Assembly: GCA_007376145.1 (NCBI GenBank)
Contig: VMFP01000001.1
Span: 122,835 to 186,834, forward strand
Source of the DNA: Parcubacteria group bacterium Gr01-1014_38
GTDB taxonomy: Bacteria > Patescibacteriota > Andersenbacteria > UBA10190 > CAIZMI01
DNA: 64,000 nucleotides
Direction: 5' to 3'
Part shown: piece after piece, positions 1-64,000 of the stretch
Position numbering within the stretch: the first letter of the stretch is position 1
Layout: each line of letters starts with the position of its first letter
Notes under the pieces: model-generated
What the model was told of the DNA's origin: nothing
Databases searched by the model: none
What the model saw: only the letters and a program-made list of their open reading frames with translations
Program-made: the position numbers and the translations under genes

Positions 1-1133
1 TCTGTCCCGCGGACGCCAAACCCCCCGGGGACGGCAATGCCGGCGGCATGCTGGAGTTCTTCCACGGGGAATTTCCCAGACTCAATCTGCTCCGCGTCTA
101 CCCACCAGAGGTCGAGACTGCGGCCATGCGCCCACGCAGCAGCTTTCAGCGCTTCGATGAGGCTCATGTACGTGTCCTTCATGTTGAGGTACTTCCCGAC
201 CATCGCGATGCGCACCGGCGGCTTGCGCCGCTTGATGGTGGCGACGAGGCGGTGCCAGATTCGATCATTGCGCGGGCGGAAGCCCAGCCCAAGTTTTTGC
301 GCGATGATGCGGTCAAGTCCGTGTGCTTCCATGTGGAGCGGGACTTCGTACATGCTCCCGACCGTTGGGACGGGAATCACCGACGCCACGTCCACATTGG
401 CGTAGAGGCTCAACTTTTCCAGTTGGGACTTTGAAATCGGATGGTCCGCACGGGCAATGATGACATCGGGTTGGATGCCGATGGCGCGAAGGTCCCGGAC
501 CGAATTCTGCGCTGGCTTTGTCTTAATTTCATCGCTGGCGGCGAGGTACGGCAGGAATGCGACGTGGACGTAGAGGACATTCTCCTTGCCGTCGTCGGCG
601 GCGAGTTGGCGTACGGCTTCCAGGAAGTGCGCGCCTTCGTAGTCGCCGACGGTTCCGCCCACTTCCACCAGGTGGATTTCTGCGTGACTCCGCCGGGCCG
701 CGGCCCACATGCGCCGCTTCACTGCATCGGTGACGTGCGGGATCATCTGCACAGTTTTTCCTAAGTACTTTCCTTCCCGCTCGGCCTGCGTCACCTCAAG
801 GTAAATTTGACCGGTCATCACCGAGCAATCTTTCGTCAGCGACTGATCGAGGAAACGTTCGTAGTGGCCGAGGTCGAGGTCGGTTTCCGCTCCGTCGTCC
901 GTCACGAACACTTCCCCGTGCTCACCGGGGTTCAACGTTCCCGCGTCCACATTGAGGTACTGATCAAATTTCTGCGTGTTCACGCGGAACCCGCGCGCCT
1001 TCAAGATGTTCCCGATGCTTGCGGTCGTTACACCCTTCCCAAGTCCAGAGAGCACCCCGCCGGTGACGATGATGAGCTTCGGGATTTTCCCGCGAGTGCG
1101 TTCGCGCCGCGCTGGTTTATGCTTTGCCACCAT
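1..1133 (-). CDS. pyrG: CTP synthase, first ~377 codons; the 3' end runs off the left window edge
   Basis: Absent from the ORF track because no stop lies in the window. My minus-strand translation from ATG 1133..1131 reads MVAKHKPARRERTRGKIPKLIIVTGGVLSGLGKGVTTASIGNILKARGFRVNTQKFDQYLNVDAGTLNPGEHGEVFVTDDGAETDLDLGHYERF... and continues to ...IAMVGKY...GIAVPGGFGVRG, the canonical CTP synthase N-terminus and start of the glutaminase domain. The plus-strand ORFs over 37..1229 are antisense shadows. Confidence 0.93.
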   Translation of the reverse strand, partial: MVAKHKPARRERTRGKIPKLIIVTGGVLSGLGKGVTTASIGNILKARGFRVNTQKFDQYLNVDAGTLNPGEHGEVFVTDDGAETDLDLGHYERFLDQSLTKDCSVMTGQIYLEVTQAEREGKYLGKTVQMIPHVTDAVKRRMWAAARRSHAEIHLVEVGGTVGDYEGAHFLEAVRQLAADDGKENVLYVHVAFLPYLAASDEIKTKPAQNSVRDLRAIGIQPDVIIARADHPISKSQLEKLSLYANVDVASVIPVPTVGSMYEVPLHMEAHGLDRIIAQKLGLGFRPRNDRIWHRLVATIKRRKPPVRIAMVGKYLNMKDTYMSLIEALKAAAWAHGRSLDLWWVDAEQIESGKFPVEELQHAAGIAVPGGFGVRGT

Positions 1134-1614
1134 CCGTCTTCTCCTTTCTGCTCCGGGGGGCGTCCTGCAGTTTTCCTCCGACGACGACCGTTACCTCCGC
1201 CTCGAGCCCGTGTGGGAATTCCAACGTGACCGTATGTTGGCCAGGTTCATGGATCGGCAGTGGGAGGCGGACCACATCCGCAGGCAGCGAGATGTGCAGC
1301 GCGTTCTCGATGGCAGCGACAACCTCCTTGGCCGTGACGGCTCCGTGAAGTTTCTCCTGCGGGCCAAGTGGTCGCTCCAGGCGAATGGTTTTTTGGTCCG
1401 TGAGCTCCGCGAGTCTCTGCATCGTCGCGAGTTCTTCTTCCGAGGCCCGTGTGGCCCGTGCCTTCTGTGCTTCGGCTGTTCGGGCGTGGCTTCCGGTTGC
1501 GACGGCGGCCAGTTCGCGGGGGAAGAGGAAATTCCGTGCGTAGCCATCGGCGACTTCGACCACCTCGCCGGCCTGGCCGAGGTTCTTGACATTCTCGAGG
1601 AGTACCACCTTCAT
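1117..1614 (-). CDS. rplI: 50S ribosomal protein L9
   Basis: ATG at 1614. N-terminus MKVVLLENVKNLGQAGEVVEVADGYARNFLFP is the classic L9 signature. It overlaps the pyrG start by 17 nt. Confidence 0.9.
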   Translation of the reverse strand: MKVVLLENVKNLGQAGEVVEVADGYARNFLFPRELAAVATGSHARTAEAQKARATRASEEELATMQRLAELTDQKTIRLERPLGPQEKLHGAVTAKEVVAAIENALHISLPADVVRLPLPIHEPGQHTVTLEFPHGLEAEVTVVVGGKLQDAPRSRKEKTDGGKA

Positions 1615-1632
1615 CGCCTGGGGTGAGGAACT

Positions 1633-1911
1633 CTACCGTGAGCGGATTTCGAAATGAGTAAACTCGCCGGTGGCGAGTTCTTCTGCGACGTCCACCCCCG
1701 TGACCTTTGCACCATCGGGCCCACGGTAACAGAAAGCGCGGAGCACCTCTAGGGTCTCTTCTGCTCCCTCAGCGACCACGTGTACGCCGCCATCCTCACT
1801 GTTACGCACGTAGCCGGTCACGCCGAGCTTCGCGGCGAGTTCCCGGACGCTCCACCGAAACCCAATGCCCTGTACGCGACCGTGAATCGTACAGATCAGG
1901 CGCTTCTGCAT
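1633..1911 (-). CDS. acyP: acylphosphatase (92 aa)
   Basis: Internal ATG at 1911 gives MQKRLICTIHGRVQGIGFRWSVRELAAKLGVTGYVRNSEDGGVHVVAEGAEE..., the acylphosphatase motif (V.G.VQGVGFR ... G.V.N). The ORF-track start at 2046 would overlap the upstream peptidase gene, and its extra residues are Arg-rich junk. Confidence 0.85.
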   Translation of the reverse strand: MQKRLICTIHGRVQGIGFRWSVRELAAKLGVTGYVRNSEDGGVHVVAEGAEETLEVLRAFCYRGPDGAKVTGVDVAEELATGEFTHFEIRSR

Positions 1912-1969
1912 CGTCGGTCCCTCGTATTCCCCCTGTCCTGTGCTCTCTTCCGTCAACCTCCTGCGTGCC

Positions 1970-3190
1970 CTATGGCCGCACGCGCTGGCGGAGCACTTCG
2001 AATCCCTTTTCCAGGATCTCGTCCGGGTCTTCCGTGGGGTTCTCATCCTTCACTTCGATCGATGGTGCAATGCCCTGCTCATCAATCTCGCGCCCGCGTG
2101 GTGTGTGCCAGCGCGCCACCGTGACACGAACCGTCGCGCCATCCGAGAGTTTCACGAGCTCCTGCACGGAACCTTTCCCAAAGGTCCGTTCGCCGATCAC
2201 GGAGATGTCGCGTTGCTCCTGAAACGCGGCGGCAAGAATTTCCGAAGCTGAGGCCGATCCGCCGTTCACGAGGACGACGAGTGGGAGTGAAACAAGATCT
2301 CCTGGACCGTCCGTGCGGTTTTCGGTTCGCGGGAGGCCCTGTCGTGGGACTTCTTCAACGACGAGCGTTCCTCGCGGAAGGAAATGCCCGGCGACGGCCA
2401 CTCCTACGTCGAGGAGGCCGCCGGGGTTATTGCGAAGGTCGAGCACGATTCCCCGCGCCCGTGTCGCGAGCAGTTCCCGCGCGGCCTGATCCACACGGCG
2501 CGGGGTATCTTCATTGAAGGCGCTGATCATCAGGAGCGCAAGCCCATCCCGCAGCTCGAGCTTCACGCTCTCAATGGCAATGCGCTCGCGGCGAACGGTG
2601 AAATCGAGGAGTTCCTCCCCTCCTTCGCGGGCAATGGTCAGGCGCACCGTGGTCCCCGGCTTCCCGCGAATCTTGGACACGATGTCGGCGAGCGTTATCC
2701 GTTGATCGACGGACTGTCCGTCGATTTTCACAATTACGTCGCGCGCGCGAATACCCACACGTTCCGCCGGTGAGCCGCGCAGGGGCGCAATGACCGTCAC
2801 GAGGCTGCGCCGGAGACCGATCTCGATGCCGATCCCTGAGAACGCGCCATCGAGATCCTCCTCGAACTGTTTGCTTTCCTCTGGATCGGCGTAGGCGCTG
2901 TACGGATCGCCGGTACCGGCGACGATCCCCCGGAGCGCACCGCGGGCCAGACGCTCGTCCTCCAAGGGTCCCGAAAACTTGTCGTGGAGGACATCCCACA
3001 CCTCGCGCATCTGGTCCGTATCCAGCGGGGCCGGAAGCTCGCCTGGCGCCGTGAGTCGTGGACTCGAGCTGGCGGTCGTGCGGAGAGCCGGTTTCAGCGT
3101 TTGGACGTCGAGTCGCCCGACGGCCACGCCGCCGAGGAAGGCCGCGATGATGACGGTCGCCGTGGAGAAGCGCTTGATGGGCAGGTTCAT
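1970..3190 (-). CDS. S41 family C-terminal processing peptidase (Ctp/Prc-like), membrane anchored
   Basis: N-terminal hydrophobic anchor, a PDZ-like segment (GIGIEIG...[29 protein letters not shown]) and S41 catalytic motifs ([37 protein letters not shown]). Confidence 0.9.
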
Positions 3191-4575
3191 CGGGTCAGTT
3201 GCATATGGAGCTCCTGGAGCTGCTCCCGTTCTAGGGGGGATGGAGCGCCGAGGAGTACTTCTTCCCCGTTCTGGTTCTTCGGGAACGCAATCACTTCTCG
3301 AATGCTCGGCTCGCGGAGCATGACCATGAGCAGGCGATCCACCCCAGGGGCAATGCCGCCGTGTGGAGGAACACCGAATTCAAAGGCCTCTAAGAGGTGC
3401 CGGAATTGCTGCTTCGCCTTCTCCATATCAAGGCCGATAAGCCCAAAGATCTTCTCCTGGAGCGCGCGGTCGTGAATGCGGATGCTTCCGCCGCCCACCT
3501 CGACGCCGTTGCAGACGAGGTCGTACTGTGTGCTCCGCACGCGGTGCGGATCCTGGTCGAGCACGAGGATGTCCTCCGGGAGGGGAGACGTGAACATATG
3601 GTGGGAAGGAGCGTAGTGCCCCTCTTCGAGTTCCGACTCGAAGAGGGGGAAATCCATCACCCAGGCGAACGCGAGCGCTCCCGACGCTTTCTCGGTGTCG
3701 GTGCGAAGGTCCGGGCGATCCGTCCCGTACTTCTCCATCGCTTCCGTGTAGGAGAGCCGCGGAAAAGGCTGCCGCGCAATCGGCGCGCCGAGGCTGGCCA
3801 CGACCGTCGTGAAGAGGTGTTCAGTCAGGTTCAGGACATCCTCGCGGCCGACGAAACTCATCTCGAGGTCGAGTTGGGTGAACTCGGGTTGCCGGTCTCC
3901 TCGCTGATCTTCATCGCGGAAACACCGGGCGATTTGAAAATACCGGTCGAACCCGGCCACCATGAGAAGCTGCTTGTACTGCTGCGGTGACTGCGGGAGA
4001 GCGTAGAACATCCCGGGATAGAGGCGGGAGGGAACCACGTAATCACGAGCGCCTTCTGGCGTACTCTTCGTGAGGATCGGGGTCTCAATTTCCAGGAACC
4101 CCTCCGCGTGAAGAAAGGCGCGAATTTCCGTGATGAACCGATCGCGCAGCGCGAGATTCCGCTGGAGGCGAGTCCGCCGGAGATCCAGGAAGCGGTACCG
4201 GAGGCGCACGTCCTCGCCGACCGGTGTTTCCTGTGCAATCTCAAATGGCGGAGTCTTTGCGACCGCGAAGGTCTCCACGGTCGCGACGTGCACTTCAATA
4301 TCCCCCGTCGGGATTTTCGGGTTCTTGAGGCGCTCCGGACGTAGAGCGACGGTGCCACTGACGCGGATCACGTCTTCGTCGTGAAGTTCGACCGGTGGTG
4401 CTTCTGCTTTGAATACGAGTTGTGTCACGCCGTACCGGTCGCGGAGATCGACGAATCGTACGCCGCCGTGGTCACGGCGGGCATGGACCCATCCGCAGAG
4501 CGTCACCGTCTGGCCGGCGTGTTCAGCGCGGAGCGCTCCGCAGGTGTGCGTCCGGTAGGTTGTCGCGTCCGTCAT
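3187..4575 (-). CDS. aspS: aspartate--tRNA ligase, bacterial-type core but only 462 aa
   Basis: ATG 4575. OB-fold N-terminus. Class II motif 2 region reads [52 protein letters not shown], and the C-terminus has GGGSIRIH...[16 protein letters not shown]. There is a 4-nt ATGA overlap with the peptidase gene. Confidence 0.94.
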
Positions 4576-4614
4576 GTGTGGTCAGCGTAGCCGAGAACAG
4601 CGCCACGAGACAAG

Positions 4615-4648
4615 AAAAAAGACCCGTTCCTCCGGAACGAGTCTTTTT
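4615..4648 (-). terminator. bidirectional-type intrinsic terminator after the 217-aa gene
   Basis: A6 tract, then GACCCGTTCC-tcc-GGAACGAGTC (10-bp stem with one mismatch), then T5. Read on the minus strand, the hairpin is followed by TTTTTTCTTG, 22 nt after the stop at 4670. Confidence 0.7.
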
Positions 4649-4669
4649 GGTAGGCTCTTCTTCCTCCTT

Positions 4670-5323
4670 TCAGACGGCCGTCGCTTGCGGAGCTGGGTGC
4701 ACCTGAATTTGGTCTCCGGTGAAGCGAAGAAGGTAGTCGGGCTGAATCGGCGTGGCCGCGTCACCGAGGCGATTCCCGTCTGCGTCCTTCCGCCACACCT
4801 TCACGGGGTTACCGAGGTTGTCAAGCAAAGGCTTGCGAGCCGTGAGGCAGATGTCCACCGCGTGTTCCCCGCAGACCTCTTGGCCGCCCACGATGAGGGG
4901 GTTGAGGAACGCTCGCACCTGCCACATTGCTTCTACGCACATCGTGTGGAGTGCCTGCTGAACAAGAGGGCGAGTATTGACGAACTGATTGGTCGGTTGG
5001 GCGTACTCACACCGTGCGAACACGAAGCGCACCACGGAGAATCCCTTGTTGTCCTGATTGCGCCGCTGCGAGAAGGCGTCCACCATTGCATAGCCACCCC
5101 GCTCCAACTCGCCGAGGAACTCGACGAGCCCGACGTTCTCGACGGGCGCGATGGCGGGTTCACGGCTTGGAGGGCGCGCACGCTTGCGCGTCTCGTCCGG
5201 TGTCTCGTCCTCGCGTTGATGTATACAGCGAGGGACGACCTTGGGGTTGGAGAAGCTGAACTGCAAAGCGATCAGCCTCACCGCTCTGCTCACGTTGATC
5301 AGACCTTGCGTTGTAGCGTCCAC
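4670..5323 (-). CDS. hypothetical protein, 217 aa, no motif I recognise
   Basis: GTG start at 5323 with GGAG 6 nt upstream (5333..5330) and an in-frame TGA just upstream. Third-codon positions are mostly G/C, as in the surrounding genes. The overlapping 292-aa plus-strand ORF (4574..5452) is Arg/Leu/His-rich antisense noise. Confidence 0.7.
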   Translation of the reverse strand: MDATTQGLINVSRAVRLIALQFSFSNPKVVPRCIHQREDETPDETRKRARPPSREPAIAPVENVGLVEFLGELERGGYAMVDAFSQRRNQDNKGFSVVRFVFARCEYAQPTNQFVNTRPLVQQALHTMCVEAMWQVRAFLNPLIVGGQEVCGEHAVDICLTARKPLLDNLGNPVKVWRKDADGNRLGDAATPIQPDYLLRFTGDQIQVHPAPQATAV

Positions 5324-5337
5324 TACCGGCTCCTTTC

Positions 5338-5368
5338 AAAAAGAGAAACGAACTCGTTGACAACGAGC
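5338..5368 (-). terminator. terminator/attenuator-like hairpin just upstream of the SD of the 217-aa gene
   Basis: Minus strand reads CTCGTTG-t-CAACGAG followed by TTCGTTTCTCTTTTT, then GAAAGGAGccggtaGTG. Confidence 0.45.
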
Positions 5369-5619
5369 GAAAGCTTTGAAAGAACGAAGCTCCGTACTCT
5401 ACCAGCGTCCTACACGCGCGCACCTTCACTGCGTAGTCGCTGGCCGGAGTAATGCCCCTGGGACCAGGGAGTCGGGAACGCCCGCGTTGTTCCTTAGATC
5501 CCTCCAGGAGTGGCGGCGCTGTGGAGGGACAGCACCGCCGCTCCCGGAGACGTCTCTGTGGATACAAGCTTGTACCGGTGGGTATCGCTTGAAACCCCAG
5601 GGAGAACCCCCATGACGAA
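5369..5619 (-). promoter_or_regulatory. long GC-rich structured 5' leader (candidate cis-regulatory RNA or separate sRNA)
   Basis: Lies between a near-consensus promoter and the attenuator hairpin. On paper it contains a ~20-bp interrupted hairpin at 5502..5549 (CTCCGGGAG/CGGCGGTGCTGT loop CCCTCC ACAGCGCCGCC/CTCCTGGAG on the minus strand), CCCTGGtcCCAGGG at 5456..5469, a GGTACAAGCTTGTATCC palindrome and further stems. A 39-43 codon uORF (5494..5613 or ..5622) is an alternative reading. Confidence 0.4.
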
Positions 5620-5625
5620 CATCGC

Positions 5626-5654
5626 ACTATACCGCGGGCTTGTCTGTCTGTCAA
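5626..5654 (-). promoter_or_regulatory. sigma70-type promoter for the leader and 217-aa gene
   Basis: Minus strand: TTGACA (5654..5649), a 17-nt spacer, then TATAGT (5631..5626). Confidence 0.6.
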
Positions 5655-5668
5655 GAGGCCGCTAGACT
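5640..5668 (+). promoter_or_regulatory. candidate promoter for tRNA-Lys
   Basis: TTGTCT (5640..5645), a 17-nt spacer, then TAGACT (5663..5668). The -10 ends 7 nt before the first tRNA nucleotide. It overlaps the divergent minus-strand promoter. Confidence 0.45.
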
Positions 5669-5674
5669 GCGCCT

Positions 5675-5749
5675 GCCCCCGTGGCGTAATGGCAGCGCAC
5701 GCGCCTTTTAAGCGCTGAGGTCCCAGTTCGAATCTGGGCGGGGGCACCA
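5675..5749 (+). tRNA. tRNA-Lys, anticodon UUU, CCA encoded
   Basis: Hand-folded cloverleaf. Acceptor GCCCCCG/CGGGGGC; D arm GCGT-AATGGCA-GCGC; anticodon stem with loop C-U-UUU-A-A; variable loop GAGGT; T arm CCCAG-TTCGAAT-CTGGG; discriminator A; then CCA. One C-U mismatch at the 27:43 position. Confidence 0.93.
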
Positions 5750-5826
5750 CACTTCGCCCTCGGCCCGGCTCGGGCTTCGCGTGTCAGGCCATGCCGCTTC
5801 ATCTCGGGGGCCTTCGAGTACTTCCC

Positions 5827-5869
5827 GCGAAGTGTGCCCCGCGAAGCGAAGTAGCGAAGTGGGGCACCC
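5827..5869. repeat. cluster of CGAAG / CGAAGTGGGGCAC motifs forming a 7-bp hairpin
   Basis: gcgaagtGTGCCCCgcgaagcgaagtagcgaagtGGGGCACcc. CGAAG occurs four times. GTGCCCC (5834..5840) pairs with GGGGCAC (5861..5867). The same CGAAGTGGGG(C/T)AC motif recurs at 8751..8834. Confidence 0.6.
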
Positions 5870-5961
5870 TATGCTATGCTTGTGGATAAGGGGATCTCAG
5901 CTTTCAGCAGGATTTTCCGGACGTCCTCCACTCGTACCAGCACAAAACACCACATCGTGAC

Positions 5962-6597
5962 ATGAAGCGTGCCTTTCTCTTCTCCAGCGGGATCACCGCG
6001 ATCATCGTCGGAGTGTTTGCCCTTGCCTACCTCACGTCGGCGGGCACCAGTCAATTCGCTTTCACGGGCCAGGCGACCGTCCGTGGGCACGACGTGAGCG
6101 GGAAAACCATGGACGTGTACTTTACGAAGCTCTCGGAGCGCGCGCAGGCGCTGGGGTTGGGGAACAGCATCACGGTCAGCGTCGGCAGCGCGACATTCCA
6201 TAAGCGCGCGGCGGACGGAACGCTCCGGCGGGTGAAACAGGGGAACATCGCTGTCGGGGATCGAGCGACCGTCCGGGGGTCGGTGAAGAACAACGACCGC
6301 TTCGTCGCGTCCCGGGTCGAGGTTGTGGATACGGGTTTCGTCATGACCGGGAAGCTCCGAACATTTAATCGGACTCTCCGCCGGATGACGGTTGACGTCA
6401 CCACCTCGACGTACAAGCCCACTCGGTACCAAGACAAGACTGTGGAGTTCATCTTCTCCGAAGCGACGAAGTTTTATACGCAGGGCGTGGGCAAATCAAT
6501 TGAGGACGTGACCGCGAGCGATCAGAAGGTCCGCGTGCAAGGAAAGGAAGTGGGTACAGACCTCGAGGTCACGTCCATGAATGAAAATGTTCCCTAA
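5962..6597 (+). CDS. hypothetical secreted or membrane-anchored protein, 211 aa
   Basis: N-terminal MKRAFLFSSGITAIIVGVFALAYL anchor, then beta-rich repeats of the type V.V.G....V.. . The N-terminus is paralogous to the next gene. Confidence 0.72.
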   Translation: MKRAFLFSSGITAIIVGVFALAYLTSAGTSQFAFTGQATVRGHDVSGKTMDVYFTKLSERAQALGLGNSITVSVGSATFHKRAADGTLRRVKQGNIAVGDRATVRGSVKNNDRFVASRVEVVDTGFVMTGKLRTFNRTLRRMTVDVTTSTYKPTRYQDKTVEFIFSEATKFYTQGVGKSIEDVTASDQKVRVQGKEVGTDLEVTSMNENVP

Positions 6598-6619
6598 TTC
6601 TTAACACACCAAACGACAC

Positions 6620-6994
6620 ATGAAGAAACGCGCTTTTCTGCTCTTGGTGGGCATCGCCGCAGCTTTCGTGGTGGTCGCGAGCATCGCCGCCGTGACCCTC
6701 GCACAGACGCCGCCCTACGCGGTCAAGATCCGCGTGGTGGATAAAATCGAGTCGGCGAAGATCTTCGAGGGATTTGTGCTCGAACAGACCCGAGGGAAGA
6801 CCTCGATTCTCGGGGATCAGATAAACTTCCGGGTCCTGAGCACGACCACCGCGTTTACGAAGGGAAGCAAGGGGCGGTCAACCAAAGACTGGCTCAGCGG
6901 TCTCAAGAACGAGGACGTTGTGACGGCCACCGGGTGGTATCGGTCGTCCGACAAGACATTCGAGCTGGCGAAGGTCGTCAATCGCTCACGGTAG
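6620..6994 (+). CDS. hypothetical secreted or membrane-anchored protein, 124 aa (small paralog of 5962..6597)
   Basis: The MKKRAFLLLVGIAAAFVVVASIAAV anchor resembles the preceding gene. Same strand, 22-nt gap. Confidence 0.68.
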   Translation: MKKRAFLLLVGIAAAFVVVASIAAVTLAQTPPYAVKIRVVDKIESAKIFEGFVLEQTRGKTSILGDQINFRVLSTTTAFTKGSKGRSTKDWLSGLKNEDVVTATGWYRSSDKTFELAKVVNRSR

Positions 6995-7083
6995 TCGGAG
7001 CCTCTCAAACGCGGGCGCGCCAAACCGACCGGGCAATGCCCGGCGGGGCGTTGCGCCCGTCCGGCAGGTAGGCGAGACGCCTC

Positions 7084-8178
7084 TTATCTCCGCAGTGTTC
7101 CGGCTTCCACAAACCGGCGGAGAAGTTCTTCTTGTTCGCGATTCACTCGCTTGGGGACGTCAATCACGGTCGTGATGACGTGATCGCCTCGTTTCCCCGT
7201 CTCTCCGCGTCTCCCGATCACGATGCCGCGTCCACGCAAGCGGAATTCCGATCCCGACGGCGTGCCTCGAGGGATCTCCAGGGTCGTTTTCCCATCGAGC
7301 GTCTCTACTTCGACGGTTCCTCCTAAGACTGCGGTGGTGAACGGCACGGCAATGGTTGAGCGGACGTCCTGTTCGTCTCGGGAGAAGGCGGGATGCCGCT
7401 TCACGCGCACGGTCACATACAAGTCTCCCGCTGGTCCCCTGCGCGGCCCGACTTCTCCCTCACCGGTGATGCGGATGCGTGTGCCGTCATCGAGCCCCGC
7501 CGGAATTTTCACGCGCAGCGTCTCGCGCTGATGGGCACGGCCGGTCCCACTGCACGCCGAGCAAAGCGTCTGCGGTCGCTTCCCTTCCCCACCGCAGTCG
7601 GGACACACCGACCGGTGCAGCATGGCGCCGAAGAACGTTCGGACCTGGCGCTCGACAACACCGGAGCCGGCACAGGTTGCGCAGGTGGCAATGGGCGTGC
7701 CGGGTTTCGCTCCGCTCCCCCCGCAGGTGGGGCACGTGCGGAGACGCTCAAGGATCAGGTCGCGCGTCGTCCCGCGTGCCATCTCTTCGAACGAGATTGT
7801 CACGTCGGTTGCACGGTCATCGCCACGCTCCGCCACGCGCGTTCGGCGACGCCCAAAGGCGCCGCCGAAGAGATCTCCGAAGAGGTCCTCGAACCCCGTA
7901 AATTCCCGCTGGAACACCTCGAACGGGTCGAAGCCGAAGCCCTGTGCGCCGCCGGGAGACCCGCCACTCTCGAACGTAGCCCCAAACCGGTCGTACTGCG
8001 CGCGTTTCTCCGAGTCGCCGAGAACCTGGTACGCCTCGTTGATTTCCTTGAATTTCTCTTCGTTCCCCGTCGGCTTGTCGGGGTGATACTGAAGTGCGAG
8101 TTTCCGGTAGGCACGCTTCACCTCGTCCGCGGAAGCGGAGCGTTCAACGCCGAGGGTGTGGTAGTAGTCTTTGGGCAT
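7084..8178 (-). CDS. dnaJ: molecular chaperone DnaJ
   Basis: J domain [31 protein letters not shown], a G/F region, and four CxxCxGxG zinc-finger repeats ([32 protein letters not shown]). Confidence 0.96.
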
Positions 8179-8195
8179 CGGGCTTTTGAGTTCTG

Positions 8196-8456
8196 TTACC
8201 GCTCGTACACGTCTTTGCGGTGCCCAATCGTGGCGAATAACGCGGTATCGGTTTCCGTGAAGAGGAAGAGCACGCGATAGACCTGCGTCACCCGGAAGGA
8301 GAACGTCAACGACTCCCCGTGGAGTTTCTTGACGTGGAGTCGTGGGTCACGCCAGTTCTTCCGAAAGATCCCTTCCTGCCTGCGGTACAGGACCTGAATG
8401 TCTCGTGGGAGTTTCCGGAACTGTTTAGAAAATTCGTCAGTGTAGAGAATCTTCAT
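8196..8456 (-). CDS. type II toxin, RelE/ParE superfamily (86 aa)
   Basis: [21 protein letters not shown]...[26 protein letters not shown]...[10 protein letters not shown] matches the RelE/StbE pattern (F.K.F.KLP ... KKL.G ... yRv..yRvlf ... i.hRkdvY). There is a 4-nt overlap with the upstream antitoxin. Confidence 0.86.
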
Positions 8457-8686
8457 ACGCGCCGGCGGACACGCCCTGCACGCCAGTCACGGACTGCACG
8501 ACGCAGGGAGGCGCGGAGCCGCGCGGCATCTTTGTAGTCATTGAACGATTCCTCTGGGATCTCCGAGCTTAGCTCCTCGAAGACTCGCCGGGAGAGCTCC
8601 GAGAGGGAAAATCCATAGCGAAGCGCCAAGCGAGCGAGACGATCTTTCGTCTGCTTCGGGAGGTCAATCGTGAGTCTAGTGCTCAT
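8453..8686 (-). CDS. ribbon-helix-helix antitoxin (77 aa)
   Basis: Internal ATG 8686 gives MSTRLTIDLPKQTKDRLARLALRYGFSLSELSRRVFEEL (beta strand plus two helices, RHH-like). The longer ORF-track start (8848) covers the promoter and repeat region. Confidence 0.75.
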   Translation of the reverse strand: MSTRLTIDLPKQTKDRLARLALRYGFSLSELSRRVFEELSSEIPEESFNDYKDAARLRASLRRAVRDWRAGRVRRRV

Positions 8687-8694
8687 TGGAGAGG

Positions 8695-8724
8695 AGTGTA
8701 CCTTGGCTAAACATTCGGAGTCAA
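8695..8724 (-). promoter_or_regulatory. promoter of the RHH-RelE pair, apparently leaderless
   Basis: Minus strand: TTGACT (8724..8719), an 18-nt spacer, then TACACT (8700..8695). The antitoxin ATG follows 8 nt after the -10 and has no SD. Confidence 0.5.
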
Positions 8725-8734
8725 AGAGCGCGAG

Positions 8735-8834
8735 CTTCCGGAGCCGGAAGGCGAAGTGGGGCCTGCACCGCGAAGTCCCGCCGCAGGCGGGACGAAGTGG
8801 GGTACGCGCGCTTGATATCGTCGGAAGGGGCACC
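8735..8834. repeat. GC-rich hairpins plus repeated (G/A)CGAAGTGGGG motif
   Basis: CTTCCGGagCCGGAAG (8735..8750); gcgaagtgggg (8751..8761); gcgaagtccc (8770..8779); hairpin GTCCCGCCgcaGGCGGGAC (8775..8793); acgaagtggggtac (8792..8805); gaaggggcacc (8824..8834). Confidence 0.6.
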
Positions 8835-8836
8835 TC

Positions 8837-8865
8837 TTGACACCCCAAGGACAGAATAGTAATCT
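8837..8865 (+). promoter_or_regulatory. sigma70-type promoter for 8910..9200
   Basis: TTGACA (8837..8842), a 17-nt spacer, then TAATCT (8860..8865). An SD GAGGTGAGG lies upstream of ATG 8910. Confidence 0.5.
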
Positions 8866-8909
8866 TGAGATGGCATTGGTTCCTTCTTTTAAAGAGGTGA
8901 GGTGCGCTG

Positions 8910-9200
8910 ATGTTGAATCAGGAGGGTATGTCGGAGGTTGGCTCACACATCCAGAAGGCTGTTGGTCTACGGCTCCGCATTAGGCAGCTTTCCTCTCAAG
9001 AATTTGCGGAGTTCCATGATTTGATTCGGCGCATGAGCGTTGATGACCTCTGGCAATTCGTACTTCTTGTGGAGAAGTACTCAGGTGGGCCGCCTCCCGA
9101 GAGCGAGCTCGAAGCAATGAGGACCAGGGTGTGGGAAAAGCTTCGGCAACACCTAATCCAGAGTCGGCTCGAGCGCAGCGAAGAATCAGAGACTTTGTAG
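8910..9200 (+). CDS. hypothetical protein, 96 aa, opposite strand to the heat-shock operon
   Basis: ATG with an SD, its own promoter and its own strong terminator. It is more AT-rich than its neighbours by eye. No recognisable motif, only weak HTH-like resemblance in VGLRLRIRQLSSQEFAEF. Confidence 0.5.
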   Translation: MLNQEGMSEVGSHIQKAVGLRLRIRQLSSQEFAEFHDLIRRMSVDDLWQFVLLVEKYSGGPPPESELEAMRTRVWEKLRQHLIQSRLERSEESETL

Positions 9201-9212
9201 TTCCTGCTATTC

Positions 9213-9247
9213 GTGACCCAGAAGGGATCATCTGGGTCACTTTTTCT
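9213..9247 (+). terminator. intrinsic terminator of 8910..9200, overlapping the dnaK stop codon
   Basis: GTGACCCAGA-agggatca-TCTGGGTCAC (perfect 10-bp stem) followed by TTTTTCT. The dnaK stop (9237..9239) lies inside the 3' arm. Confidence 0.78.
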
Positions 9248-11108
9248 CTGCCTCTCCCTCGACGGTCTTTCCGCCAGCGGGTTCTTGAACTGGCTGTTGC
9301 GCAGCCTGCTGCTGATACATCGCAGCTCCGATCTTCATGACCGTCTGGTTTAGGTCTTCGATGGCTTTCTTGAGCGCGGGGGTGTCTTCGCCTTTCTGCG
9401 AGGACTGCACAGCCTCGAGCTTTCCTTCAATCTCCTTCTTCACGTCGGCCGGCACTTTGTCGCCCATTTCCCGGAGAGTCTTTTCCGTCTGGTACACCAT
9501 CGCTTCCGCTTGATTACGGGTTTCGATCGCTTCCTTCTTCTTCTGGTCTTCCTCCGCATGCGCGGCCGCATCCCGCGTCAGACGCTCGACTTCGTCCTTC
9601 GAAAGGCCGGAAGACCCTTGGACGGTAATTTTCTGCTCCCGGCTCGTGGCCTTGTCCTTTGCGGAGACGGTCAGGATCCCGTTCGCGTCAATGTCAAAGG
9701 AGACCTCGATCTGGGGGACGCCGCGCGGCGCGGGCGGAATGCCGTCGAGGATGAATCGCCCCAGACTCTTGTTATCGGCAGCCATCTCGCGCTCTCCCTG
9801 GAGGACGTTGATTTCCACCTGCGGCTGGCTGTCGGACGCCGTCGAGAAGACTTGTGACTTCCGCGTCGGCACCGTCGTGTTCTTCGCAATGAGCGGGGTG
9901 CGAACGCTCCCGAGCGTTTCGAGGCCCAGCGTGAGTGGTGTCACGTCGAGGAGGAGGACGTCCTTCACGTCGCCCTGGAGAATCCCGCCCTGGATCGCGG
10001 CGCCGACCGCGACGACTTCATCCGGGTTTACGTCCTTATGCGCCTTTTTTCCAAACAAGCCTTCGACGGCCTCGATCACCTTCGGCATGCGGATTTGGCC
10101 GCCGACGAGGACCACTTCGTCGATATCCTTCGGCTCCAGTTTGGCTTCCGCCAGTGCTTCTTTCGTGAGCGCGATGGTGCGGTCCACGTATTCGCCGACG
10201 AGCTCTTCGAGCTTCGCGCGGGTGAGCTTTAGGAGGAGGTGCTTCGGGCCGGAGGCATCGGTGGTGATGAATGGCTGGTTGATCTCCGTTTCCGACACTG
10301 TGGAGAGCTCGATCTTCGCCTTCTCCGCGGCTTCCTTGAGGCGCTGGAGCGCGATGGGATCCTTGCTCAAGTCGATGCCGTACTGCTTCAGGAACTCACC
10401 TGTCATCCAGTCAATAATCTTCTGGTCAAAGTCGTCTCCGCCGAGGTGCGTATCCCCGTGCGTGGCTTTCACTTCGATGGTTTCCGGAGCGACCTCCAGG
10501 ATGGAGAGGTCGAACGTTCCGCCGCCCAGGTCGTATACGACGATCCGTTCTTCTTTCTTCTTCTCGAGCCCATAGGCCAAGGCAGCCGCCGTCGGTTCGT
10601 TCAGGATGCGGCGGACGTTGAACCCGGCAATCGTGCCGGCATCTTTCGTCGCCTTACGCTGGGAGTCGTCGAAGTACGCGGGGACGGTGATGACGGCATC
10701 GGTGATGTTCTCGCCAAGTTTCTCCTCTGCATCGGCCTTGAGCTTCTGCAAGACCATGGCGGAGATTTCCGCCGGCTTATACCACTGGTCCCCCATATTC
10801 ACCTCGACGCCGCCCTCCGCACTCTCGCGGATATCAAACGGCAGGAGGTCTTGGTCGCGCTGGATTTCGGGGTCGGAGAACCGCCGGCCGATGAGTCGCT
10901 TAATGGAGTAAAGTGTGTGTTCGGGGTTCGTCACCGCTTGGCGTTTCGCCGTAATGCCGACGTGACGATCGCCGGTCTTCGCGATTGCAACGACGGACGG
11001 AGTTGTCCGCGCTCCCTCGCGATTTTCGAGAACGCGCGGCTTGCCACCTTCGATGATGGCCATACAGGAGTTCGTCGTTCCGAGGTCGATTCCAAGAATC
11101 TTGGGCAT
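9237..11108 (-). CDS. dnaK: molecular chaperone DnaK (Hsp70)
   Basis: [22 protein letters not shown]..., [20 protein letters not shown]; full-length 623 aa. Confidence 0.98.
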
Positions 11109-11158
11109 GAGTGTGAAGCGTAGGAGTGAGAGGATGAGTGCTCAGACGCGAGCTGGTC

Positions 11159-11671
11159 TCACGTCTCAGAACTCTTTGAAACCTTTACGCGCGCTGCCCG
11201 CAAGACCTGACCATTCCGCAGATACCCGGCCGCAAGCACTTCCGTAATCGTGCCAGCGGAAAGATGGGATGGCTCTTCCGCGACTGCCTCGTGAAGCTTC
11301 GGATCGAACGGCGACCCGACCTCACCAGTGGCAGTCACTCCGGCCTCTTGGAGGAACGAACGAAAGGCTTGGTAGATCTGGACGATACCCGTGGTCCACG
11401 GATGGGATTTGAGTTCCTCCGGGGTGTGGCGCATTGCTGCCTCAAAGTAGTCCAGAAGAGAAATCAAGTCCTTGAGGACGCTATCTTGCGCTGCATCGGA
11501 GGCATGTGCAAGACGGTCTTCCAGATCCTTCCGCAGGTTCTCGTAGTCCGCGAGTGCCCGCTGCCAGCCGGCAAGATGCTCGGAGGCGGCAGCTTCTGCC
11601 GCTGCCAGTCGGGGATCCGTGTTCGTTCGGTGGACGGTTCCCGCTGGGAGACCGCGGAGCGGAGCCGGCAT
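11159..11671 (-). CDS. grpE: nucleotide exchange factor GrpE
   Basis: ALADYENLRKDLEDR ... GTITEVLAAGYLRNGQVLRAARVKV is a GrpE-type coiled coil plus beta domain. It sits between hrcA and dnaK. Confidence 0.9.
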   Translation of the reverse strand: MPAPLRGLPAGTVHRTNTDPRLAAAEAAASEHLAGWQRALADYENLRKDLEDRLAHASDAAQDSVLKDLISLLDYFEAAMRHTPEELKSHPWTTGIVQIYQAFRSFLQEAGVTATGEVGSPFDPKLHEAVAEEPSHLSAGTITEVLAAGYLRNGQVLRAARVKVSKSSET

Positions 11672-12387
11672 CAGAGAGACCGGAGGGTATGGACTGCGCG
11701 GAGAATCCGCATGTTTCTCGTGTACGGCATGCGGAGGGGCCCGATGAGTGCCGCAAGCAGCTGGAGTCCGGTGGGCAGCATCGGCGCTGTCACGAGCATG
11801 CTGACATGCTCCGCCCGTGCGACTGGATTCTCTCCATCGATAAAGACGGTCGGTTGCCCATCGGCCACGTGGGCCATCAATGTCTCACTGTGTTCCTCGA
11901 ATGCCTGGAGGACACGCTCCAGATCGTGGGCCGTCTCCCCGTCGGTGAGTTCACGCATGCGGAAGAGATTGGCCAACCCGGCTGGCTCCCGGACCACTGC
12001 CTCCGGAAGTATCGCCACCACCGCCAACGTCCCCGAGAGACGCGCGAGCAGCTGCGCCAGTTCGCGGGCGAGTGCGGCTTCCTGACTCGGATCAACGGCC
12101 GGTGCGAACCGGCGAAGCGCGGCAACGGCGGCTGGCGACGGAGCGCGGGCTCCCGCGTGATCCACGTAGTAGCGATACCCCAAGCGCGTTGGGACGCGTC
12201 CAGAAGACCGATGCGGATGTTCCAGAAACCCTTCGTCTTCGAGTTGAGCAAATTCGGCGCGGACGGTCGCGGAACTCCAGGGAAGGCGTACCCGTTCCAG
12301 CAGAGCTTCTGACCCAACCGGAATCCCCGTCCGGATGTACTCCCGAACGGCGGTGCAGAGAAGCGTGGATTGTCGGTCCGTGAGCAT
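11671..12387 (-). CDS. hrcA: heat-inducible repressor HrcA, short form (238 aa)
   Basis: ATG 12387 gives MLTDRQSTLLCTAVREYIRTGIPVGSEALLERV...TVRAEFAQLEDEGFLEHPHRSSGRVPT.LGYRYYVDH, the HrcA winged-helix N-terminus. CIRCE lies 3 nt upstream, so the ORF-track start at 12477 is rejected. Confidence 0.88.
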   Translation of the reverse strand: MLTDRQSTLLCTAVREYIRTGIPVGSEALLERVRLPWSSATVRAEFAQLEDEGFLEHPHRSSGRVPTRLGYRYYVDHAGARAPSPAAVAALRRFAPAVDPSQEAALARELAQLLARLSGTLAVVAILPEAVVREPAGLANLFRMRELTDGETAHDLERVLQAFEEHSETLMAHVADGQPTVFIDGENPVARAEHVSMLVTAPMLPTGLQLLAALIGPLRMPYTRNMRILRAVHTLRSL

Positions 12388-12389
12388 GT

Positions 12390-12416
12390 TTAGCACTCTC
12401 GCGCTTTGAGTGCTAA
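12390..12416 (-). promoter_or_regulatory. CIRCE operator (HrcA binding site), perfect consensus
   Basis: TTAGCACTC-tcgcgcttt-GAGTGCTAA, i.e. TTAGCACTC-N9-GAGTGCTAA with no mismatch. Confidence 0.95.
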
Positions 12417-12417
12417 A

Positions 12418-12447
12418 AGTATGCGCCCCCGCTCTTGCCGTTGTCAA
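12418..12447 (-). promoter_or_regulatory. promoter of the hrcA-grpE-dnaK operon
   Basis: Minus strand: TTGACA (12447..12442), an 18-nt spacer, then CATACT (12423..12418), abutting CIRCE. Confidence 0.6.
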
Positions 12448-12475
12448 GGGTTGTTTGCTACGGTGAAGGGCTTCC

Positions 12476-13027
12476 ATGAATCAAACACGTCTCACAATCA
12501 TCCTCTCCGGCCTTGCGATCGTCGTGGTCGCAGCCGCTGCCGGGTACGGACTCGGAATGCTGGCGGAAAAGCGGGTCGCTCCAGAAGCGCCGCGCACCCC
12601 GGAAGCTACCGCATTGCCGTCTCCCAGTCCTTCCCTTCCCTTACCCAGTCTGACTCCGACCGCGTCGCCCCTCCCCGCTTCTCCGCGGGTTCCCGCCGCC
12701 GCCCCCACCGGGCCGGACCAAGGACCCCCAGAGCCGGTATTCCGCGTGGTGATCGAACCCTTCCCCACGGTCGTGCGGGCCGGAACCCCGCTGCGTGTCC
12801 GCTGGCAGATTCACGGACCCGCCGGGCTCCAAGGCGCCGCCACGAGACTCGTCGTGGTTCCGGAACAAGGGTCACCGGTGGTCAGTGCAGTCGCGCCCTC
12901 CGCTCTCTTCCCCGCGCGCTTCGAGGCGACGGTGACGGCCCCGGATCGCGGTCGCATGCTGCTCGTCGCCGAAGCCACGGCAAATGGTCAAACGGTGCAC
13001 GCCAAGCAGCGCGTCGTGGTTGAATAA
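12476..13027 (+). CDS. hypothetical membrane-anchored protein with a Pro-rich linker (183 aa)
   Basis: ATG 12476; TM segment LTIILSGLAIVVVAAAAGYGLGML; P/S/A-rich linker; C-terminal beta-rich domain. Confidence 0.62.
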   Translation: MNQTRLTIILSGLAIVVVAAAAGYGLGMLAEKRVAPEAPRTPEATALPSPSPSLPLPSLTPTASPLPASPRVPAAAPTGPDQGPPEPVFRVVIEPFPTVVRAGTPLRVRWQIHGPAGLQGAATRLVVVPEQGSPVVSAVAPSALFPARFEATVTAPDRGRMLLVAEATANGQTVHAKQRVVVE

Positions 13028-13153
13028 GTAACCCCCACAACGCGTAAGCGGCACGAGGGCGCTCCTCGCTTTCCTCGCTCGCCCCACCATGATGGACCCT
13101 CTGCGGTGGACGTGCCGGTGACTGGCATGGTAGTGTGATCGCGCGTCCACCGT

Positions 13154-14452
13154 ATGGGGTCCATCACACGCTCAATGCAGACGCCGCCAATACAGCCGGT
13201 CCCTCCACAGGAAGGAGGAGGAAAGAAGAAAAATCTTTTGATGCTCGTGGTTGTGGCCACGATGGTGGGGGTGGCTTCTGTGTTGTTTCTTCTCACCATT
13301 CGCATACAACAAGGGGATGGAGGACTTCCGGAGAGAACTTCCGAGGAAGTTGGGCAGCCATCAACGATGATGCCGCAGTCTCAAGTAATCCCCCCGCAGG
13401 CGACCGGACAGAGGACAAGAGTTATCTACGCAACGTACGAGGACCCAAACGTGAATATTTACTCTGCCCTGCCAGACGGCTCTGACCGGAAGATCGTAGT
13501 TTCCGAAAAGCCGCCGGCGTTCCAGTCCGGTCTCGAGGCCATGCTCCGGTTGAGGGTTTCGCCACGACGCGATCTCCTTGCCTACGCACTCTATCCCAGA
13601 GACACCATTTCAATTGTCAACACTACTGGTGAGCGCCTCCGTACCGTACGCGGCGATTTCCAGTCCTTTGGGTGGTCGCCTGATGGGGAAAACTTTCTGT
13701 ATAATCTACAGCTTCCGTCGTCTTCATCGGATACGGGGGGCGTATCTCTGCAAGGGCCTGCTCGAGAATGGTATCTTCTCAATGCGGGAACCGGAGAGGA
13801 AAGTCTCCTTGCTTCACGCGATGTTCACCGCGACGAGCTTATCGCATGGGCGGAACGCGAAAAAGTTTTGTTCGCCGATCACGTCCTGGGAAGTAAAAGC
13901 TATTACCTCTTTGACGTGAACAAGAAAGAATCATCTCCGCTGCCCAATGTTGAACAGTGGATGGACATGAGGAAAGTTTCTGTAAGCCCATCAGGTAGAC
14001 GGCGAGTACTATTTGCAGTACCCAGTCCCATCGGTCGTAGCGGCGGGTTGTGTGAATTTCTTGAGTTTGGAGAGGAATGGCAGTTCAAGCAACTCCTGTT
14101 TTCAGAGAGGTGCCAGTCGGGGAGCCTCTACGGCGATCTCGGGTGGAACGGAGACGACGAGTTGTTTTATACGGAAGCAACGACGGAGCCACCACAGGGG
14201 TTAAGTCTTGTCAACGACTCGATCAATAAATATGATTTTCGGACGAGACAGCGAAAGCCAGTTCTCTCGCGTGCAGGACGAGAAAGGTATCAGCTAGCGG
14301 GAGTGCTGGAAGGACAAGGGCTCCTCGTTTTGAAGAGGGTCATCGGGAACCCGGAGTACGTATTAGAGGTTCGCAGTTTTGATGGTCGTGAGCCCGTGAC
14401 TATTCATTCGAGTAATCAGGAGGGTATGATTGTTGATTGGGTGCGAGAATAG
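13154..14452 (+). CDS. hypothetical membrane-anchored TolB/PD40-like beta-propeller protein (432 aa)
   Basis: TM segment LLMLVVVATMVGVASVLFLL, then repeats containing SPDGE, SPSGRR and LPDGSDRK (PD40-like). More AT-rich than its neighbours by eye. Confidence 0.68.
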   Translation: MGSITRSMQTPPIQPVPPQEGGGKKKNLLMLVVVATMVGVASVLFLLTIRIQQGDGGLPERTSEEVGQPSTMMPQSQVIPPQATGQRTRVIYATYEDPNVNIYSALPDGSDRKIVVSEKPPAFQSGLEAMLRLRVSPRRDLLAYALYPRDTISIVNTTGERLRTVRGDFQSFGWSPDGENFLYNLQLPSSSSDTGGVSLQGPAREWYLLNAGTGEESLLASRDVHRDELIAWAEREKVLFADHVLGSKSYYLFDVNKKESSPLPNVEQWMDMRKVSVSPSGRRRVLFAVPSPIGRSGGLCEFLEFGEEWQFKQLLFSERCQSGSLYGDLGWNGDDELFYTEATTEPPQGLSLVNDSINKYDFRTRQRKPVLSRAGRERYQLAGVLEGQGLLVLKRVIGNPEYVLEVRSFDGREPVTIHSSNQEGMIVDWVRE

Positions 14453-14538
14453 AACGAGCGATTTCAACGTGACACATCCCCGACTTGGGGTTACGTTGAA
14501 TAGTTGGGGGCGTTCCGCGTTGGTCGGCGGAGGGAACG

Positions 14539-15699
14539 TCAGCGTCTGAAGACCAGATAGAGACGGTTTGCGTGAACCGGATCTGCCACGACGAAGCGGA
14601 GGGAGGCGCGGAGCGGCGTGTCGAGCGCGCGCCAGGTGTTGCCGTCATCGGTTGAGGAGAACAGTACGGAGCCGGACGCCGCCCAGAGTGTCCCGTTCGG
14701 ACTCTGGGCGATGCTGACGACTGGCGTCCGGACCGTTCCGGATGATGGAAGCTTCAGCTTCGTCCATGTGTCGCCGTCATCATCGGAACGGTAGAGCGCG
14801 GATTGCGTTCCGACGAGCATTGGCGTTCGCCCTTCGACGGGTTTCAGAAAGAGCACCGCATGCGCCGGATCCCGCGGCTCGCCGAACCCAACCGGGAGGA
14901 GTCCAGGGTCATCGCGTTCTCTCTGGTCTCGTGTTCGGCCCAGCCGCACGAGATCCCCACTCGTCCCGCCATCGGATGAACGCACCAAGCTTCCGTCCGT
15001 CAAGCGGATGAGGAGCAGCGCTCCGGCGGCGGGGGACACTTTCAAGCCCGTAATGCCCTGTTGGAAGGAGCGGCGTGTCTGCCAGTGAATGCCTCCGTCG
15101 GTCGAGACGAGGAGTGCGCCCGTGCTCGTTCCCGCGTACACGACTTCCGGAGAGCGAGCATCGTGTGCCACCACCGTGACCATGGCACGTACCTCGCGTC
15201 GCCGTCGGACGAGTGCTCCCACCTCCACCGTGGCCGTTGGGGCGGTGAACACTTCCGCCCAGGTTTCCCCTGCGTCGAGCGACTTCCAGATTTTTCCGCG
15301 CTGATTCGGAGCAGGTGCCGCGCCGGCCGCGAGGAGAATGCGGGGATTCCGGGGGTGGACGCTCACGCCGTGGACTTCTCCCGCGGGAATCGCGAGACGC
15401 TCCCAGCGGTCCCCCGCCGATGTCGTGCGGAACAAACCTTCGTCTGCCGCGAGATAGAGCGTGTCTGGAGCGACGCGAGCCGATTCTACGTGGCGCGGCC
15501 GAACGGCGGAGAGGTTTCCGCCGTCAGCGAGGAGGACCTTCTGAAAAAAGGTGATGCCCCCGTCGTCCGACCGATAGATGCCGCCGGGAGGAAGGGGGGA
15601 TGCTTGTGGGCCGGATTCCCGCACGCATCCTGCGCCGACGAACGGAAATGCTCCAAGGAGCACTATCAGACGGATCAATCCTTGACGGGTCGTCCACAT
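14539..15699 (-). CDS. BNR/Asp-box repeat protein with N-terminal signal (386 aa)
   Basis: ATG 15699 (MWTTRQGLIRLIVLLGAFPFVGAGC). Six S-x-D-x-G-x-T-W/F type Asp boxes (SDDGGITF, SLDAGETW, STDGGIHW, SSDGGTSG, SDDDGDTW, STDDGNTW). The ORF-track start at 16194 overlaps the divergent CorA-like gene and is rejected. Confidence 0.8.
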   Translation of the reverse strand: MWTTRQGLIRLIVLLGAFPFVGAGCVRESGPQASPLPPGGIYRSDDGGITFFQKVLLADGGNLSAVRPRHVESARVAPDTLYLAADEGLFRTTSAGDRWERLAIPAGEVHGVSVHPRNPRILLAAGAAPAPNQRGKIWKSLDAGETWAEVFTAPTATVEVGALVRRRREVRAMVTVVAHDARSPEVVYAGTSTGALLVSTDGGIHWQTRRSFQQGITGLKVSPAAGALLLIRLTDGSLVRSSDGGTSGDLVRLGRTRDQRERDDPGLLPVGFGEPRDPAHAVLFLKPVEGRTPMLVGTQSALYRSDDDGDTWTKLKLPSSGTVRTPVVSIAQSPNGTLWAASGSVLFSSTDDGNTWRALDTPLRASLRFVVADPVHANRLYLVFRR

Positions 15700-15741
15700 G
15701 CCACCATCCAGCTTCTCGCAAACTGGCTCTCTTGAAAACCC

Positions 15742-16815
15742 ATGGAACGAGGAGGTCTTTTTATGCGACGTTCTGAAGGGTTGCGCCCGCTCTTTGCCGT
15801 CGTCGCGGATTTTCATCTCCGGACGCCGGCCGAAGAAGCGTACGAGCGCTTTCGAGGGCATGTTCTTTCTTTTGCCATGGTTCCTGAAAGATTCTATGCT
15901 GACGATATGCGGAGGGAAATTTCCACCGGAGAGCTCCGCTGGATTCATATCACGGATCCGAAGGAAGGCGATCTCCAGTTCCTTCGCGAGGAACTCGGCT
16001 TTCATGCGCTGGACGTTGAGGAATGCCGCCGTCCCAGCCTCCGCCCAAAAGTGGAATCGCACCCCGAGTACCTGTTTCTCGTCGTCCATGCCCCGACGCA
16101 CCTGCGCGAGGAACGTGCCACCCTCCCTGCCGAGTTCGATGTCTTCGTTACCCCAAACACCCTCGTCACGGTTCACGCCGCTTCTGCGTCGCACCTGGAT
16201 GGGTTCTTCCGCGACGTCTCAACAAACGACGACCTGAAAACGCGCGTCGTCGGACGCGATACGGCGTACCTTCTTTACCGCATCCTCGACCACCTGTTCG
16301 AGACGGCCTTTCCCATGCTCGACCACATCACGGAGCACCTGACAGAGGTGGAGAAAAAGATTTTCACCGGCCACGAGCGGCAGATGGTTTCCGAGCTTTC
16401 GCTGATTCAGAGGGATCTCACAGGATTTCGGAGTATTGTGCGTCCCCAGCGGCACCTGTACGAAGCTGGGACGCTCCACGGCAGTTGGAATTCCCCCGCC
16501 GTCGCGGTCGTCTTCCGAAGCGTGCACGGAAAACTGACGCGCTTGTGGGACCACCTGGAAACTTTGTGGGAGCGCGCTGAAGCGCTCGCGGAGACCAACG
16601 CCGTGCTCGTGAACTACAAGCTCAATGAGTTTGTAAAAATCCTCACGGTCCTCGGCGCCTTCTTTATCCCGCTCGGTCTCATTGGACAGACGGCGGTCTT
16701 CATCCACGGCGGAATTCCCTTGCTGAATCGCCTTGTGTTCTTGGGCATCATCTGCGTCATGCTGCTCGTGGTCTACGTGGTGTTGTGGAACGCCAAGAAA
16801 CGGAAAATTCTCTAG
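15742..16815 (+). CDS. CorA-like divalent cation transporter family protein, GMN motif absent
   Basis: N-terminal WIHITDP...ELGFHALDVEEC..PKVE...YLFLVVH and two C-terminal TM helices fit CorA architecture. The true start is uncertain (in-frame Met codons at 15763, 15877 and 15907). Confidence 0.78.
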   Translation: MERGGLFMRRSEGLRPLFAVVADFHLRTPAEEAYERFRGHVLSFAMVPERFYADDMRREISTGELRWIHITDPKEGDLQFLREELGFHALDVEECRRPSLRPKVESHPEYLFLVVHAPTHLREERATLPAEFDVFVTPNTLVTVHAASASHLDGFFRDVSTNDDLKTRVVGRDTAYLLYRILDHLFETAFPMLDHITEHLTEVEKKIFTGHERQMVSELSLIQRDLTGFRSIVRPQRHLYEAGTLHGSWNSPAVAVVFRSVHGKLTRLWDHLETLWERAEALAETNAVLVNYKLNEFVKILTVLGAFFIPLGLIGQTAVFIHGGIPLLNRLVFLGIICVMLLVVYVVLWNAKKRKIL

Positions 16816-16862
16816 CCGCTCGCGCCGAGGTTGCCGCATGGGTCTCCCGCGCGCTCGGCGGC

Positions 16863-17462
16863 GTGGTGGAGTGGAGTCGTCGCTGCGCGGTACGGCCGGT
16901 CGTCCGCGTCTTACCGACTAAGGTGACGCCGAACCGGCTTTCCGGGTTGCGGCTGGTACTTGCGGGGATGCTTGCTGGGCTGCTCTGGCGCGGAGAGTTT
17001 CTTTTCGCCGCCTGGACGTATGCAGGAGCGCTGTATACCGACGCGCTCGATGGAGAGGTCGCGCGGCTCCGAGATGCGCGCACCCGGTTTGGCGCACGTC
17101 TTGATCCCTCTGTGGACAAAGTCCTCCACGGCGTCCTGTTTCTGTATTTTTGGAGCGAGGCTCCGGTATTGCTCGGTCTGCTCTTGCTTCTCGACCTCGG
17201 TCTCTTTCTCATCGGTTTGACACTGGTCTTGAGGTCAAGAGCACCATCGCGGGATCTGTCGGCTTCCGTCTTCGGCCGCTGGAAAATGATCTTCCAGGCC
17301 CTTGCCTGCGCGGCCTTGTTGTGGAACGTGCTCATCCCTTCCCTCCCCTTCCCGCGTCCGACGGTCGTCGCGCTCTTGTCGCTTGCGCTCGCTTTTGCCT
17401 TCTTGTCCGTGGTGGGGTACATCCGGAGATTTCGCGTAAGAGAAAAGAGCCCCTCGCTTTGA
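16863..17462 (+). CDS. CDP-alcohol phosphatidyltransferase family protein
   Basis: Signature D-G-x2-A-R-x8-G-x3-D-x3-D is present as DALDGEVARLRDARTRFGARLDPSVDK. The start is placed at GTG 16863, after the CorA-like stop. The ORF-track start at 16785 is possible but overlaps that gene. Confidence 0.84.
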   Translation: MVEWSRRCAVRPVVRVLPTKVTPNRLSGLRLVLAGMLAGLLWRGEFLFAAWTYAGALYTDALDGEVARLRDARTRFGARLDPSVDKVLHGVLFLYFWSEAPVLLGLLLLLDLGLFLIGLTLVLRSRAPSRDLSASVFGRWKMIFQALACAALLWNVLIPSLPFPRPTVVALLSLALAFAFLSVVGYIRRFRVREKSPSL

Positions 17463-17492
17463 ACGAGAGGCTCGTTGAAAAAACGGAACACG

Positions 17493-18410
17493 TTACGGTG
17501 CGGCCTGCAGCTCCTCGTACACCTGCCTGGCGATGTTGTCGAGGTAGGTGGCGAGTGGCAGGGTGAGTGAAGAGATGAGTCCACAGGCGCACATGACGAA
17601 ACCTTCACCGCCGAACGAATGCTGAAAGACTGACTGCACCGGAGCACCGCACTCGCGAAGAGCGCGCTCGACCACGAGATTTTGATACTCCACGAAGGGC
17701 TGGTTCGAGAGTACCAAGTAGAACCCAGGTCGCGGCTTGTGCTTGGTAAACCACTCCTTGGCGGTGTCACCAGTGTTCGGTGGTCGCGTTCCGCCGTCAG
17801 TCTTCGGTTGGAGCGGTGTGTTCACCAGTTCGTACTTCCACTCTGGGGGAAGCTGCGACTGCTGCCAGGTGAACTCCATCATCTCGGCCTCGGTCGTCGG
17901 CATCCGCTCTGGCGCAGTCCACCCCTCCTTGAAGGGAAGTTCGGCCGGAGTACAGAGCACCTCACGACTCTCTTTCACGGGATCGAGCGGGCGAGCGCCA
18001 CCGAAGAGGTAGGCTTTCCAGTCGCGCTGGAAATCAACGCGCGGTGCGAACGTGGTGAAGTCCTGCAGGCGGCTGACGACACGAGGTCGCAGTGCGCCGA
18101 GGAGGACCATGCCTTCGTAGATGACGGGTCGCGGCTCAGACGGCGGGTACTCCGGTGGGAACTCCAGGAAAGGTGGAACTTCATCGATGCAGTCCAGCTC
18201 ACGCAACAGAGCGAGATCGTCATCCTTCGGCGGCTCCCCCTTGATCTGGAATCGAAGGTAGCCCTCCTTGAACCACTTTTGCTGGAGACGGTCGTTGAGG
18301 TCCTTGGGCGACACGTCGTCGGGCACGTCAATGCCGTACTTGCGGCAGAGGACGAGCAGCTTCGGAACCGGTCGGCTATTCTGAAGTGGGCCATTCTGAA
18401 TCAAGCGCAC
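17493..18410 (-). CDS. hypothetical protein, 305 aa
   Basis: GTG 18410 with GGAGGG 6 nt upstream and its own promoter. The N-terminal KLLVLCRKYGIDVPDDVSPKDLNDRLQQ resembles a SAP/HeH helix-extension-helix motif. The rest is unrecognised. Confidence 0.7.
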   Translation of the reverse strand: MRLIQNGPLQNSRPVPKLLVLCRKYGIDVPDDVSPKDLNDRLQQKWFKEGYLRFQIKGEPPKDDDLALLRELDCIDEVPPFLEFPPEYPPSEPRPVIYEGMVLLGALRPRVVSRLQDFTTFAPRVDFQRDWKAYLFGGARPLDPVKESREVLCTPAELPFKEGWTAPERMPTTEAEMMEFTWQQSQLPPEWKYELVNTPLQPKTDGGTRPPNTGDTAKEWFTKHKPRPGFYLVLSNQPFVEYQNLVVERALRECGAPVQSVFQHSFGGEGFVMCACGLISSLTLPLATYLDNIARQVYEELQAAP

Positions 18411-18477
18411 GGTATGCCCTCCGCATACGAGGAAATAGGTTGTGAGAGTTCAGATCCCAGAACGTCTGGGGACCAAA

Positions 18478-18506
18478 ACCATAGCATGTCTCATCCCCCA
18501 TGTCAA
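18478..18506 (-). promoter_or_regulatory. promoter of 17493..18410
   Basis: Minus strand: TTGACA (18506..18501), a 17-nt spacer, then TATGGT (18483..18478). The -35 lies 5 bp from the IS end. Confidence 0.5.
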
Positions 18507-19558
18507 GGAAATGTATTGTGCCACCACATTTTGCACTGCTCCGGGTACTTTTCCCCAAGGAACTGAACCGGTGATTTGAGCCCGAGGGCGTGGTGCGGCC
18601 GCTCGGTGTTGTGCCAGAGGAGATGCTCGACGAGCCGGACGTTGAACCGTCGAACGTCAAGGAGGAGTCCCGCGTGATAGTTCACGAACTCCTCCTGAAG
18701 GGTGCGGTTGAACCGCTCGTCGTGCGGGTTCATGCGCGGGCACTGCGGGTACGTCTTCCAGTGGGTGAGGTGCTGGTTCCGGACCTCGGCGGCAAAGCGC
18801 TTCTTGAACTCACTCCCGTTATCGGAGAGGACGTAGACCCAGGGAACCGGGAAGACCCGACGGACAAGGCGGAAGAACTCCGCCGCAGCCTGGGAGGCAT
18901 GACTCCGTGTCGCCCACGCGAAGGAGAACCGGGAGTGCGTATCGGTGAACGTGAGGAGGTACCGCCGCGTCCCGTGGAGGAACCGTTCAATGGTATCAAG
19001 GGTCACGAGATGGCCGGGATAGTCCGCGTGGAAGCCCTTCGGCTTCCGGAGGACATGTTCTCGCTTCCTCGGAACGATCCGCCCGTCGTGCCGGACCTTC
19101 TCCGGGAACAGGCGGAGGCCGCCGAGGTCGTGAATGAGACGAGCGACCGTGCGCGCAGAGGGAACGGAGAGCCTCCGTGCGATGCAGAACGGTCGGAGGA
19201 GCACGGCACACTTCGCGGGGCCGAGGTTCGGGTGTTCCTCACGGAGACGCCGGATCTCCGCGAGGACCTCCGGGGGCCACTCCGCGGTTCTCCGCCGGAG
19301 CGTGTGCGGCTTCGTACTCTTCGGGTTCAGGGCTTCCGGCATCCCACCACCCTCACGGAGCTGCTGCTTCCAGAGGAAAAGGGTTCTCCGAGACACACGG
19401 AAGGCCTCCTGGGTGGCCGCGAGGCCGTGCCGCTCCCAGAAGGCGAGGATGCGGGCGCGGTCTGTCGCTGAGCGGGTGATCATATGGGACCAGCGGAGCG
19501 CATAGTCCGACAGGCGCACAAACCCCCGGACACCGTACGAGAGACGGAGCACCCGCAT
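18503..19558 (-). CDS. IS481-type DDE transposase (HTH plus rve integrase core), 351 aa
   Basis: rve core: LVTLDTIERF...LLTFTDTHSRFSFAW...VLSDNGSEFKKRF...CPRMNPHDERFNRTLQEEF...WHNTERPHHALG. The last 3 codons and the stop lie outside the terminal inverted repeat. Confidence 0.92.
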   Translation of the reverse strand: MRVLRLSYGVRGFVRLSDYALRWSHMITRSATDRARILAFWERHGLAATQEAFRVSRRTLFLWKQQLREGGGMPEALNPKSTKPHTLRRRTAEWPPEVLAEIRRLREEHPNLGPAKCAVLLRPFCIARRLSVPSARTVARLIHDLGGLRLFPEKVRHDGRIVPRKREHVLRKPKGFHADYPGHLVTLDTIERFLHGTRRYLLTFTDTHSRFSFAWATRSHASQAAAEFFRLVRRVFPVPWVYVLSDNGSEFKKRFAAEVRNQHLTHWKTYPQCPRMNPHDERFNRTLQEEFVNYHAGLLLDVRRFNVRLVEHLLWHNTERPHHALGLKSPVQFLGEKYPEQCKMWWHNTFP

Positions 19559-19613
19559 CAGCGCTTCCGTGAACCACGCTCCAGGGAGTGCAAAATGTTT
19601 CTGGCACTATGCA
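18512..19613 (-). mobile_element. intact IS481-family insertion sequence (about 1.1 kb) with 5-bp target duplication
   Basis: Imperfect terminal inverted repeats TGTATTGTGCCACC-ACATTTTGCACT (from 18512) and TGCATAGTGCCAGAAACATTTTGCACT (reverse complement from 19613). Flanking direct repeat GGAAA at 18507..18511 and 19614..19618. Confidence 0.85.
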
Positions 19614-19646
19614 GGAAAAACCGCCTAACGCGAGCGCGCTAGGCGG
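19614..19646 (-). terminator. intrinsic terminator of the YfiH/PgeF-like gene
   Basis: Minus strand: CCGCCTA-gcgcgctcgcgt-TAGGCGG followed by TTTTTCC. The U-tract coincides with the IS target duplication. Confidence 0.6.
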
Positions 19647-19668
19647 TGCTTTGGAGAACGAGGAGCGG

Positions 19669-20466
19669 TTACTGCTGTTCCAACCACGCGATGCTGAAGT
19701 TGCGTCCGTCTACGTCTTGCTTTCCAGATTTGAAACGCGTGTACGACCAGTACGGCGGCTCTCCATTCTCCATCGCGCAGCAGGTGCACGTCGTGTCCCA
19801 GCTGATATTCTCTTCCGGGACGCCGACCTGCAGGAGGAGTCCACGCGCCAACGCGTAGAGGTCCACGGAGACGTGACCAGGCCCTGCGGGACTTTGCGTC
19901 GTTCTCCCGAGACACTGGGCAAGAAGTTCGGGACGGCGACTGCGTTTCGGCTCCAGAATCTCTGGCTTGTCGTCGTACTCTGGCAGCCAACAGCACGGAC
20001 CGACGCCGCCCTGAATCCACGCGTGCGTCTGTTTTGGATCGAAATACTCGATCGCCGACTCGATGACGTTCTTTCCATCTTGGTCAGCGCGAATCAGACA
20101 GCGATACCCGGCGTGGAGCACGGCCAATTGATCATTCTGCTGCAGGAAGACGAGCGGGCAGTCGCCGTTGAAAATGGCGATACCCGTGAGTGGGCCGGTC
20201 ACGATGCCGCCGTCCGCCGGGCTGCGCGTGCGGACAAACCCCGTCGGCCACGAGTCTCCTGTGGTCCAACTATCGTCGTCTTCGTGGAGGTGGGCAACGC
20301 GGTTGCTGAATTGCACCCATGGTCCAAAGATCCATGGCATGTGCGGAGGGAGATGCTTCTCCTTTGCCCGCATCAGCGTCTTGAGGAATTCTTCCCGGGG
20401 CTGGCTTGTCGGATGAAAGTTTCCGTCTTTGACACCAATCATTATTCGTCGCATGATCAGCGCCAT
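19669..20466 (-). CDS. YfiH/PgeF (DUF152, laccase-domain) family protein, divergent
   Basis: GDCPLVFL...LAVLHAGYRCL, VGPCCW, VDLYALARGLLLQVGVPEENISWDTTCTCC...YWSYTR...GRNFSIAWL follow the DUF152 pattern (aDC.Pv, lHaGWRG, iGP.I, dL......L...Gv....i.....CT....ffSyRR...GR). ATG 20466 with an AAAGGAG SD. Confidence 0.68.
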   Translation of the reverse strand: MALIMRRIMIGVKDGNFHPTSQPREEFLKTLMRAKEKHLPPHMPWIFGPWVQFSNRVAHLHEDDDSWTTGDSWPTGFVRTRSPADGGIVTGPLTGIAIFNGDCPLVFLQQNDQLAVLHAGYRCLIRADQDGKNVIESAIEYFDPKQTHAWIQGGVGPCCWLPEYDDKPEILEPKRSRRPELLAQCLGRTTQSPAGPGHVSVDLYALARGLLLQVGVPEENISWDTTCTCCAMENGEPPYWSYTRFKSGKQDVDGRNFSIAWLEQQ

Positions 20467-20551
20467 CAGTTGTTCTCCTTTCGTTTGAAAAGAACCGGGC
20501 GATGCATGCCAAAGGCGAGTCTATACGATCCCCGGCGCTTTGTCCAGAATC

Positions 20552-20648
20552 TGTATTGTGCCACCACATTTGGGACTCCGCGCGGGAGTGCTCCACATCA
20601 CGCGCTTCTTCACGCAGTGGTGAGTGCAGGGTAGGCTGAAGAAAGTCC
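20552..20648 (-). mobile_element. solo end / truncated remnant of a related IS481-type element
   Basis: 20552..20571, TGTATTGTGCCACCACATTT, is identical to the first 20 nt of the intact IS end at 18512. The adjoining ~80 nt still translate on the minus strand to a diverged transposase C-terminus (..LHSPL...QMWWHNT vs ..LKSPV...KMWWHNT). Homology stops at the cysS start. Confidence 0.55.
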
Positions 20649-22157
20649 ATGGTCTTGCACCTCTCGAATACGTTGACGAAAACGAAAGCAGAGATCACGC
20701 CAAGCAATCCCGACGGGATTCTGCGTCTGTACCACTGCGGGCCGACGGTGTACGGCACGCCGCACTTGGGAAACATCCGGCGATTCTTGGTCGCGGATCT
20801 CCTCGTACGGACCGCGCGGTTTCTCGGATACCGCGTGCGGAGCGTGATGAACATTACGGATGTCGGGCATCTCTTGGACGCTGACCACAATGCTGCGGGC
20901 ACTGACCGCATGCTCGTTGCCGCCCAGCGAGAGGGGAAAACGCCGCAGCAGATTGCGGCAAAGTACACAGCGGAGTTTTTCGAAGCACTCGCCGCAATAC
21001 GCGCGGAACCCGCGGACTACTACCCCCGCGCAACGATGCACATTCCGCAGATGCAGGCGATCATCCAACGCTTGATCGAGAAAGGATTGGCGTATGAGAC
21101 AAGCTCTGGCGTGTACTTCGATGTCACGAAGTGGCCGAGCTACGGGAAGCTCTCCGGGAATACGCTCGACGCTATCCGTGCCGGTGCGCGGGTGGATGTC
21201 CGCGAGGAGAAACATCATCCCGCGGACTTCGCACTCTGGGTCAAAGCGCCCAAAGAGCATCTCATGCAGTGGGACTCTCCGTGGGGCCGTGGCTATCCCG
21301 GTTGGCACATTGAATGTTCTGCGATGAGCATGCAGCTCCTCGGAGAGACCATTGATGTGCACACCGGCGGTAAAGACAATGTCTTTCCGCACCACGAGAA
21401 TGAAATCGCCCAAAGCGAAGGAGCGACGGGAATCCCCTTCGTCCACACCTGGCTCCATAACGAATTCCTCGAGCTGCAGGACCCTTCGACGGGCTCTGGG
21501 CAAGAGGAGAAGATGTCTAAGAGTGAGGGAGACATTCTGACCATCAACGATGTAAAAGCTCGCGGCTATGATCCGCTCGCTTTTCGGCTGCTCTGTCTCC
21601 AAACGCATTACCGCTCGAAACTCCACTTCTCGTGGGAGAGCATGGATGCGGCGGCATCTGCGCTGAAGAGTCTCCGTGATTTTGTCCGGAGGCTGGGAGA
21701 AGTGCGGGATGCGGCAACGGACAACAGGCAGCCGGTAGCAGGGAACGGACTTGCGGCGTTGGAGCAGCGATTTACCGACGCGCTGGCTGACGATCTGGGC
21801 TCCCCGCAAGCACTTGCGGCGGTGTTTGACTTTCTTCGTGAAGTGAATCCAAAACTCCAGTCAGGCGAGTTGGGCGCGGATGACGCAGAGGCGATTCGCG
21901 TGACGTTCCGGAAGCTCGATACCGTGCTCGCGCTCCTGGATGTGGACGTGCCACTTCCCTCCCCCGACGTTCCCGCCGAGGTTCAAAAACTTGTGGCCGA
22001 TCGCGAAGACGCCCGCCGCCGCCGGGATTTCGCTGCCGCCGATCGTCTCCGGAGCGACATCCGCGCTCATGGCTATACTGTCGATGACACGCCTCAAGGT
22101 CCGCGCGTTACGCAAAGTTCTACTGCTGGCGGAAATCGTACAGCGCGGACTTCTTGA
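20649..22157 (+). CDS. cysS: cysteine--tRNA ligase
   Basis: LYHCGPTVYGTPHLGNIRRF (HIGH-type motif), W.IEC, KMSKSEG. The 399-aa minus ORF 20610..21809 is its antisense shadow. Confidence 0.96.
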   Translation: MVLHLSNTLTKTKAEITPSNPDGILRLYHCGPTVYGTPHLGNIRRFLVADLLVRTARFLGYRVRSVMNITDVGHLLDADHNAAGTDRMLVAAQREGKTPQQIAAKYTAEFFEALAAIRAEPADYYPRATMHIPQMQAIIQRLIEKGLAYETSSGVYFDVTKWPSYGKLSGNTLDAIRAGARVDVREEKHHPADFALWVKAPKEHLMQWDSPWGRGYPGWHIECSAMSMQLLGETIDVHTGGKDNVFPHHENEIAQSEGATGIPFVHTWLHNEFLELQDPSTGSGQEEKMSKSEGDILTINDVKARGYDPLAFRLLCLQTHYRSKLHFSWESMDAAASALKSLRDFVRRLGEVRDAATDNRQPVAGNGLAALEQRFTDALADDLGSPQALAAVFDFLREVNPKLQSGELGADDAEAIRVTFRKLDTVLALLDVDVPLPSPDVPAEVQKLVADREDARRRRDFAAADRLRSDIRAHGYTVDDTPQGPRVTQSSTAGGNRTARTS

Positions 22158-22258
22158 CACGTGCCCGGCGCCCATGATAATTTCGTTTGCTGCTTCGTGT
22201 TGCTACTTCAGGGAAGTAGCGGGTGTCCTTTCACAATCTGAATCTGGAGGAACAAGCG

Positions 22259-23173
22259 ATGAGAAGATCCTTTCTAGAAAAGCTTGCTCGGTATTCCGAC
22301 GATTACTCTGCGGAGTGCCTCGTTCCCACCGGCAGCTTTTCGCAAGGCTGCTCAGTGGCCGATCACCGAAAAATGTGTGAGGAGTTTGATTACCACGTGT
22401 ATCCTCTTTCTTGGTTTGATGATGAGACTCCACAGCGACGGGTGTTCCTCTCCGCCTACTACATTGATCGCTACCCCATTACTAACGCGCAGTTTGCCCT
22501 TTTCGTTCTTGAGACTGGTTACGAGACAGTGGCTGAACAGTCGGAAGGTGGACTGGTGTTCACTCGGCGCGGGTGGGAGTGGGTAAGAGGTGCGTGCTGG
22601 TACAGACCGACGGGTCCGCGAAGTTCCGTCGGCAGGCGTCAGTATCACCCCGTTTGTCAGATTTCTTGGCGTGACGCTCATTCCTACGCCGCTTGGAGAA
22701 GTAAAAGGCTTCCAACGGAGTCTGAATGGGAAAAGGCCTGCCGAGGCACTGATGGAAGAAGATGGCCGTGGTCTAATGAGTGGAAACCAGGTGTTTGTGG
22801 CTCAGTAGAATATCACGCAAAAGCCAACTTTAACACTCGAGAGGAGTGGCGCAACTGGTGGGAATCAGTCTATCGGCCCCACCTTACTTTCACCAAGCCG
22901 GTTGGATCTTACCCTAGGTCAGTGTCTGTGTATGGCATCCACGACATGGTGGGCTGTTTGTACCAATGGGTAGAAGACTGGTATGGCCCCTACAGCAGGA
23001 AAGCTACGTATAGAGGAGAATACGGTTACTTTCTAGGAAGAAACACGCTGAAGGTTGTGCGTGGCGGATGCTGGATGAATTTTAAGTTCCAAGTCAGAAC
23101 GTGTGAACGCATGGCGTCAGCCCCGCTTGTCTCTACATTCGTGCACGGTTTCCGATGCGCTCGCACCGCGTAG
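22259..23173 (+). CDS. FGE-sulfatase (SUMF1/DUF323) domain protein
   Basis: YYIDRYPITNAQF, HPVCQISWRDAHSYAAWRSKRLPTESEWEKACRG, GIHDMVGCLYQWVEDWY, VVRGGCW...GFRCAR. The start is placed at ATG 22259 (GGAGG 8 nt upstream) rather than GTG 22223. Confidence 0.85.
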   Translation: MRRSFLEKLARYSDDYSAECLVPTGSFSQGCSVADHRKMCEEFDYHVYPLSWFDDETPQRRVFLSAYYIDRYPITNAQFALFVLETGYETVAEQSEGGLVFTRRGWEWVRGACWYRPTGPRSSVGRRQYHPVCQISWRDAHSYAAWRSKRLPTESEWEKACRGTDGRRWPWSNEWKPGVCGSVEYHAKANFNTREEWRNWWESVYRPHLTFTKPVGSYPRSVSVYGIHDMVGCLYQWVEDWYGPYSRKATYRGEYGYFLGRNTLKVVRGGCWMNFKFQVRTCERMASAPLVSTFVHGFRCARTA

Positions 23174-23281
23174 GACGGTTTGTGTTCGGTTTTACCGAGT
23201 CTCAGATTTATACACAATCGAGTCAGAAATCAGGCTGAGTCTTGGTGGCTCGGCGTAATGACAAAGAAAGAGAGGCATCCT

Positions 23282-24034
23282 ATGGACAGACCTAATGTAG
23301 GACTCGTTGTTACAGGTGGAAGTACCGGTATCGGTCGCAGCATTGCTCTCGAATATGCTGCAGCCTATCCAAAGTCGAGCGTTGTCCTTGTTGCACGGGA
23401 GAAAGGTAGGCTCACAAAGGTTAAAGGAGAGATTGAGAGGCGCGGATCAAGGTGTATTGTATATGCAGGCGACCTGCGTGACCCAGCATTCATTCAGGGT
23501 TTCATTAGGGACATAAGGCTTCGAGGTCTCTCGATAACCCATCTGGTGAATAATGTGGGGTCGTCGCGCGAAGGCTCAGGAATTCTGAGCGTCACCGGGG
23601 AGGAGTGGTACGCTTCACTTCAGCTGAACCTAAACGCCGCATTTTTCTGCGCTAAAGGCGTGGTCGAACTGATGCTAAGCAAGGGTTGGGAGGGGGCGAT
23701 TGTGAATGTAAGCGCAATTGCTGCCCGTATCGGAATGCCTAAAGTTGCATTCACAACAGCGAAAGCTGGGCTGATTGGAATGACACGGTCACTCGCTCGT
23801 GTATTAGCCGCTCATGGAATTCGAGTGAACGCAGTTCTCCCTGGAGCTATCGATACTCCCGCAACTCGACATTGGACAGAAAGACAACGCAAGGACATCT
23901 GCCGGAAGATTCCTCTCGCCCGCATCGGCAAGCCCGAGGAAGTGGCTTCGGTCGTGGTATTCCTGCTTTCAGAGAAAGCCTCGTACGTTACCGGCCAGAC
24001 CATTGACGTTAATGGTGGCTGGCACATGAAATGA
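23282..24034 (+). CDS. short-chain dehydrogenase/reductase (FabG-like) with FxxxK in place of YxxxK
   Basis: TGGSTGIG, NNVG, NVSAIAA, VAFTTAKAG, PGAIDTP. ATG 23282 has GAGG 6 nt upstream; ATG 23258 is an alternative. Confidence 0.87.
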   Translation: MDRPNVGLVVTGGSTGIGRSIALEYAAAYPKSSVVLVAREKGRLTKVKGEIERRGSRCIVYAGDLRDPAFIQGFIRDIRLRGLSITHLVNNVGSSREGSGILSVTGEEWYASLQLNLNAAFFCAKGVVELMLSKGWEGAIVNVSAIAARIGMPKVAFTTAKAGLIGMTRSLARVLAAHGIRVNAVLPGAIDTPATRHWTERQRKDICRKIPLARIGKPEEVASVVVFLLSEKASYVTGQTIDVNGGWHMK

Positions 24035-24050
24035 GGTTACTGATTATTCC

Positions 24051-24083
24051 GAGCGTATTCACGCGGTGGGTACGCTCTTTTCT
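24051..24083 (+). terminator. intrinsic terminator after the SDR gene
   Basis: GAGCGTA-ttcacgcggtggg-TACGCTC followed by TTTTCT. Confidence 0.68.
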
Positions 24084-24267
24084 GTGTCTGTACAAAGATG
24101 GATGATGTGGAATATGCTTTCGTGGCTTCGAAGAGATTCTGAGGCAACGGACCTAGTACCGCTTTCGTATCAGTAGTGCAAAAAAGTGCTTGAAAGACAG
24201 ATTCGTGACCTTTCACTGAAGCTTATGATTCAATGCCAACCACGAGATTCAAAAAGTCAACCAAGTA

Positions 24268-24765
24268 ATGTTTATCGTCTCTATGGGGAATAACGCGTTG
24301 GTAGAGTGTACAACTCTCTACGGGGATCGGAAGTTAGTGAAAGCAAGTGCACTGACGTTCCGCCCAGCGGCTTACGCACTTGTTTTGCGTGAAGGCAAGT
24401 TGTTGCTCGTAAATACGCGGAGTACAGGAAAGTGGTTCTTCCCGGGCGGCGCAATCGAGCGGGGGGAGACGATGAGAGATGGTATCCTGCGAGAGGTCCG
24501 GGAGGAAACCGGAGTCGAAATTGAAGTCAGGGAATTGTTTCAGTGTAAAGAGAGCTTTTTTTACTATGATCCTTGGGACGCCGCATACCATAGTTTCTCC
24601 TTCTTCTACACCGCCGTTCCAAAGACCTTTGAATTGACGGAAGCGTATAACGCAGAGGATAAGGAGGCGAAAAGTCCCGCGTGGGTAGACGTGAAACAAC
24701 TTAAAGCAAGCGATTTCCAGTTACTCGCGGGAGAAATATTTGAGGCATTCATTCGCACAACATAA
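24268..24765 (+). CDS. NUDIX hydrolase
   Basis: The Nudix box G-x5-E-x7-REUxEExGU is present as GGAIERGETMRDGILREVREETGV. Confidence 0.88.
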   Translation: MFIVSMGNNALVECTTLYGDRKLVKASALTFRPAAYALVLREGKLLLVNTRSTGKWFFPGGAIERGETMRDGILREVREETGVEIEVRELFQCKESFFYYDPWDAAYHSFSFFYTAVPKTFELTEAYNAEDKEAKSPAWVDVKQLKASDFQLLAGEIFEAFIRTT

Positions 24766-24826
24766 AATCTGTGGGGGTATGTCTCGGAAGTGGACGCACG
24801 TTTTACCGTCGCGTTTCGTTTTTCAC

Positions 24827-25546
24827 TCAATCGGTGGGCGTCACGTGACTTTCCGGCGGATACTTTTGCGCCCACAGTTGAAGCCAGGTGGCTTGTCTCG
24901 CGTTTACCCCGCCGCGGAACGCGCGGGATTCCTGAATGGCAAGGTCCATCGGCCATCCTTGTACGGCGTACCGGTAGAGCGCGGTCATGGTCCCCGTGCG
25001 GCCGATGCCGCCACGGCAGTGGATGTGGACCGGCTGGTTCTCCGGATTCGTGACAAACCACAGGAACTGCTCGGCTTGATCTTCGGTCGGCGGCTGTCCG
25101 TCTGTGAGCGGGATGTGGAGATACGTCAGCCCGAGATTGGTAAAGCCTTGGAGTTTCGCATCGTCGCCAATTTCTCCGCGTTCCCCATCCGTTCGGAGAT
25201 TGACGACCGATTTCCACCCACGCTCTTTCAGCCAGGTAAACTCTGAAACGAGAGGCTGGCCGGAGCGCGAGAATACCCCCGACACCGGTATAGCAAAGGA
25301 CCAGAATCCGTAGGCCGACGGCGCATCGTCCGGAATCTGTTCACGCGGTCCGACGAAGGAGACTCGCTCGGCGACTGGCGCCGCCGAAGATCCGGGGCTG
25401 ACCAACGATGCGGCTGGCGTGGATAACGCCTCTGGCGCGTTTCCCCCGGTGCGCATCCGCCATCCGGGGAGGCGCACCAGGGCAACGACACCCGTGACGA
25501 ACGCGAGGAGGGTGACCACCGCGATGCTCAAGCGCAGCGGCCTCAT
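24827..25546 (-). CDS. protein tyrosine / dual-specificity phosphatase family protein with N-terminal anchor
   Basis: CX5R P-loop HIHCRGGIGRTG; N-terminal hydrophobic LRLSIAVVTLLAFVTGVVALV; 4-nt ATGA overlap with the upstream beta-propeller gene. Confidence 0.85.
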   Translation of the reverse strand: MRPLRLSIAVVTLLAFVTGVVALVRLPGWRMRTGGNAPEALSTPAASLVSPGSSAAPVAERVSFVGPREQIPDDAPSAYGFWSFAIPVSGVFSRSGQPLVSEFTWLKERGWKSVVNLRTDGERGEIGDDAKLQGFTNLGLTYLHIPLTDGQPPTEDQAEQFLWFVTNPENQPVHIHCRGGIGRTGTMTALYRYAVQGWPMDLAIQESRAFRGGVNARQATWLQLWAQKYPPESHVTPTD

Positions 25547-26637
25547 GACTCACGGTGATCAAGAGCAAGTGAGGACGGAAATCCGGCCGACGCACCTTGT
25601 CTCGGCGTTCCTGCTCCATACTGCCAGACGATCTCGCGGGTGCGGGGGTTCACTTCAATGATACGGTTGCGGCCCGCCTCGGCAATGAGGACATTCCCGT
25701 TTCCCAGCTTCGCGGCATCTGCCGGGTACTGAAGGCGCGATCCATCCGCGAGCTCGTGGAGCGTCCAAAGAATCTCTCCGCGGTGATTGATTTCAAAGAC
25801 CTCGTTCTTCTGACGGTCCTCGAGCACAAACGTGCTTTCCACGGTCGGGAATACGTGCTGGAGCCATTTCGCGTCCGGTTTCGTCCACTCCCAGAGGATC
25901 TCCTGCGTGGCGCGGTCAACGAGAATCAGTTTCTTTTCCAGGGTGTCAGTGATGAGAATCTGCTGCCCGTTCTCGAGAGGGATTGCGTGGGTATTGCCAC
26001 GGAGGAGACCGGGGCCTGTTCCCATGGTCAGCGTTTTTCCATACTGCCAGACGACGTCATTCGTCCTCTGGTCCACAACAATCACTCGTCGGTTGTTTCC
26101 GTCGTTGATGAGCACTTCATGGTCGTTGAGCTTGAAGGCTTTGTCTGGCTGGTGGAGGTAGCCCTTCCCATGTCCCTGGACGCCGCGGACGCCGTACTGC
26201 CAGACCAGCGCGTGGGTCTTCCGATCAAGTTCTTGCACCATCATGCCTTCCCCATCCGCGATGATGAGATTCCCGTTCGGCGCAGCGGTGACGTACTCGA
26301 TGTGGACACTGTAACTCCGCAGGGGGATCGGCGGGCTCGCCATGTGCTACTCCCAGACGCGTTCTCCCGCGCGGTTCACCGCGTATACGGTGTTGCCGGT
26401 AAAGTTCGAGATCCAGAGGGTGGTGAACCCTGCTTGGGGAAAGAACGGAGGTTGGCGGGTTGCGAGCGGAAGAGCGATGCGGTCGCGCGCGATCCAGAAC
26501 CCGATGCCCAGCGCGGCAATCGCCAGCACGACGAGGAGAAGACGGGGCACCCACGGCATGAGTATTGCTGTGCTGTTCTTAAGCATAGCGGACGTTGCGC
26601 AGCAGCACATTTCGCGAATGAAAAGAACCCGCGGCAA
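25543..26637 (-). pseudogene. membrane-anchored beta-propeller gene interrupted by one in-frame TAG (26349..26347)
   Basis: ORFs 26347..26637 and 25543..26343 are in the same frame, separated only by TAG-CAC. The blade-end motif (V/I)(V/L)W(Q/E)(Y/W/L) recurs six times, and the stop falls exactly at the Y/W/L position of the first blade (GERVWE-stop-H). The downstream 266 codons could still be expressed from ATG 26343. Confidence 0.7.
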
Positions 26638-26664
26638 CCAGTGGCTGTCGCGGGAGTGTTGGAA

Positions 26665-26997
26665 CTACCCTGCGGGGGAGACGACGCTCTGCCTCAGGAC
26701 ACGGGACACAAACCCTGCGAGATCCTCGACCGTTACCAGTGAGGGGATCGTCGCGATGATGTTCGCCAGGCACTGTCTCCGTTTCTCGAGCGAAGGGCCA
26801 GGGAGACCTCGGATGGTGGCGATCAGGTCCTCGGCAGTGTGCACCTTTTGCTTTCCGAGCTCTCCTGCAGCCTGGGCGAGTGCAGCGGTACCCCTCGGGA
26901 CAATTTCCGTCAGCTGCGTACAGAACCCGGTGATGTGCGATTCTTCCCACCCACGGATGTCTTCCGGTGTCGGCCACGCGCTTGGGGACTCTTCCAC
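26665..26997 (-). CDS. hypothetical protein, 110 aa
   Basis: GTG 26997. Codon third positions are G/C-rich like the neighbours. It is the first gene of the apparent 110aa / beta-propeller / phosphatase string. No motif recognised. Confidence 0.5.
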   Translation of the reverse strand: MEESPSAWPTPEDIRGWEESHITGFCTQLTEIVPRGTAALAQAAGELGKQKVHTAEDLIATIRGLPGPSLEKRRQCLANIIATIPSLVTVEDLAGFVSRVLRQSVVSPAG

Positions 26998-27087
26998 GGC
27001 GCACTCCTTTCTCTCCGGTGCCGTGTGAACGAACGTTCTTGAAGGAGAGGGTCGAGAAACCGCTTCTCGGTCTCCTCAAGAGAGGCA

Positions 27088-27096
27088 TGATATACT
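27088..27096 (+). promoter_or_regulatory. extended -10 promoter element upstream of dnaB (near-leaderless)
   Basis: TGaTATACT ends 9 nt before ATG 27106. I can see no SD and no clear -35. Confidence 0.4.
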
Positions 27097-27105
27097 CGTT
27101 CTGCC

Positions 27106-28509
27106 ATGCCTGTAAAGTCTGGAGTCTCCGGCGACCATCTCCCCCCGCATAACCTCGAAGCGGAGGCATCCGTGCTCGGAGCGCTTCTCCTCGACCACGA
27201 AGCGGTCGTGAAAATCGCCGATTTTCTCCGGCCACAGGACTTTTACTCCCCAAGCCACGCGACGATCTACGCCGCGATGGTTGAACTCTTCGAGCGCCGG
27301 GATCCGATCGATGTCCTCTCCGTCACGAACCGCTTGGCGGAAAAGAAAGAGTTGGAGATCGTCGGTGGCGAAGCCGCTCTCGCTTCTCTCGCCGCGTCTG
27401 TTCCAACGGCAGGTCACGTTGTCCACTACGCGCGGATCGTCCAGAAGAAAGCCACGCTCCGCCGCCTCATCAGCGCCGCGGCAGACATCCACGATCTCGG
27501 GTTCACCGAGGAAGAGGAAGTGGATCGCGTGCTCGACGACGCCGAGCAGAAGCTCTTTGCCGTGTCCCAGCAGCACCTGCGCCAGACCTTTGTGCCGGTC
27601 CGTGAGGTGCTCGCCGACGCGTTCCAGCGCATTGATGCGCTCCACAAGGGCGGCGCGGCCTACCGAGGCATTCCGTCTGGATTGAAACCGCTCGACGATA
27701 TTCTCTCCGGACTCCAGAAGTCCGATCTCGTGATTCTCGCGGCGCGCCCAAGTGTCGGGAAAACGTCCCTCGCCCTGGACATTGGCCGGCATATCGCCGT
27801 TCGGGAGAAGGTTCCCGTGGGGATCTTCTCTCTCGAGATGAGCAAGGAGCAGCTCGCCGACCGTTTGATCTGCGCGGAAGCCGCCGTGGACTTATGGAAA
27901 ATGCGCACCGGGCGTCTCTCCAGCGAGGGGTTCCCCCACGACGATTTCTCGAAGATCAACCATGCGATGGCGATCCTTGCGGAAGCGCCGATCTACATTG
28001 ACGATTCCGCCACGAGCAACGTCTTGGAAATTCGCACGCTCGCGCGCCGTCTTCAGGCGGAGCACGGCATCGGGTTTCTCGTGCTCGACTACTTGCAGCT
28101 CATGGAGGGCCCGCGGGCCCGCGAAGGTCGCGTGCAGGAAGTGAGCGAGATTTCGCGCGCGCTCAAAGGACTCGCGCGAGAGCTGAATATCCCCGTGCTT
28201 GCCGTTTCCCAACTGTCGCGGGCGGTAGAAGGACGGAGTCCTCCCGTGCCGAAGCTCTCTGACCTCCGTGAGTCTGGCTCCATCGAGCAAGATGCGGACG
28301 TCGTCCTCTTCCTCTACCCGAGCGGCCGACACGAAAAGACCGTGGAGCACCCGAACATCGTCGACGTCATCATCGCCAAGCACCGGAATGGTCCCATCGG
28401 AACGGTGTCGCTCTTCTTCCGTTCCGAGAGTGCGTCCTTCTCGGTGCTGGATGTTCGACACGCGGAGACTCCCGCGACCGCTCCGGCGGCTGCGGTGGTG
28501 AGCCGCTGA
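27106..28509 (+). CDS. dnaB: replicative DNA helicase DnaB
   Basis: PPHNLEAEASVLGALLLD, GLQKSDLVILAARPSVGKTS (Walker A), FLVLDYLQLM, ELNIPVLAVSQLSRAVE, IIAKHRNGP. At 467 aa there is no room for an intein. Confidence 0.97.
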   Translation: MPVKSGVSGDHLPPHNLEAEASVLGALLLDHEAVVKIADFLRPQDFYSPSHATIYAAMVELFERRDPIDVLSVTNRLAEKKELEIVGGEAALASLAASVPTAGHVVHYARIVQKKATLRRLISAAADIHDLGFTEEEEVDRVLDDAEQKLFAVSQQHLRQTFVPVREVLADAFQRIDALHKGGAAYRGIPSGLKPLDDILSGLQKSDLVILAARPSVGKTSLALDIGRHIAVREKVPVGIFSLEMSKEQLADRLICAEAAVDLWKMRTGRLSSEGFPHDDFSKINHAMAILAEAPIYIDDSATSNVLEIRTLARRLQAEHGIGFLVLDYLQLMEGPRAREGRVQEVSEISRALKGLARELNIPVLAVSQLSRAVEGRSPPVPKLSDLRESGSIEQDADVVLFLYPSGRHEKTVEHPNIVDVIIAKHRNGPIGTVSLFFRSESASFSVLDVRHAETPATAPAAAVVSR

Positions 28510-28545
28510 CGCTTTTGAGCGGGTTGACGCCGTCAGTCGCGCGGT

Positions 28546-29169
28546 ATGGCGATTCCTCTCCTCCCCGCGTCGCTCCGAAACCTGATGAGAGATTTGGAGC
28601 GACTCCCCGGGGTTGGCCCGAAGAGCGCCCAGCGGATGGTCTTCGCCCTCCTCCGGCGACCCGCGGAAGAACTGGAGCGCTTTGCGTCTGACCTCCTCGC
28701 ACTGCGCGCCGCGAAGACCTGTCGGACCTGCGGCATGCTCGCCGAACAAGAGCAGTGCACGATCTGCCGCGATCAAACACGTGTGTCCGCGATCCTCTGC
28801 GTGGTGGAAACCCCACTCGACGTCATTGCCATTGAACGGACGGGCGAATACCGGGGGCGCTACCACGTGCTCGGAGGTGTCCTCTCTCCGCTTGAACACA
28901 TTGGTCCCGAACAGCTTTCGATTCCCCAACTCCTTCAGCGCGTGAAAGACGAGTCTCCGCAAGAAATCATCCTCGCGTTGAATCCGAGTACCGAAGGCGA
29001 AACCACCGTGCTCTACCTCCAGGACTTACTGAAAGAATTTTCCGGGACAATCACCCGCCTCGCCCGCGGGCTGCCGACGGGCGCAGCGCTAGAATTCGCT
29101 GATGATTTGACCATCGCGCGAGCCATTGCAGAACGACGAGAAGTACAGCGGCAGCCAGCCGCCGCATGA
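28546..29169 (+). CDS. recR: recombination protein RecR
   Basis: LPGVGPKSAQRMVFALL (HhH), a C4 zinc finger CRTCG...CTICRD, and a Toprim region VVETPLDVIAIE...YHVLGG. Confidence 0.95.
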   Translation: MAIPLLPASLRNLMRDLERLPGVGPKSAQRMVFALLRRPAEELERFASDLLALRAAKTCRTCGMLAEQEQCTICRDQTRVSAILCVVETPLDVIAIERTGEYRGRYHVLGGVLSPLEHIGPEQLSIPQLLQRVKDESPQEIILALNPSTEGETTVLYLQDLLKEFSGTITRLARGLPTGAALEFADDLTIARAIAERREVQRQPAAA

Positions 29170-29171
29170 GG

Positions 29172-29206
29172 AATAGAAAAGCGCTGCTGGCAATGACCAG
29201 CAGCGC
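29172..29206 (-). terminator. intrinsic terminator after the M16 peptidase gene
   Basis: GCGCTGCTGG-caatga-CCAGCAGCGC (perfect 10-bp stem). On the minus strand it is followed by TTTTCTATT. Confidence 0.7.
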
Positions 29207-29231
29207 GTGTTGAAGCAGTAAATCTCCAACC

Positions 29232-30503
29232 TTACTCAACCTGCCCCGTGCCTAGGAAAATGATCGTCCGGGCCCGGTCGGGTGTAAGAGCATCGAGGAG
29301 CTCCACCACTTCTTGGTGCGGCGTTCCCGTGAGCAAGTGCACGTACGTCTCATCGTCGAGCTCTTCGCCCGCAGCCGTAAGACGTCGGTCAGCGATCTTC
29401 GTGTACGCATGTGGGTCAACGACCCGCATGCCGGGGGTGGAGCGAATTGCATCCTGACTATACTCGTACCAGCTTGGATCCCTGGGCTGGGCGTCTTGCA
29501 GGACATCCCGGAATGCCTCACGAAGGGCATCGGTCTTGTCTATCTCTGTTCCTGCGAGGAATCCCCAGAACCCGCCGTCTGGACCGAGTACACTAAAGAT
29601 CTCTGCACCATAAACAAGCTGTCGCTCTTCTCGGGTGATCCGGAGGAGCGGAGCGGTCGTATCACCGTCAGTGAGGAGGTGCTCGAGTCGTGTCCAGCGG
29701 CGGAACTGTGCCGGATCATCGCCCCGGGAGGCTACCGGGAACAAGAGGAAGACGACGGATGTCTGAAAGGGCGTCTCAATCTCGGTCGTGTTCCCACACT
29801 CCCAAGAAGGAAGTTCACCATACGACGCAGGGGCTCGTCGCTCCGTAAGAGGGAGATTAGAAAGCGCTGACGCGCTTTCCGCCACCACCTCACGGAGTTC
29901 GTCGGGAGAGCAATCTCCGGCAACGAAGAGGACTGTCCGTGACCGTGCATACCCCCGCGCGTGGGATCGCCGGAGCAGTTCAGGAGTCATGCCGCTGACG
30001 GCTGCCTCCGAACCAATCGGGAGATGGCCAAGAGGGTGATCGCCCCAGAGAAGAGGAAAGAGGTGGTAGAGAGCCGATGCAAATGCGTCGGAGAGGCGGT
30101 CACGGCGTTCTTTCACGATGATTTCCCGTTCGGCCGTAATGGCGGCGTCTGTCATCATCGGTTCCGCGACGAGGTTAGCAGTCACGTCGAGTGCTTCGCG
30201 CCAGAACCGTTTCGGCACGTGTGCCCAGAAGGTGGTTGAGACCAAGCCAGTCTCCGCAGTCACAAGACCGCCGTACCGTGCATACCGATCCGCAGTTTCG
30301 GCTGGACCATTCGGATATTTCTTGGTCCCGCGGAACGGAACATGCTCGAACCAGTGGTAGATCCCGTCGTCGCCAACCGTACGATCATCGGCACTCCCCG
30401 TGAACATGATCCACCGGATGCTAAAGGGATTCACTGCCTCGGGGAGTTGCTGGAAAAAGACAGGAATCCCATACGCGCCATCAATTCGCCTGAACTGAAT
30501 CAC
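29232..30503 (-). CDS. M16 (pitrilysin/insulinase) family zinc peptidase
   Basis: Inverted zinc motif HxxEH in HWFEHVPFRGTKKYP; a two-domain protein of 423 aa. Confidence 0.84.
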   Translation of the reverse strand: MIQFRRIDGAYGIPVFFQQLPEAVNPFSIRWIMFTGSADDRTVGDDGIYHWFEHVPFRGTKKYPNGPAETADRYARYGGLVTAETGLVSTTFWAHVPKRFWREALDVTANLVAEPMMTDAAITAEREIIVKERRDRLSDAFASALYHLFPLLWGDHPLGHLPIGSEAAVSGMTPELLRRSHARGYARSRTVLFVAGDCSPDELREVVAESASALSNLPLTERRAPASYGELPSWECGNTTEIETPFQTSVVFLLFPVASRGDDPAQFRRWTRLEHLLTDGDTTAPLLRITREERQLVYGAEIFSVLGPDGGFWGFLAGTEIDKTDALREAFRDVLQDAQPRDPSWYEYSQDAIRSTPGMRVVDPHAYTKIADRRLTAAGEELDDETYVHLLTGTPHQEVVELLDALTPDRARTIIFLGTGQVE

Positions 30504-30643
30504 GAGTGTCCTCCCGTGGAACTTCGCGCTCCACTCAAAACTCTACTGACATTCAAATGAACAGCACCGTGCTGTTCACGGTGCCCAGCAGCTTATATCA
30601 CCATGATATTTTCGTCAAGGCAAACTGTTCCCTCCAAAAATCG

Positions 30644-30964
30644 CTAGAAGTTAATCTCCCCTATTTTCACTTCCGTATAGTGTTGCCGATGGCCGAACTT
30701 TTTGCGGTAGCGCTTTTTGGCCTTGAATTTGATGCCGATGACTTTGTCGTGGCGGCCGTGTTTCGCGATCGTGCCAGTGACGACAGCGCCGGGCACCGTC
30801 GGGTGGCCCACGCGGACCTCTTCCCCACGCGCGAGGAGGAGGACTTCGGGAAACGTCACCGCTGCCGACGGCTCACCATCGAGTTTCTCCACGCGCATCG
30901 TGTCGCCCGGCCGGACGAGCACTTGTTTTCCACCGGTGGCGATCACCGCGAGCACGTCACTCAT
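30644..30964 (-). CDS. rplU: 50S ribosomal protein L21
   Basis: MSDVLAVIATGGKQVLVRPGDTMRVEKL...HGRHDKVIGIKFKAKKRYRKKFGHRQHYTEVKI. Confidence 0.94.
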   Translation of the reverse strand: MSDVLAVIATGGKQVLVRPGDTMRVEKLDGEPSAAVTFPEVLLLARGEEVRVGHPTVPGAVVTGTIAKHGRHDKVIGIKFKAKKRYRKKFGHRQHYTEVKIGEINF

Positions 30965-30965
30965 A

Positions 30966-31082
30966 CCCCGTTAGAAACTACGTAAAAAGCGCGCCCCGAG
31001 CGCTTTTTCGCGAAGAGAATAGTGAAACGGAAGACGGAGTATCTCATGTGGAAGTGGAGGCTGCTAGATGTTTCTAACGGGG
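30966..31082 (-). promoter_or_regulatory. structured element immediately upstream of the rplU start codon
   Basis: A 13-nt perfect inverted repeat CCCCGTTAGAAAC (30966..30978) / GTTTCTAACGGGG (31070..31082) encloses an inner hairpin AAAAAGCGC-gccccga-GCGCTTTTT (30984..31008). The outer stem ends 1 nt from ATG 30964. Confidence 0.45.
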
Positions 31083-31096
31083 CATACCGCGACATG

Positions 31097-32101
31097 CTAG
31101 GGATTCTTCCCTTTCCCGTCAACCAAGAAGGTCGGCCGGCGCGTAAGGGTGAAGAAAATCACCGCAGCGCCGCTCGCCGCGAGGAGGAGCACTTTCCAGG
31201 GCGTGGGAAGCGTCACAGCGGCCACGGCGAGTCCGGCAGAGACCACGGTGTACAACGCGAGGATGGACCGAGGAGACCAGGCCTTGGCGAGCAGACGGTG
31301 ATGGAAATGCGTGCGGTCGCCTCGGAACGGTGAACTGCCCCGGCGAATCCGCGCGGTCACCACAGAGACCGCGTCGAGGAGCGGGATGGCTCCGACGACC
31401 GACAGCGTGGCGATCTTGCTCGATCCTTGGACGGAGAGGACCGCCAGGAGGAACCCCAGGAACCACGCGCCGGGTGTCCCCAACACAAGGCGGGCCGGCG
31501 GGAAATTCCAGAAAAGGAAGCCGGCGGTCGCCGCCGCAGCGAGGAACGCTGGCAGGGCGACCACTGGTTCATTCACCTGCGGGAGCAGACTCGTTACCCC
31601 GATGGCGAGAAAACCAATGGTGCTGACGGTTGCCGCGAGACCATCCATGCCGTCGAGGAAATTCACGGCGTTCATGAGAACGAGAATCCAGAGCACCGTG
31701 AGTGCCGCGCCGGGGAACGGAAACCCCCCGATCTGCCAGTGGTCTAAGGTGATGAGCCCGCCGGTTGGATTGGTCACGTACTCCACAGCGATGCCCCCGA
31801 CGAAGACAGCACCGATGCTCGCCAGGAGCTGCCCGAGGAGCTGCGGGAGTGGACCGAGCCCCCGCCACAGATCCCAAAGCCCGACCGCCACGATCGTGAT
31901 CGTCGCCAGGCCCATGCCCAGCGCACTCCGTGGCGAGAGACTTCCGGTGAGCCCGCTCAAGATCCACCAGGCCAGCAGTGTGCTGATGCCTCCGGTTGCC
32001 GCGACGCCGCGCGCCGCGGTGAGTCGGATCCGTTCACCGCCCCAGCGTGCCGCGCTTCCCAGTGCCAGACTGAGAGTAAACGCACCAAAGAACGGAATCA
32101 T
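31097..32101 (-). CDS. glycosyltransferase family 4 polyprenyl-phosphate sugar-1-phosphate transferase (MraY/WecA family)
   Basis: Polytopic membrane protein with NAVNFLDGMDGLA and a C-terminal RGSSPFRGDRTHFHHRLL motif, typical of the WecA/MraY family. Confidence 0.88.
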   Translation of the reverse strand: MIPFFGAFTLSLALGSAARWGGERIRLTAARGVAATGGISTLLAWWILSGLTGSLSPRSALGMGLATITIVAVGLWDLWRGLGPLPQLLGQLLASIGAVFVGGIAVEYVTNPTGGLITLDHWQIGGFPFPGAALTVLWILVLMNAVNFLDGMDGLAATVSTIGFLAIGVTSLLPQVNEPVVALPAFLAAAATAGFLFWNFPPARLVLGTPGAWFLGFLLAVLSVQGSSKIATLSVVGAIPLLDAVSVVTARIRRGSSPFRGDRTHFHHRLLAKAWSPRSILALYTVVSAGLAVAAVTLPTPWKVLLLAASGAAVIFFTLTRRPTFLVDGKGKNP

Positions 32102-32126
32102 TCCGTTGGCTGGAGACGCGCGTTGG

Positions 32127-33866
32127 TCACCGCCGACTCACCGCCGTCGTGAGGAGCGGTGCGCGCACTCGCATCGGTTCCACGCGCACTTTCGGTGTCA
32201 CCCAGAACCCGAGGTACGTTCCCAGGAGCAGGCGGGTCTGCGCATCCACGGCCGGAAGTGCACCGAGGACGGAAGTAATGATCGGCGTCAGCACCCACTG
32301 GAACACCATCCAGAGGTACCGCCGACGCGGCGTTCCTGGTGGAGCCGGAGGGAGCAGGAGCAGCGAGAGCGTCGCGTTGAGGATCAGACCCACCATACCG
32401 ATGGTGAGGAGCGTGCGCGTGACGCGGGGGAGGTTGAACGCCAGCACGGTTCGCTGGAATTCGACGTTGCCGAACAGCACGGGGATCCAGCCGAGGAACG
32501 CGAGGATGAGCGCGGCGGTGGCCCACGAGTGCCAAGCCTCGAGCATCGCCCCGGCGCGCAGGAATCGTTCACGAACCGGAATTGCAGAACGTTGCAGAAA
32601 TGCCTTCGCAATGAACGGAAAGTTCTCAATGCCCCACGCCCAGCGTCGCTTTTGTTTGTACTGATTGATGAACGTCTGCACGAGCGTCGGCGCGCAGGTC
32701 ACGTCCATGGAGACCGTCGCGTCCATGGGCACGGTGCGGTACGCGCCTTGGTAGTGAACATACGCCTGCCAGAAGATGCGCGAGTCCTCCGACACGACCG
32801 TCGGGTCCCAGAATCCTGCGTCGACGAGGGCGCGGAAGGGCATAGCGTGGGAGGAGTACGTCACCATCCGCTCGGACCGCGCGAACTGAATTAAGATCCA
32901 GAATGTTGAGTTTGTGGAGATTACTCGCGTGAACGCCGGTGCTTCCCAGATATTATTGTGGTAGAGCGGGAGTGGCTGATAGCTGCAGCGGAGGCGGTCT
33001 GCAGTCACGAGGTACGTATACGTTAGCACGCCAAAGTACTCGGGCGACGGGACGGTGTCGGCGTCGAAGTTGGAGATGAGCACCTGTTCGTACGGAATTC
33101 CCCCGGCATCAAGGAGTTGTTGAACGACGCGCGCCGCGTAGCTCGCGTTTGCCGACTTTACCTGCCGCTCGCCGGGAATCCCGTCAGGGTGCACGGTGGT
33201 CAGGAAGCGACCGAAGGTGTTTTTGTACCGCGCTTCCAGTGCTCGCTGTACGACCGCGGCGTGCTCGCCAGCCCGTTCTTCCAGCGCCACGATCACCCAG
33301 AGGCGCTCTTTGGGATAGATCGCCGCCGCCAGAGCGTCGAGGCTCTGCGTGAGGAGCAGCAGCGGCTCTTTGTAGGTTGGGAGAATCACGACGTGGAGAA
33401 TGTCGGTCCACCGAGGAACATCCGTTGGCCACTGATCATCCGGCCGCCGCAGCCGCAAGAGATCGTTCCGGAACAGGAGTTCCTGCCGGAGAGTTTTTCC
33501 CGATCTCTGACGCTCACTGCCCGAGGTTTCCGCAACCTGTCGTTCAACATCGCGGATGCGGGCGTCCACCACCTCCAGCGCGCGGCGCGGATCGTCCAGC
33601 AGCTGAAGGCGGGCGATCCAGTCCGTTCCCCGCATGCGCCGGAGCGTCCGGTAGCTGGCAATGAGGTTCGTGGCGACGTGGAGCGCACGCACGAGCCAGT
33701 AGAAGTCGTAGAAGATGAGGAATACCGCCACCAGGAGCGGTTGCGTGAAGGCCAGAACCGTCAATCCGACGAGCGTGCCCCAGACGAGGAGCCCGGGAAT
33801 GCTCTCCAGGGTGCGCCGGAGCAGGAGTTCGCTATCGAACGTGAGGAGAGGAGTCGCGTGACGCAT
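32127..33866 (-). CDS. processive family-2 glycosyltransferase (cellulose/chitin-synthase-like), polytopic
   Basis: VVILPTYKEP, NFDADTV, QYKQKRRWAWG (Q-x-x-R-W), flanked by multiple TM helices. Confidence 0.88.
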   Translation of the reverse strand: MRHATPLLTFDSELLLRRTLESIPGLLVWGTLVGLTVLAFTQPLLVAVFLIFYDFYWLVRALHVATNLIASYRTLRRMRGTDWIARLQLLDDPRRALEVVDARIRDVERQVAETSGSERQRSGKTLRQELLFRNDLLRLRRPDDQWPTDVPRWTDILHVVILPTYKEPLLLLTQSLDALAAAIYPKERLWVIVALEERAGEHAAVVQRALEARYKNTFGRFLTTVHPDGIPGERQVKSANASYAARVVQQLLDAGGIPYEQVLISNFDADTVPSPEYFGVLTYTYLVTADRLRCSYQPLPLYHNNIWEAPAFTRVISTNSTFWILIQFARSERMVTYSSHAMPFRALVDAGFWDPTVVSEDSRIFWQAYVHYQGAYRTVPMDATVSMDVTCAPTLVQTFINQYKQKRRWAWGIENFPFIAKAFLQRSAIPVRERFLRAGAMLEAWHSWATAALILAFLGWIPVLFGNVEFQRTVLAFNLPRVTRTLLTIGMVGLILNATLSLLLLPPAPPGTPRRRYLWMVFQWVLTPIITSVLGALPAVDAQTRLLLGTYLGFWVTPKVRVEPMRVRAPLLTTAVSRR

Positions 33867-33881
33867 GGGTCGGCCCGACGT

Positions 33882-34262
33882 TTACGGCGTGAGTCGGAAA
33901 TTCAGTCTCGCGATGAAGAGCAGGACGCCGAGGAACCCGATGAGAATGGGGATGGTTGCCGCCAGGAACATAACCGCAGCCGCCGGCTGCGAGGAGCGGA
34001 GTCTGACAGCCAGAAGGGTGTTGCCGGTGACCATCGTCGCCGCAATGCCGGCCAGCCACTGAAATTCGGCACGGGTTCCGAGAAGATCCACGCCCGTGTC
34101 GATGTTGGCGTGAAGCTTCACTCCCTCTAGGGGGAGAGTACGCCAGAGTGCGAAAAACCCTGCGCCGAACAGCACGAAGAGGAGCACGTCGCAGAGCGCG
34201 AGGAGCCGAATGGGTTTCGGGACACTCTGCAGCGTGAGGAGACGCATGAAGGGAGAGAGCAT
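33882..34262 (-). CDS. small polytopic membrane protein (126 aa), function unknown
   Basis: ATG 34262 gives MLSPFMRLLTLQSVPKPIRLLALCDVLLFVLFGAGFFALW... with 3-4 hydrophobic helices. The alternative start at 34319 overlaps the helicase stop. Confidence 0.55.
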   Translation of the reverse strand: MLSPFMRLLTLQSVPKPIRLLALCDVLLFVLFGAGFFALWRTLPLEGVKLHANIDTGVDLLGTRAEFQWLAGIAATMVTGNTLLAVRLRSSQPAAAVMFLAATIPILIGFLGVLLFIARLNFRLTP

Positions 34263-34302
34263 AGGCCATTCCGGCGCCTGCGGCAAGCGGAGTCGAAAGA
34301 CG

Positions 34303-37212
34303 TTAGGGAAGCTCGGCATAGTCGCAAATCTTCCGGAAATCGCAAAAACGGCAGTGGTGTCCTGGCGTGGGACGGAAATCTCCACTCCGAATCCGCGCCG
34401 CGATGTCCTCAACCCGCTTCACCGTTTCCGCATCCTGTTCCGGCGTGCGGGTGGTTTCCTTCTCTTCCCCCGTTTCCACATACGCGAAGCGTAACCGCGC
34501 TGGTTCGAGCCCGAGCGCTTTCCGTGCCGCGAGGGCATAGATGGAGAGCTGCGTATCGCTCCTCGCGTCTTTTCCCTTCCCCTCCCCGGTTTTGAAATCG
34601 GTAATCAGGACTTTGCCGTGGTCTTTGGTCCGGTCAATCCGGTCAATGCGGCCGGTGACCCGCGTCGTTTCGAGGAGAAACGAAAACGGAATTTCCGCTG
34701 CCAGCGGCGGAACCATCAGGAGTTCCGGGTGTGCAGAGAGGTATGTCTGGAGTGCCGCGCGCCCTGCCTCTTTCCGCGCCGCTTCGTGCTCCGGACTTTC
34801 ATAGCCCTCGGAGATCCAGTGTTGTTCGAACCACGTGAGCACCTCGAGGAGAGAAGGCTTGTGCCCTGAAGCAATCGCCGTTCCGACGCGGTGCAACACC
34901 GCGTGGATCGTGTTGCCAAACGCAAGCGTGTGTTGCGGCCTGGTTGGGACGCGGAGCACGTAATGGAACTCGTACTTTAAGGGACAGGTTTCGTACTCGG
35001 CAATTTTTGAGGCGCTCAAACTGAGCGCACCATCCACGATCCGCTCCGGCGGGGTTGCCACGCGCAGCGGAAGGGAGAGCTGTTCGCTCGGCGACTTTGG
35101 TTCGCCGGTCACGGTGACAGAGGGAATCTGCGCTTCCGCGATGAAGGGCGAGGGTTTCCGGTGCGTCTTGGATCCCGCTGCCATCGTCGACGACGTGACG
35201 ATGAAGCGCTCTTGCGCGCGCGTCATCGCGACGTAGAAAAGGCGGCGCTCTTCGAGGACGTGCATGGTCCGTTCATCCAGGGTCCCCTGGAGCGCGCTGG
35301 CCGGGACAAGCTCCGACGGAAGCTCGAGCAGCCGCCGCCTCCCGCGCGCCGGGTAGCGATCGGCGGTCGCACCAATGACGAAGACAATCGGAAATTCCAA
35401 TCCTTTCGCCGCGTGGACGGTCAGGAGATGCACGGCGTCGGCCTCTGGCGGGAGGTCGGCGGCCGGCGGGCCCTGACCGCTGTCGGAAGCCGCGTCGAGG
35501 AGTTCAAGGAACTCGAGAAAATTCCCGTCAGGCATACCTTGTTCCAGCGCTCGGATGTAGGCGAGAAACGCCTGGAGGTTCGGCAGCACTTCTGGGTGTC
35601 CTTCGCTCTCCTGAATCGCGTGCTTCAAGATGCCGCTGTGTTCGAGAAATTCCAGGTAAACGGTGGACGGGCGGAGCGTCCGGAACGCCGTGAGGTGCCG
35701 CTCGAGGAGTGCGACGAGGCGCGCGAGTCCGTCCCTGCTTGACGTCGCCAGGGTTGCCGACGTCGTCGGCCGCTTCAAGAACGGAAGGACGGCGTCGGGG
35801 TTCTGCCGGAGCTCGCTCAAGAGGCGTGCCCGGTCGGAAGTGCTCACTCCGAGCGCTGGATGCGTGATGAGACGAAACAGCGCGCTGGCGTCGCGCGGAT
35901 CCCCGAGGAGGCGCAGGTATGCCAGAGCATCCTTAACTTCCGGTCGGGCGAGGAGACCGCGCGCTTCGGACACCGTGTGGGGGATGTCACGTCGGAGAAG
36001 CGAGGAAGCGAGATCGCCCGCTTGCGCATTCGTGCGGGCGAGCACCGCCATCTCGCGGTAGGCTTTCCCCTCGTCCACGAGGCGGAGAATCTCCTCCGCC
36101 ACCCACGCGAACTCTTCCTCTTCGGTGGCGAAGTGCCGGTGCTCCACGAGCACTCCCGGCGGTGCAGAGCCTTGACGAACCAAGCGCTTGCTGATGTCTG
36201 CGGTCGCCTCCAGACGGTACGGGTTATTCTGCTGGATGAGTCGGTAGGCGGCGTCTAAGAGTACTTGCGGCGAACGGAAGTTGTCCGTGAGGACCATGAG
36301 TGATGTCTTGGGAAACCGCTCGCGGAACTGGAGGACATTCCCGACGTTAGAGCCGCGGAAGGCAAAGATCGCCTGGTCGTCGTCCGAAGCGACGAAGAGG
36401 TTTCCGGCGGGCCCGGCCAGCAATTCCAGAAGGTGCAACTGCGTCGCATTCGTGTCTTGGAATTCGTCGACGAGGATCTCCGTGAATCGTCCGCGGTACT
36501 TCTGCGCAATCGCCGGGCGCTCCTGGAAGACGCGGATGGTTTCGAGGAGGAGATCGCCGAAGTCGAAGACGCCCTTCTCGCGCTGCAGGGCGACATACGC
36601 GTGGTACACGGCGGCGAGTTCCCGCCAGTGCGCGGAATCTTCCGCGTCCACGCTCGCAACGGTTTCCGCGTGGCGTTCCAGCATCTCGGGCGTGGTCCCC
36701 TGGTCTTTGGCTTGGTTGAAGAATTCGACGAGCGCTTGGACGAATTTGGTCGGGTTGCCTAAGGGGCGGTACCGCGACAGCGGCAAGGAGAAGAGGTTTC
36801 GCTTGAGGAGAAGCCAGGCCTCGGGGGAAGAGAGGATGCGGAATCGAGGGTCGAGACCGATCGCGAATGCTTCTTCGCGCAGGACATATTCCCCGAACCC
36901 GTGGAAGGTTCCGACCCACGGGCGGAAGGCGCTGATGGGGAGCGCGAGGTCGGTTCTCGCCTCGAGTTCGGCAGAGGCCTTTTCGGTGAACGTGAGCGCG
37001 AGGATATTCTGCGGGGGGACGCTTTGGTGGTTCGTGAGCCAGGCGATCCGCTCCACGAGGACCCGTGTTTTGCCGGTTCCCGCTCCGGCGAGCACGAGCG
37101 CTGGTCCCTCGCCGTGCGTGACTGCCGCGCGCTGGGCATCCGTGAGATGCGAGAATTCGCTTGCCTCGGTGCGTTCCTGCGTCCGTGTTCGTGCACGTTG
37201 CTTCCTCGCCAT
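34303..37212 (-). CDS. UvrD/PcrA-type SF1 helicase fused to a C-terminal PD-(D/E)XK, Cas4/AddB-like Fe-S nuclease domain
   Basis: Walker A AGAGTGKT, ILVDEFQDTN, VHAAKGLEFP. C-terminus has CPLKYEF..., GRIDRID...VLITDFKTG (D..DxK), QLSIYALA (QxxxY) and HHCRFCDFRKIC. ATG 37212 (GTG 37218 is also possible). Confidence 0.92.
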   Translation of the reverse strand: MARKQRARTRTQERTEASEFSHLTDAQRAAVTHGEGPALVLAGAGTGKTRVLVERIAWLTNHQSVPPQNILALTFTEKASAELEARTDLALPISAFRPWVGTFHGFGEYVLREEAFAIGLDPRFRILSSPEAWLLLKRNLFSLPLSRYRPLGNPTKFVQALVEFFNQAKDQGTTPEMLERHAETVASVDAEDSAHWRELAAVYHAYVALQREKGVFDFGDLLLETIRVFQERPAIAQKYRGRFTEILVDEFQDTNATQLHLLELLAGPAGNLFVASDDDQAIFAFRGSNVGNVLQFRERFPKTSLMVLTDNFRSPQVLLDAAYRLIQQNNPYRLEATADISKRLVRQGSAPPGVLVEHRHFATEEEEFAWVAEEILRLVDEGKAYREMAVLARTNAQAGDLASSLLRRDIPHTVSEARGLLARPEVKDALAYLRLLGDPRDASALFRLITHPALGVSTSDRARLLSELRQNPDAVLPFLKRPTTSATLATSSRDGLARLVALLERHLTAFRTLRPSTVYLEFLEHSGILKHAIQESEGHPEVLPNLQAFLAYIRALEQGMPDGNFLEFLELLDAASDSGQGPPAADLPPEADAVHLLTVHAAKGLEFPIVFVIGATADRYPARGRRRLLELPSELVPASALQGTLDERTMHVLEERRLFYVAMTRAQERFIVTSSTMAAGSKTHRKPSPFIAEAQIPSVTVTGEPKSPSEQLSLPLRVATPPERIVDGALSLSASKIAEYETCPLKYEFHYVLRVPTRPQHTLAFGNTIHAVLHRVGTAIASGHKPSLLEVLTWFEQHWISEGYESPEHEAARKEAGRAALQTYLSAHPELLMVPPLAAEIPFSFLLETTRVTGRIDRIDRTKDHGKVLITDFKTGEGKGKDARSDTQLSIYALAARKALGLEPARLRFAYVETGEEKETTRTPEQDAETVKRVEDIAARIRSGDFRPTPGHHCRFCDFRKICDYAELP

Positions 37213-37412
37213 ATCCACTAGCCAGTATACGGCGTTTCCCTACCTTTCTTGACAAGGTGCCAGCGGCATGCGACACTCTCCCTTACGAGGGAAACGTTCC
37301 TCATCAGCAGACGTGCATAGACTATTCGCGTATACCAATCGTGAGGGGTCGAGCGTCAGCGAGAGCGAAAGCCAACCTCGGTCTCTTCACGAAAGGCGGT
37401 GACTACTTCTTT

Positions 37413-37706
37413 ATGAACCAGGATTCTGGTGAGCGTCAGATGTTTGACGCCACGTGTTCGAATTGCAACCAACCCACCCAGGTGCCGTTCCAGCCGACGG
37501 GTGAACGTCCGGTCTACTGCAGCAACTGTTTCCGGCAGGTCCGCGGCGAGCGTCGCGGGCCGGGAGGGGGTGGACAGGGTGGCGATCGGCCAATGTACGA
37601 CGCGACGTGCTCCACCTGCGGCAAGCCGACCCAAGTGCCCTTCCGTCCCACGGAAGGTCGCCCGGTCTACTGCCGCGAGCATTATCGAGGCCCAAGCCGC
37701 GCGTAA
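37413..37706 (+). CDS. small protein with two tandem CxxC-x17-CxxC zinc-ribbon repeats (97 aa)
   Basis: ATG 37413. MFDATCSNCNQPTQVPFQPTGERPVYCSNCF and MYDATCSTCGKPTQVPFRPTEGRPVYCREHY are separated by a Gly-rich linker. The ORF-track N-terminal extension (from 37161) overlaps the helicase start. Confidence 0.8.
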   Translation: MNQDSGERQMFDATCSNCNQPTQVPFQPTGERPVYCSNCFRQVRGERRGPGGGGQGGDRPMYDATCSTCGKPTQVPFRPTEGRPVYCREHYRGPSRA

Positions 37707-37728
37707 CAGACGCGGCTCAACCGAGTAC

Positions 37729-37764
37729 GAAGAGCGCGCCGCAAGGCGCGCTCTTCTTGTGTGT
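37729..37764 (+). terminator. intrinsic terminator after the CxxC gene
   Basis: GAAGAGCGCGCC-gcaa-GGCGCGCTCTTC (perfect 12-bp stem) followed by TTGTGTGT. Confidence 0.72.
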
Positions 37765-37777
37765 AGAACGGGAATGC

Positions 37778-39082
37778 TCACAGTCCGCGCGCTTCGTACT
37801 CTTTCGCGACGGCCAAGACGCGATCCCCGTACCACGTGAATCGCTGCCAGTTGGGCCCTGCGAAGTATCGGTTCACCGCTTCAAATTCGCTGCCGGACGC
37901 CGCACCGGCGTTTCGGAGAATCACCGCGGTGCCGACGAAGGCGTCAAGGAGTTCGAACGGACTCGGGATCTCCTTTCCGGTGATCCGCGCCACATCCGAC
38001 TCGATGCGCTCCCAGATGCCCGGGAGAATTTGGCCTGGCCCCATCGCGCCTCCCCAGCCTGCGTAGCTGGTCGGTTTTGCGGATACGGGTGTGGTCGCCG
38101 GATCGAGGTCCAGTCTCTTCGTGACGCGGAGGAACGCGTCTCGGTGGTCGGGGTGAATGTCATCCGGATACCGGCCGGACCCCACGTTCGTTCCGATGTT
38201 TGATTCGACCTTTAAGACGCCGAGGAGAAGCGCCGGCCGCACGCCCGCTGCGCTCCCGGCGAACCGCGCGAAATCCTCCGCTTGCTTGAGGGAAAGCCGG
38301 ATTCCGGCATTCCGCAACAGGAAGATTTCCTGCTGGATTTCTCGGCGCGCCTCTTCTGCCTCTGTGACGAGCGACGAGAGCCGAGCGGCTTCCGCCGCCG
38401 TGCGGGAGAGCGCCGTCCGCTTCCGGCTCTCATCCTCTTGCAGCGCTGCGCGCTGGGCCGCTTGAAGTTTGGCGAGTTGTTGCAGATCGTCACGGCGATT
38501 GCGCAGATCGGCTTCCCGCGCTTCGCGAGCCGTTTTCAGCTCCTGGGTCTGCACCAGGAGCGCGGTCGCGTGCGTCTGAATTCTCACCAGCGCTTGCTGG
38601 GTGCTGAAGAAATCGGCAAAGGTGTCACCGGTGAGAAATGTCTCCAGCGGTGAACGTTCGTCAACGGTGGCCAGAAGACGAAGGGTGAGTCGCATCTGCT
38701 CCCGCAGTCGCTCCTGCTTCTTGGAAAGGCCGCCCAGCTCTTCCGTGGTTTGACGGATCCGGATTCGAGCTTCTTCGATGGACACCCGCGTGTAATCCAG
38801 TTCGAGGCGCGCTTGTTTCACGCGGTCTTCCAGAATTTCAACGGCGTCCGTGAGTCGCGACTGCTCTCCCTCCTTTTTGGAGCGAGCGTCTTTGAGCACG
38901 CGAATTTTCTCTTGGAGTTCCTGGAGCTCCGCTTCCTTCGCCCCCAGTTCCGACGACAGCGGATCGTCTGCGGACGGCGTGCTTGCTGGTTGATCCTGTC
39001 CGTGAGTGTTGGAGACAGCCGCGATCACTCCGCCAAGGAGCACGATGCCGAGAACGAGGAACCGGCGCATCGTGCTGATCAT
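37778..39082 (-). CDS. coiled-coil protein with C-terminal lytic transglycosylase (MltB/SLT_2-like) domain
   Basis: N-terminal anchor MISTMRRFLVLGIVLLGGVIAAV, a long heptad-like region, and a C-terminal LLLGVLKVESNIGTNVG...YAGWGGAMGPGQILPGIW. Confidence 0.8.
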   Translation of the reverse strand: MISTMRRFLVLGIVLLGGVIAAVSNTHGQDQPASTPSADDPLSSELGAKEAELQELQEKIRVLKDARSKKEGEQSRLTDAVEILEDRVKQARLELDYTRVSIEEARIRIRQTTEELGGLSKKQERLREQMRLTLRLLATVDERSPLETFLTGDTFADFFSTQQALVRIQTHATALLVQTQELKTAREAREADLRNRRDDLQQLAKLQAAQRAALQEDESRKRTALSRTAAEAARLSSLVTEAEEARREIQQEIFLLRNAGIRLSLKQAEDFARFAGSAAGVRPALLLGVLKVESNIGTNVGSGRYPDDIHPDHRDAFLRVTKRLDLDPATTPVSAKPTSYAGWGGAMGPGQILPGIWERIESDVARITGKEIPSPFELLDAFVGTAVILRNAGAASGSEFEAVNRYFAGPNWQRFTWYGDRVLAVAKEYEARGL

Positions 39083-39149
39083 AGCACGTACGCTTCGTCC
39101 GGTTCTGCGTCGCGTGCGCGTAAACGAGGCGCGCGTGTGCGGCGGCGCG

Positions 39150-39617
39150 TTACCGAATGCCGATCAAGCGTGCAAGATCCTGCCAGCCGCTTCCCCGCTC
39201 TTCCGACCGGAGGTTCTCGAGCGTGAGCGGCCGTACGATACGGATCGGAGCGGAGCCGCCTTCGGGTCGGTACGGATCCAGGTTCAGGAGGTGGCGGTCG
39301 TTGGTAATCACCGCATCTGCTTTTCCCTCCACCGCAGCCGCGAGGACCTTGTCGTCCTCGGGGTCATCCTGAACGACGTGGGGCACCGTCGCCGGGTGAA
39401 CCGTTTCCGCCGCAGCGAGAAACGCGCGAATCTGTTCCTCGTGCCCACGGACGTTCACGGTCTTGGAAAGGATTTCCTCGTACTCACCCCGCAGCGCCGG
39501 GCTCACGATCGCGGTGAGCTCTTCCCGCATACAGGCCTCCACAATCTTCCACGAGGCGGAGAGTTCATCATACGCGCTGCTCACGAGCACGTTGGTGTCC
39601 AGGACAACCCGTTTCAT
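39150..39617 (-). CDS. PIN-domain toxin (155 aa)
   Basis: MKRVVLDTNVLVSS..., ...DDKVLAAAVEGKADAVITNDRHL carries the PIN acidic residues (D in VLDTN, E, D in ITND). Confidence 0.88.
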   Translation of the reverse strand: MKRVVLDTNVLVSSAYDELSASWKIVEACMREELTAIVSPALRGEYEEILSKTVNVRGHEEQIRAFLAAAETVHPATVPHVVQDDPEDDKVLAAAVEGKADAVITNDRHLLNLDPYRPEGGSAPIRIVRPLTLENLRSEERGSGWQDLARLIGIR

Positions 39618-39621
39618 GCCA
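39524..39621. repeat. 98-nt segment (PIN 5' end) duplicated at 42538..42635
   Basis: Manual alignment: 90 of 98 positions are identical to 42538..42635. 6 of the 8 differences are synonymous third positions. Confidence 0.9.
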
Positions 39622-39883
39622 TGGAAAATTTCCCTTCAACAACTTCCTTCGTCAGTGCTTCGATGACGCGCGGCATGTCGGTGTCGGGAATTGTACCATC
39701 CGTGGACAGCGCATCCGCTTCCGCGAATGCCAAAGTACCCGTGGGAGCGAATCTCCGTGTCGGGATGAGGAACGCGCGGTTCGGCATCGTGACGGGTCCG
39801 GCGGACGCCGATAGCCAGGACATGGCTGTATCTCCACGCAGTCTCGGGAAGAACAAAGCACCAACGCATTCCACGATTTCCAC
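39614..39883 (-). CDS. candidate antitoxin upstream of the PIN toxin (start uncertain)
   Basis: ATGA overlap with the PIN start. The C-terminus ..DMPRVIEALTKEVVEGKFSMA weakly resembles the small ORF upstream of the truncated PIN copy. No recognisable fold motif. Internal Met codons give 20-57 aa alternatives. Confidence 0.42.
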   Translation of the reverse strand: MEIVECVGALFFPRLRGDTAMSWLSASAGPVTMPNRAFLIPTRRFAPTGTLAFAEADALSTDGTIPDTDMPRVIEALTKEVVEGKFSMA

Positions 39884-39973
39884 CCATCCTAACCTCGCCG
39901 CCGGGCTGCTTCAAGGAAAAAGAGACGAGAAAAAAGGCGAGCATCCGTACGGTCGGTACACAGATCACAGTCA

Positions 39974-40010
39974 CAAAAAAGCCCCGCGACAGTATACGTG
40001 TCAACGGGGC
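39974..40010 (-). terminator. intrinsic terminator after the lipoprotein / exoprotein cassette
   Basis: Minus strand: GCCCCG-ttgacacgtatactgtcg-CGGGGC followed by TTTTTTG. Confidence 0.62.
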
Positions 40011-40087
40011 ACTAAAGTGCAGTTTTACCATAGAAACATCATGCTCGTGGAAGAAAGTTCGCCAACCCATGCAAGTGTCCTTCACCG

Positions 40088-40528
40088 CTAATCAAACTTC
40101 TCCTTCAGAATCTCCACGGGCCTGCCTTCGTGTTTCGAGACGACCTCGTTGATTTTCTGGTAGAAGGCATCCGATTCCAAGTACAGCATCCCCCACTCGG
40201 TGGCCAGGTTGGTTGGCTCCGGGGAGAACTTTGCTTTGAAGCGCTTTTCCTCGGCAGGGAAGAAGAACCATACCACGGCGACGTCAGGAAAGGCAGGATG
40301 CACATCCTTCCATGTCTCCCTCACCTTCACCGTCGAGATGATGTCTTTCACCTGCTTGGGATCGGAGATGACCAGGGATTTCGGTTGCTGGTTGATGTGA
40401 TAGTCGATCTTGAGCTTGTTCGCCTGTCGTAGATCGGGTAGTTCCGGCTTCTTAAGACAGCCGGGGACCAAGAACAGAGCGAACAATGAACCAATCGCCA
40501 GGGAACCTCGTGGTAAACTACATGCCAT
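40088..40528 (-). CDS. probable lipoprotein, 146 aa, unknown function
   Basis: ATG 40528 with a strong AAAGGAGG SD. The signal ends in FLVPGC (lipobox-like Cys). More AT-rich than the genome by eye. Confidence 0.7.
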   Translation of the reverse strand: MACSLPRGSLAIGSLFALFLVPGCLKKPELPDLRQANKLKIDYHINQQPKSLVISDPKQVKDIISTVKVRETWKDVHPAFPDVAVVWFFFPAEEKRFKAKFSPEPTNLATEWGMLYLESDAFYQKINEVVSKHEGRPVEILKEKFD

Positions 40529-40549
40529 AGAGACCTCCTTTTACTTGGT

Positions 40550-42427
40550 TTAGTCGGGTCTTCCGTTCGTGCTGACGCGCAGTCGGGCACCGCGAGGGAC
40601 TCCGACCCAGCCAGCGTGACCACGATCCGGCGCGATACTATAGACACACTCGGTATACCCTCGCACCTTCGCCGTGACCGTCGCGTTGCTCAGGAGCATG
40701 GACAGAAGATGCAAGTAATTGTCTGGACGATCGATGCCGGACGAAATATGACAACCCATCAGGCTGAGTGTATCAATCTTGCCGCGCAGGAGTTCGCCAA
40801 ACGCCGAAGCCTCATGGAGCGGGTTCTGCCGAAGACAACGATTTTCGCCTGCTCGGTTACACAGCCTGTTGCCAGCACCGACATGCTGCGCATCGGCACT
40901 GCCATGTCCATAGATCCACACATGTAACGGGCTGCCGCGGTAGTAGTCACGCACCGTCTGGATGGCAGCGGGGATGGAGGCAACAAGCATTGTATAACTA
41001 GCAAGCCGGCGGGATCTCATAATCGCAAGATCAGTGTCGTGAGTGGCGTCCCGATACTCTGGAGGTGGGTTTTCGATCAGGATCAGCGTGGTATTGGCCG
41101 CAGTTGGGTGTACAGCCGCAACGAATTTTTCCGTCTGGCCTTGGCCTTGTCCCGCATCAGCCGGCGGGCTGGCAACATTGATGAAGAAGGTGCGCGTTTC
41201 GCCTCCCCTAAACGCGACCTGCACCCCATACACGCCTGGCCGACGAGCCAGAAAGTATACTTCAGAACAGTTCTCTGCCTCGTAACAATCACCGTCGGGA
41301 TCGTCGGGATGACGGTTCAAGCGAAAGAAGCCATCGTAGTCCCAATCCGGGTCCGTGATGGACTGTTGAGCGCGGTATGGGTCGCTCTCCCCCCGAGGAT
41401 CAGGTGCCACGATCCGCAGCTCTTCCATCCTTTGGGGATACGATTCGTAGTACCATCCCCCCTCGCCCATGAAAGCCATCGGGTGCTCGGCCAGCTCTGG
41501 CCCTTCCCAGCTCGTGTCCGCGTCAGTGTCGTATAGCGTCACCGTTCGATCATAGACGAGCCCGTTGTACGCCGGATCCTCACTGACCGTTGTGTGTCGA
41601 AGGGTGCCGGTGTGTATGAACGGCTCATTACGGAAGTCTCTGCATCCCCTGACGACGATCTCCTCACTGCCCTGCCACCAAGAGGCGTCGAAGAACAACC
41701 AGCTCTCACTCGGACAGACCTGATTGTCTGGCGATGTAATGAAAACCTCGACATTGGCGCTGGGCTGGCTGGTCAGTCCGACGTCATACACATTCCGAGG
41801 CCACCAGCTGTCAGGATCTCCTTCCTCACTGAATGACTCCGGCGCCTGGACACCGGTCGGATGGCGAGGAGTGATAACGAGGCCAGCCTCGCTAGCTCCT
41901 GTGCTGCCACTGGATGCGCTGACTGCCCCAGTGAGAGCCGTCACCGTATTATTCCAGTGGATTGCCAAGAGGAGCACAGATGCATACGTGCCTCCGCTAG
42001 AAGCTTCCAGCGCCGGTGTCGCGGCACCCCAGTGGCTACCACCGTTATCCAGGGTAGAGGCAGCGGGTGCAATGGCACGGGAGGGAGTACGAGCGACAGA
42101 AAGCCATGCTTCGCCGAAATCTCCGAAATCGCTGTTGACCGAAGGAAGCGATGGCTCATCGTCTACACTTTGAGCTGCTGGCCGGTCCTGGCTTTGCCGT
42201 GGCGGTTCCTCCGGGAAAAGTGACCACCATTTCTCATCCCGAGCCTCATCCTGCTGGTCTGCACCAGCGATACTGATTTCCATCGGCTCCTCAGTCAGCA
42301 AGCGAATCTGATCGGCTGTATGTGCTGCCCCGAAATCAGGCAGTGCAAGTGCAAGCAGATCGCCAGGTGGCAGGCGATCTTCCAGGGCTTCAACCCGGAA
42401 TACGGTACGTCTTTTGCCTTTGAGCAT
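40550..42427 (-). CDS. large secreted-type protein (625 aa) with an LEDR-type N-terminus, an adhesin-like middle and a C-terminal His/Cys domain
   Basis: ATG 42427 with a GAAAGGAG SD. N-terminus MLKGKRRTVFRVEALEDRLPPGDLL. Middle segment SQPSANVEVFITSPDNQV...WWQGSEEIVVRG...HTGTLRHTTVSEDPAYNG...VTLYDTD. C-terminus LHVWIYGHGSADAQHVG...LSLMGCHISSG. Confidence 0.75.
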   Translation of the reverse strand: MLKGKRRTVFRVEALEDRLPPGDLLALALPDFGAAHTADQIRLLTEEPMEISIAGADQQDEARDEKWWSLFPEEPPRQSQDRPAAQSVDDEPSLPSVNSDFGDFGEAWLSVARTPSRAIAPAASTLDNGGSHWGAATPALEASSGGTYASVLLLAIHWNNTVTALTGAVSASSGSTGASEAGLVITPRHPTGVQAPESFSEEGDPDSWWPRNVYDVGLTSQPSANVEVFITSPDNQVCPSESWLFFDASWWQGSEEIVVRGCRDFRNEPFIHTGTLRHTTVSEDPAYNGLVYDRTVTLYDTDADTSWEGPELAEHPMAFMGEGGWYYESYPQRMEELRIVAPDPRGESDPYRAQQSITDPDWDYDGFFRLNRHPDDPDGDCYEAENCSEVYFLARRPGVYGVQVAFRGGETRTFFINVASPPADAGQGQGQTEKFVAAVHPTAANTTLILIENPPPEYRDATHDTDLAIMRSRRLASYTMLVASIPAAIQTVRDYYRGSPLHVWIYGHGSADAQHVGAGNRLCNRAGENRCLRQNPLHEASAFGELLRGKIDTLSLMGCHISSGIDRPDNYLHLLSMLLSNATVTAKVRGYTECVYSIAPDRGHAGWVGVPRGARLRVSTNGRPD

Positions 42428-42492
42428 GCGAGTGCTCCTTTCAAAAAGAAAGAAAATTGTCTAAAGAGCTGGAAAAATACTACACGAAGCGA

Positions 42493-42521
42493 AATATAGA
42501 GAAAAAGAGGGCAACTGTCAA
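42493..42521 (-). promoter_or_regulatory. sigma70-type promoter of the 625-aa gene
   Basis: Minus strand: TTGACA (42521..42516), a 17-nt spacer, then TATATT (42498..42493). The TGA that ends the truncated PIN copy lies inside this -35 hexamer. Confidence 0.6.
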
Positions 42522-42631
42522 GCCTCCGGTCTCTCTCCCCGCATGCAGGCCCCCACAATCTTCCACGAGGCGGAGAGTTCATCATACGCGCTGCTCACCA
42601 GCACGTTCGTGTCGAGTACCACCCGGTTCAT
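42518..42631 (-). pseudogene. truncated PIN toxin paralog (37 codons)
   Basis: MNRVVLDTNVLVSSAYDELSASWKIVGACMRGERPEA-stop. The first ~31 codons match the intact PIN gene at 39617, then homology ends abruptly at 42538. A 34-codon antitoxin-like ORF (42628..42732) overlaps its ATG by ATGA. Confidence 0.72.
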
Positions 42632-42635
42632 GCCA
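42538..42635. repeat. second copy of the 98-nt PIN 5' segment
   Basis: See 39524..39621. Confidence 0.9.
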
Positions 42636-42791
42636 CCGCGAACTCCTCTTCAACAAGTACGCCTTCGCGAACTACCACTGGTTTGTCGGCGCACTCCTTG
42701 CCTTCGGTGCCGCGGTGGGAATGGCGGAGCATGCCGCCGGGTCGGCCAGCTCCGCTCCGGCAGCCTCGTCTCTCGCGACATCACATCAAGG

Positions 42792-43544
42792 CTACCGGCG
42801 GATGAGCATGCTGATACTCGTGGCGCCAAGGTTGCTGATGAGGAGCGAGACAAGGAAGGGGTCGGGAATCGGCAGCCTGCCCCCCGGGAGCGAGAACAGC
42901 AGGGTTAGGACTGCGACGCCAGCGCCAAACGCTGTTCGCAGCCATGCGGGCTGATACGCGGTTGTCACCGGCTCGATGAGCATGACGGTGGCGAAAAAGA
43001 ACAGGGTGCCATCTACGAAGAGCGCGCGGAGATCGGCGACGCTTCCTCCGCGCGAGAGGAGGAGCGCACTTGCTCCAACCACGTAGACGACAAGGAAGGC
43101 AAGCGCGGTTTTCCAGCGCTTCACCCGGAACATCGTGACGATGCCGGAGAGCACGATGACGACGAGCGGAATCCGGCCCCACGCCGAACCCCACCAGGAC
43201 ACGATCGCTGCGGACGGGAAGAGAAACCCGAGGAGAACCAGCGCCGAAGCAGCGGGGTTGAAGATGTGCTTCTGCTTGTAGCGGATGAAGTGCTTGCCGA
43301 GGCTTGCCACGACGGGCGCGAAGAGCACGGCAAGCCAGGGCGCCGCGGGGGCCAGCACGAGAGAGAGAATGAGTCCGGAAATCCACGCGGAACTTGGGGC
43401 AATGAACTTCCCTTCCCGCCGTTTCGAGAGAGCGAGGTCCAGGACGGTGTAGATCGCGACTATCGCCAGACCGCGCCAGAGGAGAGACCAGTTCCCCACT
43501 CCCCACGCGCCGAGCACAAGAAGAAAGCCGAGGTAGAGAACCAT
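42792..43544 (-). CDS. RnfD/NqrB-like polytopic membrane protein (orphan)
   Basis: About 8 hydrophobic helices, with KHIFNPAASALVL resembling the RnfD/NqrB family FNPA segment. ATG 43544 is chosen. The ORF-track GTG 43730 adds a low-complexity 62 aa and overlaps the secA end. Confidence 0.55.
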   Translation of the reverse strand: MVLYLGFLLVLGAWGVGNWSLLWRGLAIVAIYTVLDLALSKRREGKFIAPSSAWISGLILSLVLAPAAPWLAVLFAPVVASLGKHFIRYKQKHIFNPAASALVLLGFLFPSAAIVSWWGSAWGRIPLVVIVLSGIVTMFRVKRWKTALAFLVVYVVGASALLLSRGGSVADLRALFVDGTLFFFATVMLIEPVTTAYQPAWLRTAFGAGVAVLTLLFSLPGGRLPIPDPFLVSLLISNLGATSISMLIRR

Positions 43545-43714
43545 CGGCGGCTTACTCGACAGGCCGCTCAAGCGTGCGAAAAGACTCTTCGGCTGCGGCG
43601 GAGATAGCGGAGATGGAGGAACGCCGACCGCAGTATCCACACCTCTACGGTACTGCTGCCGGCGAGACGAGTGCAACGAGGTGTACTCCCCGGGAAGCCG
43701 AGCGGTCGCCGAGG

Positions 43715-46366
43715 TTATTTCCCGTGGCACTTCTTATACTTTTTCGCCGACCCGCACGGACACGGGTCGTTGCGGCCCACTGGCGGCTTGGCGCGAAGCG
43801 GGCTGCCGGTGGCGGCCTCGGCTCCTTGGGCGGCTGGCACGGGAGTGAGTGATGTCAGTACGCCGGCCGGTGTACGTTCGTCCACTTCCTGGCCGATGGC
43901 GCCCGTGGGCGCAGGCGCCGTCGGGTGGCTCACGACGAGTTTCTCCGGCTGCGGAATGGGCGGTGGAGGAACGAGCGCTGCGGCCTGCGGGTGAATGGTG
44001 ACGTGGAAGAATGCCGATGCCGCTTCCTGGTGGAAGTGCGCGAGGAGGTTCTTGAACAGGTGGTGGCTTTCCTGCCGGTACTCAACGAGCGGATCGCGCT
44101 GACCATAGCCGCGGAGCCCGATACCGGTGCGCAAGTACTCCATGGTGTCGAGGTGATCCGTCCAGAGGAGGTCGAGCGTTTGGAGAAAGAGGGTTCGAAC
44201 GACATCCGGGAAGATTCCTTGCGGGAATTCCGCGGTTTTGCGGTCGTAGGTTTTCTCAACAAACGCGCGGAGGACAGCCCGCGTTGTTTCTGGAAGTTCG
44301 GGACCCGCCTCGCGCGGGAGGGTTTCAGAAATTTTCTGCCACTCGTCGTCGGGAAGATTGATATACCGCTGAAGCGCATCCCGCGAAACCTTGTCCAGAT
44401 CGCTCTCGGGCGAGGCGGCGACCCGAGCTTCTTGCACGGCGCTCGCCAGTGCTTCGGTGAGAATGTCCGCCGCGTGCGTGCGGAACGCCGCTGCGTCGGT
44501 GCTTCCCTCTGCCAGGCTTCGCCGCAAGCGGTAGAAGCTGTCCCGCTGCTTGTTCATCACGTCGTCATATTCCAAGACGTGTTTCCGGGAGTCGAAGTAG
44601 AAGCCTTCGACTTTCGCTTGGGCCGCTTCCACCGCGCGGCTCACCATCGCGGACTCGATCGGCTCGTCCTCCGGAACCTTCAGCCGTTCGAGGAGACGCT
44701 TCATCCGCTCGCCGCCGAAGATCCGCATGATGTCGTCTTCCAGGCTGATGAAGAACCGGGATTCGCCCTGGTCACCCTGACGTCCCGACCGTCCGCGGAG
44801 TTGGTTGTCAATGCGGCGCGCCTCATGCCGCTCGGTGCCGAGCACGAAGAGTCCACTAAGCTTCGTCACGCCCGACCCCAGTTTAATGTCCGTTCCTCGA
44901 CCCGCCATGTTTGTGGAGATGGTCACCGCGTCCCGCTCCCCCGCTTTTGCGACAATCTGCGCTTCTCGCTCGTGGTGCTTCGCGTTTAGGACCTCGTGCG
45001 GAATCCCTTCGCGCGTGAGCAGGGCGCTCAAGCGCTCGGATTTCTCGATCGCGATGGTCCCGACGAGTACGGGCTGGCCTTTCTGATGACGCTGCACCAC
45101 TTCGCGCGCGACAGCGCGGAACTTCGCCTCCTCGGTCCCGTAAATGCGATCGGGATGGTCGGTGCGGATCATTGGCTTATTCGTCGGAATCAACACGACG
45201 TCGAGATCATAGACTTTCTGAAACTCCTCGCGGCTCGTGTAGGCCGTTCCGGTCATGCCGGCGAGCTTCTCGTAGAGGCGGAAGTAGTTTTGGAACGTAA
45301 TCGTGGCGAGCGTCCGGCTTTCGGCCTGCACACGAACGTCTTCCTTCGCTTCAATCGCTTGGTGAAGACCTTCCGAGTACCGTCGACCGGGCATAAGGCG
45401 GCCGGTGAAAGCGTCCACAATCACCACATCCCCGTCTTTCACAACGTAATCCACATCGCGCTTGAAGAGCACGTGCGCCCGGAGCGCCTGCTCCAGGTGA
45501 TGGATGTGGCGGATTTCTCCCGCACCGTAGAGGTCTTTGATGTTCAGAAGTTCTTCCATACGTGAGATGCCTTCATCCGTGAGCGTCACCGCGCGCTGCT
45601 TTTCATCGACCTCGTAGTGTTTTCCGCGCTCGAGTTTCGGCACCAACCGCGAGAACTGCGCGTAGAGCTTCGTGGATTCTTCGTCTGGCGCGCTGATGAT
45701 GAGCGGCGTGCGCGCTTCGTCAATGAGAATGCTATCCACTTCGTCCACGATGGCGTACTGGAGCGGACGTTGCGCGCGATCCTGCGGGCGGTACGCCATG
45801 TTGTCCCGGAGGTAGTCAAAGCCGAACTCATTGTTCGTGCCGTAGGTGATGTCGGCGGCATACGCGGCGCGCTTTTCTTCCGGTGATTGGCCATGAAGCG
45901 TCACCCCCACGGTAAGTCCGAGTGCCTGGTAGATTGCCCCCATCCACTTCGCGTCACGATTGGCGAGGTATTCGTTTACCGTGACCACGTGGACACCTTT
46001 CCCCGAGAGCGCATTCAACACGACGGGCATGGTTGCCACGAGGGTCTTCCCTTCCCCCGTTTTCATTTCCGCGATGTTCCCTTCGTGGAGTGCGATACCG
46101 CCTTGGACCTGCACGTCGAACGGGCGCTCGTTGAGCGTCCGCCGCGCGGTCTCGCGGACGAGCGCAAACGTTTCGGGGAGAAGGTCATCGAGGGATTCTT
46201 GCCGCTCCTGGTGACGAACCTTCAACTCCCGCAACTTCTCAGGAAGTTGCTGATCAGAGAGTTGTCGGACGGATGGTTCCAGCGCGGTCACCCGTTCCGC
46301 CAGCGCTTGCAACCGTTTCACCTCTCCCGTTCCAGCACGGGAAAACAGATTTCCGAGAAATGCCAT
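43715..46366 (-). CDS. secA: preprotein translocase ATPase SecA
   Basis: MAFLGNLFSRA..., GEGKTLVATMP, TNMAGRGTDIKLG, and a C-terminal zinc motif CPCGSAKKYKKCHG. Confidence 0.98.
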   Translation of the reverse strand: MAFLGNLFSRAGTGEVKRLQALAERVTALEPSVRQLSDQQLPEKLRELKVRHQERQESLDDLLPETFALVRETARRTLNERPFDVQVQGGIALHEGNIAEMKTGEGKTLVATMPVVLNALSGKGVHVVTVNEYLANRDAKWMGAIYQALGLTVGVTLHGQSPEEKRAAYAADITYGTNNEFGFDYLRDNMAYRPQDRAQRPLQYAIVDEVDSILIDEARTPLIISAPDEESTKLYAQFSRLVPKLERGKHYEVDEKQRAVTLTDEGISRMEELLNIKDLYGAGEIRHIHHLEQALRAHVLFKRDVDYVVKDGDVVIVDAFTGRLMPGRRYSEGLHQAIEAKEDVRVQAESRTLATITFQNYFRLYEKLAGMTGTAYTSREEFQKVYDLDVVLIPTNKPMIRTDHPDRIYGTEEAKFRAVAREVVQRHQKGQPVLVGTIAIEKSERLSALLTREGIPHEVLNAKHHEREAQIVAKAGERDAVTISTNMAGRGTDIKLGSGVTKLSGLFVLGTERHEARRIDNQLRGRSGRQGDQGESRFFISLEDDIMRIFGGERMKRLLERLKVPEDEPIESAMVSRAVEAAQAKVEGFYFDSRKHVLEYDDVMNKQRDSFYRLRRSLAEGSTDAAAFRTHAADILTEALASAVQEARVAASPESDLDKVSRDALQRYINLPDDEWQKISETLPREAGPELPETTRAVLRAFVEKTYDRKTAEFPQGIFPDVVRTLFLQTLDLLWTDHLDTMEYLRTGIGLRGYGQRDPLVEYRQESHHLFKNLLAHFHQEAASAFFHVTIHPQAAALVPPPPIPQPEKLVVSHPTAPAPTGAIGQEVDERTPAGVLTSLTPVPAAQGAEAATGSPLRAKPPVGRNDPCPCGSAKKYKKCHGK

Positions 46367-46382
46367 TGAGCAGGCTCCTATC

Positions 46383-47531
46383 CTACCGTAGAAATCCCGA
46401 CTGGGAAACTATCCGCACCTCGCGTCGTTGCCAGGTGTTCCAGGCGTCCGCCACGAATGCGCGGATCCCCTGACGGAAGCGCTCCGCCGCGAATCGTGCG
46501 GCGTGGGCGCGAATGGTCTCTCGGTCGTACGAACCTTCGTTCTCCAAGAAGCGCCGGACGCAGTCCGCCAGCAGTTCTTCGATGGGCGCGTCAAAGAATT
46601 CGCCGGTGATTCCCTCGACGACAGTTTCGGTGGCTCCGCCGCGGCGCAGTGCGAGCACCGGCGTTCCCTGCGCCATCGCTTCAATGGGAACCAGTCCAAA
46701 GTCATCATCGCTTGGGAACAGTACCGCCCGCGCTCCGGCGTACAGCGCCACGAGTTCTTCATCAGGGACGAACCCGCGGAACGATATCGTCGGGCCCTGC
46801 AGGCGTCGCACCGTCGTCGCCTCCCGTCCCTCGCCGACCACGACGAGGGGAAGTTCGAGCTTATTGAAGGTATCGAGGACGACACGCACGCCTTTGTACG
46901 GCGACAGGCGGCTCACGAAGAGAAAGTACCGCCGAGGGTCGGATTCGCCTTGGGCGGCACGCGGGGTAAGCGGCTGGCTGAGCGGTGGCGGGAGCACTGC
47001 GGCTTCGCGCCGGTAGTACTTTTGAATCCCCGCCCTGGTGGTTTCGGAATTCGCGAGGAAGAGATCCACGCGGCGCGCCGCTGCCCGGTCCCACAGGCGC
47101 AGTCCGTGCATGAGCGTCTGGAAGAGTCCGCGACGGATCGTCCCCGAAGGGAATTCCTCCAGCAGCTCGTGGTACGCATCCCAGAGGAAGCGCGTCGGCG
47201 AGTGGCAGTAGCAAATGTGGAGCGTTCCGGGACGGGTGACGATCCCCTTCGCGAATCCTGACGCGCTGCTCACCACGACGTCGTACGCGGAGAGATCGAA
47301 CGTTTCCGCCGCGATCGGGAAGAGCGGAAGGTGCGCCCTGGACCGCCGGAGGACGCGCGGGAGTCCCTGGAGGAACGAGGTGGTGAGTTTCTCTGGTGGG
47401 AGGAACGGGGCGCGGAGCCGCGTTTCAAGAGTGTAGACCGGTGCGCCCGGAAATGCCGCGATGAGTTCCACGAGGACGCGCTCCGCACCCCCGAGCGTGG
47501 TGAGAGACTCGTGGACGAGCGCCAGCTGCAT
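46383..47531 (-). CDS. GT4 (GT-B fold) glycosyltransferase
   Basis: MQLALVHESLTTLGGAERV... and the C-terminal EX7E region FPSDDDFGLVPIEAMAQGTPVLA. Confidence 0.88.
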   Translation of the reverse strand: MQLALVHESLTTLGGAERVLVELIAAFPGAPVYTLETRLRAPFLPPEKLTTSFLQGLPRVLRRSRAHLPLFPIAAETFDLSAYDVVVSSASGFAKGIVTRPGTLHICYCHSPTRFLWDAYHELLEEFPSGTIRRGLFQTLMHGLRLWDRAAARRVDLFLANSETTRAGIQKYYRREAAVLPPPLSQPLTPRAAQGESDPRRYFLFVSRLSPYKGVRVVLDTFNKLELPLVVVGEGREATTVRRLQGPTISFRGFVPDEELVALYAGARAVLFPSDDDFGLVPIEAMAQGTPVLALRRGGATETVVEGITGEFFDAPIEELLADCVRRFLENEGSYDRETIRAHAARFAAERFRQGIRAFVADAWNTWQRREVRIVSQSGFLR

Positions 47532-47537
47532 GTGCGC

Positions 47538-48548
47538 TCACCGCGCCACGACGAGACTCCGCCGGTACGCGGGGAGATTTTCCAGGGCCATGCCGATTCC
47601 CTGGATCACGCAGCGCAGGGGGTCGTCTGCCACCGTGCAGGGGACCATCGTGATCTTCGCGATGAGCTTGTCCATGTTGCTCAAGAGGGCGGTCCCTCCG
47701 GTGAGGACAATCCCCTTGTCAATGATGTCGGCGGCGAGTTCCGGCGGGGTTTCTTGGAGCACCTGGCGTGCCGTGTGCGTAATCGTTTCGAGTTCTTCCT
47801 GCATGGCCTCGGTGACTTTGTTCGAGGTGATGGTCACTTCCTTCGGAAGACCCGTTGCGACGTCCCGGCCGCGGATCTCGTGCGGACGATCTTCCTCGGT
47901 TGGGGTCGCAGAGCCGATCGCGATCTTGATCTCCTCCGCGGTGCGTTCGCCAATCGCCAAGCCGTACTTTTTTCGCACGTATTCAGCGATTGCAGCATCG
48001 AGCCGGACGCCGCCGACGCGCGCCGAGGCGGTCGCGACCAAGCCGCCGAGCGAGATCATCGCCGCTTCCGTGACCCCGCCACCCATGTGGACGATCATGT
48101 GGCCGGACGACTCCGCAATCGGCAGACCCGCGCCGATCGCCGCCGCCACCGGTTGCTTGACCAGGTAGACGCGTCGCGCGCCTGCGCGCATGGCGACTTC
48201 GAAGACCGCGCGGCGCTCGGTCGAGGTGATCCCTGCCGGGACCGACACCATGACTTCGGGACGGAACACGCGGAAGGTGACGCCACCGACGCGCTCCAGG
48301 AAGAGTTCCAGCATTGCTTCGGTAACGCGGAAGTCAGCGATGGCCCCTTCGCGCAATGGCTGGGAGGCCTGAATGTTCTCTGGTGTGCGCCCGAGCATCT
48401 CCTTTGCCGCTTGACCGATGGCGAGGACCCGATGGTCATCAAGGGCGAGCGCGACGACCGACGGCTCGTGGATGACGATCCCGCGACGAGGCAAGTACAC
48501 GATGGTCTTCGTGGTGCCAAGGTCAATCCCGACGCGGCGCGTCAGCAT
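47538..48548 (-). CDS. mreB: rod shape-determining protein MreB
   Basis: ATG 48548 gives MLTRRVGIDLGTTKTIVYLPRRGIVIHEPSVVA..., an actin-fold ATPase motif. Confidence 0.93.
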   Translation of the reverse strand: MLTRRVGIDLGTTKTIVYLPRRGIVIHEPSVVALALDDHRVLAIGQAAKEMLGRTPENIQASQPLREGAIADFRVTEAMLELFLERVGGVTFRVFRPEVMVSVPAGITSTERRAVFEVAMRAGARRVYLVKQPVAAAIGAGLPIAESSGHMIVHMGGGVTEAAMISLGGLVATASARVGGVRLDAAIAEYVRKKYGLAIGERTAEEIKIAIGSATPTEEDRPHEIRGRDVATGLPKEVTITSNKVTEAMQEELETITHTARQVLQETPPELAADIIDKGIVLTGGTALLSNMDKLIAKITMVPCTVADDPLRCVIQGIGMALENLPAYRRSLVVAR

Positions 48549-48590
48549 AGTTGCAGGGTACCAAGGTATTCTGCTAGAAGGAAAGTGCTC

Positions 48591-50045
48591 GTGCATCCAA
48601 CAACGCGACGCGCCTTCCGCACGATGGCGTGGGTGATCTTCCTTGTGGGGTCACCCCTTCTCTTGGCCTATGCCTGGGGGTACCGCGTGTCGCTGTCGCA
48701 CCCCCGTGCATCGCTCGTTCCTGCCGGACCGACGGTTGGCGCGATGGTCATCCGCTCCATCCCGCGCGGCGCGCGTGTGCTCCTTGATGGGCGTGTGGTC
48801 GACGAGCGCACTCCCGCCGGCATCAGCAGGATTCCTGTCGGGGTGCACCTGGTACGGATTGAGAAGCAGGGGTATCGGCCGTACGAGAAGCGACTCGAGG
48901 TGTTCGGCGGACAGGTGGCCGATCTCCTTCACGTGCGGTTGATTCCCCAGACCATCGAGGAGGAAATTGTCCGCACCGGAGTATCCGGCGTGTGGATCTC
49001 GCCCGATGAACGCTGGGTGATTCTCCGGGAAGAGCCGCTGCTCACCATTCTCCCCCGGCGCGTGCTCACCACCCTCTCGCCCGAGAGAACGGTGCGCGAG
49101 GCTGATGGTCTCCAGGTCCGCCTGCCCCGCCACCGGACCGGCGAGATCGCGTTCTTCTGGGCGCCGAGTGGGGAGAGCGTGGCGGTTGGTCTGCACCGGG
49201 CGGAAGAGACCGAGCAGATGACGTTCTTCCCAGACAGTCTCGCGCTGATCGATCTCGCCGATGGCCGACTCCGGCCGATGCCGCCGCGGACCAAGCTGGT
49301 GGGATGGAGTCCCGTCGGGCCAGAGCGCGTCCTCCTCCTCACGGCGGAGGGAGACCTGCTGGGGCTTCCCGCGCAGGCCACGACGCCAGAGAAACTCGCC
49401 TCCGGCATTCTCGCAGCGGCGATTCATCCTCGCGGCATCCTCGTCCAGCGCGCGACGCAAGGTGCGAGCGAACCACCCTTTGGTTTCGTGCGCGACGGAG
49501 GAGAATTTCAACCCTTCACACCACCGTTTCCTGAACCGGCCGGGGCGCTGCAGGTTTCTCCGGAGGGAACTCTCGCGGGGGTATCGAAGGACGGAACGCT
49601 GTTCCTCTTCACTGCGGAGGATCAGGCCTGGCGAGCCGTCGCGCAGGGCGTGCGCCGCTTCGCCTGGTCTCCCGACGGTCAGAAGCTGCTCATCCAGGAA
49701 TCCGCGTTCGATGTCTCGGTGCTGAACGTGTCGGAGGATCGCAGCGTCTTAAAAAGGCTTCAGCCGGAATTTCTCCTGCGGATGTCACTCCCTCTCCGGA
49801 ATCTCCAATGGTTCCCGGACAGTCAACATCTCCTCTATTTCGATCAGGATATTCTTCGTCTCCTCGACATCGATCCCCGTGGCGGGCATCGAACCGAGGA
49901 CCTCATCTCCGTTGATCGTGGTGGTGCCCTCGCCGTCGTTTTCGAGGGCGGTGCGCTCGTCACCGTGACGGCACGCCGTTCCGTCTCCGACCGCTCAGCG
50001 GATGTCCTCCTTCGTCTCTTCCTCCGGACGCCGGACGACCGCTAA
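48591..50045 (+). CDS. membrane-anchored PEGA-domain plus TolB-like repeat protein
   Basis: Only the 3' third of the 904-aa ORF-track entry is real. GTG 48591 is preceded by AAGGA 8 nt upstream. The basic N-terminus plus TM (MAWVIFLVGSPLLLAYAW) is followed by a PEGA-like RIPVGVHLVRIEKQGYRPYEKRLEV, then SPDERW, APSGES, SPEGT, SPDGQK repeats. ATG 48624 is an alternative. Confidence 0.75.
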   Translation: MHPTTRRAFRTMAWVIFLVGSPLLLAYAWGYRVSLSHPRASLVPAGPTVGAMVIRSIPRGARVLLDGRVVDERTPAGISRIPVGVHLVRIEKQGYRPYEKRLEVFGGQVADLLHVRLIPQTIEEEIVRTGVSGVWISPDERWVILREEPLLTILPRRVLTTLSPERTVREADGLQVRLPRHRTGEIAFFWAPSGESVAVGLHRAEETEQMTFFPDSLALIDLADGRLRPMPPRTKLVGWSPVGPERVLLLTAEGDLLGLPAQATTPEKLASGILAAAIHPRGILVQRATQGASEPPFGFVRDGGEFQPFTPPFPEPAGALQVSPEGTLAGVSKDGTLFLFTAEDQAWRAVAQGVRRFAWSPDGQKLLIQESAFDVSVLNVSEDRSVLKRLQPEFLLRMSLPLRNLQWFPDSQHLLYFDQDILRLLDIDPRGGHRTEDLISVDRGGALAVVFEGGALVTVTARRSVSDRSADVLLRLFLRTPDDR

Positions 50046-51298
50046 GGTTCACCGCGTTCCCGCACACCGTCGCGGGCACAGCGGTCGTAGTATTGGAGAA
50101 GCTGGTTGGCGATGGATTGCGGAGCAAACCGCTCCTTGACGTACGCGCGCGCAGCGTCGCCCATCGCCGTGGCGTCGTCCCGATTCCGGAGAAGACGAAT
50201 CAGTGCTCCCGCGAGTGCTGACGGATCGTTGGGCGGTACGAGTGCTGCCGTCTGCGACGTCGTCGTTTCTAAAACGCCGCCGAGATCCGACGCGACGAGA
50301 GGCCGAGCACGGGCTCCGGCCTCCAATGCTGCGCGCCCGAACGGTTCTTCCCAGAGGTGAGCGGACACGACGATGGCCGAACGGTCCATGAGGTCGGAAA
50401 CCTCGGCTGGTGGGACGGCGCCGTGGAACGTGACGGCATCACGGAGGCCTAAGCGATCAGCGAGCGCGCGGTACCGCGGGAGTTCTCCACTGCCGGCGAG
50501 GTGGAGGCGGAGATCAGGAAATGTCTTTTGCGCCTCCGCGACGGCCTGGAGAAGAATGTCCGTTCCCTTCGTCGTTTCCAGGCGGCCCGCCGCACAGAGG
50601 ACATTTTCCTCCGGACGGGGGACGAGCGGCGTCGTCAGCCAACGTGGATCCACGGGGTTTTGGAGGATCATGGTCTGCACCGTCGGGGGAGGACGGAGGC
50701 GCGCCTCCACGCGCCTCCGGAGGCACTGACTCGTGTAGAGGTGGTGAGGAATGCGGCGGAAGGCGCGGGTACGAAAGCCGAGATTTCCTTTGTACTGCGC
50801 CACGCGGAATGGCTTCCGCGGGAGGGAGGCTTCCACGACGCGGTGGCACCGAAAGAGGACGTTCGTCCAGAAGCAGCCGTCGCAGGAGGAGCCGTCCCAC
50901 CACATGTTGTTCGTGGTCCCGCAGATCGGTGCGTAGTCGCGGATCGTGACGATGCGGTGCGGATGGGGGAGGAACGAGAGCGACAAGGCGCTGCGGAACT
51001 CTTGCGCATGGATGACGTCGGGCTGCAGCGCGTGTCTTGGAAGCAGCGCGGCGACGGTCTGTGCCGCTGCGCGACTCACCAAGACTTCCCGAAGCGGCTT
51101 TGACCACCAGGAGAGGAGCGGGCGCGTGCGGATCACCCGGACGCCGTGGAGAACGTCGTCCCCTTCCCCCGCCGCTCCGCAGACGACGGTGACGCTCGCG
51201 CCGGTCGCCGCCAGTGCTTCCGCGATCAGCTGCGTGGAGATTTCCCCGCCGCCGAGGACATCCGGCGGGTAGCGGGCGGAGAGGAAGAGCACCCGCAT
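50042..51298 (-). CDS. GT4 glycosyltransferase (1 of 4 tandem)
   Basis: ATG 51298 gives MRVLFLSARYPPDVLGGGEIST... and C-terminal HLWEEPFGRAALEAGARARPLVASDLGG. The ORF-track extension to 51547 is Arg-rich overlap with the upstream gene. Confidence 0.85.
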   Translation of the reverse strand: MRVLFLSARYPPDVLGGGEISTQLIAEALAATGASVTVVCGAAGEGDDVLHGVRVIRTRPLLSWWSKPLREVLVSRAAAQTVAALLPRHALQPDVIHAQEFRSALSLSFLPHPHRIVTIRDYAPICGTTNNMWWDGSSCDGCFWTNVLFRCHRVVEASLPRKPFRVAQYKGNLGFRTRAFRRIPHHLYTSQCLRRRVEARLRPPPTVQTMILQNPVDPRWLTTPLVPRPEENVLCAAGRLETTKGTDILLQAVAEAQKTFPDLRLHLAGSGELPRYRALADRLGLRDAVTFHGAVPPAEVSDLMDRSAIVVSAHLWEEPFGRAALEAGARARPLVASDLGGVLETTTSQTAALVPPNDPSALAGALIRLLRNRDDATAMGDAARAYVKERFAPQSIANQLLQYYDRCARDGVRERGEP

Positions 51299-52425
51299 CA
51301 GCCGCTCCGCGGGCTCAAGACCTTCGCGTAGACCGCCAGGGTCGCGGCGAGCATGTTCTCTCGCGTGAACTGCGCGGCACGGGCGAGTCCGCGCCGCCGG
51401 AGTTCTGCGCGGAGCGGCGCGTCGGTCAGGACCAAGGCGAGGCCTTCCGCGATTGCTTCGGTGTCTTCCGGGTTCACGAGGATCGCCGCATCGCCTACGA
51501 CTTCCGGAAGGCTGGAACGGTTCGACGTCACCACCGGCGTCCCGCACGCCATGGCTTCAAGCGGCGGGAACCCGAATCCTTCGTCGAGCGACGGGAATGC
51601 CAGCACCGTCGCTGCGTGGTACCAGAGGCGGAGCGCCGCATCGTTTGATTCCTCCACGAGACGGACGGTGCGGTCGAGGTGAAGTCGCGCAATCGTCTCA
51701 CGGAGTTCACGGCGACCGGACGCCACGCCCGCATCGCCAATCTTCACGAAGCGAACGTTCGGAACCCGTTGCCGGACGAGCGCGAGTGCTTCCAAAAGGC
51801 GACGGAGGTTCTTCCGCCGGTGCTCACTTCCTACGTAGAGAACCAGGGGAGGGTGATCGCAGAGATCTGCATCCGCAAGGAACCGCTTCCCTTCCTCGGT
51901 CTGCCAGAGCGCTCCTTGGAAGCGCAGGGATTCCGAACCCGAGGGGGGAATGACGGAGAGCCGCGCGTCCGGCACTTTATACTGTGCCCGAACATCCCGC
52001 GCGGTCGCCTCTGAATAGGTGAGAAGGTGCGCCGCATTTCTGATCCCGCGGTAGAGGATGCGCGCTACCGTTCCCCCAAAGAGCACCTGCGGGTCGCGGA
52101 GCTCGATGAGGTCCCAGACCGTGACGACGGATCGTTCAGGGGCTCTCCGTGCAAGAAACGCGAGCGTTTGGTTGGTGAAGTGCAGGATGCCCTCTGGCGG
52201 CGTGCGCAGGAGGCTTCCGGCAACGAGCCAGAACGCCGGCTTCCCGCCCGGCAGGCGCGGAACGATCCGAACGATCCTCCCGTTCTGCTCAATCGCCGAC
52301 ATCCGATGATCCAGCGTCAGGATCGTGACATCCTGTCCAGCGGCACGTAAGGCCTCCCGAAGCATTCCCACCGGCTTTCCGACGCCGGACGTTGCAGACG
52401 CGTTGGTGATGAGTGTGATCTTCAT
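51298..52425 (-). CDS. GT4 glycosyltransferase (2 of 4 tandem)
   Basis: ATG 52425 gives MKITLITNASATSGVGKPV... and C-terminal FPSLDEGFGFPPLEAMACGTPVVTS. TGATG 1-nt overlap with the next gene. Confidence 0.85.
   Translation of the reverse strand: MKITLITNASATSGVGKPVGMLREALRAAGQDVTILTLDHRMSAIEQNGRIVRIVPRLPGGKPAFWLVAGSLLRTPPEGILHFTNQTLAFLARRAPERSVVTVWDLIELRDPQVLFGGTVARILYRGIRNAAHLLTYSEATARDVRAQYKVPDARLSVIPPSGSESLRFQGALWQTEEGKRFLADADLCDHPPLVLYVGSEHRRKNLRRLLEALALVRQRVPNVRFVKIGDAGVASGRRELRETIARLHLDRTVRLVEESNDAALRLWYHAATVLAFPSLDEGFGFPPLEAMACGTPVVTSNRSSLPEVVGDAAILVNPEDTEAIAEGLALVLTDAPLRAELRRRGLARAAQFTRENMLAATLAVYAKVLSPRSG
51533..51582. repeat. 50-nt tract identical to 52675..52724 in the neighbouring GT4 paralog
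   Basis: accggcgtcccgcacgccatggcttcaagcggcgggaacccgaatccttc is present in both genes (it encodes EGFGFPPLEAMACGTPV on the minus strand). The flanks are diverged. Confidence 0.85.
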
Positions 52426-53579
52426 GGTGCCGGCCGCTCGGGCTCTCCGGTGTGTTCGAGCACCCGTGCGTAGACCTCCAAGGTCTGGCGCGCGGTTCGC
52501 TCCCATGTGAATTGCTGAATCCAGGCTCGGCCCTGCTCGACGAGGCGCGTCCGTACGCCTTGGTCCGCGAGGAGGAGACGAAGCGCGGACGTGATTTCTT
52601 CTTCGTCCTCCGGATCCACGAGCAGCGCCGCAGGGCCGACGACCTCCGGGAGGCTCCCGCGCGCACTCACGAGGACCGGCGTCCCGCACGCCATGGCTTC
52701 AAGCGGCGGGAACCCGAATCCTTCATCCTGGCTCAAGAACGCAAAGGCATCGGCACTGCCGTACAGCGTTGGAAGATCCGCGCTCTCCACCCGACCCAGA
52801 AAGCACACGCGATCCTTCAGTCGTGGGTCACGGGCGGCAGCGACGACGCGCTCGGTTTTCCAACCCCACCGACCTGCAATGACGAGGGTATGCGGGAACT
52901 CGCCGACCACGCGTGCAAAGGCTCGGAGCAACCGGTCGACGTTCTTCCGTGGCTCAATGGTTCCGACGGTGAGCACATACGGTGTCGCACCGAGACCGAG
53001 CCGCGCCAAAAGCGCCGCGCGAGCGTCTGGTGCCGCCGGGGCAAAGGTCGGTTCGATGCCGGGGGTGGTCACGGTAATGCGGTCTGCTGGCACACCGAGC
53101 GTATCCACGATGGCCCGTTTCGATGCTTCGGAAATCGTCACGATCGCCGTGGCGTGACGTGCGGCGGCAGGCAGTTCCAGGCGCCAGTAGGTCCGCTGGG
53201 CGACCGTCTGCGTTCTTGGATGCGTGAGGGAGATCACGTCGTAGATCGTCGTGACGACCGGTGGGAACCCGCGGCGGAATGGAGTGCCGCTTGGCTTCGT
53301 CAGGTGCACGAGGCGAGGGCGCAATCTACGAATCGCGCGCGGGAGCGCCACAAGGTTCCAGTAGGGGCGCAGCCACGGCGTGGCCGGCGGTACCGCCAGA
53401 CTCGGGAAATTTCTGACGGCGGTCTGGCCCCGCTGGTGGTCACAGATAACCGTGAGCGTAAGCGGTGGGTCCAGCTGCGTAAAGCCGTCCAGCAAGCCGC
53501 GGATGTACCGAACGACTCCCCCCGCTGGCCCGGACAGTGCGCGGGCCTCGAGAGCCACCAGCGGTGGCGATGCCGTCAT
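52422..53579 (-). CDS. GT4 glycosyltransferase (3 of 4 tandem)
   Basis: MTASPPLVALEARALSGPAGGVVRYIRGL... and FLSQDEGFGFPPLEAMACGTPVLVS. ATGA overlaps on both sides. Confidence 0.88.
   Translation of the reverse strand: MTASPPLVALEARALSGPAGGVVRYIRGLLDGFTQLDPPLTLTVICDHQRGQTAVRNFPSLAVPPATPWLRPYWNLVALPRAIRRLRPRLVHLTKPSGTPFRRGFPPVVTTIYDVISLTHPRTQTVAQRTYWRLELPAAARHATAIVTISEASKRAIVDTLGVPADRITVTTPGIEPTFAPAAPDARAALLARLGLGATPYVLTVGTIEPRKNVDRLLRAFARVVGEFPHTLVIAGRWGWKTERVVAAARDPRLKDRVCFLGRVESADLPTLYGSADAFAFLSQDEGFGFPPLEAMACGTPVLVSARGSLPEVVGPAALLVDPEDEEEITSALRLLLADQGVRTRLVEQGRAWIQQFTWERTARQTLEVYARVLEHTGEPERPAP
52675..52724. repeat. second copy of the 50-nt identical tract
   Basis: See 51533..51582. Confidence 0.85.
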
Positions 53580-54766
53580 GGGCGCTCCTGCAATTGCCCG
53601 ACGAGAATGCGGGTGGAGCGGACCGTCTTCGTGAGTCGGGCAAACAGAGCCTCATAGCGATCAGCGATGTCCCGGATGAGGAACGACTGCATGGCGTGGC
53701 GGTTCGTCTCCGCGAAACGCTTCCGAAGGTCCGCATCCGCGAGGAGCACGCGGAGCGCTGACGCGAGTTGGTCCGATCGCTGCGGAGGAGTGAACAGCGC
53801 GTTCTCCCCGGCGCGGAGGATGTCTGTCTGGCCGCCTTGGTCCGTACAGACAATGGGAAGCCCCGCGTACATCGCTTCGAGGAACACGATGCCGAATCCT
53901 TCATGGAGCGAAGCGGAAACAAAGAGGTCGGCGGCTCGAAGGAGCTGCCATTTCCGGTCTTCCGTCACTGCGCCTTCGAACGTGACCTGCGGCCGCACGC
54001 CAAGGCGCTCCGCCGTACCTTCGAGTGGGTGCAGAAGCGGACCATCCCCCATGACATGCAGGTGCACATCCTTTCTTTTCAGGAGCGCGAGAGCCTCGAG
54101 AAGGTCCTTGTGGGCCTTTCGGGGTATGAGACGCCCAACCGTGACGAGGCGCCACGGTGCACCGTGACTCGCGGTGACGGGAGGGAGCACAGCCGGCGGA
54201 ACCAAACCGAGGGGGATGACGGCGAGGTTGTTCGGCGCGCGGTGGTACAAGATTGCGCGCCGTTTCGTATCCTCCGAAATCGCCGTGACCGCGTCCGCGT
54301 GACGGATCACCCACCGTACCACGGCCCGAACCACCGGATTCCGGTGGGCAGCGATTCCCGCCGTGGGATTGGGATCAAAGATATCCGCACCGATGAGCGT
54401 GAGGACCACCGGAATTCGGCGCAGGCGCCCGAGGAGGACTGCGGGGAGTCCCGAAGGAACGGCGAAAAGGGCGTGAATGAGGTCCGGGCGAGTCTTGTTG
54501 GTCGCACGCAGGCCAGCGAGGAGCGCGGACGGAACGAACGTCGCCATGGAACGGAGCGTCGCCACCGGCATCTGACATCGCCCCCACACCGGAACGCGAA
54601 TGATCCGGACGCCGTTGACGACTTCCGCCTTGGGGAGGCCACGGAAGTGCGTCGTGAGGATCGTGACCTCGTTCCGCGCGGCGAATGCCTCCGCGAGATC
54701 CCGATGGGCCACTCCTCCTCCGCCCCCGAGAGGCGGGTATTCGTAATTGATGAGCAGCAGCCTCAT
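53576..54766 (-). CDS. GT4 glycosyltransferase (4 of 4 tandem)
   Basis: MRLLLINYEYPPLGGGGGVAHRDLAEAF... and SASLHEGFGIVFLEAMYAGLPIVCTDQGG. Confidence 0.88.
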   Translation of the reverse strand: MRLLLINYEYPPLGGGGGVAHRDLAEAFAARNEVTILTTHFRGLPKAEVVNGVRIIRVPVWGRCQMPVATLRSMATFVPSALLAGLRATNKTRPDLIHALFAVPSGLPAVLLGRLRRIPVVLTLIGADIFDPNPTAGIAAHRNPVVRAVVRWVIRHADAVTAISEDTKRRAILYHRAPNNLAVIPLGLVPPAVLPPVTASHGAPWRLVTVGRLIPRKAHKDLLEALALLKRKDVHLHVMGDGPLLHPLEGTAERLGVRPQVTFEGAVTEDRKWQLLRAADLFVSASLHEGFGIVFLEAMYAGLPIVCTDQGGQTDILRAGENALFTPPQRSDQLASALRVLLADADLRKRFAETNRHAMQSFLIRDIADRYEALFARLTKTVRSTRILVGQLQERP

Positions 54767-56823
54767 CGCGGGCCTTTTCTCACCGAAGGATTTTCCACAA
54801 AAAGTTCCGAGCCGTCAATGGAGAAGGAGAAGGCATGCGATCCCGGCGCAAGGGTGCCGAGAGGAATGAAGGCGGTTCCATCGGACGACACGGTGACCGG
54901 TGCCGGTCCGGTCGGGGTTTGGAGCTGAATCTTCCGCGTCCTTGGGTCGAGGACGCGGAAGGAGAGCGTGGCGGGAACCGCGTCTCCGCCAAGTACCCGG
55001 ATGGAAAACGTCGCACGGGGTTGAATCTTGACGCGTCGCCGATCTCCAGAACTCGAGGGCACGGCGTCCCACCCTGACCCAGGGACTCCCACCAATGCGG
55101 ACGTTGTTTCGGGCCATGGCGGCACGCGGTAGAGCGTCGTCCCCTCGCCGACGTTCTCTGCATGCAGACCCGCGCCACGGAGCAGCCGGTGGAGGACGTG
55201 GAATTCTGCTGGCGTCACCGCGACCAATCCTTTTGGACTGGAACGGAGTGTCGGCATCCCCATCACGTATTCGTGAATGATCACCGCGATGACTCTCTCG
55301 CTGGCAAGTGCGGCATGGACCATTTCGGCGGGCATCTGGCCGAAGAGCGTCGAACGCTCGAAGTCGTCGGGACGAACGGCGAGGAGCGCACCGACGACAG
55401 GGACGCGGAGCGGAGCTTCGCGCGCTGCCCGATCTTGCACGCGCTCGAAGACGTTGCTGGCGAGAATACGGCGGCGGTGGACCGTGGACGCGTACTGGGC
55501 GCGTGAGGCAACGAGGTAGTCGGTGGCGGCAGGAATTTCGAGGAGGAGTCCTGCTGGTCCAGCGGTGAGCGTGGTGGAGAATTGGGAGATCGTCGCTTCC
55601 TGCACCGGGAAGGTGCTTGGAAGAATTTCCAGCACGAGCGCTCCCGCGAGAAGAAACGCGGCGGCCCGCGGGAGCCTGCTGACGCCGATGCTCGCCAGCA
55701 GCGGGAGAGCCAACGCCGGCAAGACGAGAAATCGGTTTACCGTTCGAACCGCGGAGAACACAGGGAACTCGTCATAGAGCTGTGCGCCAAGCGAGGTGCG
55801 CGGCGCAAACGCAAGGAGGAGCCCGGCGACGACCAGCGAGCCGAGGAGCGCGAGGTGCTGCCAGCGACCTTCCCGCCAGAGTCTCCGCACACCCACGACC
55901 GCGACCACCGGCGCGAGGAGGCCGAGAGTATGGACGTAGTCGGCCACGGCCTGGCGCGGAGTCCCATACCGATTCGGAGAGTGGCGAAAGAGATGGAAGG
56001 TCGGAGGGGAGAGTATCGTTTCGACCGTTGGTGCAAACCGCCGTCGCTGTTCCGAACCGAGGTTGAAGGCGGAGTCGGCGCGCGATGCTTTCTTCAGCTC
56101 TTCTCGGAAGGGGAACATTCCAAGCGCGCCGACGAGGAAAAGGAAGGTGAGGGCGAGGATGATTCCTTGGCGAGTCCGAAGCGTCTGCACAGCCTGGTGC
56201 CAGAAGATGGCTATCGTCAGTGCGGCGGCAAGGAGTGTCGCAAGAAACAGCATATGCTCGGTCCACGACGTCCCGACGAACGCCGCAGCAGCGACGAGCG
56301 TTCGTGGGAGTGACGGACGCTGGAGCAGCCACAGGAGCGCTGCCATGCTGAGTGGAATCCAGAAGAGTTGCATGGCGCCGAAATGCCCGAGGCTCTGCGC
56401 GATGCGGTACGGCGCGAACGCCGTGAGGAACCCGGCGACCGCCGCTGGTCCACGCGCGATTCCCAAGCGTCGAGCGAGTCCATACGTGGCGAGTGCCGTC
56501 AGCGGGAATTGGAGAATCCACACGAGGTTGTATCCCAGAGGATCGCCGAAGACTCCGTGGAGCGGGATCCACGGCAGCGGGCCAAAGTTCCTCACGGGGT
56601 CGTCGGCAATGGTGAGCGTCCGGCGGGACAGCGCTTCGGTGAAGGCGGAGGAACGCCAGAGCGTCTGATACGGATCGCCGCCGAGCCCGAGCACCGACGT
56701 CCGGAGATTCGGCAGGTGCGTGCCGATGAGGAGCAATGCCCCGATGAGCGCCAGCGCGCACAGCGCGAGCGGAACCAGGACACGACGTCGGGCCTCTGCT
56801 TGGAAAAGCGGGAGCGCCTGCAC
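54763..56823 (-). CDS. large polytopic GT-C-like membrane protein with a C-terminal extracytoplasmic domain (686 aa), family uncertain
   Basis: GTG 56823. 10 or more hydrophobic helices after GGDPYQTLWRSSAFTEAL...PLPWIPLHG, then a soluble beta-rich C-terminus. It sits between the GT4 genes and the GT39 genes. Confidence 0.7.
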   Translation of the reverse strand: MQALPLFQAEARRRVLVPLALCALALIGALLLIGTHLPNLRTSVLGLGGDPYQTLWRSSAFTEALSRRTLTIADDPVRNFGPLPWIPLHGVFGDPLGYNLVWILQFPLTALATYGLARRLGIARGPAAVAGFLTAFAPYRIAQSLGHFGAMQLFWIPLSMAALLWLLQRPSLPRTLVAAAAFVGTSWTEHMLFLATLLAAALTIAIFWHQAVQTLRTRQGIILALTFLFLVGALGMFPFREELKKASRADSAFNLGSEQRRRFAPTVETILSPPTFHLFRHSPNRYGTPRQAVADYVHTLGLLAPVVAVVGVRRLWREGRWQHLALLGSLVVAGLLLAFAPRTSLGAQLYDEFPVFSAVRTVNRFLVLPALALPLLASIGVSRLPRAAAFLLAGALVLEILPSTFPVQEATISQFSTTLTAGPAGLLLEIPAATDYLVASRAQYASTVHRRRILASNVFERVQDRAAREAPLRVPVVGALLAVRPDDFERSTLFGQMPAEMVHAALASERVIAVIIHEYVMGMPTLRSSPKGLVAVTPAEFHVLHRLLRGAGLHAENVGEGTTLYRVPPWPETTSALVGVPGSGWDAVPSSSGDRRRVKIQPRATFSIRVLGGDAVPATLSFRVLDPRTRKIQLQTPTGPAPVTVSSDGTAFIPLGTLAPGSHAFSFSIDGSELFVENPSVRKGPR

Positions 56824-56825
56824 GG

Positions 56826-58919
56826 TTACTCCATCACTGGTCGGAGTCCAAGGAGCCCGCGAGAGCGATGCGTGGTAAGGAGGTCGCGCGGAGAGACCGT
56901 TCGGTTTCCAACGCCAAAGTGAGGAGCCGATTTCTCCTGCGGGGCAGCGCGGAGTGTTGGCGCCTCACCAGGGCTCGTTCCTTCGGTGGTGAGCAGCGTG
57001 ATGAATGTTCCCGGCTCTTGAACCAGCAGCGGCTCAAGAGAGAAACGCACCCACTGGTTATCGTCTTCGCCGCGGATCGGGAGACGATTTGCGCGGACAT
57101 CGGGTCCCTCCACGGTCTGGCGGAGACGGAGGACGAACGTTCCCATATCCGCGCGTCCGGAATAGGTTGCGACGAGTGTCTCCACGCCACGGAGCGTTCC
57201 GGCGGAGACGGGAAGCTCCGCCACCACCACTGATTCCTGCGTTAGCTCGCCGAGAATACCCGTATAGGCCGGCTGGTGGTATACCCATGCGTAGGGCAGC
57301 CCGTTCACCGTCGCGGTGAAGACGGGCGTCCGTCGGCGGTAGTATTCGTCGATGAAATCGTTCGCGGGGTGATCGGGAGACCGGCCAAACATGTTGCGGT
57401 AGAGCACGACGTATCCAACCCGGAGTTGATCTCGGGCACTCAAATGAAAGACTGGCCGGTGGACGAGCGCCTTGAGCTCTTCTGGGTACCAGGAGGCCAC
57501 GGCGATCTTCCCGCCGTCATCGAGTTGATTGAGGTACCGCGCAACCTGATCGAGTCCCTCCCCCCAGCCGAGCTCCTGACTGAAGCTTGGTGGAAACAAG
57601 CGGTTATAGTACGCGAGCGCATACGGGCCAAGGAAGAGAAGTTCTCCCGCCAGCGGCAGGACGGCAAGGAGGAACACCGTTTTTGCCGCTCGGGCTTCCG
57701 TCCACTGCGGACGAACACGGCTGACGAGCGCCGCCAGCCCGATCACGCCGAGGAGGTTCACCACGGGGAACACGGGAAGCAGATAGCGGTCGCCCTTCTT
57801 GGCCCCAAACGTCATGGCCGCGGTGAAGAGCACGACGAACGCGAGAAGGATCCAAAGCGTACGGCGGGATGTCCCGCTCAGCGTCGCGAGCTTTGGCATG
57901 CTTACCGGCAGAAGCAGGAGAAGGGCGGCCAACCCGATCAGTGAAGGGATGGTCGTGCGTGCGAGCAGCGTGCTGGGGTAATGCCAGGGCTTAATGCTGT
58001 ACGCATCGGCCATGTGGTGCGGGGTAGAGAAAGCCGCCGAAAGGTCACGCTGAACAATTTTGACGTTTCCCACCGGATCCGGTACCCAGAGCAATCCCGG
58101 CCACAAGACCAGGGTCGTCGCCACGATGATCACCAGCCACTGCCCGAGAAGGCGAAGGCGGACTCGCCCCTCTTCCCTCCCCCAGGCCTGCCGATCCGCA
58201 AACAGGCTGAGTGTTGCCATGGGCAGCAGAATCAACCCAGGGATCTTCGAAAGGATCGCGAGTGCGCCAAAGATTCCCGACCAGACGAGCGCGGCGGAGG
58301 GCACGGTGTGCGGATGTTCCTCTCTCCCCTGCATTGCGGCGAGAAAGAGGATGAGCGAGAGTGCGGTAAAGCCCGCGAGGAGCGCGTCGACATGCACCAC
58401 CTTGCTGTAGCCGATCAGGAACGGATCGAGCGCGATCACGAGTGCCGCTGCACGTGCCACCCAAGGTCTCGTCAGGCGCCGCAGAGCAAGGAACAGCGCG
58501 GCGACCAGTACGCTGTTGAGGAGCGCGAACGTCACCTGGGTCCCCTGGATGAAGAGTTGGAGCGACTCTGCGGTGAACGGGATATTTTTTAGGCGTGCAA
58601 TGATCCGCACGCTGATTCCCACCAGCCACAGGGTGGGAATGCCCGGATGCGTCGTCTGCAAGGTCTCATTGAAGTGAAACTCCTGGACCGCTTGGAGGAA
58701 ATTCACGCCTCGCCCCATCCAGCTTTTCTCGTCTGCGGTCAGGAACAGGCCAATACCGATGAGGCGTGGCGCCAGGGCAATGAGGAAGAGTACCCCGGTC
58801 TCACCAAGGAGTTTCCGACGTTCTGGAGACTGCAGCCATCGCCGCATTCGCACCGAGTGTACCACCGGTGAGGCCTCCCTGCCCTTTGAGGCGCGGGACA
58901 TCCTGCATGGCTCTACCAC
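56826..58919 (-). CDS. GT39 (ArnT/PMT-type) membrane glycosyltransferase, paralog a
   Basis: FLTADEKSWMGRGVNFLQAV...TTHPGIPTLWLVG plus many TM helices, with a C-terminal ~95-aa module shared with paralogs b and c. The start is uncertain: GTG 58919 (ORF maximum), ATG 58901 (9 nt after a weak -10) or ATG 58847. Confidence 0.85.
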   Translation of the reverse strand: MVEPCRMSRASKGREASPVVHSVRMRRWLQSPERRKLLGETGVLFLIALAPRLIGIGLFLTADEKSWMGRGVNFLQAVQEFHFNETLQTTHPGIPTLWLVGISVRIIARLKNIPFTAESLQLFIQGTQVTFALLNSVLVAALFLALRRLTRPWVARAAALVIALDPFLIGYSKVVHVDALLAGFTALSLILFLAAMQGREEHPHTVPSAALVWSGIFGALAILSKIPGLILLPMATLSLFADRQAWGREEGRVRLRLLGQWLVIIVATTLVLWPGLLWVPDPVGNVKIVQRDLSAAFSTPHHMADAYSIKPWHYPSTLLARTTIPSLIGLAALLLLLPVSMPKLATLSGTSRRTLWILLAFVVLFTAAMTFGAKKGDRYLLPVFPVVNLLGVIGLAALVSRVRPQWTEARAAKTVFLLAVLPLAGELLFLGPYALAYYNRLFPPSFSQELGWGEGLDQVARYLNQLDDGGKIAVASWYPEELKALVHRPVFHLSARDQLRVGYVVLYRNMFGRSPDHPANDFIDEYYRRRTPVFTATVNGLPYAWVYHQPAYTGILGELTQESVVVAELPVSAGTLRGVETLVATYSGRADMGTFVLRLRQTVEGPDVRANRLPIRGEDDNQWVRFSLEPLLVQEPGTFITLLTTEGTSPGEAPTLRAAPQEKSAPHFGVGNRTVSPRDLLTTHRSRGLLGLRPVME

Positions 58920-58942
58920 GCGAAAGACCGATTGTCAAACTC

Positions 58943-58971
58943 TTGACACGCGCTACGGACGGTACCATACT
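58943..58971 (+). promoter_or_regulatory. sigma70-type promoter firing into an ORF-poor 0.7-kb spacer
   Basis: TTGACA (58943..58948), a 17-nt spacer, then CATACT (58966..58971). This is the same -10 hexamer as the hrcA promoter. The -35 is part of the palindrome TTGTCAAactcTTGACA, which gives a back-to-back minus-strand TTGACA (58938..58933). Confidence 0.55.
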
Positions 58972-59327
58972 CGCTTCCACTGGTGTTCTTTGTCATAAAG
59001 TCGTGCCGGTCAGACGGTGACGAAACTCCGAGGAGACGCGCAAGCGTCAAGAGAGTCCCGGAGGTGACCGTTCAAGCCGGTCGAATGCGCGCAGAAGGGT
59101 AGGAATAACATTTCACCTTCCAGGTGTTGCCCTCGTCGCACACAGCAGGACTCGATGAGGGAAATTCCCCACGCCTGAAGGAGGTAGGTGGAACAGTCCA
59201 AACTGCGTACACGCTTGTCTCTTCCGGCCGGAAACGACAAGCGGCGCTACGCGGGGGAGTAGCCGTCGAACGGAGAATACTGCGTGTATGCAGGAAGTTC
59301 AGTCTCAAAAGGGCTCGCGGACTCTCG

Positions 59328-59391
59328 TGGCATATTCGTGAACCTCATGAATATGTCTAGTGGCATATTCATATAAACCTCATGAATATGA
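59328..59391. repeat. two tandem 29/31-nt units, each with an internal 7-nt inverted repeat (operator-like)
   Basis: gtggCATATTCgtgaacctcatGAATATG (59328..59356), then tcta, then gtggCATATTCatataaacctcatGAATATG (59361..59391). Confidence 0.8.
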
Positions 59392-59527
59392 CGCGGAAGG
59401 AGTACTGCCCTGGACGGACTTCTTGATATACCGCATGAAGGGAATATTCCCCTCGACGCTTGCGAAGAGAGGAGGAACCTGCCCCTTCTAAGACTAAACC
59501 TATTCTTCTGCGCGATTTGTCCTCTTT

Positions 59528-59561
59528 CATTGTCGTTCCCAGGCACCATTGTCGTTCCCAG
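59528..59561. repeat. direct repeat cattgtcgttcccag x2 (19-nt period)
   Basis: 59528..59542 and 59547..59561 are identical. Confidence 0.8.
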
Positions 59562-59567
59562 ACATCA

Positions 59568-59616
59568 GGGCATTTGCTCTCTTTATGTCCGTCTGGCCGG
59601 GGCATTTGCTCTCTTT
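59568..59616. repeat. direct repeat gggcatttgctctcttt x2 (32-nt period)
   Basis: 59568..59584 and 59600..59616 are identical. Confidence 0.8.
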
Positions 59617-59630
59617 TGTCTGGGAGCACC

Positions 59631-59668
59631 CCCGCTCGTCCCCATCGGCGAGCGGGATTTTTCTTATT
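59631..59668 (+). terminator. plus-strand intrinsic terminator overlapping the stop codon of GT39 paralog b
   Basis: CCCGCTCG-tccccatcgg-CGAGCGGG followed by ATTTTTCTTATT. On the minus strand the hairpin is not followed by a U-tract. Confidence 0.7.
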
Positions 59669-61649
59669 CCGAGTGCGAGGCGTCTCCTTGGTAGACGAGC
59701 GCGTATGCGAGATCCCCTTCTGCGAGAGACGCCGCCCGCTTCTCTCCCGACCGGAGCGGTCGTCGGAGCACCACCAGGCGTCCCGGGAGGATGTCGTTCG
59801 GTTGATACCGAACGGTGACGGCATTGCCGGGCTCCCCGGAGGGCGAAGTGAGCGCAACGTAGTAGGTCACCCCCTTAGAGTTCGGGAGCGGTTCAAAGCG
59901 AATTTCTTTCCAGGCGTTGTCCTCCAAACGGCTCACGCCTATCCGGACCGTGCGCAGATCGGCACCGTCGGGATTCTCGCGGACGTGGAGGAGAAGCTCC
60001 CCCCGATTGCTCCGAGACGAGAACGTCGCAAAGACCAGCCGTACGCCGCTCAATCCATCCGATTCCGCGACGACTGTTTGGCCGACCTCGACCGTTGTCG
60101 GGGCATTCCCGGTACCGCGCTCCGGCGCGCCGGCACGGACAATTTCTCCTACGTGCTTTGGAAAGCGATCCACAGAATCTCGCGCGTAGATCCAGGCCAT
60201 CTCGAGACCGACAACGCGGATTACCGCTACCGGTTCCACGTTTGCAAATTCCTCGAGGACCCTCGTCGGACCGGAATCCGCCGGTCGCCCCCGCATATTT
60301 CGATAGGTCACCACGTAATCCACGCGCGCATCATCGCGGCTGCTTAAGCTCATGGTTGTCCCGCGGAAAAACTCCCGGAAGATGATGGGATACCAGGTCG
60401 CCACCTGGAGTTCTGGAGCAAGGGGATGGGCATTGAGTACTGCCGCAGCCCGCTCGAGTCCTTCGCCCCACCCCGCTTGGGTGGGCTCTTCCTTCGGACT
60501 GAAGGGACTGACGTACGCCAGGGCATAGGGACTGAGCTGAAGGTTGAGAACGGCAAGAACGCAGATGGTGCCGGCGGCGAGAAGTTTTCCGAAGCGATCT
60601 CGGCGGATGAGTTCACCGAGGCTGACCCCCGCGAAGACATCGAGCACGAGAAGTGCCGGAAGAAGGTAGCGATCGGCGCGCTTCTCTACGAGATTCACGA
60701 AGAGGAAAAACCCTCCGAAGAAGAGGAGGAATACCAATGCCTCCCGGCGCCGGTGGGCAGCGCGAAGACATGCGAGCGCTCCCAGTGCGGCGAACAGGAG
60801 AGTGACCGGCGTCGTGCGGGCAAGAAGCGCACGGGCGTAGAAGAGATTGTCGCGCGTCCGGACTTCCGCCGATTCACCGAAGTGTGACAGCGTAACGACG
60901 GACTGGACGTCGCGAGCAGCGTATCGGACATTCGGGAGAACGTTCAGCCACATGGAGGGCCACAGAATCAGGAAGGTCGCGGTGGTAACACCGACCCAGG
61001 TCGCCGTATCGCGAATCCATCGAGCCCGCATGTCTGGAACGAGCAGAAACACCCCGGCGGCGAAGGGGACGAGGAAGACCGCCGGGAGTTTCGTGAGCAG
61101 CGCGAGCCCCCCGAGAAATCCGGAAAGAACAAGAATCCGGCGTGCGCCTTGGCGGACGTACCAGAGGGCGGTAAGGACCGAGAGGAGCATGAGAATCGCG
61201 AGGAGGGCATCCACATGCGCGAGCTGGGAATACCCAACGAAAAACGGATTCAGGGTAAGGAGCACGCCAGCACCAAGACCACTGCGGACACCCCAGAGTC
61301 GTGCCACGAGGGCAGCAGCCATCCCGGTCCCAAGGGATACCGCGATGGCGATAGGAAGCTTCCCCGCGGAACGGAAGGAGCCGACGGTCGGGCTTTCCAT
61401 GCGCTCTCCCGTCAGCCATTCTCGCGCTTCAATGCCCGCACCGATGAGAAGCATCGCGGTGACGCCGGGATGGGTTCCCTGGAAGGTGCCGCCGGGATCC
61501 CCACGGCGGAGCGCAGTCGTGAACGACTGCGCGCGGAACATCCACTGCGGTTCGTCCGCGGTGAGGATCGCGCCGAGACCCTGCAGTCGAACGAGCAGCG
61601 CGAGCGTCGCCGTGATAAGTCCTACCATGACGAGCGGACGGAATGCCAT
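59664..61649 (-). CDS. GT39 (ArnT/PMT-type) membrane glycosyltransferase, paralog b
   Basis: ATG 61649. LTADEPQWMFRAQSFTTAL...GTHPGVTAMLLIG plus many TM helices, with the C-terminal shared module at 59808..60083. Confidence 0.88.
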   Translation of the reverse strand: MAFRPLVMVGLITATLALLVRLQGLGAILTADEPQWMFRAQSFTTALRRGDPGGTFQGTHPGVTAMLLIGAGIEAREWLTGERMESPTVGSFRSAGKLPIAIAVSLGTGMAAALVARLWGVRSGLGAGVLLTLNPFFVGYSQLAHVDALLAILMLLSVLTALWYVRQGARRILVLSGFLGGLALLTKLPAVFLVPFAAGVFLLVPDMRARWIRDTATWVGVTTATFLILWPSMWLNVLPNVRYAARDVQSVVTLSHFGESAEVRTRDNLFYARALLARTTPVTLLFAALGALACLRAAHRRREALVFLLFFGGFFLFVNLVEKRADRYLLPALLVLDVFAGVSLGELIRRDRFGKLLAAGTICVLAVLNLQLSPYALAYVSPFSPKEEPTQAGWGEGLERAAAVLNAHPLAPELQVATWYPIIFREFFRGTTMSLSSRDDARVDYVVTYRNMRGRPADSGPTRVLEEFANVEPVAVIRVVGLEMAWIYARDSVDRFPKHVGEIVRAGAPERGTGNAPTTVEVGQTVVAESDGLSGVRLVFATFSSRSNRGELLLHVRENPDGADLRTVRIGVSRLEDNAWKEIRFEPLPNSKGVTYYVALTSPSGEPGNAVTVRYQPNDILPGRLVVLRRPLRSGEKRAASLAEGDLAYALVYQGDASHSE

Positions 61650-61660
61650 CGGGGTCTTGG

Positions 61661-64000
61661 CTACTCCCGCCCACCGCGCGACTCGACTGAGCTCGTCGAA
61701 GTCCGGCGGAGAATCGTAATGGGGTTCCCGAGATTTTCGATTTCGGCGATGGGTTCGAACTCCGCGTTCACGAACTGTTCAATCTCGGGGTACTCCCGGA
61801 AGTAGGAAAAGGCGGTCAGCTGCTCATGGACCACCCACCGAATGTCCGAGCGGACGGCGGCGACCATCGCTTCTACGGGCGCCATGTAGATGTTGCGAAC
61901 CTGCGGCTCGATATAGCCGTAGGCGTAGTGGGTCGGGTGGGCGACGTCAAACAAGACCCGGTGCCCGGAGAGTACGGGAAGAGCGACGGCAGCCGTGAGG
62001 ATGGGCTCTTCCTTTGGAACCTGGCGTCGGAGAACCGCCGCGGCTTCCTCCAGCGACGAACGGTCGAATGTTCCGGTATGCGCGAAGACGTATCCGGAAC
62101 GAGCCGAGGCGTACGCGCCCCACGCCACGAGTACTCCGAGGAGAACCAGGACGGGAGCGCGGCGCCGGTACTCGGCGGCAAGCCAGGCGCCTCCGAGCGC
62201 AGCGAGGAGGGTGAGCGGCGGGAGAAACTCCGCGAGGTAGTTCGCAGTAAACTTAATCCACGAGGCGTAGAGGACCGTGGTTCCCAAGAGCCAGAGGAGC
62301 GGAACACCGACAGCAGGCAGGATTGTCTTCCGTAATGCCGGAACCTCCTCCTCTGGGCTCGGGGCCTGTTCTCGTGAGGAGACAGCAAGGATGGCGATGC
62401 TTGCGCTCATCACGAGCCAGAACGGCCAGAGGGCAAACGCGAAGTGCTCCGGACGCTCGTACGCTTGAAGGAAGCGACCAGAGAACCAGACCGCGGCCAG
62501 CGGGATGAGCCATCCCACGCGCGACCAGCGTCGGCCCCGCGCGGTGGAACGGAGAATCTGCTCCATGCTTGCGCCAAGACCGACGAGCGCAAGGAACAAC
62601 ACTGGCAGTCCCTCACGGAAGATCGGGAGCACTCCCTGAATAAGGGCGCGTCGGCGCTCTTCGGCAGTCGCGGTCGTGTCTGGATCGATTGCCGCGACGT
62701 CGACCCCAAGGAAGTACCGGACACCGGGCGTTCCGTACCAGTGCTGGATTTCCGCCGTGAGTCCGCCAAAGGCAATGAGAAATCCCACGAGCGTCCAGCC
62801 GACGCGTTGGAGGCGTGCGCGCCACGGGAGCGTCGAGAAGAGCAGAATCCCCAGAGCGGGGAGCGCGGCCGCGGCGGATGTCTTTCGTGCGCCGAACGCG
62901 AGTGCCAAGAGGACGCCGGCAAGGACGAGGAGCACCCACCCAAGGATCCTCCGCCGCGCTCGGTTCTCTTGAGGATTCACCAGACTGTGCGCGAACAACG
63001 CCAACCCGCCGGCGAGGAGCAAGAGTTGGAGCGGTTGCGCATGAAGGTAGATGCTGAAAATCACCGGAGCAGCAGGAAGGAGCCACAGACCGGCGATGCG
63101 CAGCGATGGGAGGCCTTTTCCATGAGCATTGCGGCCCAGCGCGAGCAGAGGAAGAAGCGTGAGAAGACTCGCGACGATGCTCACGAGCCGACTCGTGAGC
63201 ATCGTCGGTTCGGGCTTGAGACGGAGAAAGGCGGCGACGACCTGAACCACCGTCGGGGTTTTTAAGATTCCATCTCCTCCCGGGAGCCGTCCGTGAGAGA
63301 ACGTCCACGCGTCGTAGAGCATGCTCCCCTCGTCGTTGGTGACGGGTAAACGTTCGGCATACAGGAGACGGAAGAAGAACCCGCCGAGGAGAAGCACCGC
63401 AAGCATGAAAAGGAGCACCGGCCGGCGGACCCGAGGGCGGATCATCGGGGGGGCTCCTACGGCTGCCAGCGCGAGAGCGACTGCCGCTCCGCCGGTCAGC
63501 GAGAAGACGGTGACGCGCCGCGTTTCTTTGCGCATGAATCGCACGGCGTCGAGGACTGCGAGACGCACGCGTTCCCCGAGCGAGATGCGATGCACGACCG
63601 CAAAGGCGAGATCGGCGCTCCGCATCTCCGCTTGCTGAACGGCCTCGGGCGCATTCCGCTCTCCGTGGAATACGTAGAGGCTGGAGGGTCCGCCTTTCAC
63701 GTATGGATTTCCTGCACTGAAATCAACGGTGATCGCGTCTCCCGGTCGAGACTGCGGAGAGCGGAGCGACGCGTAATAGGTCTGCCCCGAGGAGTCCAGG
63801 ACTGGCGCAAACGTGAACGTGTACCATTCGTGGTCCCGGAACTGGCGGGCCGGAACGCGAGCCGTTCGGAGTGCGGTGGGAGCATCGGGACTGCGGCGCA
63901 GCTCAAACACGACTTCCCCCGTTGCTCGCCGGTTGCTGTACGTCGCAATCTGGAACGCGACGCCGCGTAAGGATGGGCGCAGCGATTCAAACGTTTGGCC
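61661..64000 (-). CDS. GT39-like membrane glycosyltransferase, paralog c; the 5' end lies beyond the right window edge
   Basis: The ORF-track start (GTG 63910) is not the real start. The frame stays open to position 64000 (GQTFESLRPSLRGVAFQIATYSNRRATGEVVFELRR...). These residues align with the module that is C-terminal in paralogs a and b. TM-rich GT39-like body follows (LPVTNDEGSMLYDAWTF...). Confidence 0.85.
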   Translation of the reverse strand, partial: GQTFESLRPSLRGVAFQIATYSNRRATGEVVFELRRSPDAPTALRTARVPARQFRDHEWYTFTFAPVLDSSGQTYYASLRSPQSRPGDAITVDFSAGNPYVKGGPSSLYVFHGERNAPEAVQQAEMRSADLAFAVVHRISLGERVRLAVLDAVRFMRKETRRVTVFSLTGGAAVALALAAVGAPPMIRPRVRRPVLLFMLAVLLLGGFFFRLLYAERLPVTNDEGSMLYDAWTFSHGRLPGGDGILKTPTVVQVVAAFLRLKPEPTMLTSRLVSIVASLLTLLPLLALGRNAHGKGLPSLRIAGLWLLPAAPVIFSIYLHAQPLQLLLLAGGLALFAHSLVNPQENRARRRILGWVLLVLAGVLLALAFGARKTSAAAALPALGILLFSTLPWRARLQRVGWTLVGFLIAFGGLTAEIQHWYGTPGVRYFLGVDVAAIDPDTTATAEERRRALIQGVLPIFREGLPVLFLALVGLGASMEQILRSTARGRRWSRVGWLIPLAAVWFSGRFLQAYERPEHFAFALWPFWLVMSASIAILAVSSREQAPSPEEEVPALRKTILPAVGVPLLWLLGTTVLYASWIKFTANYLAEFLPPLTLLAALGGAWLAAEYRRRAPVLVLLGVLVAWGAYASARSGYVFAHTGTFDRSSLEEAAAVLRRQVPKEEPILTAAVALPVLSGHRVLFDVAHPTHYAYGYIEPQVRNIYMAPVEAMVAAVRSDIRWVVHEQLTAFSYFREYPEIEQFVNAEFEPIAEIENLGNPITILRRTSTSSVESRGGRE

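What the first reader, a model, noticed from the sequence alone, without database searches (positions are those of the whole stretch)
40550..42427. 625-aa exoprotein with a planctomycete-style LEDR N-terminus and a C-terminal His/Cys domain, partnered with a lipoprotein
The N-terminus MLKGKRRTVFRVEALEDRLPPGDLL resembles the basic stretch plus L-E-x-R-x-L motif that begins many secreted proteins of Planctomycetes and allies. This is from my memory of that family pattern, and it is not seen on any other protein in this window. The middle contains an adhesin-like unit of the type (..SQPSANVEVFITS...WWQGSEEIVVRG...HTGTLRHTTVSEDPAYNG..VTLYDTD). The C-terminus has ..LHVWIYGHGS...(50 aa)...LSLMGCHISSG, reminiscent of DUF4347 or CHAT/caspase-like His-Cys dyads. 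Together with the downstream lipoprotein (22-nt gap), it may form a surface or effector pair acquired from another phylum.
Basis: partly seen in the sequence, partly recalled or inferred. Interest (0 to 1): 0.45.

Follow-up and report, generated by a model that had tools for sequence, protein, structure and literature searches.

The report
Planctomycete-style surface protein in a Parcubacterium
A tiny groundwater bacterium (Parcubacteria) has a two-gene cassette: a probable exported surface protein whose start looks like a Planctomycetes export tag and which holds one adhesin-type module, plus a small probable lipoprotein partner; the suggested protease-like end could not be confirmed.

Summary
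ORF 40550-42427(-) encodes a 625-aa protein, followed 21 nt later by a 146-aa lipoprotein-like ORF. The window is Parcubacteria group bacterium Gr01-1014_38.

- **N-terminus:** KGKRR..FRVEALEDRLPP fits the published Planctomycetes cell-surface export motif (RRLxxExLExRxLLA / LxLExLExRxxP). The same ExLExR start is enriched at the N-termini of other proteins carrying the same repeat (4 seen, 0.08 expected).
- **Residues 210-305:** one copy of a ~96-aa beta-sandwich repeat found up to 53 times in giant proteins (E = 6e-32). No Pfam model covers it.
- **C-terminal domain (434-625):** His508-Gly and Gly-Cys559 are conserved in the only ortholog. There is no Pfam, PDB or database homolog. Comparison with DUF4347 puts the motifs in register but is not significant. 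AlphaFold failed (pLDDT 28-35). The catalytic dyad is therefore untested, and Cys559 could equally form a disulfide.
- **Distribution:** the gene pair is seen in only three closely related groundwater assemblies.
- **Context:** the 3-kb cassette has its own near-consensus promoter, diverges faster than its flanks, and here is bracketed by 124-nt direct repeats of the PIN gene's 5' end. Composition is near-native and no donor was found.

Verdict: a lineage-restricted exported surface protein with a partner. It is a new variant of a known kind and moderately interesting.

The parts
40550..42427 (-). Gene for the 625-aa modular exoprotein candidate (NCBI: hypothetical protein G01um101438_188)
   Evidence: ORF. 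100% match to P0001. One ortholog, P0002, at 68% identity in a syntenic position. dN/dS 0.56.
42365..42421 (-). Residues 3-21, KGKRRTVFRVEALEDRLPP: a basic stretch followed by an ExLExR..P motif of the Planctomycetes cell-surface export type
   Evidence: Fits LxLExLExRxxP and RRLxxExLExRxLLA as given in PMC8567305. Residues 12-31 are almost invariant in the ortholog. Unique in the window. The motif is enriched at the N-termini of proteins bearing the same repeat. No classical hydrophobic signal region.
41801..42322 (-). Residues 36-209: acidic region (pI 4.2) rich in Pro/Ser/Gly/Ala/Thr and Trp; probably a linker, possibly with a degenerate extra repeat at about 145-205
   Evidence: Composition. 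Some giant-protein alignments extend back to residues 112-164, but the repeat HMM finds no second copy.
41513..41800 (-). Residues 210-305: a single copy of a ~96-aa beta-sandwich (Calx-beta/Ig-like) repeat of giant extracellular proteins
   Evidence: 574 representative proteins hit at E<=1e-3, and the best stretch of all 149 listed hits other than the query itself lies within query residues 112-343. An HMM built from 764 repeat instances hits residues 210-305 at E=5.9e-32. Pfam gives only sub-threshold fn3_6, Calx-beta and LapA matches.
41129..41512 (-). Residues 306-433: acidic beta-rich module of unknown family, the most conserved part of the protein (omega 0.42)
   Evidence: No homolog detected.
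41330..41347 (-). Residues 361-366, DWDYDG: a DxDxDG calcium-binding-type loop, conserved as DGDYDG in the ortholog
   Evidence: The function is inferred from the motif only.
40553..41128 (-). Residues 434-625: basic (pI 9.2) orphan C-terminal domain, probably alpha/beta, with conserved His508-Gly509 (40904-40906) and Gly558-Cys559 (40751-40753)
   Evidence: Conservation. No Pfam, NCBIfam, PDB or database homolog. DUF4347 comparison inconclusive. Alternating strand/helix pattern comes only from low-confidence models.
40088..40528 (-). Gene for the 146-aa partner, a probable lipoprotein (signal peptide ending LVPG-C24)
   Evidence: ORF. Strong Shine-Dalgarno sequence and 21-nt gap. Only three family members among 5.8 billion proteins. 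Linked to the exoprotein's C-terminus in L001-L003 and L008. dN/dS 0.20. Hydrophobic core AIGSLFALFLV.
42493..42521 (-). Near-consensus sigma-70-type promoter (TTGACA, 17 nt, TATATT) upstream of the operon
   Evidence: 11 of 12 matches. The -35 hexamer TTGACA is conserved in the sister locus and the -10 region differs.
42533..42656 (-). Truncated copy of the 5' end of the PIN gene (upstream direct repeat), directly abutting the cassette
   Evidence: family D1: 124 nt, 87% identical to 39519-39642. Alignment. Absent from sister locus L001.
39519..39642 (-). Downstream direct repeat: the 5' end of the intact PIN_3 toxin gene (39150-39617) plus 25 nt upstream of it
   Evidence: PIN_3 assignment.

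Best explanation
A two-gene operon, restricted to one narrow Parcubacteria clade, encodes an exported cell-surface protein and a membrane-anchored lipoprotein partner.

**Shown**
- The 625-aa protein starts with a basic stretch and an ExLExR..P motif of the type described as the Planctomycetes cell-surface export signal.
- It contains one true copy of a beta-sandwich repeat that builds giant extracellular proteins.
- It has a conserved DxDxDG loop and eight conserved cysteines that lie close together in pairs.
- It ends in a basic orphan domain with conserved His-Gly and Gly-Cys motifs.
- It is co-transcribed, from its own near-consensus promoter, with a small gene that has a signal peptide and a conserved Cys.

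**Inferred**
- The N-terminal motif directs export.
- The acidic linker, the beta-sandwich and the probable calcium-binding module form a short stalk.
- The lipoprotein holds, matures or regulates the protein at the membrane surface.
- The C-terminal domain is the functional head. Most likely it is a thiol-dependent hydrolase with the His-then-Cys residue order seen in clan CD peptidases and DUF4347. I give that last step only about 25-30%.
- The cassette probably entered this lineage by insertion next to a PIN toxin gene, and it evolves fast, as surface proteins do.
For: - Gene structure and ribosome-binding sites. Promoter.
- Motif match to the literature consensus, and the association of that signal with Calx-beta, cadherin and TSP3-type proteins.
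- Motif conserved in the ortholog while its neighbourhood diverges.
- Motif unique in the window.
- Motif enriched at the N-termini of proteins with the same repeat (4 observed, 0.08 expected).
- Repeat homology: 574 hits, and HMM E=5.9e-32 over the full repeat length.
- No transmembrane segment, acidic body with a basic head, all 8 of 8 Cys conserved, DxDxDG conserved.
- Gene pair conserved in three independent assemblies of related genomes.
- Purifying but relaxed selection (omega 0.56 against 0.10-0.23 for the flanking genes), and cassette DNA 80% identical against 89-95% for the flanks.
- 124-nt direct repeats bracket the cassette.
Against: - Export has not been demonstrated. The motif has no hydrophobic core, and its export route is unknown even in Planctomycetes.
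- Pfam PF07595 did not fire on the query. It also did not fire on typical-looking control N-termini, so that test says nothing.
- The lipobox has Pro at position -2 in two of three orthologs, which is atypical.
- The C-terminal domain has no detectable homolog and no usable structure model. Cys559 may simply pair with Cys594 in a disulfide.
- With only two full-length sequences, conservation of His508 and Cys559 is weak evidence.
- Composition is near-native (GC3 z-scores -1.1 and +0.3), so foreign origin is not shown. The sister genome lacks the upstream repeat.
Confidence: 0.5

Rival explanations
1. Purely structural adhesin or binding protein. The C-terminal domain is a disulfide-stabilised binding head. 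His508 and Cys559 are not a catalytic pair, and the resemblance to DUF4347/CHAT is coincidental.
For: - All eight Cys are conserved and lie close together in pairs (238/262, 381/387, 523/531, 559/594), as expected for four disulfides in an extracellular protein.
- There is no statistical similarity to any Cys-peptidase family or to DUF4347.
- His560, next to the Cys, is not conserved.
Against: - The local patterns (hydrophobic strand, then His-Gly; about 50 residues later, hydrophobic strand, then Gly-Cys) match the clan CD and DUF4347 layout, and hhalign places them in register.
- Three repeat-bearing giant proteins in the hit list do carry genuine DUF4347 domains, so the two kinds of module do co-occur.
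Confidence: 0.3
2. Polymorphic toxin and immunity pair. An exported protein carries a C-terminal toxin domain, and the lipoprotein encoded immediately downstream is its immunity protein. The pair would be used against competitors or the host cell.
For: - The architecture fits: N-terminal trafficking motif, repeat region, distinct basic C-terminal domain, and a small gene 21 nt downstream.
- The partner is more conserved than the large protein (omega 0.20 against 0.56).
- The cassette looks inserted next to a toxin-antitoxin-type PIN gene.
Against: - The C-terminal domain matches no known toxin family.
- Divergence is about even along the protein (omega 0.42-0.59 across the modules from residue 36 onward; the 35-codon N-terminus gives about 1.0 from very few sites), rather than concentrated in a swapped C-terminus.
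- There are no orphan toxin or immunity cassettes downstream.
- No dedicated secretion system genes are adjacent.
Confidence: 0.12
3. Decaying remnant of a horizontally acquired fragment of a giant adhesin gene that no longer has a function in this genome.
For: - Near-orphan distribution.
- Raised dN/dS of 0.56.
- A single repeat copy where relatives have dozens.
- The flanking direct repeat includes a PIN pseudogene fragment.
Against: - Both ORFs are intact in independent assemblies of diverged genomes (dS about 0.36-0.43), and omega is well below 1.
- Shine-Dalgarno sites and the -35 promoter hexamer are conserved.
- The start motif, all the Cys and the C-terminal tail are conserved.
Confidence: 0.05

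Closest known systems
Planctomycetes cell-surface proteins with the N-terminal RRLxxExLExRxLLA / LxLExLExRxxP export motif (Studholme et al. 2004, Pfam PF07595; Tuwongella immobilis set in PMC8567305)
   Same: A basic stretch followed by ExLExR(..P) within the first 21 residues. The motif sits on a protein made of Calx-beta-like beta-sandwich and calcium-binding-type modules. There is no classical hydrophobic signal core. Four other proteins carrying the same repeat have the same kind of start.
   Different: The host is a Parcubacterium (CPR), not a Planctomycete. The protein is small (625 aa, one repeat), not giant. After the Arg it reads LPPGDLL rather than xLLA/S. The Pfam model gave no score, for the controls either.
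Giant extracellular repeat proteins built from the ~96-aa 'TYTVVLTSQPTADVTVT...ITHT..S.DP.YNG....V.V.DND' beta-sandwich repeat (Calx-beta-like; not covered by Pfam)
   Same: Residues 210-305 align over the full repeat length with E=5.9e-32 and keep the hallmark SQP, W, HTGT..HT..S.DP.YNG and D.D positions.
   Different: Relatives carry up to 53 tandem copies and reach 7,937 aa, whereas this protein has one copy. The query copy has two lineage-specific Cys (238 and 262). Most relatives have ordinary Sec signal peptides.
DUF4347 (PF14252), and the CHAT and caspase-like clan CD cysteine peptidases
   Same: The order and local context of the candidate residues: hydrophobic strand then His-Gly, about 50 residues, hydrophobic strand then Gly-Cys, then a helix. 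hhalign puts both motifs in register with DUF4347. DUF4347 co-occurs with the same repeat in three hits.
   Different: No significant sequence similarity by Pfam, BLASTP, HMM or hhalign. The domain is C-terminal here, whereas DUF4347 lies within the N-terminal ~230 residues of the three hit proteins that carry it. The fold was not obtained.
Polymorphic toxin systems (exported multidomain toxin followed by an immunity gene)
   Same: The gene order and the overall N-terminal-signal / repeat / C-terminal-domain layout.
   Different: No recognised toxin or immunity family, no C-terminal cassette swapping, and no associated secretion genes.

Membership tests
Planctomycetes N-terminal cell-surface export motif (PF07595; RRLxxExLExRxLLA / LxLExLExRxxP) | Consensus residues present near the extreme N-terminus after a basic stretch | tested here: met
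   K3,K5,R6,R7 are followed by F10-R-V-E-A-L-E-D-R-L-P-P21. This matches every specified position of LxLExLExRxxP, with F and V in place of the first two L. Residues 12-31 are conserved in the ortholog.
Planctomycetes N-terminal cell-surface export motif (PF07595; RRLxxExLExRxLLA / LxLExLExRxxP) | Score against the Pfam model | tested here: inconclusive
   No hit at E<=10 for the query. Three typical-looking control N-termini (ELLEDRTLLS and similar) also gave no hit, so the test has no power here.
Planctomycetes N-terminal cell-surface export motif (PF07595; RRLxxExLExRxLLA / LxLExLExRxxP) | Carried by proteins made of extracellular modules (Calx-beta, cadherin, TSP3, Ig-like) | tested here: met
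   Beta-sandwich repeat at E=5.9e-32 and a DxDxDG loop. Association described in the literature. Enrichment of the motif in repeat-bearing proteins.
Planctomycetes N-terminal cell-surface export motif (PF07595; RRLxxExLExRxLLA / LxLExLExRxxP) | Directs export to the cell surface | not testable with these tools
   Needs localisation experiments. The export route is unknown even in Planctomycetes.
~96-aa beta-sandwich repeat of giant extracellular proteins (unnamed, Calx-beta-like) | Significant full-length profile match to the repeat | tested here: met
   HMM positions 2-97 of 98 align to residues 210-305, 96.8 bits, E=5.9e-32. 574 representative proteins at E<=1e-3.
~96-aa beta-sandwich repeat of giant extracellular proteins (unnamed, Calx-beta-like) | Tandem array of copies | tested here: not met
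   Only one copy is detected, even with HMMER filters off and E<=10.
Calx-beta (PF03160) | Pfam score above the gathering threshold | tested here: not met
   No hit for the query. The repeat consensus reaches only 13.6 bits against a cut-off of 27.
DUF4347 (PF14252) | Pfam score above the gathering threshold | tested here: not met
   No hit at E<=10 on the isolated C-terminal domain, whereas genuine DUF4347 domains from hits score 147-195 bits.
DUF4347 (PF14252) | Profile-profile similarity with the invariant His and Cys in register | tested here: inconclusive
   hhalign aligns HG and GC in register, but with probability 0.8% and P=0.07. A DUF4347 HMM built from three sequences scores about 0 bits, and 1.7% of shuffles do as well. 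BLASTP finds nothing.
CHAT / caspase-like clan CD cysteine peptidases | His-Gly and Cys, each after a hydrophobic strand, about 30-60 residues apart | tested here: met
   LHVWIYG-H508-G and TLSLMG-C559 are 51 residues apart, and both are conserved in the ortholog. This is a pattern only, and it is also compatible with other folds.
CHAT / caspase-like clan CD cysteine peptidases | Caspase-haemoglobinase fold, or sequence membership | tested here: inconclusive
   No Pfam or PDB sequence hit. AlphaFold pLDDT was 28 and 35. Foldseek on that model gave no match at E<=0.001.
Bacterial lipoprotein (146-aa partner) | Signal peptide with a hydrophobic core, followed by a lipobox Cys | tested here: inconclusive
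   The core AIGSLFALFLV and the Cys are conserved in three orthologs. Position -2 is Pro in two of the three (VPG-C and VPS-C, against VLG-C), which is outside the usual lipobox.
Bacterial lipoprotein (146-aa partner) | Lgt and LspA present in the genome | not tested
   Only the 64-kb window was available.
Polymorphic toxin-immunity system | C-terminal domain belongs to a toxin family, and C-termini vary between otherwise conserved homologs | tested here: not met
   No toxin or defence family hit. Divergence is about even along the protein.

The most novel reading that the evidence does not exclude
A CPR/Parcubacteria lineage has taken up, and kept under selection, a surface protein bearing the export tag thought to be specific to Planctomycetes. 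That would mean the tag is read by machinery that CPR bacteria also possess (or by the general Sec pathway), not by a Planctomycetes-only system. In the same reading, the protein's orphan C-terminal domain founds a new His/Cys hydrolase family, distantly related to DUF4347, that works with a dedicated lipoprotein at the symbiont's surface.
Probability: 0.15. Interest if true: 0.6.

Novelty: new variant of a known kind. Interest (0 to 1): 0.36.

Why it matters
How the Planctomycetes ExLExR export motif works is still unknown, and it has been treated as phylum-specific. A conserved copy in a minimal-genome Parcubacterium, on a small 625-aa protein, would be a much simpler system than 4,000-10,000-aa planctomycetal proteins for asking which machinery reads the tag. 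Surface proteins of CPR bacteria are also prime candidates for host attachment. The orphan C-terminal domain and its dedicated partner may be a lineage-specific interaction module. That said, nearly everything beyond the sequence features is inference, and the family has only two or three known members.

Tried and rejected
- **Family libraries.** Pfam, NCBIfam, PADLOC and PHROGs gave nothing meaningful for the whole 625-aa protein, its sub-domains or the partner. The only hit was a weak 22-residue PHROG match for the partner.
- **PF07595 on the N-terminus.** No score, and none for the control N-termini either, so the test is uninformative.
- **Homolog searches for the C-terminal domain.**
  - The word-indexed search with the two-sequence alignment returned nothing. 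It did not even return the query's own cluster, so that negative is unreliable.
  - The exhaustive representative search lists only its best 150 of 574 hits. Apart from the query itself, all of those fall on the repeat, so weaker C-terminal hits could be hidden.
  - A PDB profile search at E<=10 gave none.
  - An IMG/VR scan gave none.
  - tblastn against plasmids gave one E=0.6 hit. It lies antisense within a putA-like ORF and was rejected as noise.
- **Structure.** The full-length model had pLDDT 28 and the C-terminal model 35. Foldseek against PDB on the latter gave only TM-scores around 0.15 (DNA polymerase beta and similar), which is meaningless.
- **Looking for relatives that lack the cassette.** The genome scan with the RnfD-like neighbour found only distant Chloroflexota-type loci. 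The metagenome scan re-found the known sister contig.
- **Taxon names for the repeat hits.** Only Thermoleophilia and Microcoleaceae carried taxon names, so no donor can be inferred.
- **Other signal types, rejected by reading the sequence.** Tat signal: RRTVFR is off-register and there is no hydrophobic region. Prepilin site: none. LPXTG: none.
- **Sortase and L,D-transpeptidase readings of the His...Cys pair.** Considered and set aside because of the spacing and the predicted helices. They are not formally excluded.
- **RNA.** An Rfam and tRNA scan found nothing at the locus.
Full report
**1. The observation.**
The window comes from Parcubacteria group bacterium Gr01-1014_38. The 625-aa product is 100% identical to 'hypothetical protein G01um101438_188'. 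ORF 40550..42427(-) is as described. It starts at the first in-frame ATG, 7 nt after AAAGGAG. It is followed after 21 nt (not 22) by a 146-aa ORF that has its own AAGGAGG. A near-consensus sigma-70-type promoter (TTGACA, 17 nt, TATATT; 11 of 12 matches) lies at 42521-42493(-). The simple scan found no terminator-like site between the two genes. It flagged one weak stem inside the 625-aa coding sequence (40766-40752), no more than shuffled sequence gives.

**2. Distribution.**
Among 5.8 billion protein clusters the large protein has one relative, P0002 (626 aa, 68% identity). P0002 lies on contigs with the same gene order: RnfD-like, 626 aa, 146 aa, PIN_3. The flanking genes are 89-95% identical in DNA to the window, while the cassette is only 80% identical. 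P0002 therefore belongs to a sister genome, not another phylum.

The 146-aa protein has three family members in all. The third lies on an 803-nt Hainich groundwater contig. That contig also encodes the last 23 residues of a third copy of the large protein (...ARLRVSTNGRPD*) directly upstream. The pairing is thus conserved wherever the genes are seen.

dN/dS between the window and the sister genome:

| Gene | dN/dS |
|---|---|
| 625-aa protein | 0.56 |
| 146-aa partner | 0.20 |
| Flanking genes | 0.10-0.23 |

Both are real genes under selection, and the large one evolves fast.

**3. N-terminus.**
PMC8567305 reports the consensus RRLxxExLExRxLLA, from Studholme et al. 2004 (Pfam PF07595). [quoted passage not shown] The same paper reports a Tuwongella variant, LxLExLExRxxP, on 52 proteins, including 8 of the 10 longest in that genome. 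PMC3343278 notes that this signal sits on proteins with Calx-beta, cadherin and TSP3 domains.

- **Fit.** The query reads K3-G-K-R-R7 ... F10-R-V-E-A-L-E-D-R-L-P-P21. This fits every specified position of the Tuwongella variant.
- **Conservation.** Residues 12-31 are nearly invariant in the ortholog, while the next 170 residues diverge.
- **Uniqueness.** The extended pattern occurs once in six-frame translation of the whole window.
- **Independent check.** Among 127 M-starting proteins that share the middle repeat, ExLExR occurs four times in the first 90 residues (0.08 expected, p about 1e-6). Each time it follows a basic stretch. It occurs only twice in about 300,000 other positions.
- **What the N-terminus lacks.** There is no classical hydrophobic signal core and no transmembrane segment.
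- **Pfam.** PF07595 gave no score, but it gave none for the control N-termini either.

I conclude that the motif is real and of the published type. Its export function here is inferred.

**4. Middle region.**
The exhaustive HMMER search found 574 representative proteins at E<=1e-3, and 51 at E<=1e-30. Apart from the query itself, the best stretches of all those listed fall in query residues about 112-343, with a core at 210-305. Targets reach 7,937 aa and contain up to 53 matched stretches. An HMM built from 764 instances matches residues 210-305 end to end (96.8 bits, E=5.9e-32) and finds only that one copy.

The repeat consensus gets only sub-threshold fn3_6, Calx-beta and LapA scores in Pfam and has no PDB sequence match. 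It is a widespread beta-sandwich repeat that has no family model. The few named carriers are from Thermoleophilia and Microcoleaceae, so the repeat is not specific to Planctomycetes.

Residues 306-433 have no detectable relative. They contain a conserved DxDxDG loop at 361-366.

**5. C-terminal domain (434-625).**
It is basic (pI 9.2), whereas the rest of the protein from residue 36 is acidic (pI 4.2-4.3). His508-Gly and Gly-Cys559 are conserved in the ortholog.

| Test | Result |
|---|---|
| Pfam and NCBIfam on the isolated domain, E<=10 | nothing |
| PDB profile search, E<=10 | nothing |
| BLASTP against a verified DUF4347 domain from hit P0146 | nothing |
| hhalign against three verified DUF4347 domains | HG and GC in register, but probability 0.8%, P=0.07 |
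| HMM of those three domains | about 0 bits; 1.7% of shuffles do as well |
| AlphaFold2 with the two-sequence alignment | pLDDT 28 (full length), 35 (domain) |
| Foldseek on the domain model | meaningless |

The dyad hypothesis is neither supported nor refuted. One rival is specific. All eight Cys are conserved and lie close together in pairs, including 559 with 594. Cys559 may therefore be structural.

**6. Context.**
The cassette runs from about 39643 to 42532. In this genome it is bracketed by a 124-nt direct repeat (87% identity). One copy is the 5' end of the intact PIN_3 gene at 39519-39642. The other is a truncated copy at 42533-42656 that directly abuts the promoter. This is the arrangement a Campbell-type single crossover would leave.

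The sister locus lacks the upstream copy. The fragment's reading frame (MNRVV...GACMRGE) matches the sister's PIN allele better than the window's own allele.

GC3 is 0.60 for the large gene (z = -1.1) and 0.71 for the partner (z = +0.3). Any transfer is therefore old, or came from a donor of similar composition. Scans for relatives without the cassette found none.

**7. Verdict.**
The best account is a lineage-restricted operon for an exported surface protein. That protein has a Planctomycetes-type start motif, one giant-adhesin-type beta-sandwich, a probable calcium-binding module and an orphan basic head domain. It comes with a membrane-anchored partner. A catalytic role for the His/Cys pair, and acquisition from another phylum, remain hypotheses.

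It is a new variant of a known kind. The main point of interest is that an export tag regarded as specific to Planctomycetes is conserved in a CPR bacterium.

Noticed in passing
window 39519-39642 and 42533-42656: A 124-nt direct repeat (87% identity) brackets the 3,014-bp cassette. It consists of the 5' end of the PIN_3 toxin gene plus about 25 nt upstream. The upstream copy is a truncated PIN pseudogene (MNRVVLDTNVLVSSAYDELSASWKIVGACMRGE...) whose sequence matches the sister genome's PIN allele better than the window's own. It is absent from sister locus L001. This looks like the scar of a single-crossover integration or of a local duplication.
   Followed up: partly
window 40553-40600 and intergenic 40529-40549; L001 about 2870-2935; L008 about 35-96: The last ~40 nt of the large gene and the intergenic Shine-Dalgarno region are almost invariant, including at synonymous sites, across three genomes whose cassette DNA is otherwise about 80% identical. 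The encoded tail ARLRVSTNGRPD is identical in all three. RNAalifold draws a hairpin (about 40557-40621) but finds no covarying pairs. This could be a C-terminal sorting tail, a translational-coupling element or recent recombination.
   Followed up: partly
window 39614-39883 (-): An 89-aa ORF overlaps the PIN start by 4 nt (ATGA), the position expected for an antitoxin. It has no Pfam, PADLOC or PHROG hit, and this ~260-nt stretch is not conserved in the sister locus, even though the PIN gene itself is 92% identical.
   Followed up: partly
window 22223-24765 (+): A run of three genes with low GC3 (0.49-0.55, z from -1.7 to -2.5): an FGE-sulfatase-like protein, a short-chain dehydrogenase and a NUDIX hydrolase. 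In composition this is the most foreign-looking stretch of the window, more so than the cassette under study.
   Followed up: partly
window 13154-14452 (+): A 432-aa ORF with low GC (0.53; GC3 z = -1.7) and no Pfam hit.
   Followed up: no
window 40550-42427 (-), residues 238/262, 381/387, 523/531, 559/594: All eight cysteines are conserved in the 68%-identical ortholog and lie close together in pairs. Cys238 and Cys262 sit inside the beta-sandwich repeat at positions where the family consensus has no Cys. This suggests lineage-specific disulfides.
   Followed up: partly
hits P0146, P0060, P0149 (representative search): Three giant proteins that carry the same beta-sandwich repeat carry a verified or near-identical DUF4347 domain within their first ~230 residues. 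The two kinds of module do therefore co-occur elsewhere, although DUF4347 membership of the query's C-terminus is unproven.
   Followed up: yes
tool behaviour: The word-indexed homolog search with the two-sequence C-terminal alignment returned no hit at all, not even the two proteins the alignment was made from. Its negative result should not be relied on.
   Followed up: no
window 37161-37706 (+): A protein with two treble-clef zinc-finger motifs (zf_Tbcl_2). Its annotated ORF start overlaps the upstream helicase gene, so the true start is probably internal.
   Followed up: no

Follow-up and report, generated by a model that had tools for sequence, protein, structure and literature searches.

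What occupies the longest stretch without a long open reading frame (ORF) in 64,000 nt of the genome of Parcubacteria group bacterium Gr01-1014_38? This stretch, at positions 58920..59663 of the analysed DNA (the whole of which we call the window), separates two GT39/PMT_2 genes that both lie on the minus strand. The next longest gaps in the window measure 509 nt (with a tRNA inside), 388 nt, and 364 nt. GC content falls to 0.50–0.57 in the gap compared to 0.60–0.67 in its flanks, making it relatively AT-rich. Its real extent is probably 58866..59663 (~0.8 kb), since the conserved protein start MVHSV appears to map to a GTG codon at 58865. The surrounding genes form a cluster for glycosylation, either of the cell envelope or of proteins.

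The original prediction, made from the letters of the sequence, had singled out the gap as exceptional and AT-richer, as it proved to be, and had listed a number of elements, all of which are present where they were placed. Three readings were offered: a long structured non-coding RNA (ncRNA), a hub of operators, or the remains of a mobile element or replicon. A scan against Rfam and searches for conservation, covariation, and further copies of the repeats were suggested as checks. The prediction found no credible ORF and judged a 78-aa one (59124..59360) to be poor; in agreement with this, none of the gap ORFs, including the 78-aa one, has a match in Pfam.

Both ends of a transcription unit can be recognized on the plus strand. 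A promoter is predicted at 58943..58971, with a –35 element TTGACA (58943..58948), a 17-nt spacer, and a –10 element CATACT (58966..58971). As had been claimed, it points away from all annotated genes, which would be explained by an RNA gene sitting there. This combination matches 10 of the 12 positions and has no equal within 1.5 kb (0.3 such sites expected); modelled from it, an RNA would start near 58978. An intrinsic terminator is predicted at 59631..59668 (CCCGCUCGUC..GGCGAGCGGG and then a U-rich tail). It is as clean as the original prediction had it: of the 10 bp in its stem (59631..59656), 8 are GC pairs, ATTTTTCTTATT comes next on the plus strand, and the stem is unique within the window.

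A second promoter, that of the downstream GT39 gene, may be encoded on the minus strand at 58910..58938 (–35 TTGACA at 58938..58933, a 17-nt spacer ending in TGG, –10 TAGAGC at 58915..58910). The back-to-back –35 elements of the two promoters share a palindrome, TTGTCAA-ACTC-TTGACA (58932..58948), which was correctly spotted before and has no second close match within the window. Such an inverted repeat fits two back-to-back –35 hexamers and an operator for a dimeric factor equally well. A class II site of an activator of the CRP/FNR type, the centre of which lies at –41.5, was rejected: the centre of the palindrome is at about –37.5 from both predicted starts.

The sequence between promoter and terminator folds unusually well. 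The minimum free energy (MFE) of the plus strand is –291.7 kcal/mol (z = –7.0), and that of the minus strand is –258.9 kcal/mol (z = –5.4). When 180 equal-length tiles of the same window were regressed on GC, the plus strand of the locus was found to be 61 kcal/mol more stable than its GC predicts (–4.5 sd), while the most extreme of the other tiles reached –30 and the minus strand of the locus only –2.1 sd. The predicted promoter and terminator are on the better-folding strand.

The locus was found in six further contigs (L002, L003, L004, L005, L006, and L010), with gaps of 531–1144 nt between the same two GT39 genes. No sequence similarity is detectable between the window's gap and those of the relatives; what they have in common is a unit with a constant order of parts: a palindromic promoter, a pyrimidine-rich motif (Y1), a hairpin domain (Pa), a long helix (Pb) with a core inside it, an A-rich junction, a second pyrimidine-rich motif (Y2), a penultimate hairpin (Pd), and a terminator whose stem is conserved. 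Such units, one or two apiece, are present in five non-redundant syntenic relatives. The nine distinct units come from seven contigs with six distinct sequences (L011 duplicates L002) and represent one narrow lineage of related uncultured groundwater bacteria labelled Parcubacteria or Saccharibacteria. They measure 0.37–0.69 kb, the window's unit being the largest. Position and orientation are constant in all seven unit-bearing contigs, with flanking proteins 64–76% identical. In L004 and L005 there are two units, every one with its own promoter and terminator. A gene caller predicted ORFs of 162 and 77 aa in the homologous gap of L005. Two more distant relatives, L007 and L008, have their GT39 genes 40–47 nt apart and no unit.

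The closest relative in a second protein search showed 76% identity, a scan of a genome collection returned one locus (L002), and a scan of JGI metagenomes with a flanking protein gave no match. A degenerate DNA pattern built from the junction, the 3′ strand of Pb, and the terminator matched 14 metagenome sequences and one in IMG/VR; all 15 matches are due to chance, as none of them has a promoter, a terminator, or a partner strand for Pb.

Among the outer elements, the palindrome is found at the promoter of every RNA unit (9/9), the spacing between its halves varying from N3 to N5; in L004 and L005 the second units, which have no divergent gene, keep it as well. TTGAC does not vary in any of the nine units, and in eight of them a hexamer nAnnnT follows 17–18 nt downstream; the –10 hexamers are weak, most missing the first T. 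On the minus strand the arrangement TTGACA-N17(..TGG/TGT)-TA[G/C]A[G/C]C recurs in L002, L003, L004, L005, L006, and L010, which suggests that the site at 58910..58938 acts as the GT39 promoter. The terminator is kept in 9/9 units; its stem CCCGCUCG/CGAGCGGG is identical in six despite differing loops, and in the remaining units one position covaries (T-A, C-G, A-T, G-C).

The inner parts, all on the plus strand, are conserved in arrangement. Y1 (GGUGUUCUUUGUCAU, 58982..58996; consensus ~UUGUUCYYUUU..yAU) lies near the 5′ end of all nine units; its predicted probability of being unpaired is 0.41 in the window unit and averages 0.65 over the nine, compared to 0.35 overall. Next comes Pa, an extended 5′ hairpin domain (59001..59084, from MFE helices), an equivalent of which stands between Y1 and Pb in 8/9 units and is missing in L006. 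The 5′ strand of Pb (CGCGCAGAAGGGUAGG, 59088..59103) pairs with CCUAUUCUUCUGCGCG at 59499..59514 in a helix of 16 bp, including two G-U pairs, with a pair probability of 0.99. It encloses a variable multi-branched core (59104..59491; ~395 nt here, 127–406 nt in relatives) and, directly 5′ of its 3′ strand, the A-rich junction GACUAAA (59492..59498; consensus GGAYNAAA). Y2 (AUUUGUCCUCUUUCAU, 59515..59530) is found 3′ of Pb in every unit, with an unpaired probability of 0.73 in the window and 0.72 on average. Pd (59554..59627; basal stem GUUCCCAGACA / UGUCUGGGAGC) has at its position a hairpin of the form yCCnGGr..yCCnGGr in 9/9 units. An additional outer helix, between the 5′ end and 59542..59551, was not adopted since relatives do not keep it.

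The original prediction had suggested that conservation and covariation be sought, and the syntenic units made this possible. Pb is formed in all nine of them (12–16 bp) with matching changes on both strands, as in GCAG-CAAGCGGG/CCCGCTTG-CTGC, GCAG-TGAGTGGG/CCCACTCA-CTGC, and GCAG-AAGGGTAGG/CCTATTCTT-CTGC; with each unit folded alone its probability is 0.91–1.00 (0.54 in L002). This family-wide covariation is read from a hand register, as MAFFT misplaces the unequal-length strands of Pb and Pd in common columns. Comparison of the second units of L004 and L005 revealed 127 pairs. All cells (100%) are paired, 11 changes are compensatory, another 20 are wobble changes on one side, and not a single pair is broken; these values were reached by 0/500 shuffles, and slid controls pair at 35–48%. 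In the first units of L004 and L005 aligned with L002, 22 pairs show compensatory changes versus 9.3 ± 2.2 in shuffled alignments (0/500); these counts, like those for the second units, come from two or three sequences per alignment and from structures derived from the same alignments, and may be biased by it. With a structure predicted from a single sequence, 40–58% of stem substitutions kept pairing on the RNA strand and 24–38% on the opposite one. The counts of pairs and substitutions refer to the relatives' units, no relative being close enough to the window unit for such a comparison of its 395-nt core.

The same alignments bear on whether the gap holds one or more unannotated genes for small proteins. 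Mechanical ORFs of 30–100 aa exist on both strands, and the two ORFs called in the L005 gap also speak for such genes. Yet the three codon positions have about equal shares of the mismatches (41/44/41 and 33/34/43), with no 3-nt periodicity, many indels between L004 and L005 are 1–2 nt long, there is no Pfam match, and the relatives' units share no conserved ORF, either by position or by sequence. Judged by these sequence comparisons, the units carry no coding signature, and we give the small-protein reading almost no credence. The locus rather flags a site where gene callers invent ORFs, such as those of 162 and 77 aa in L005.

With sequence similarity undetectable, the membership of the window unit in the family follows from synteny, architecture, and a covariance-model match. 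Single-sequence nhmmer searches and leave-one-out HMMs gave no significant link to the others (E-values of at least 0.02), and its likeness to them in sequence is limited to short motifs, the stem of the terminator, and the palindrome. A leave-one-out covariance model (R1) was built from the eight non-window 3′ domains and run over both strands of the 64-kb window. It produced two matches, both on the plus strand of the locus: 59564..59668 (26.2 bits, E = 4.9e-6) and 59487..59557 (8.7 bits, E = 0.23). The latter aligns the junction, the 3′ strand of Pb, Y2, and the family motif CCCAGGC in the same way as the hand alignment. The model match splits at a 19-nt tandem duplication (59528..59565).

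This duplication, CAUUGUCGUUCCCAGRCAY in two copies, copies the 5′ strand of Pd including CCCAGGC and is one of the three sets of tandem repeats that the original prediction had pointed out. The others are a duplicated hairpin (59323..59390; 33–35-nt units, GGCAUAUUC..GAAUAUG, with a period of ~35, 2.0 copies, and 85% matches) and a 17-nt repeat within Pd, GGGCAUUUGCUCUCUUU, at 59568..59584 and 59600..59616. Each set is far above chance, and the proposed search for further copies found none in the window. All three are absent from the sequences of all relatives. They are recent lineage-specific duplications of hairpin segments, located in the variable core and in Pd, and are neither operators nor iterons.

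The repeats had inspired the second of the three readings, in which the gap is regulatory protein-binding DNA and the repeats are operators of a dimeric regulator of the divergent GT39 operon. They are indeed real and non-random, two of them include short palindromes, and TTGTCAA-N4-TTGAC is kept in all relatives, even where there is no divergent gene. Nevertheless, in addition to being missing from every relative, the repeats are located 350–650 nt from the GT39 promoter, within the predicted transcript, and each belongs to a stable predicted RNA hairpin. Moreover, the conserved feature of the units is base pairing and not sequence, which DNA-binding sites would leave unexplained, and the variable half spacing of the palindrome is also at odds with this reading. 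As an account of the gap it is highly improbable, and for the tandem repeats, as duplications inside RNA hairpins, it is not supported. The conserved palindrome could be an operator for the RNA's own promoter and for the divergent GT39 promoter.

In the third reading, the gap is what is left of a mobile element (MITE-like) or of a plasmid replicon (with an iteron-bearing origin) that entered between the GT39 genes. This would agree with the absence of the unit in the more distant relatives, with the relatively AT-rich composition, and with direct and inverted repeats inside the unit. Like plasmid iterons and operator arrays, the repeats are short, direct, and located in AT-richer intergenic DNA. 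Unlike them, they come in only two copies per repeat, have no rep gene beside them, are not conserved, and lie inside a predicted structured RNA. Iterons or a replication origin were rejected on the copy number, the glycosyltransferase neighbours, and the lack of these repeats in relatives. The element itself has a single copy in the 64 kb, where no part of it recurs, and a single copy in each locus flank; there is no transposase or integrase gene next to it, and neither terminal inverted repeats nor target duplications could be seen where the unit begins and ends. Its fixed position and orientation across seven contigs, and substitutions that preserve structure, point to selection rather than decay. 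We regard such an origin as extremely improbable, and this earlier suggestion was not upheld.

A further possibility is that DNA architecture matters and the RNA is a by-product. The unit would then act as a transcriptional insulator that splits a glycosyltransferase operon: transcripts reading through from the GT39 gene upstream would be halted by convergent transcription and the hairpin, and expression of the genes downstream would start afresh from the back-to-back promoter. In keeping with this, the closely spaced GT39 genes of L007 and L008 are presumably co-transcribed, and the unit is always accompanied by the conserved outward promoter TTGACA-N17-TGgTAGAGC, directed toward the downstream GT39 gene. 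But an insulator has no need for an RNA of 400–700 nt with helices kept by compensatory changes; the two conserved single-stranded motifs and the second tandem unit would be superfluous, and the U-tract, being on the plus strand only, would make a poor terminator for a minus-strand operon. This alternative appears quite unlikely.

We consider it likely that 58978..59668 of the plus strand constitutes a gene of its own, whose product is a highly folded ncRNA of ~690 nt. The first of the original readings is thus supported by strand-asymmetric stability, conserved architecture, compensatory changes, the lack of a coding signature, and the leave-one-out match. Transcription would run from the RNA's own sigma-70-type promoter (58943..58971) to its own terminator (59631..59668), opposite to the surrounding glycosyltransferase genes. 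The product may act in trans, with the exposed motifs Y1 and Y2 as likely contacts for a purine-rich RNA or a protein and the folded core serving as a scaffold; a single dimeric regulator at the palindrome may act jointly on the RNA and on the divergent GT39 promoter. Our best guess for the function of the product is a trans-acting regulatory or scaffold RNA.

Sites complementary to Y1 and Y2 were sought around the translation starts of neighbouring genes, both in the window and at five related loci, and no consistent ones were found: no orthologous gene recurs, and the top matches are spurious ORFs antisense to the RNA. One specific role for the Y motifs, that of anti-Shine-Dalgarno elements, was considered and rejected: CCUCC-like strings are found in only two or three units, and for an antisense ribosome-binding site the motifs have the pyrimidine run and CAU in the wrong order.

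None of the catalogued RNA families explains the locus, as the proposed Rfam scan made clear. With Rfam 15 at gathering thresholds, a single tRNA (5675..5746) was detected in the whole window. At E <= 10, region 58700..59900 gave three chance-level matches of 13–17 bits, and six related loci gave within their units only a terminator-only match. Among the families covered without a match at the locus are OLE, ROOL, GOLLD, HEARO, raiA, 6S, RNase P, tmRNA, SRP, CsrB, and group I/II introns. The RNA family would be new: uncatalogued in Rfam 15, small, and lineage-restricted. A literature search found no described large ncRNA from candidate-phyla-radiation bacteria.

To our knowledge, bacterial ncRNAs longer than ~300 nt with a conserved structure and without a known function are few, and OLE, GOLLD, ROOL, and raiA each opened new biology. 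Bacteria of the candidate phyla radiation have very small genomes, so keeping a non-coding gene of 0.4–0.7 kb, in some cases twice, comes at a cost, and the gene is probably of importance to the cell. If real, the RNA is a defined, testable object for which promoter, terminator, helix map, and two motifs of candidate function have been outlined, and its location in a glycosylation cluster may reveal surface regulation in these organisms.

Several known systems invite comparison. CsrB/RsmZ are likewise long non-coding multi-hairpin RNAs, and GGA triplets are in excess in the window unit (21 vs 11.4 expected); a sponge of this type for CsrA was rejected, since the other eight units are at expectation and the excess is hence not a family feature. 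Rejected as well were a type III toxin-antitoxin RNA (ToxI-like) and a TIGR array of the kind described in PMC12045711, since both call for an array of ~36-nt tandem repeats beside a toxin or Tas gene, and here the near-identical copies number only two and have neither a small toxin gene nor a Tas-like one next to them.

A parallel in organization is offered by PrrF1/PrrF2, OmrA/OmrB, and AbcR1/AbcR2, sRNAs that act in trans, arose by tandem duplication, and have a regulated promoter in common. Paralogues in these systems each have a promoter of their own with the same palindromic element and their own Rho-independent terminators, as the units do here, and tandem copies of the PrrF1/PrrF2 type have their counterpart in L004 and L005. 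Many sRNA seeds lie at the very 5′ end, where the units carry Y1, a conserved motif predicted to be unpaired. These sRNAs are, in contrast, ~80–150 nt long, and the units described here are 370–690 nt with a large closed core.

In size and build, the RNA resembles OLE (RF01071), ROOL, GOLLD, and raiA, which are also stand-alone, several hundred nt long, multi-branched, supported by covariation, and of no known function. Many nucleotides are invariant in those classes, which are also widely distributed, whereas the family described here is poorly conserved in sequence, has a two-fold size range, and is seen in one narrow lineage only. Oligomers are known for ROOL, GOLLD, and OLE. OLE shares with the window RNA an environment of membrane-protein genes, but it is co-transcribed with the genes of its partner proteins, and the window RNA has its own predicted promoter and is antisense to its neighbours. 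OLE is presented in PMC12265935 and PMC9723947 as a membrane-associated RNP. By analogy, and unlikely as this extension is in our estimate, the RNA might represent a new large structured class of a candidate-phyla-radiation lineage that is functionally tied to the surrounding envelope glycosylation machinery, possibly as a partner or regulator of membrane GT39 glycosyltransferases with the Y motifs as contacts. For such a partnership with GT39 proteins, OLE RNA with its membrane proteins would be the model.

The largest non-coding stretch of the window (58920..59663) separates two minus-strand genes, each encoding a membrane glycosyltransferase with a PMT_2 (GT39) domain; the stop codon of one (59664..61649) adjoins the gap, and the start of the downstream gene (56826..58919) is oriented toward it. 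On a crude ORF map the whole window is 94% coding and the next largest gaps measure 509 nt (with a tRNA), 388 nt and 364 nt. GC content is 0.50–0.57 in the gap vs 0.60–0.67 in its surroundings. The original prediction of an exceptional, more AT-rich gap with no credible ORF is borne out. The mechanical ORFs here all lack a Pfam match. The region had also been called a glycosylation block, rightly, because the cluster around the gap contains GT2 and GT4 glycosyltransferases, sugar epimerases and the two GT39 paralogues; it also holds a PEGA-domain protein, SecA and large proteins without a Pfam match. Farther homologues of the flanking protein retrieved by protein search are named Candidatus Andersenbacteria. 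The same cluster includes a gene for a 352-aa HTH_28/HTH_32/rve_3 integrase-type transposase, ~4 kb past the right end of the window (source contig L001, 2455..3513); thus, the cluster has taken in mobile DNA, though not at the RNA locus.

Within the gap, the predicted plus-strand promoter TTGACA-17-CATACT is found at 58943..58971, the sole such match in 1.5 kb (0.3 expected). At the other end lies the best predicted intrinsic terminator of the region, a plus-strand hairpin at 59631..59656 with a U-rich tail beyond, also as anticipated. The unit they delimit (58978..59668) folds with a minimum free energy of -291.7 kcal/mol on the plus strand (z = -7.0) and -258.9 kcal/mol on the minus strand (z = -5.4). 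As a control, both strands of 180 non-overlapping 691-nt window tiles were folded and the energies regressed on GC. The plus strand of the unit lies 61 kcal/mol under the GC expectation (-4.5 sd) and its minus strand at -2.1 sd, while none of the remaining tiles passes -30 kcal/mol from expectation. Nested long-range pairings are present in the predicted fold, the clearest being a 16-bp helix, Pb (59088..59103 with 59499..59514), with two G-U pairs that become C-A mismatches on the opposite strand.

Elsewhere in the window, the minus-strand tile from 42152, which overlaps the 364-nt gap 42428..42791 (-), ranks second for folding stability after GC correction (-27.6 kcal/mol). This gap carries TTGACA-17-TATATT at 42521..42493 (11/12 matches), the best sigma-70-like promoter in 40–60 kb, and may hold a structured leader or small RNA upstream of a 625-aa gene (40550..42427). 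Two further non-coding gaps, 8849..9236 (388 nt) and 8179..8452 (274 nt), bracket a 131-aa ORF and gave no Rfam match.

Related loci were collected with the GT39 protein in a genome-collection scan (L002) and by protein search followed by exact-sequence look-ups (L003, L004, L005, L006, L010 and L011, the last identical to L002). All unit-bearing relatives have the same two GT39 genes, 531–1144 nt apart. Every unit begins with the palindrome TTGTCAA-N3-5-TTGAC and ends with a CCCGC..GCGGG hairpin and a U-run (as read on the equivalent of the window plus strand). The window, L002, L003, L006 and L010 have one unit per gap, and L004 and L005 two in tandem, giving nine distinct units of ~370–690 nt on seven contigs of one lineage. 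Pattern scans of metagenomes and viruses for further units returned chance matches only. At two farther loci, L007 and L008 (57–59% protein identity), the GT39 genes are 40–47 nt apart without a unit (spacers 6969..7008 and 6951..6997; no RNA unit within 5 kb), so the unit was gained, or lost, inside the lineage. The tandem units of L004 (6946..7982, -) and L005 (2729..3741, -) are diverged paralogues: Pb reads CTCGCAGTGAGTGGG in the first type and CGCAGCAAGCAGGGA in the second. L002 has the first type only, and the window, L003, L006 and L010 only a second-like type; this uneven distribution suggests that the units duplicated long ago and were then lost differentially.

The units resemble one another little in sequence; the only links made by nhmmer are between L004 and L005 and between L002 and the first L005 unit. 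The units share a frame of ordered elements, given here with plus-strand positions in the window. It opens with an invariant -35 TTGAC and an nAnnnT hexamer 17–18 nt downstream. A few nucleotides into the predicted transcript comes the pyrimidine-rich motif Y1 (~UUGUUCYYUUU, often followed by yAU; 58982..58996), and then a long hairpin, Pa (59001..59084), missing in L006 only. Pb, of 12–16 bp with outer end (C)GCAG/CUGC(G) and inner end GGG/CCC, encloses a multi-branched variable core of 127–406 nt; an A-rich junction GGAYNAAA (59492..59498) stands directly 5′ of its 3′ strand. The pyrimidine motif then recurs as Y2 (59515..59530), ahead of a hairpin with a yCCnGGr stem, Pd (59554..59627), and the terminator with its tail (59631..59668). 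In units folded singly, the probability of Pb is 0.91–1.00 (0.54 in L002, owing to a bulge), and mean unpaired values are 0.65 for Y1, 0.72 for Y2 and 0.35 for the whole RNA.

The terminator stem CCCGCUCG/CGAGCGGG, which occurs once in the window, is identical in six units, and at one stem position the units have four different Watson-Crick pairs. Loops are unrelated and range from 6 to ~65 nt, and the unit bodies are unrelated too, yet the stem is kept. Such conservation is unusual among intrinsic terminators, and this 3′ element may do more than terminate transcription, e.g. contribute to stability or bind protein.

Between units, the middle of Pb varies with both strands changing in step: CAAGCGGG/CCCGCTTG, TGAGTGGG/CCCACTCA, TAGGTGGG/CCCACCAA (one mismatch), CAAGCAGGGA/TCCCTGCTTG and, in the window, AAGGGTAGG/CCTATTCTT. 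Covariation statistics cover two or three sequences each, with the window's own 395-nt core outside them. Between the second units of L004 and L005 (73% identical), 127/127 consensus pairs are kept, with 11 double and 20 single wobble-compatible changes; 0/500 shuffles match any measure, and slid controls pair 35–48%. The first units of L004 and L005 together with L002 have 22 doubly changed pairs vs 9.3 ± 2.2 in shuffles (0/500) and 2–8 in slid controls. Since these structures were derived from the same alignments, we also predicted the structure from a single sequence and scored the substitutions of the other against it. On the RNA strand, 24–28 stem substitutions retain pairing and 19–36 disrupt it; on the opposite strand, 10–18 retain and 29–41 disrupt. 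The difference comes mostly from one-sided G-U-compatible changes (19–20 vs 3–10). This comparison supports selection on the structure as well as assignment of the RNA to the plus strand.

Mismatches between L004 and L005 are spread evenly over codon positions (41/44/41 and 33/34/43), and 1- and 2-nt indels are frequent. Public gene-caller ORFs of 162 and 77 aa within the L005 units (2796..3284, +, and 3601..3834, -) are therefore probably false calls, as judged from the alignment.

Leave-one-out sequence-only HMMs missed the window unit (best E = 0.024, on the terminator), so the 3′ domains of the other eight units were used to build a covariance model in which the terminator was the only annotated helix. 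Searched against both strands of the whole window, it gave only two matches, both plus-strand and inside the window unit: 59564..59668 (26.2 bits, E = 4.9e-6) and 59487..59557 (8.7 bits, E = 0.23). The second places the junction, Pb 3′ strand, Y2 and CCCAGGC identically to the by-eye alignment; the match is broken in two at the 19-nt tandem duplication of the window. Loci without the unit gave no match. With this result, and with synteny, the exact palindrome at the promoter and the identical stem of the terminator, membership of the window unit in the family is well supported.

The tandem repeats had been put forward as possible operators or iterons. All three sets are real and, within the window, confined to this locus; they consist of duplicated segments of predicted RNA hairpins and are absent from the relatives' sequences. 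A 33–35-nt pair in the variable core (59323..59390, +) forms two hairpins GGCAUAUUC..GAAUAUG of -14.3 and -7.3 kcal/mol singly; with flanks (59323..59395) the two together reach -29.4 kcal/mol. In the 19-nt pair (59528..59565, +) the Pd 5′ strand is duplicated, including the family motif CCCAGGC, and the apical part of Pd contains the 17-nt pair (59568..59584 and 59600..59616, +). No other unit of the nine is as long as that of the window, and the likeliest reading of the repeats is recent local duplication that enlarged a size-tolerant RNA, not operators or iterons. Iterons, ToxI-like arrays, TIGR arrays and MITEs each lack a defining feature here. GGA is in excess only in the window's copy, so a CsrB-like reading does not hold.

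The palindrome TTGTCAA-ACTC-TTGACA (58932..58948, both strands), which has no other close match in the 64-kb window, is shared by two -35 boxes, as originally described. Its left half is a predicted divergent -35 TTGACA (58938..58933, -), with a 17-nt spacer ending in TGG and a -10 TAGAGC (58915..58910, -), as read from the sequence. All six distinct related loci have this arrangement facing the downstream GT39 gene, which makes the region a predicted conserved bidirectional promoter. In L004 and L005, the second unit also retains the full left half-site, opposite only the terminator of the first unit and with no plausible divergent -10; the palindrome could thus be more than two coincident -35 boxes, a putative operator. 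Its spacer of 3–5 nt among units counts against this. Class II activator sites are classically centred at -41.5; the palindrome centre, ~ -37.5 from each predicted start, does not fit that geometry. The long-ORF start of the downstream GT39 gene, GTG 58919, is upstream of its own predicted -10. The conserved N-terminus of the relatives, MVHSV, corresponds to GTG at 58865 (GGGAGG 9 nt upstream), probably the real start; the public call begins at ATG 58847 (673 aa).

The plus-strand unit is conserved, independently bounded, structure-constrained and non-coding. Folding, covariation and family membership favour the structured non-coding RNA, the first of three readings originally offered, and we consider it quite likely that the unit is the gene of a new RNA family. 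Rfam 15 has no match for it in the window, in the gap at permissive thresholds or in six relatives, and in the literature searched we found no large non-coding RNA described from candidate-phyla-radiation bacteria, which is absence of evidence only. The RNA would be transcribed from 58978 to ~59660 and may work in trans, its core serving as an insertion-tolerant scaffold. Y1 and Y2, as the sole conserved single-stranded sequence elements, would be likely contacts for purine-rich RNA or a protein; a target search among local genes gave nothing consistent. The palindrome may link expression of the RNA to the downstream glycosyltransferase genes. Any particular mode of action remains tentative and rather doubtful.

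We describe a fairly large, uncatalogued structured RNA family in a small-genome bacterial lineage rather than a new category of element. In kind it comes closest to orphan large structured RNAs (OLE, ROOL, GOLLD and raiA) and to tandem sRNA paralogues with a common regulated promoter, 5′ seed and intrinsic terminator; the resemblance to the latter is in gene organisation.
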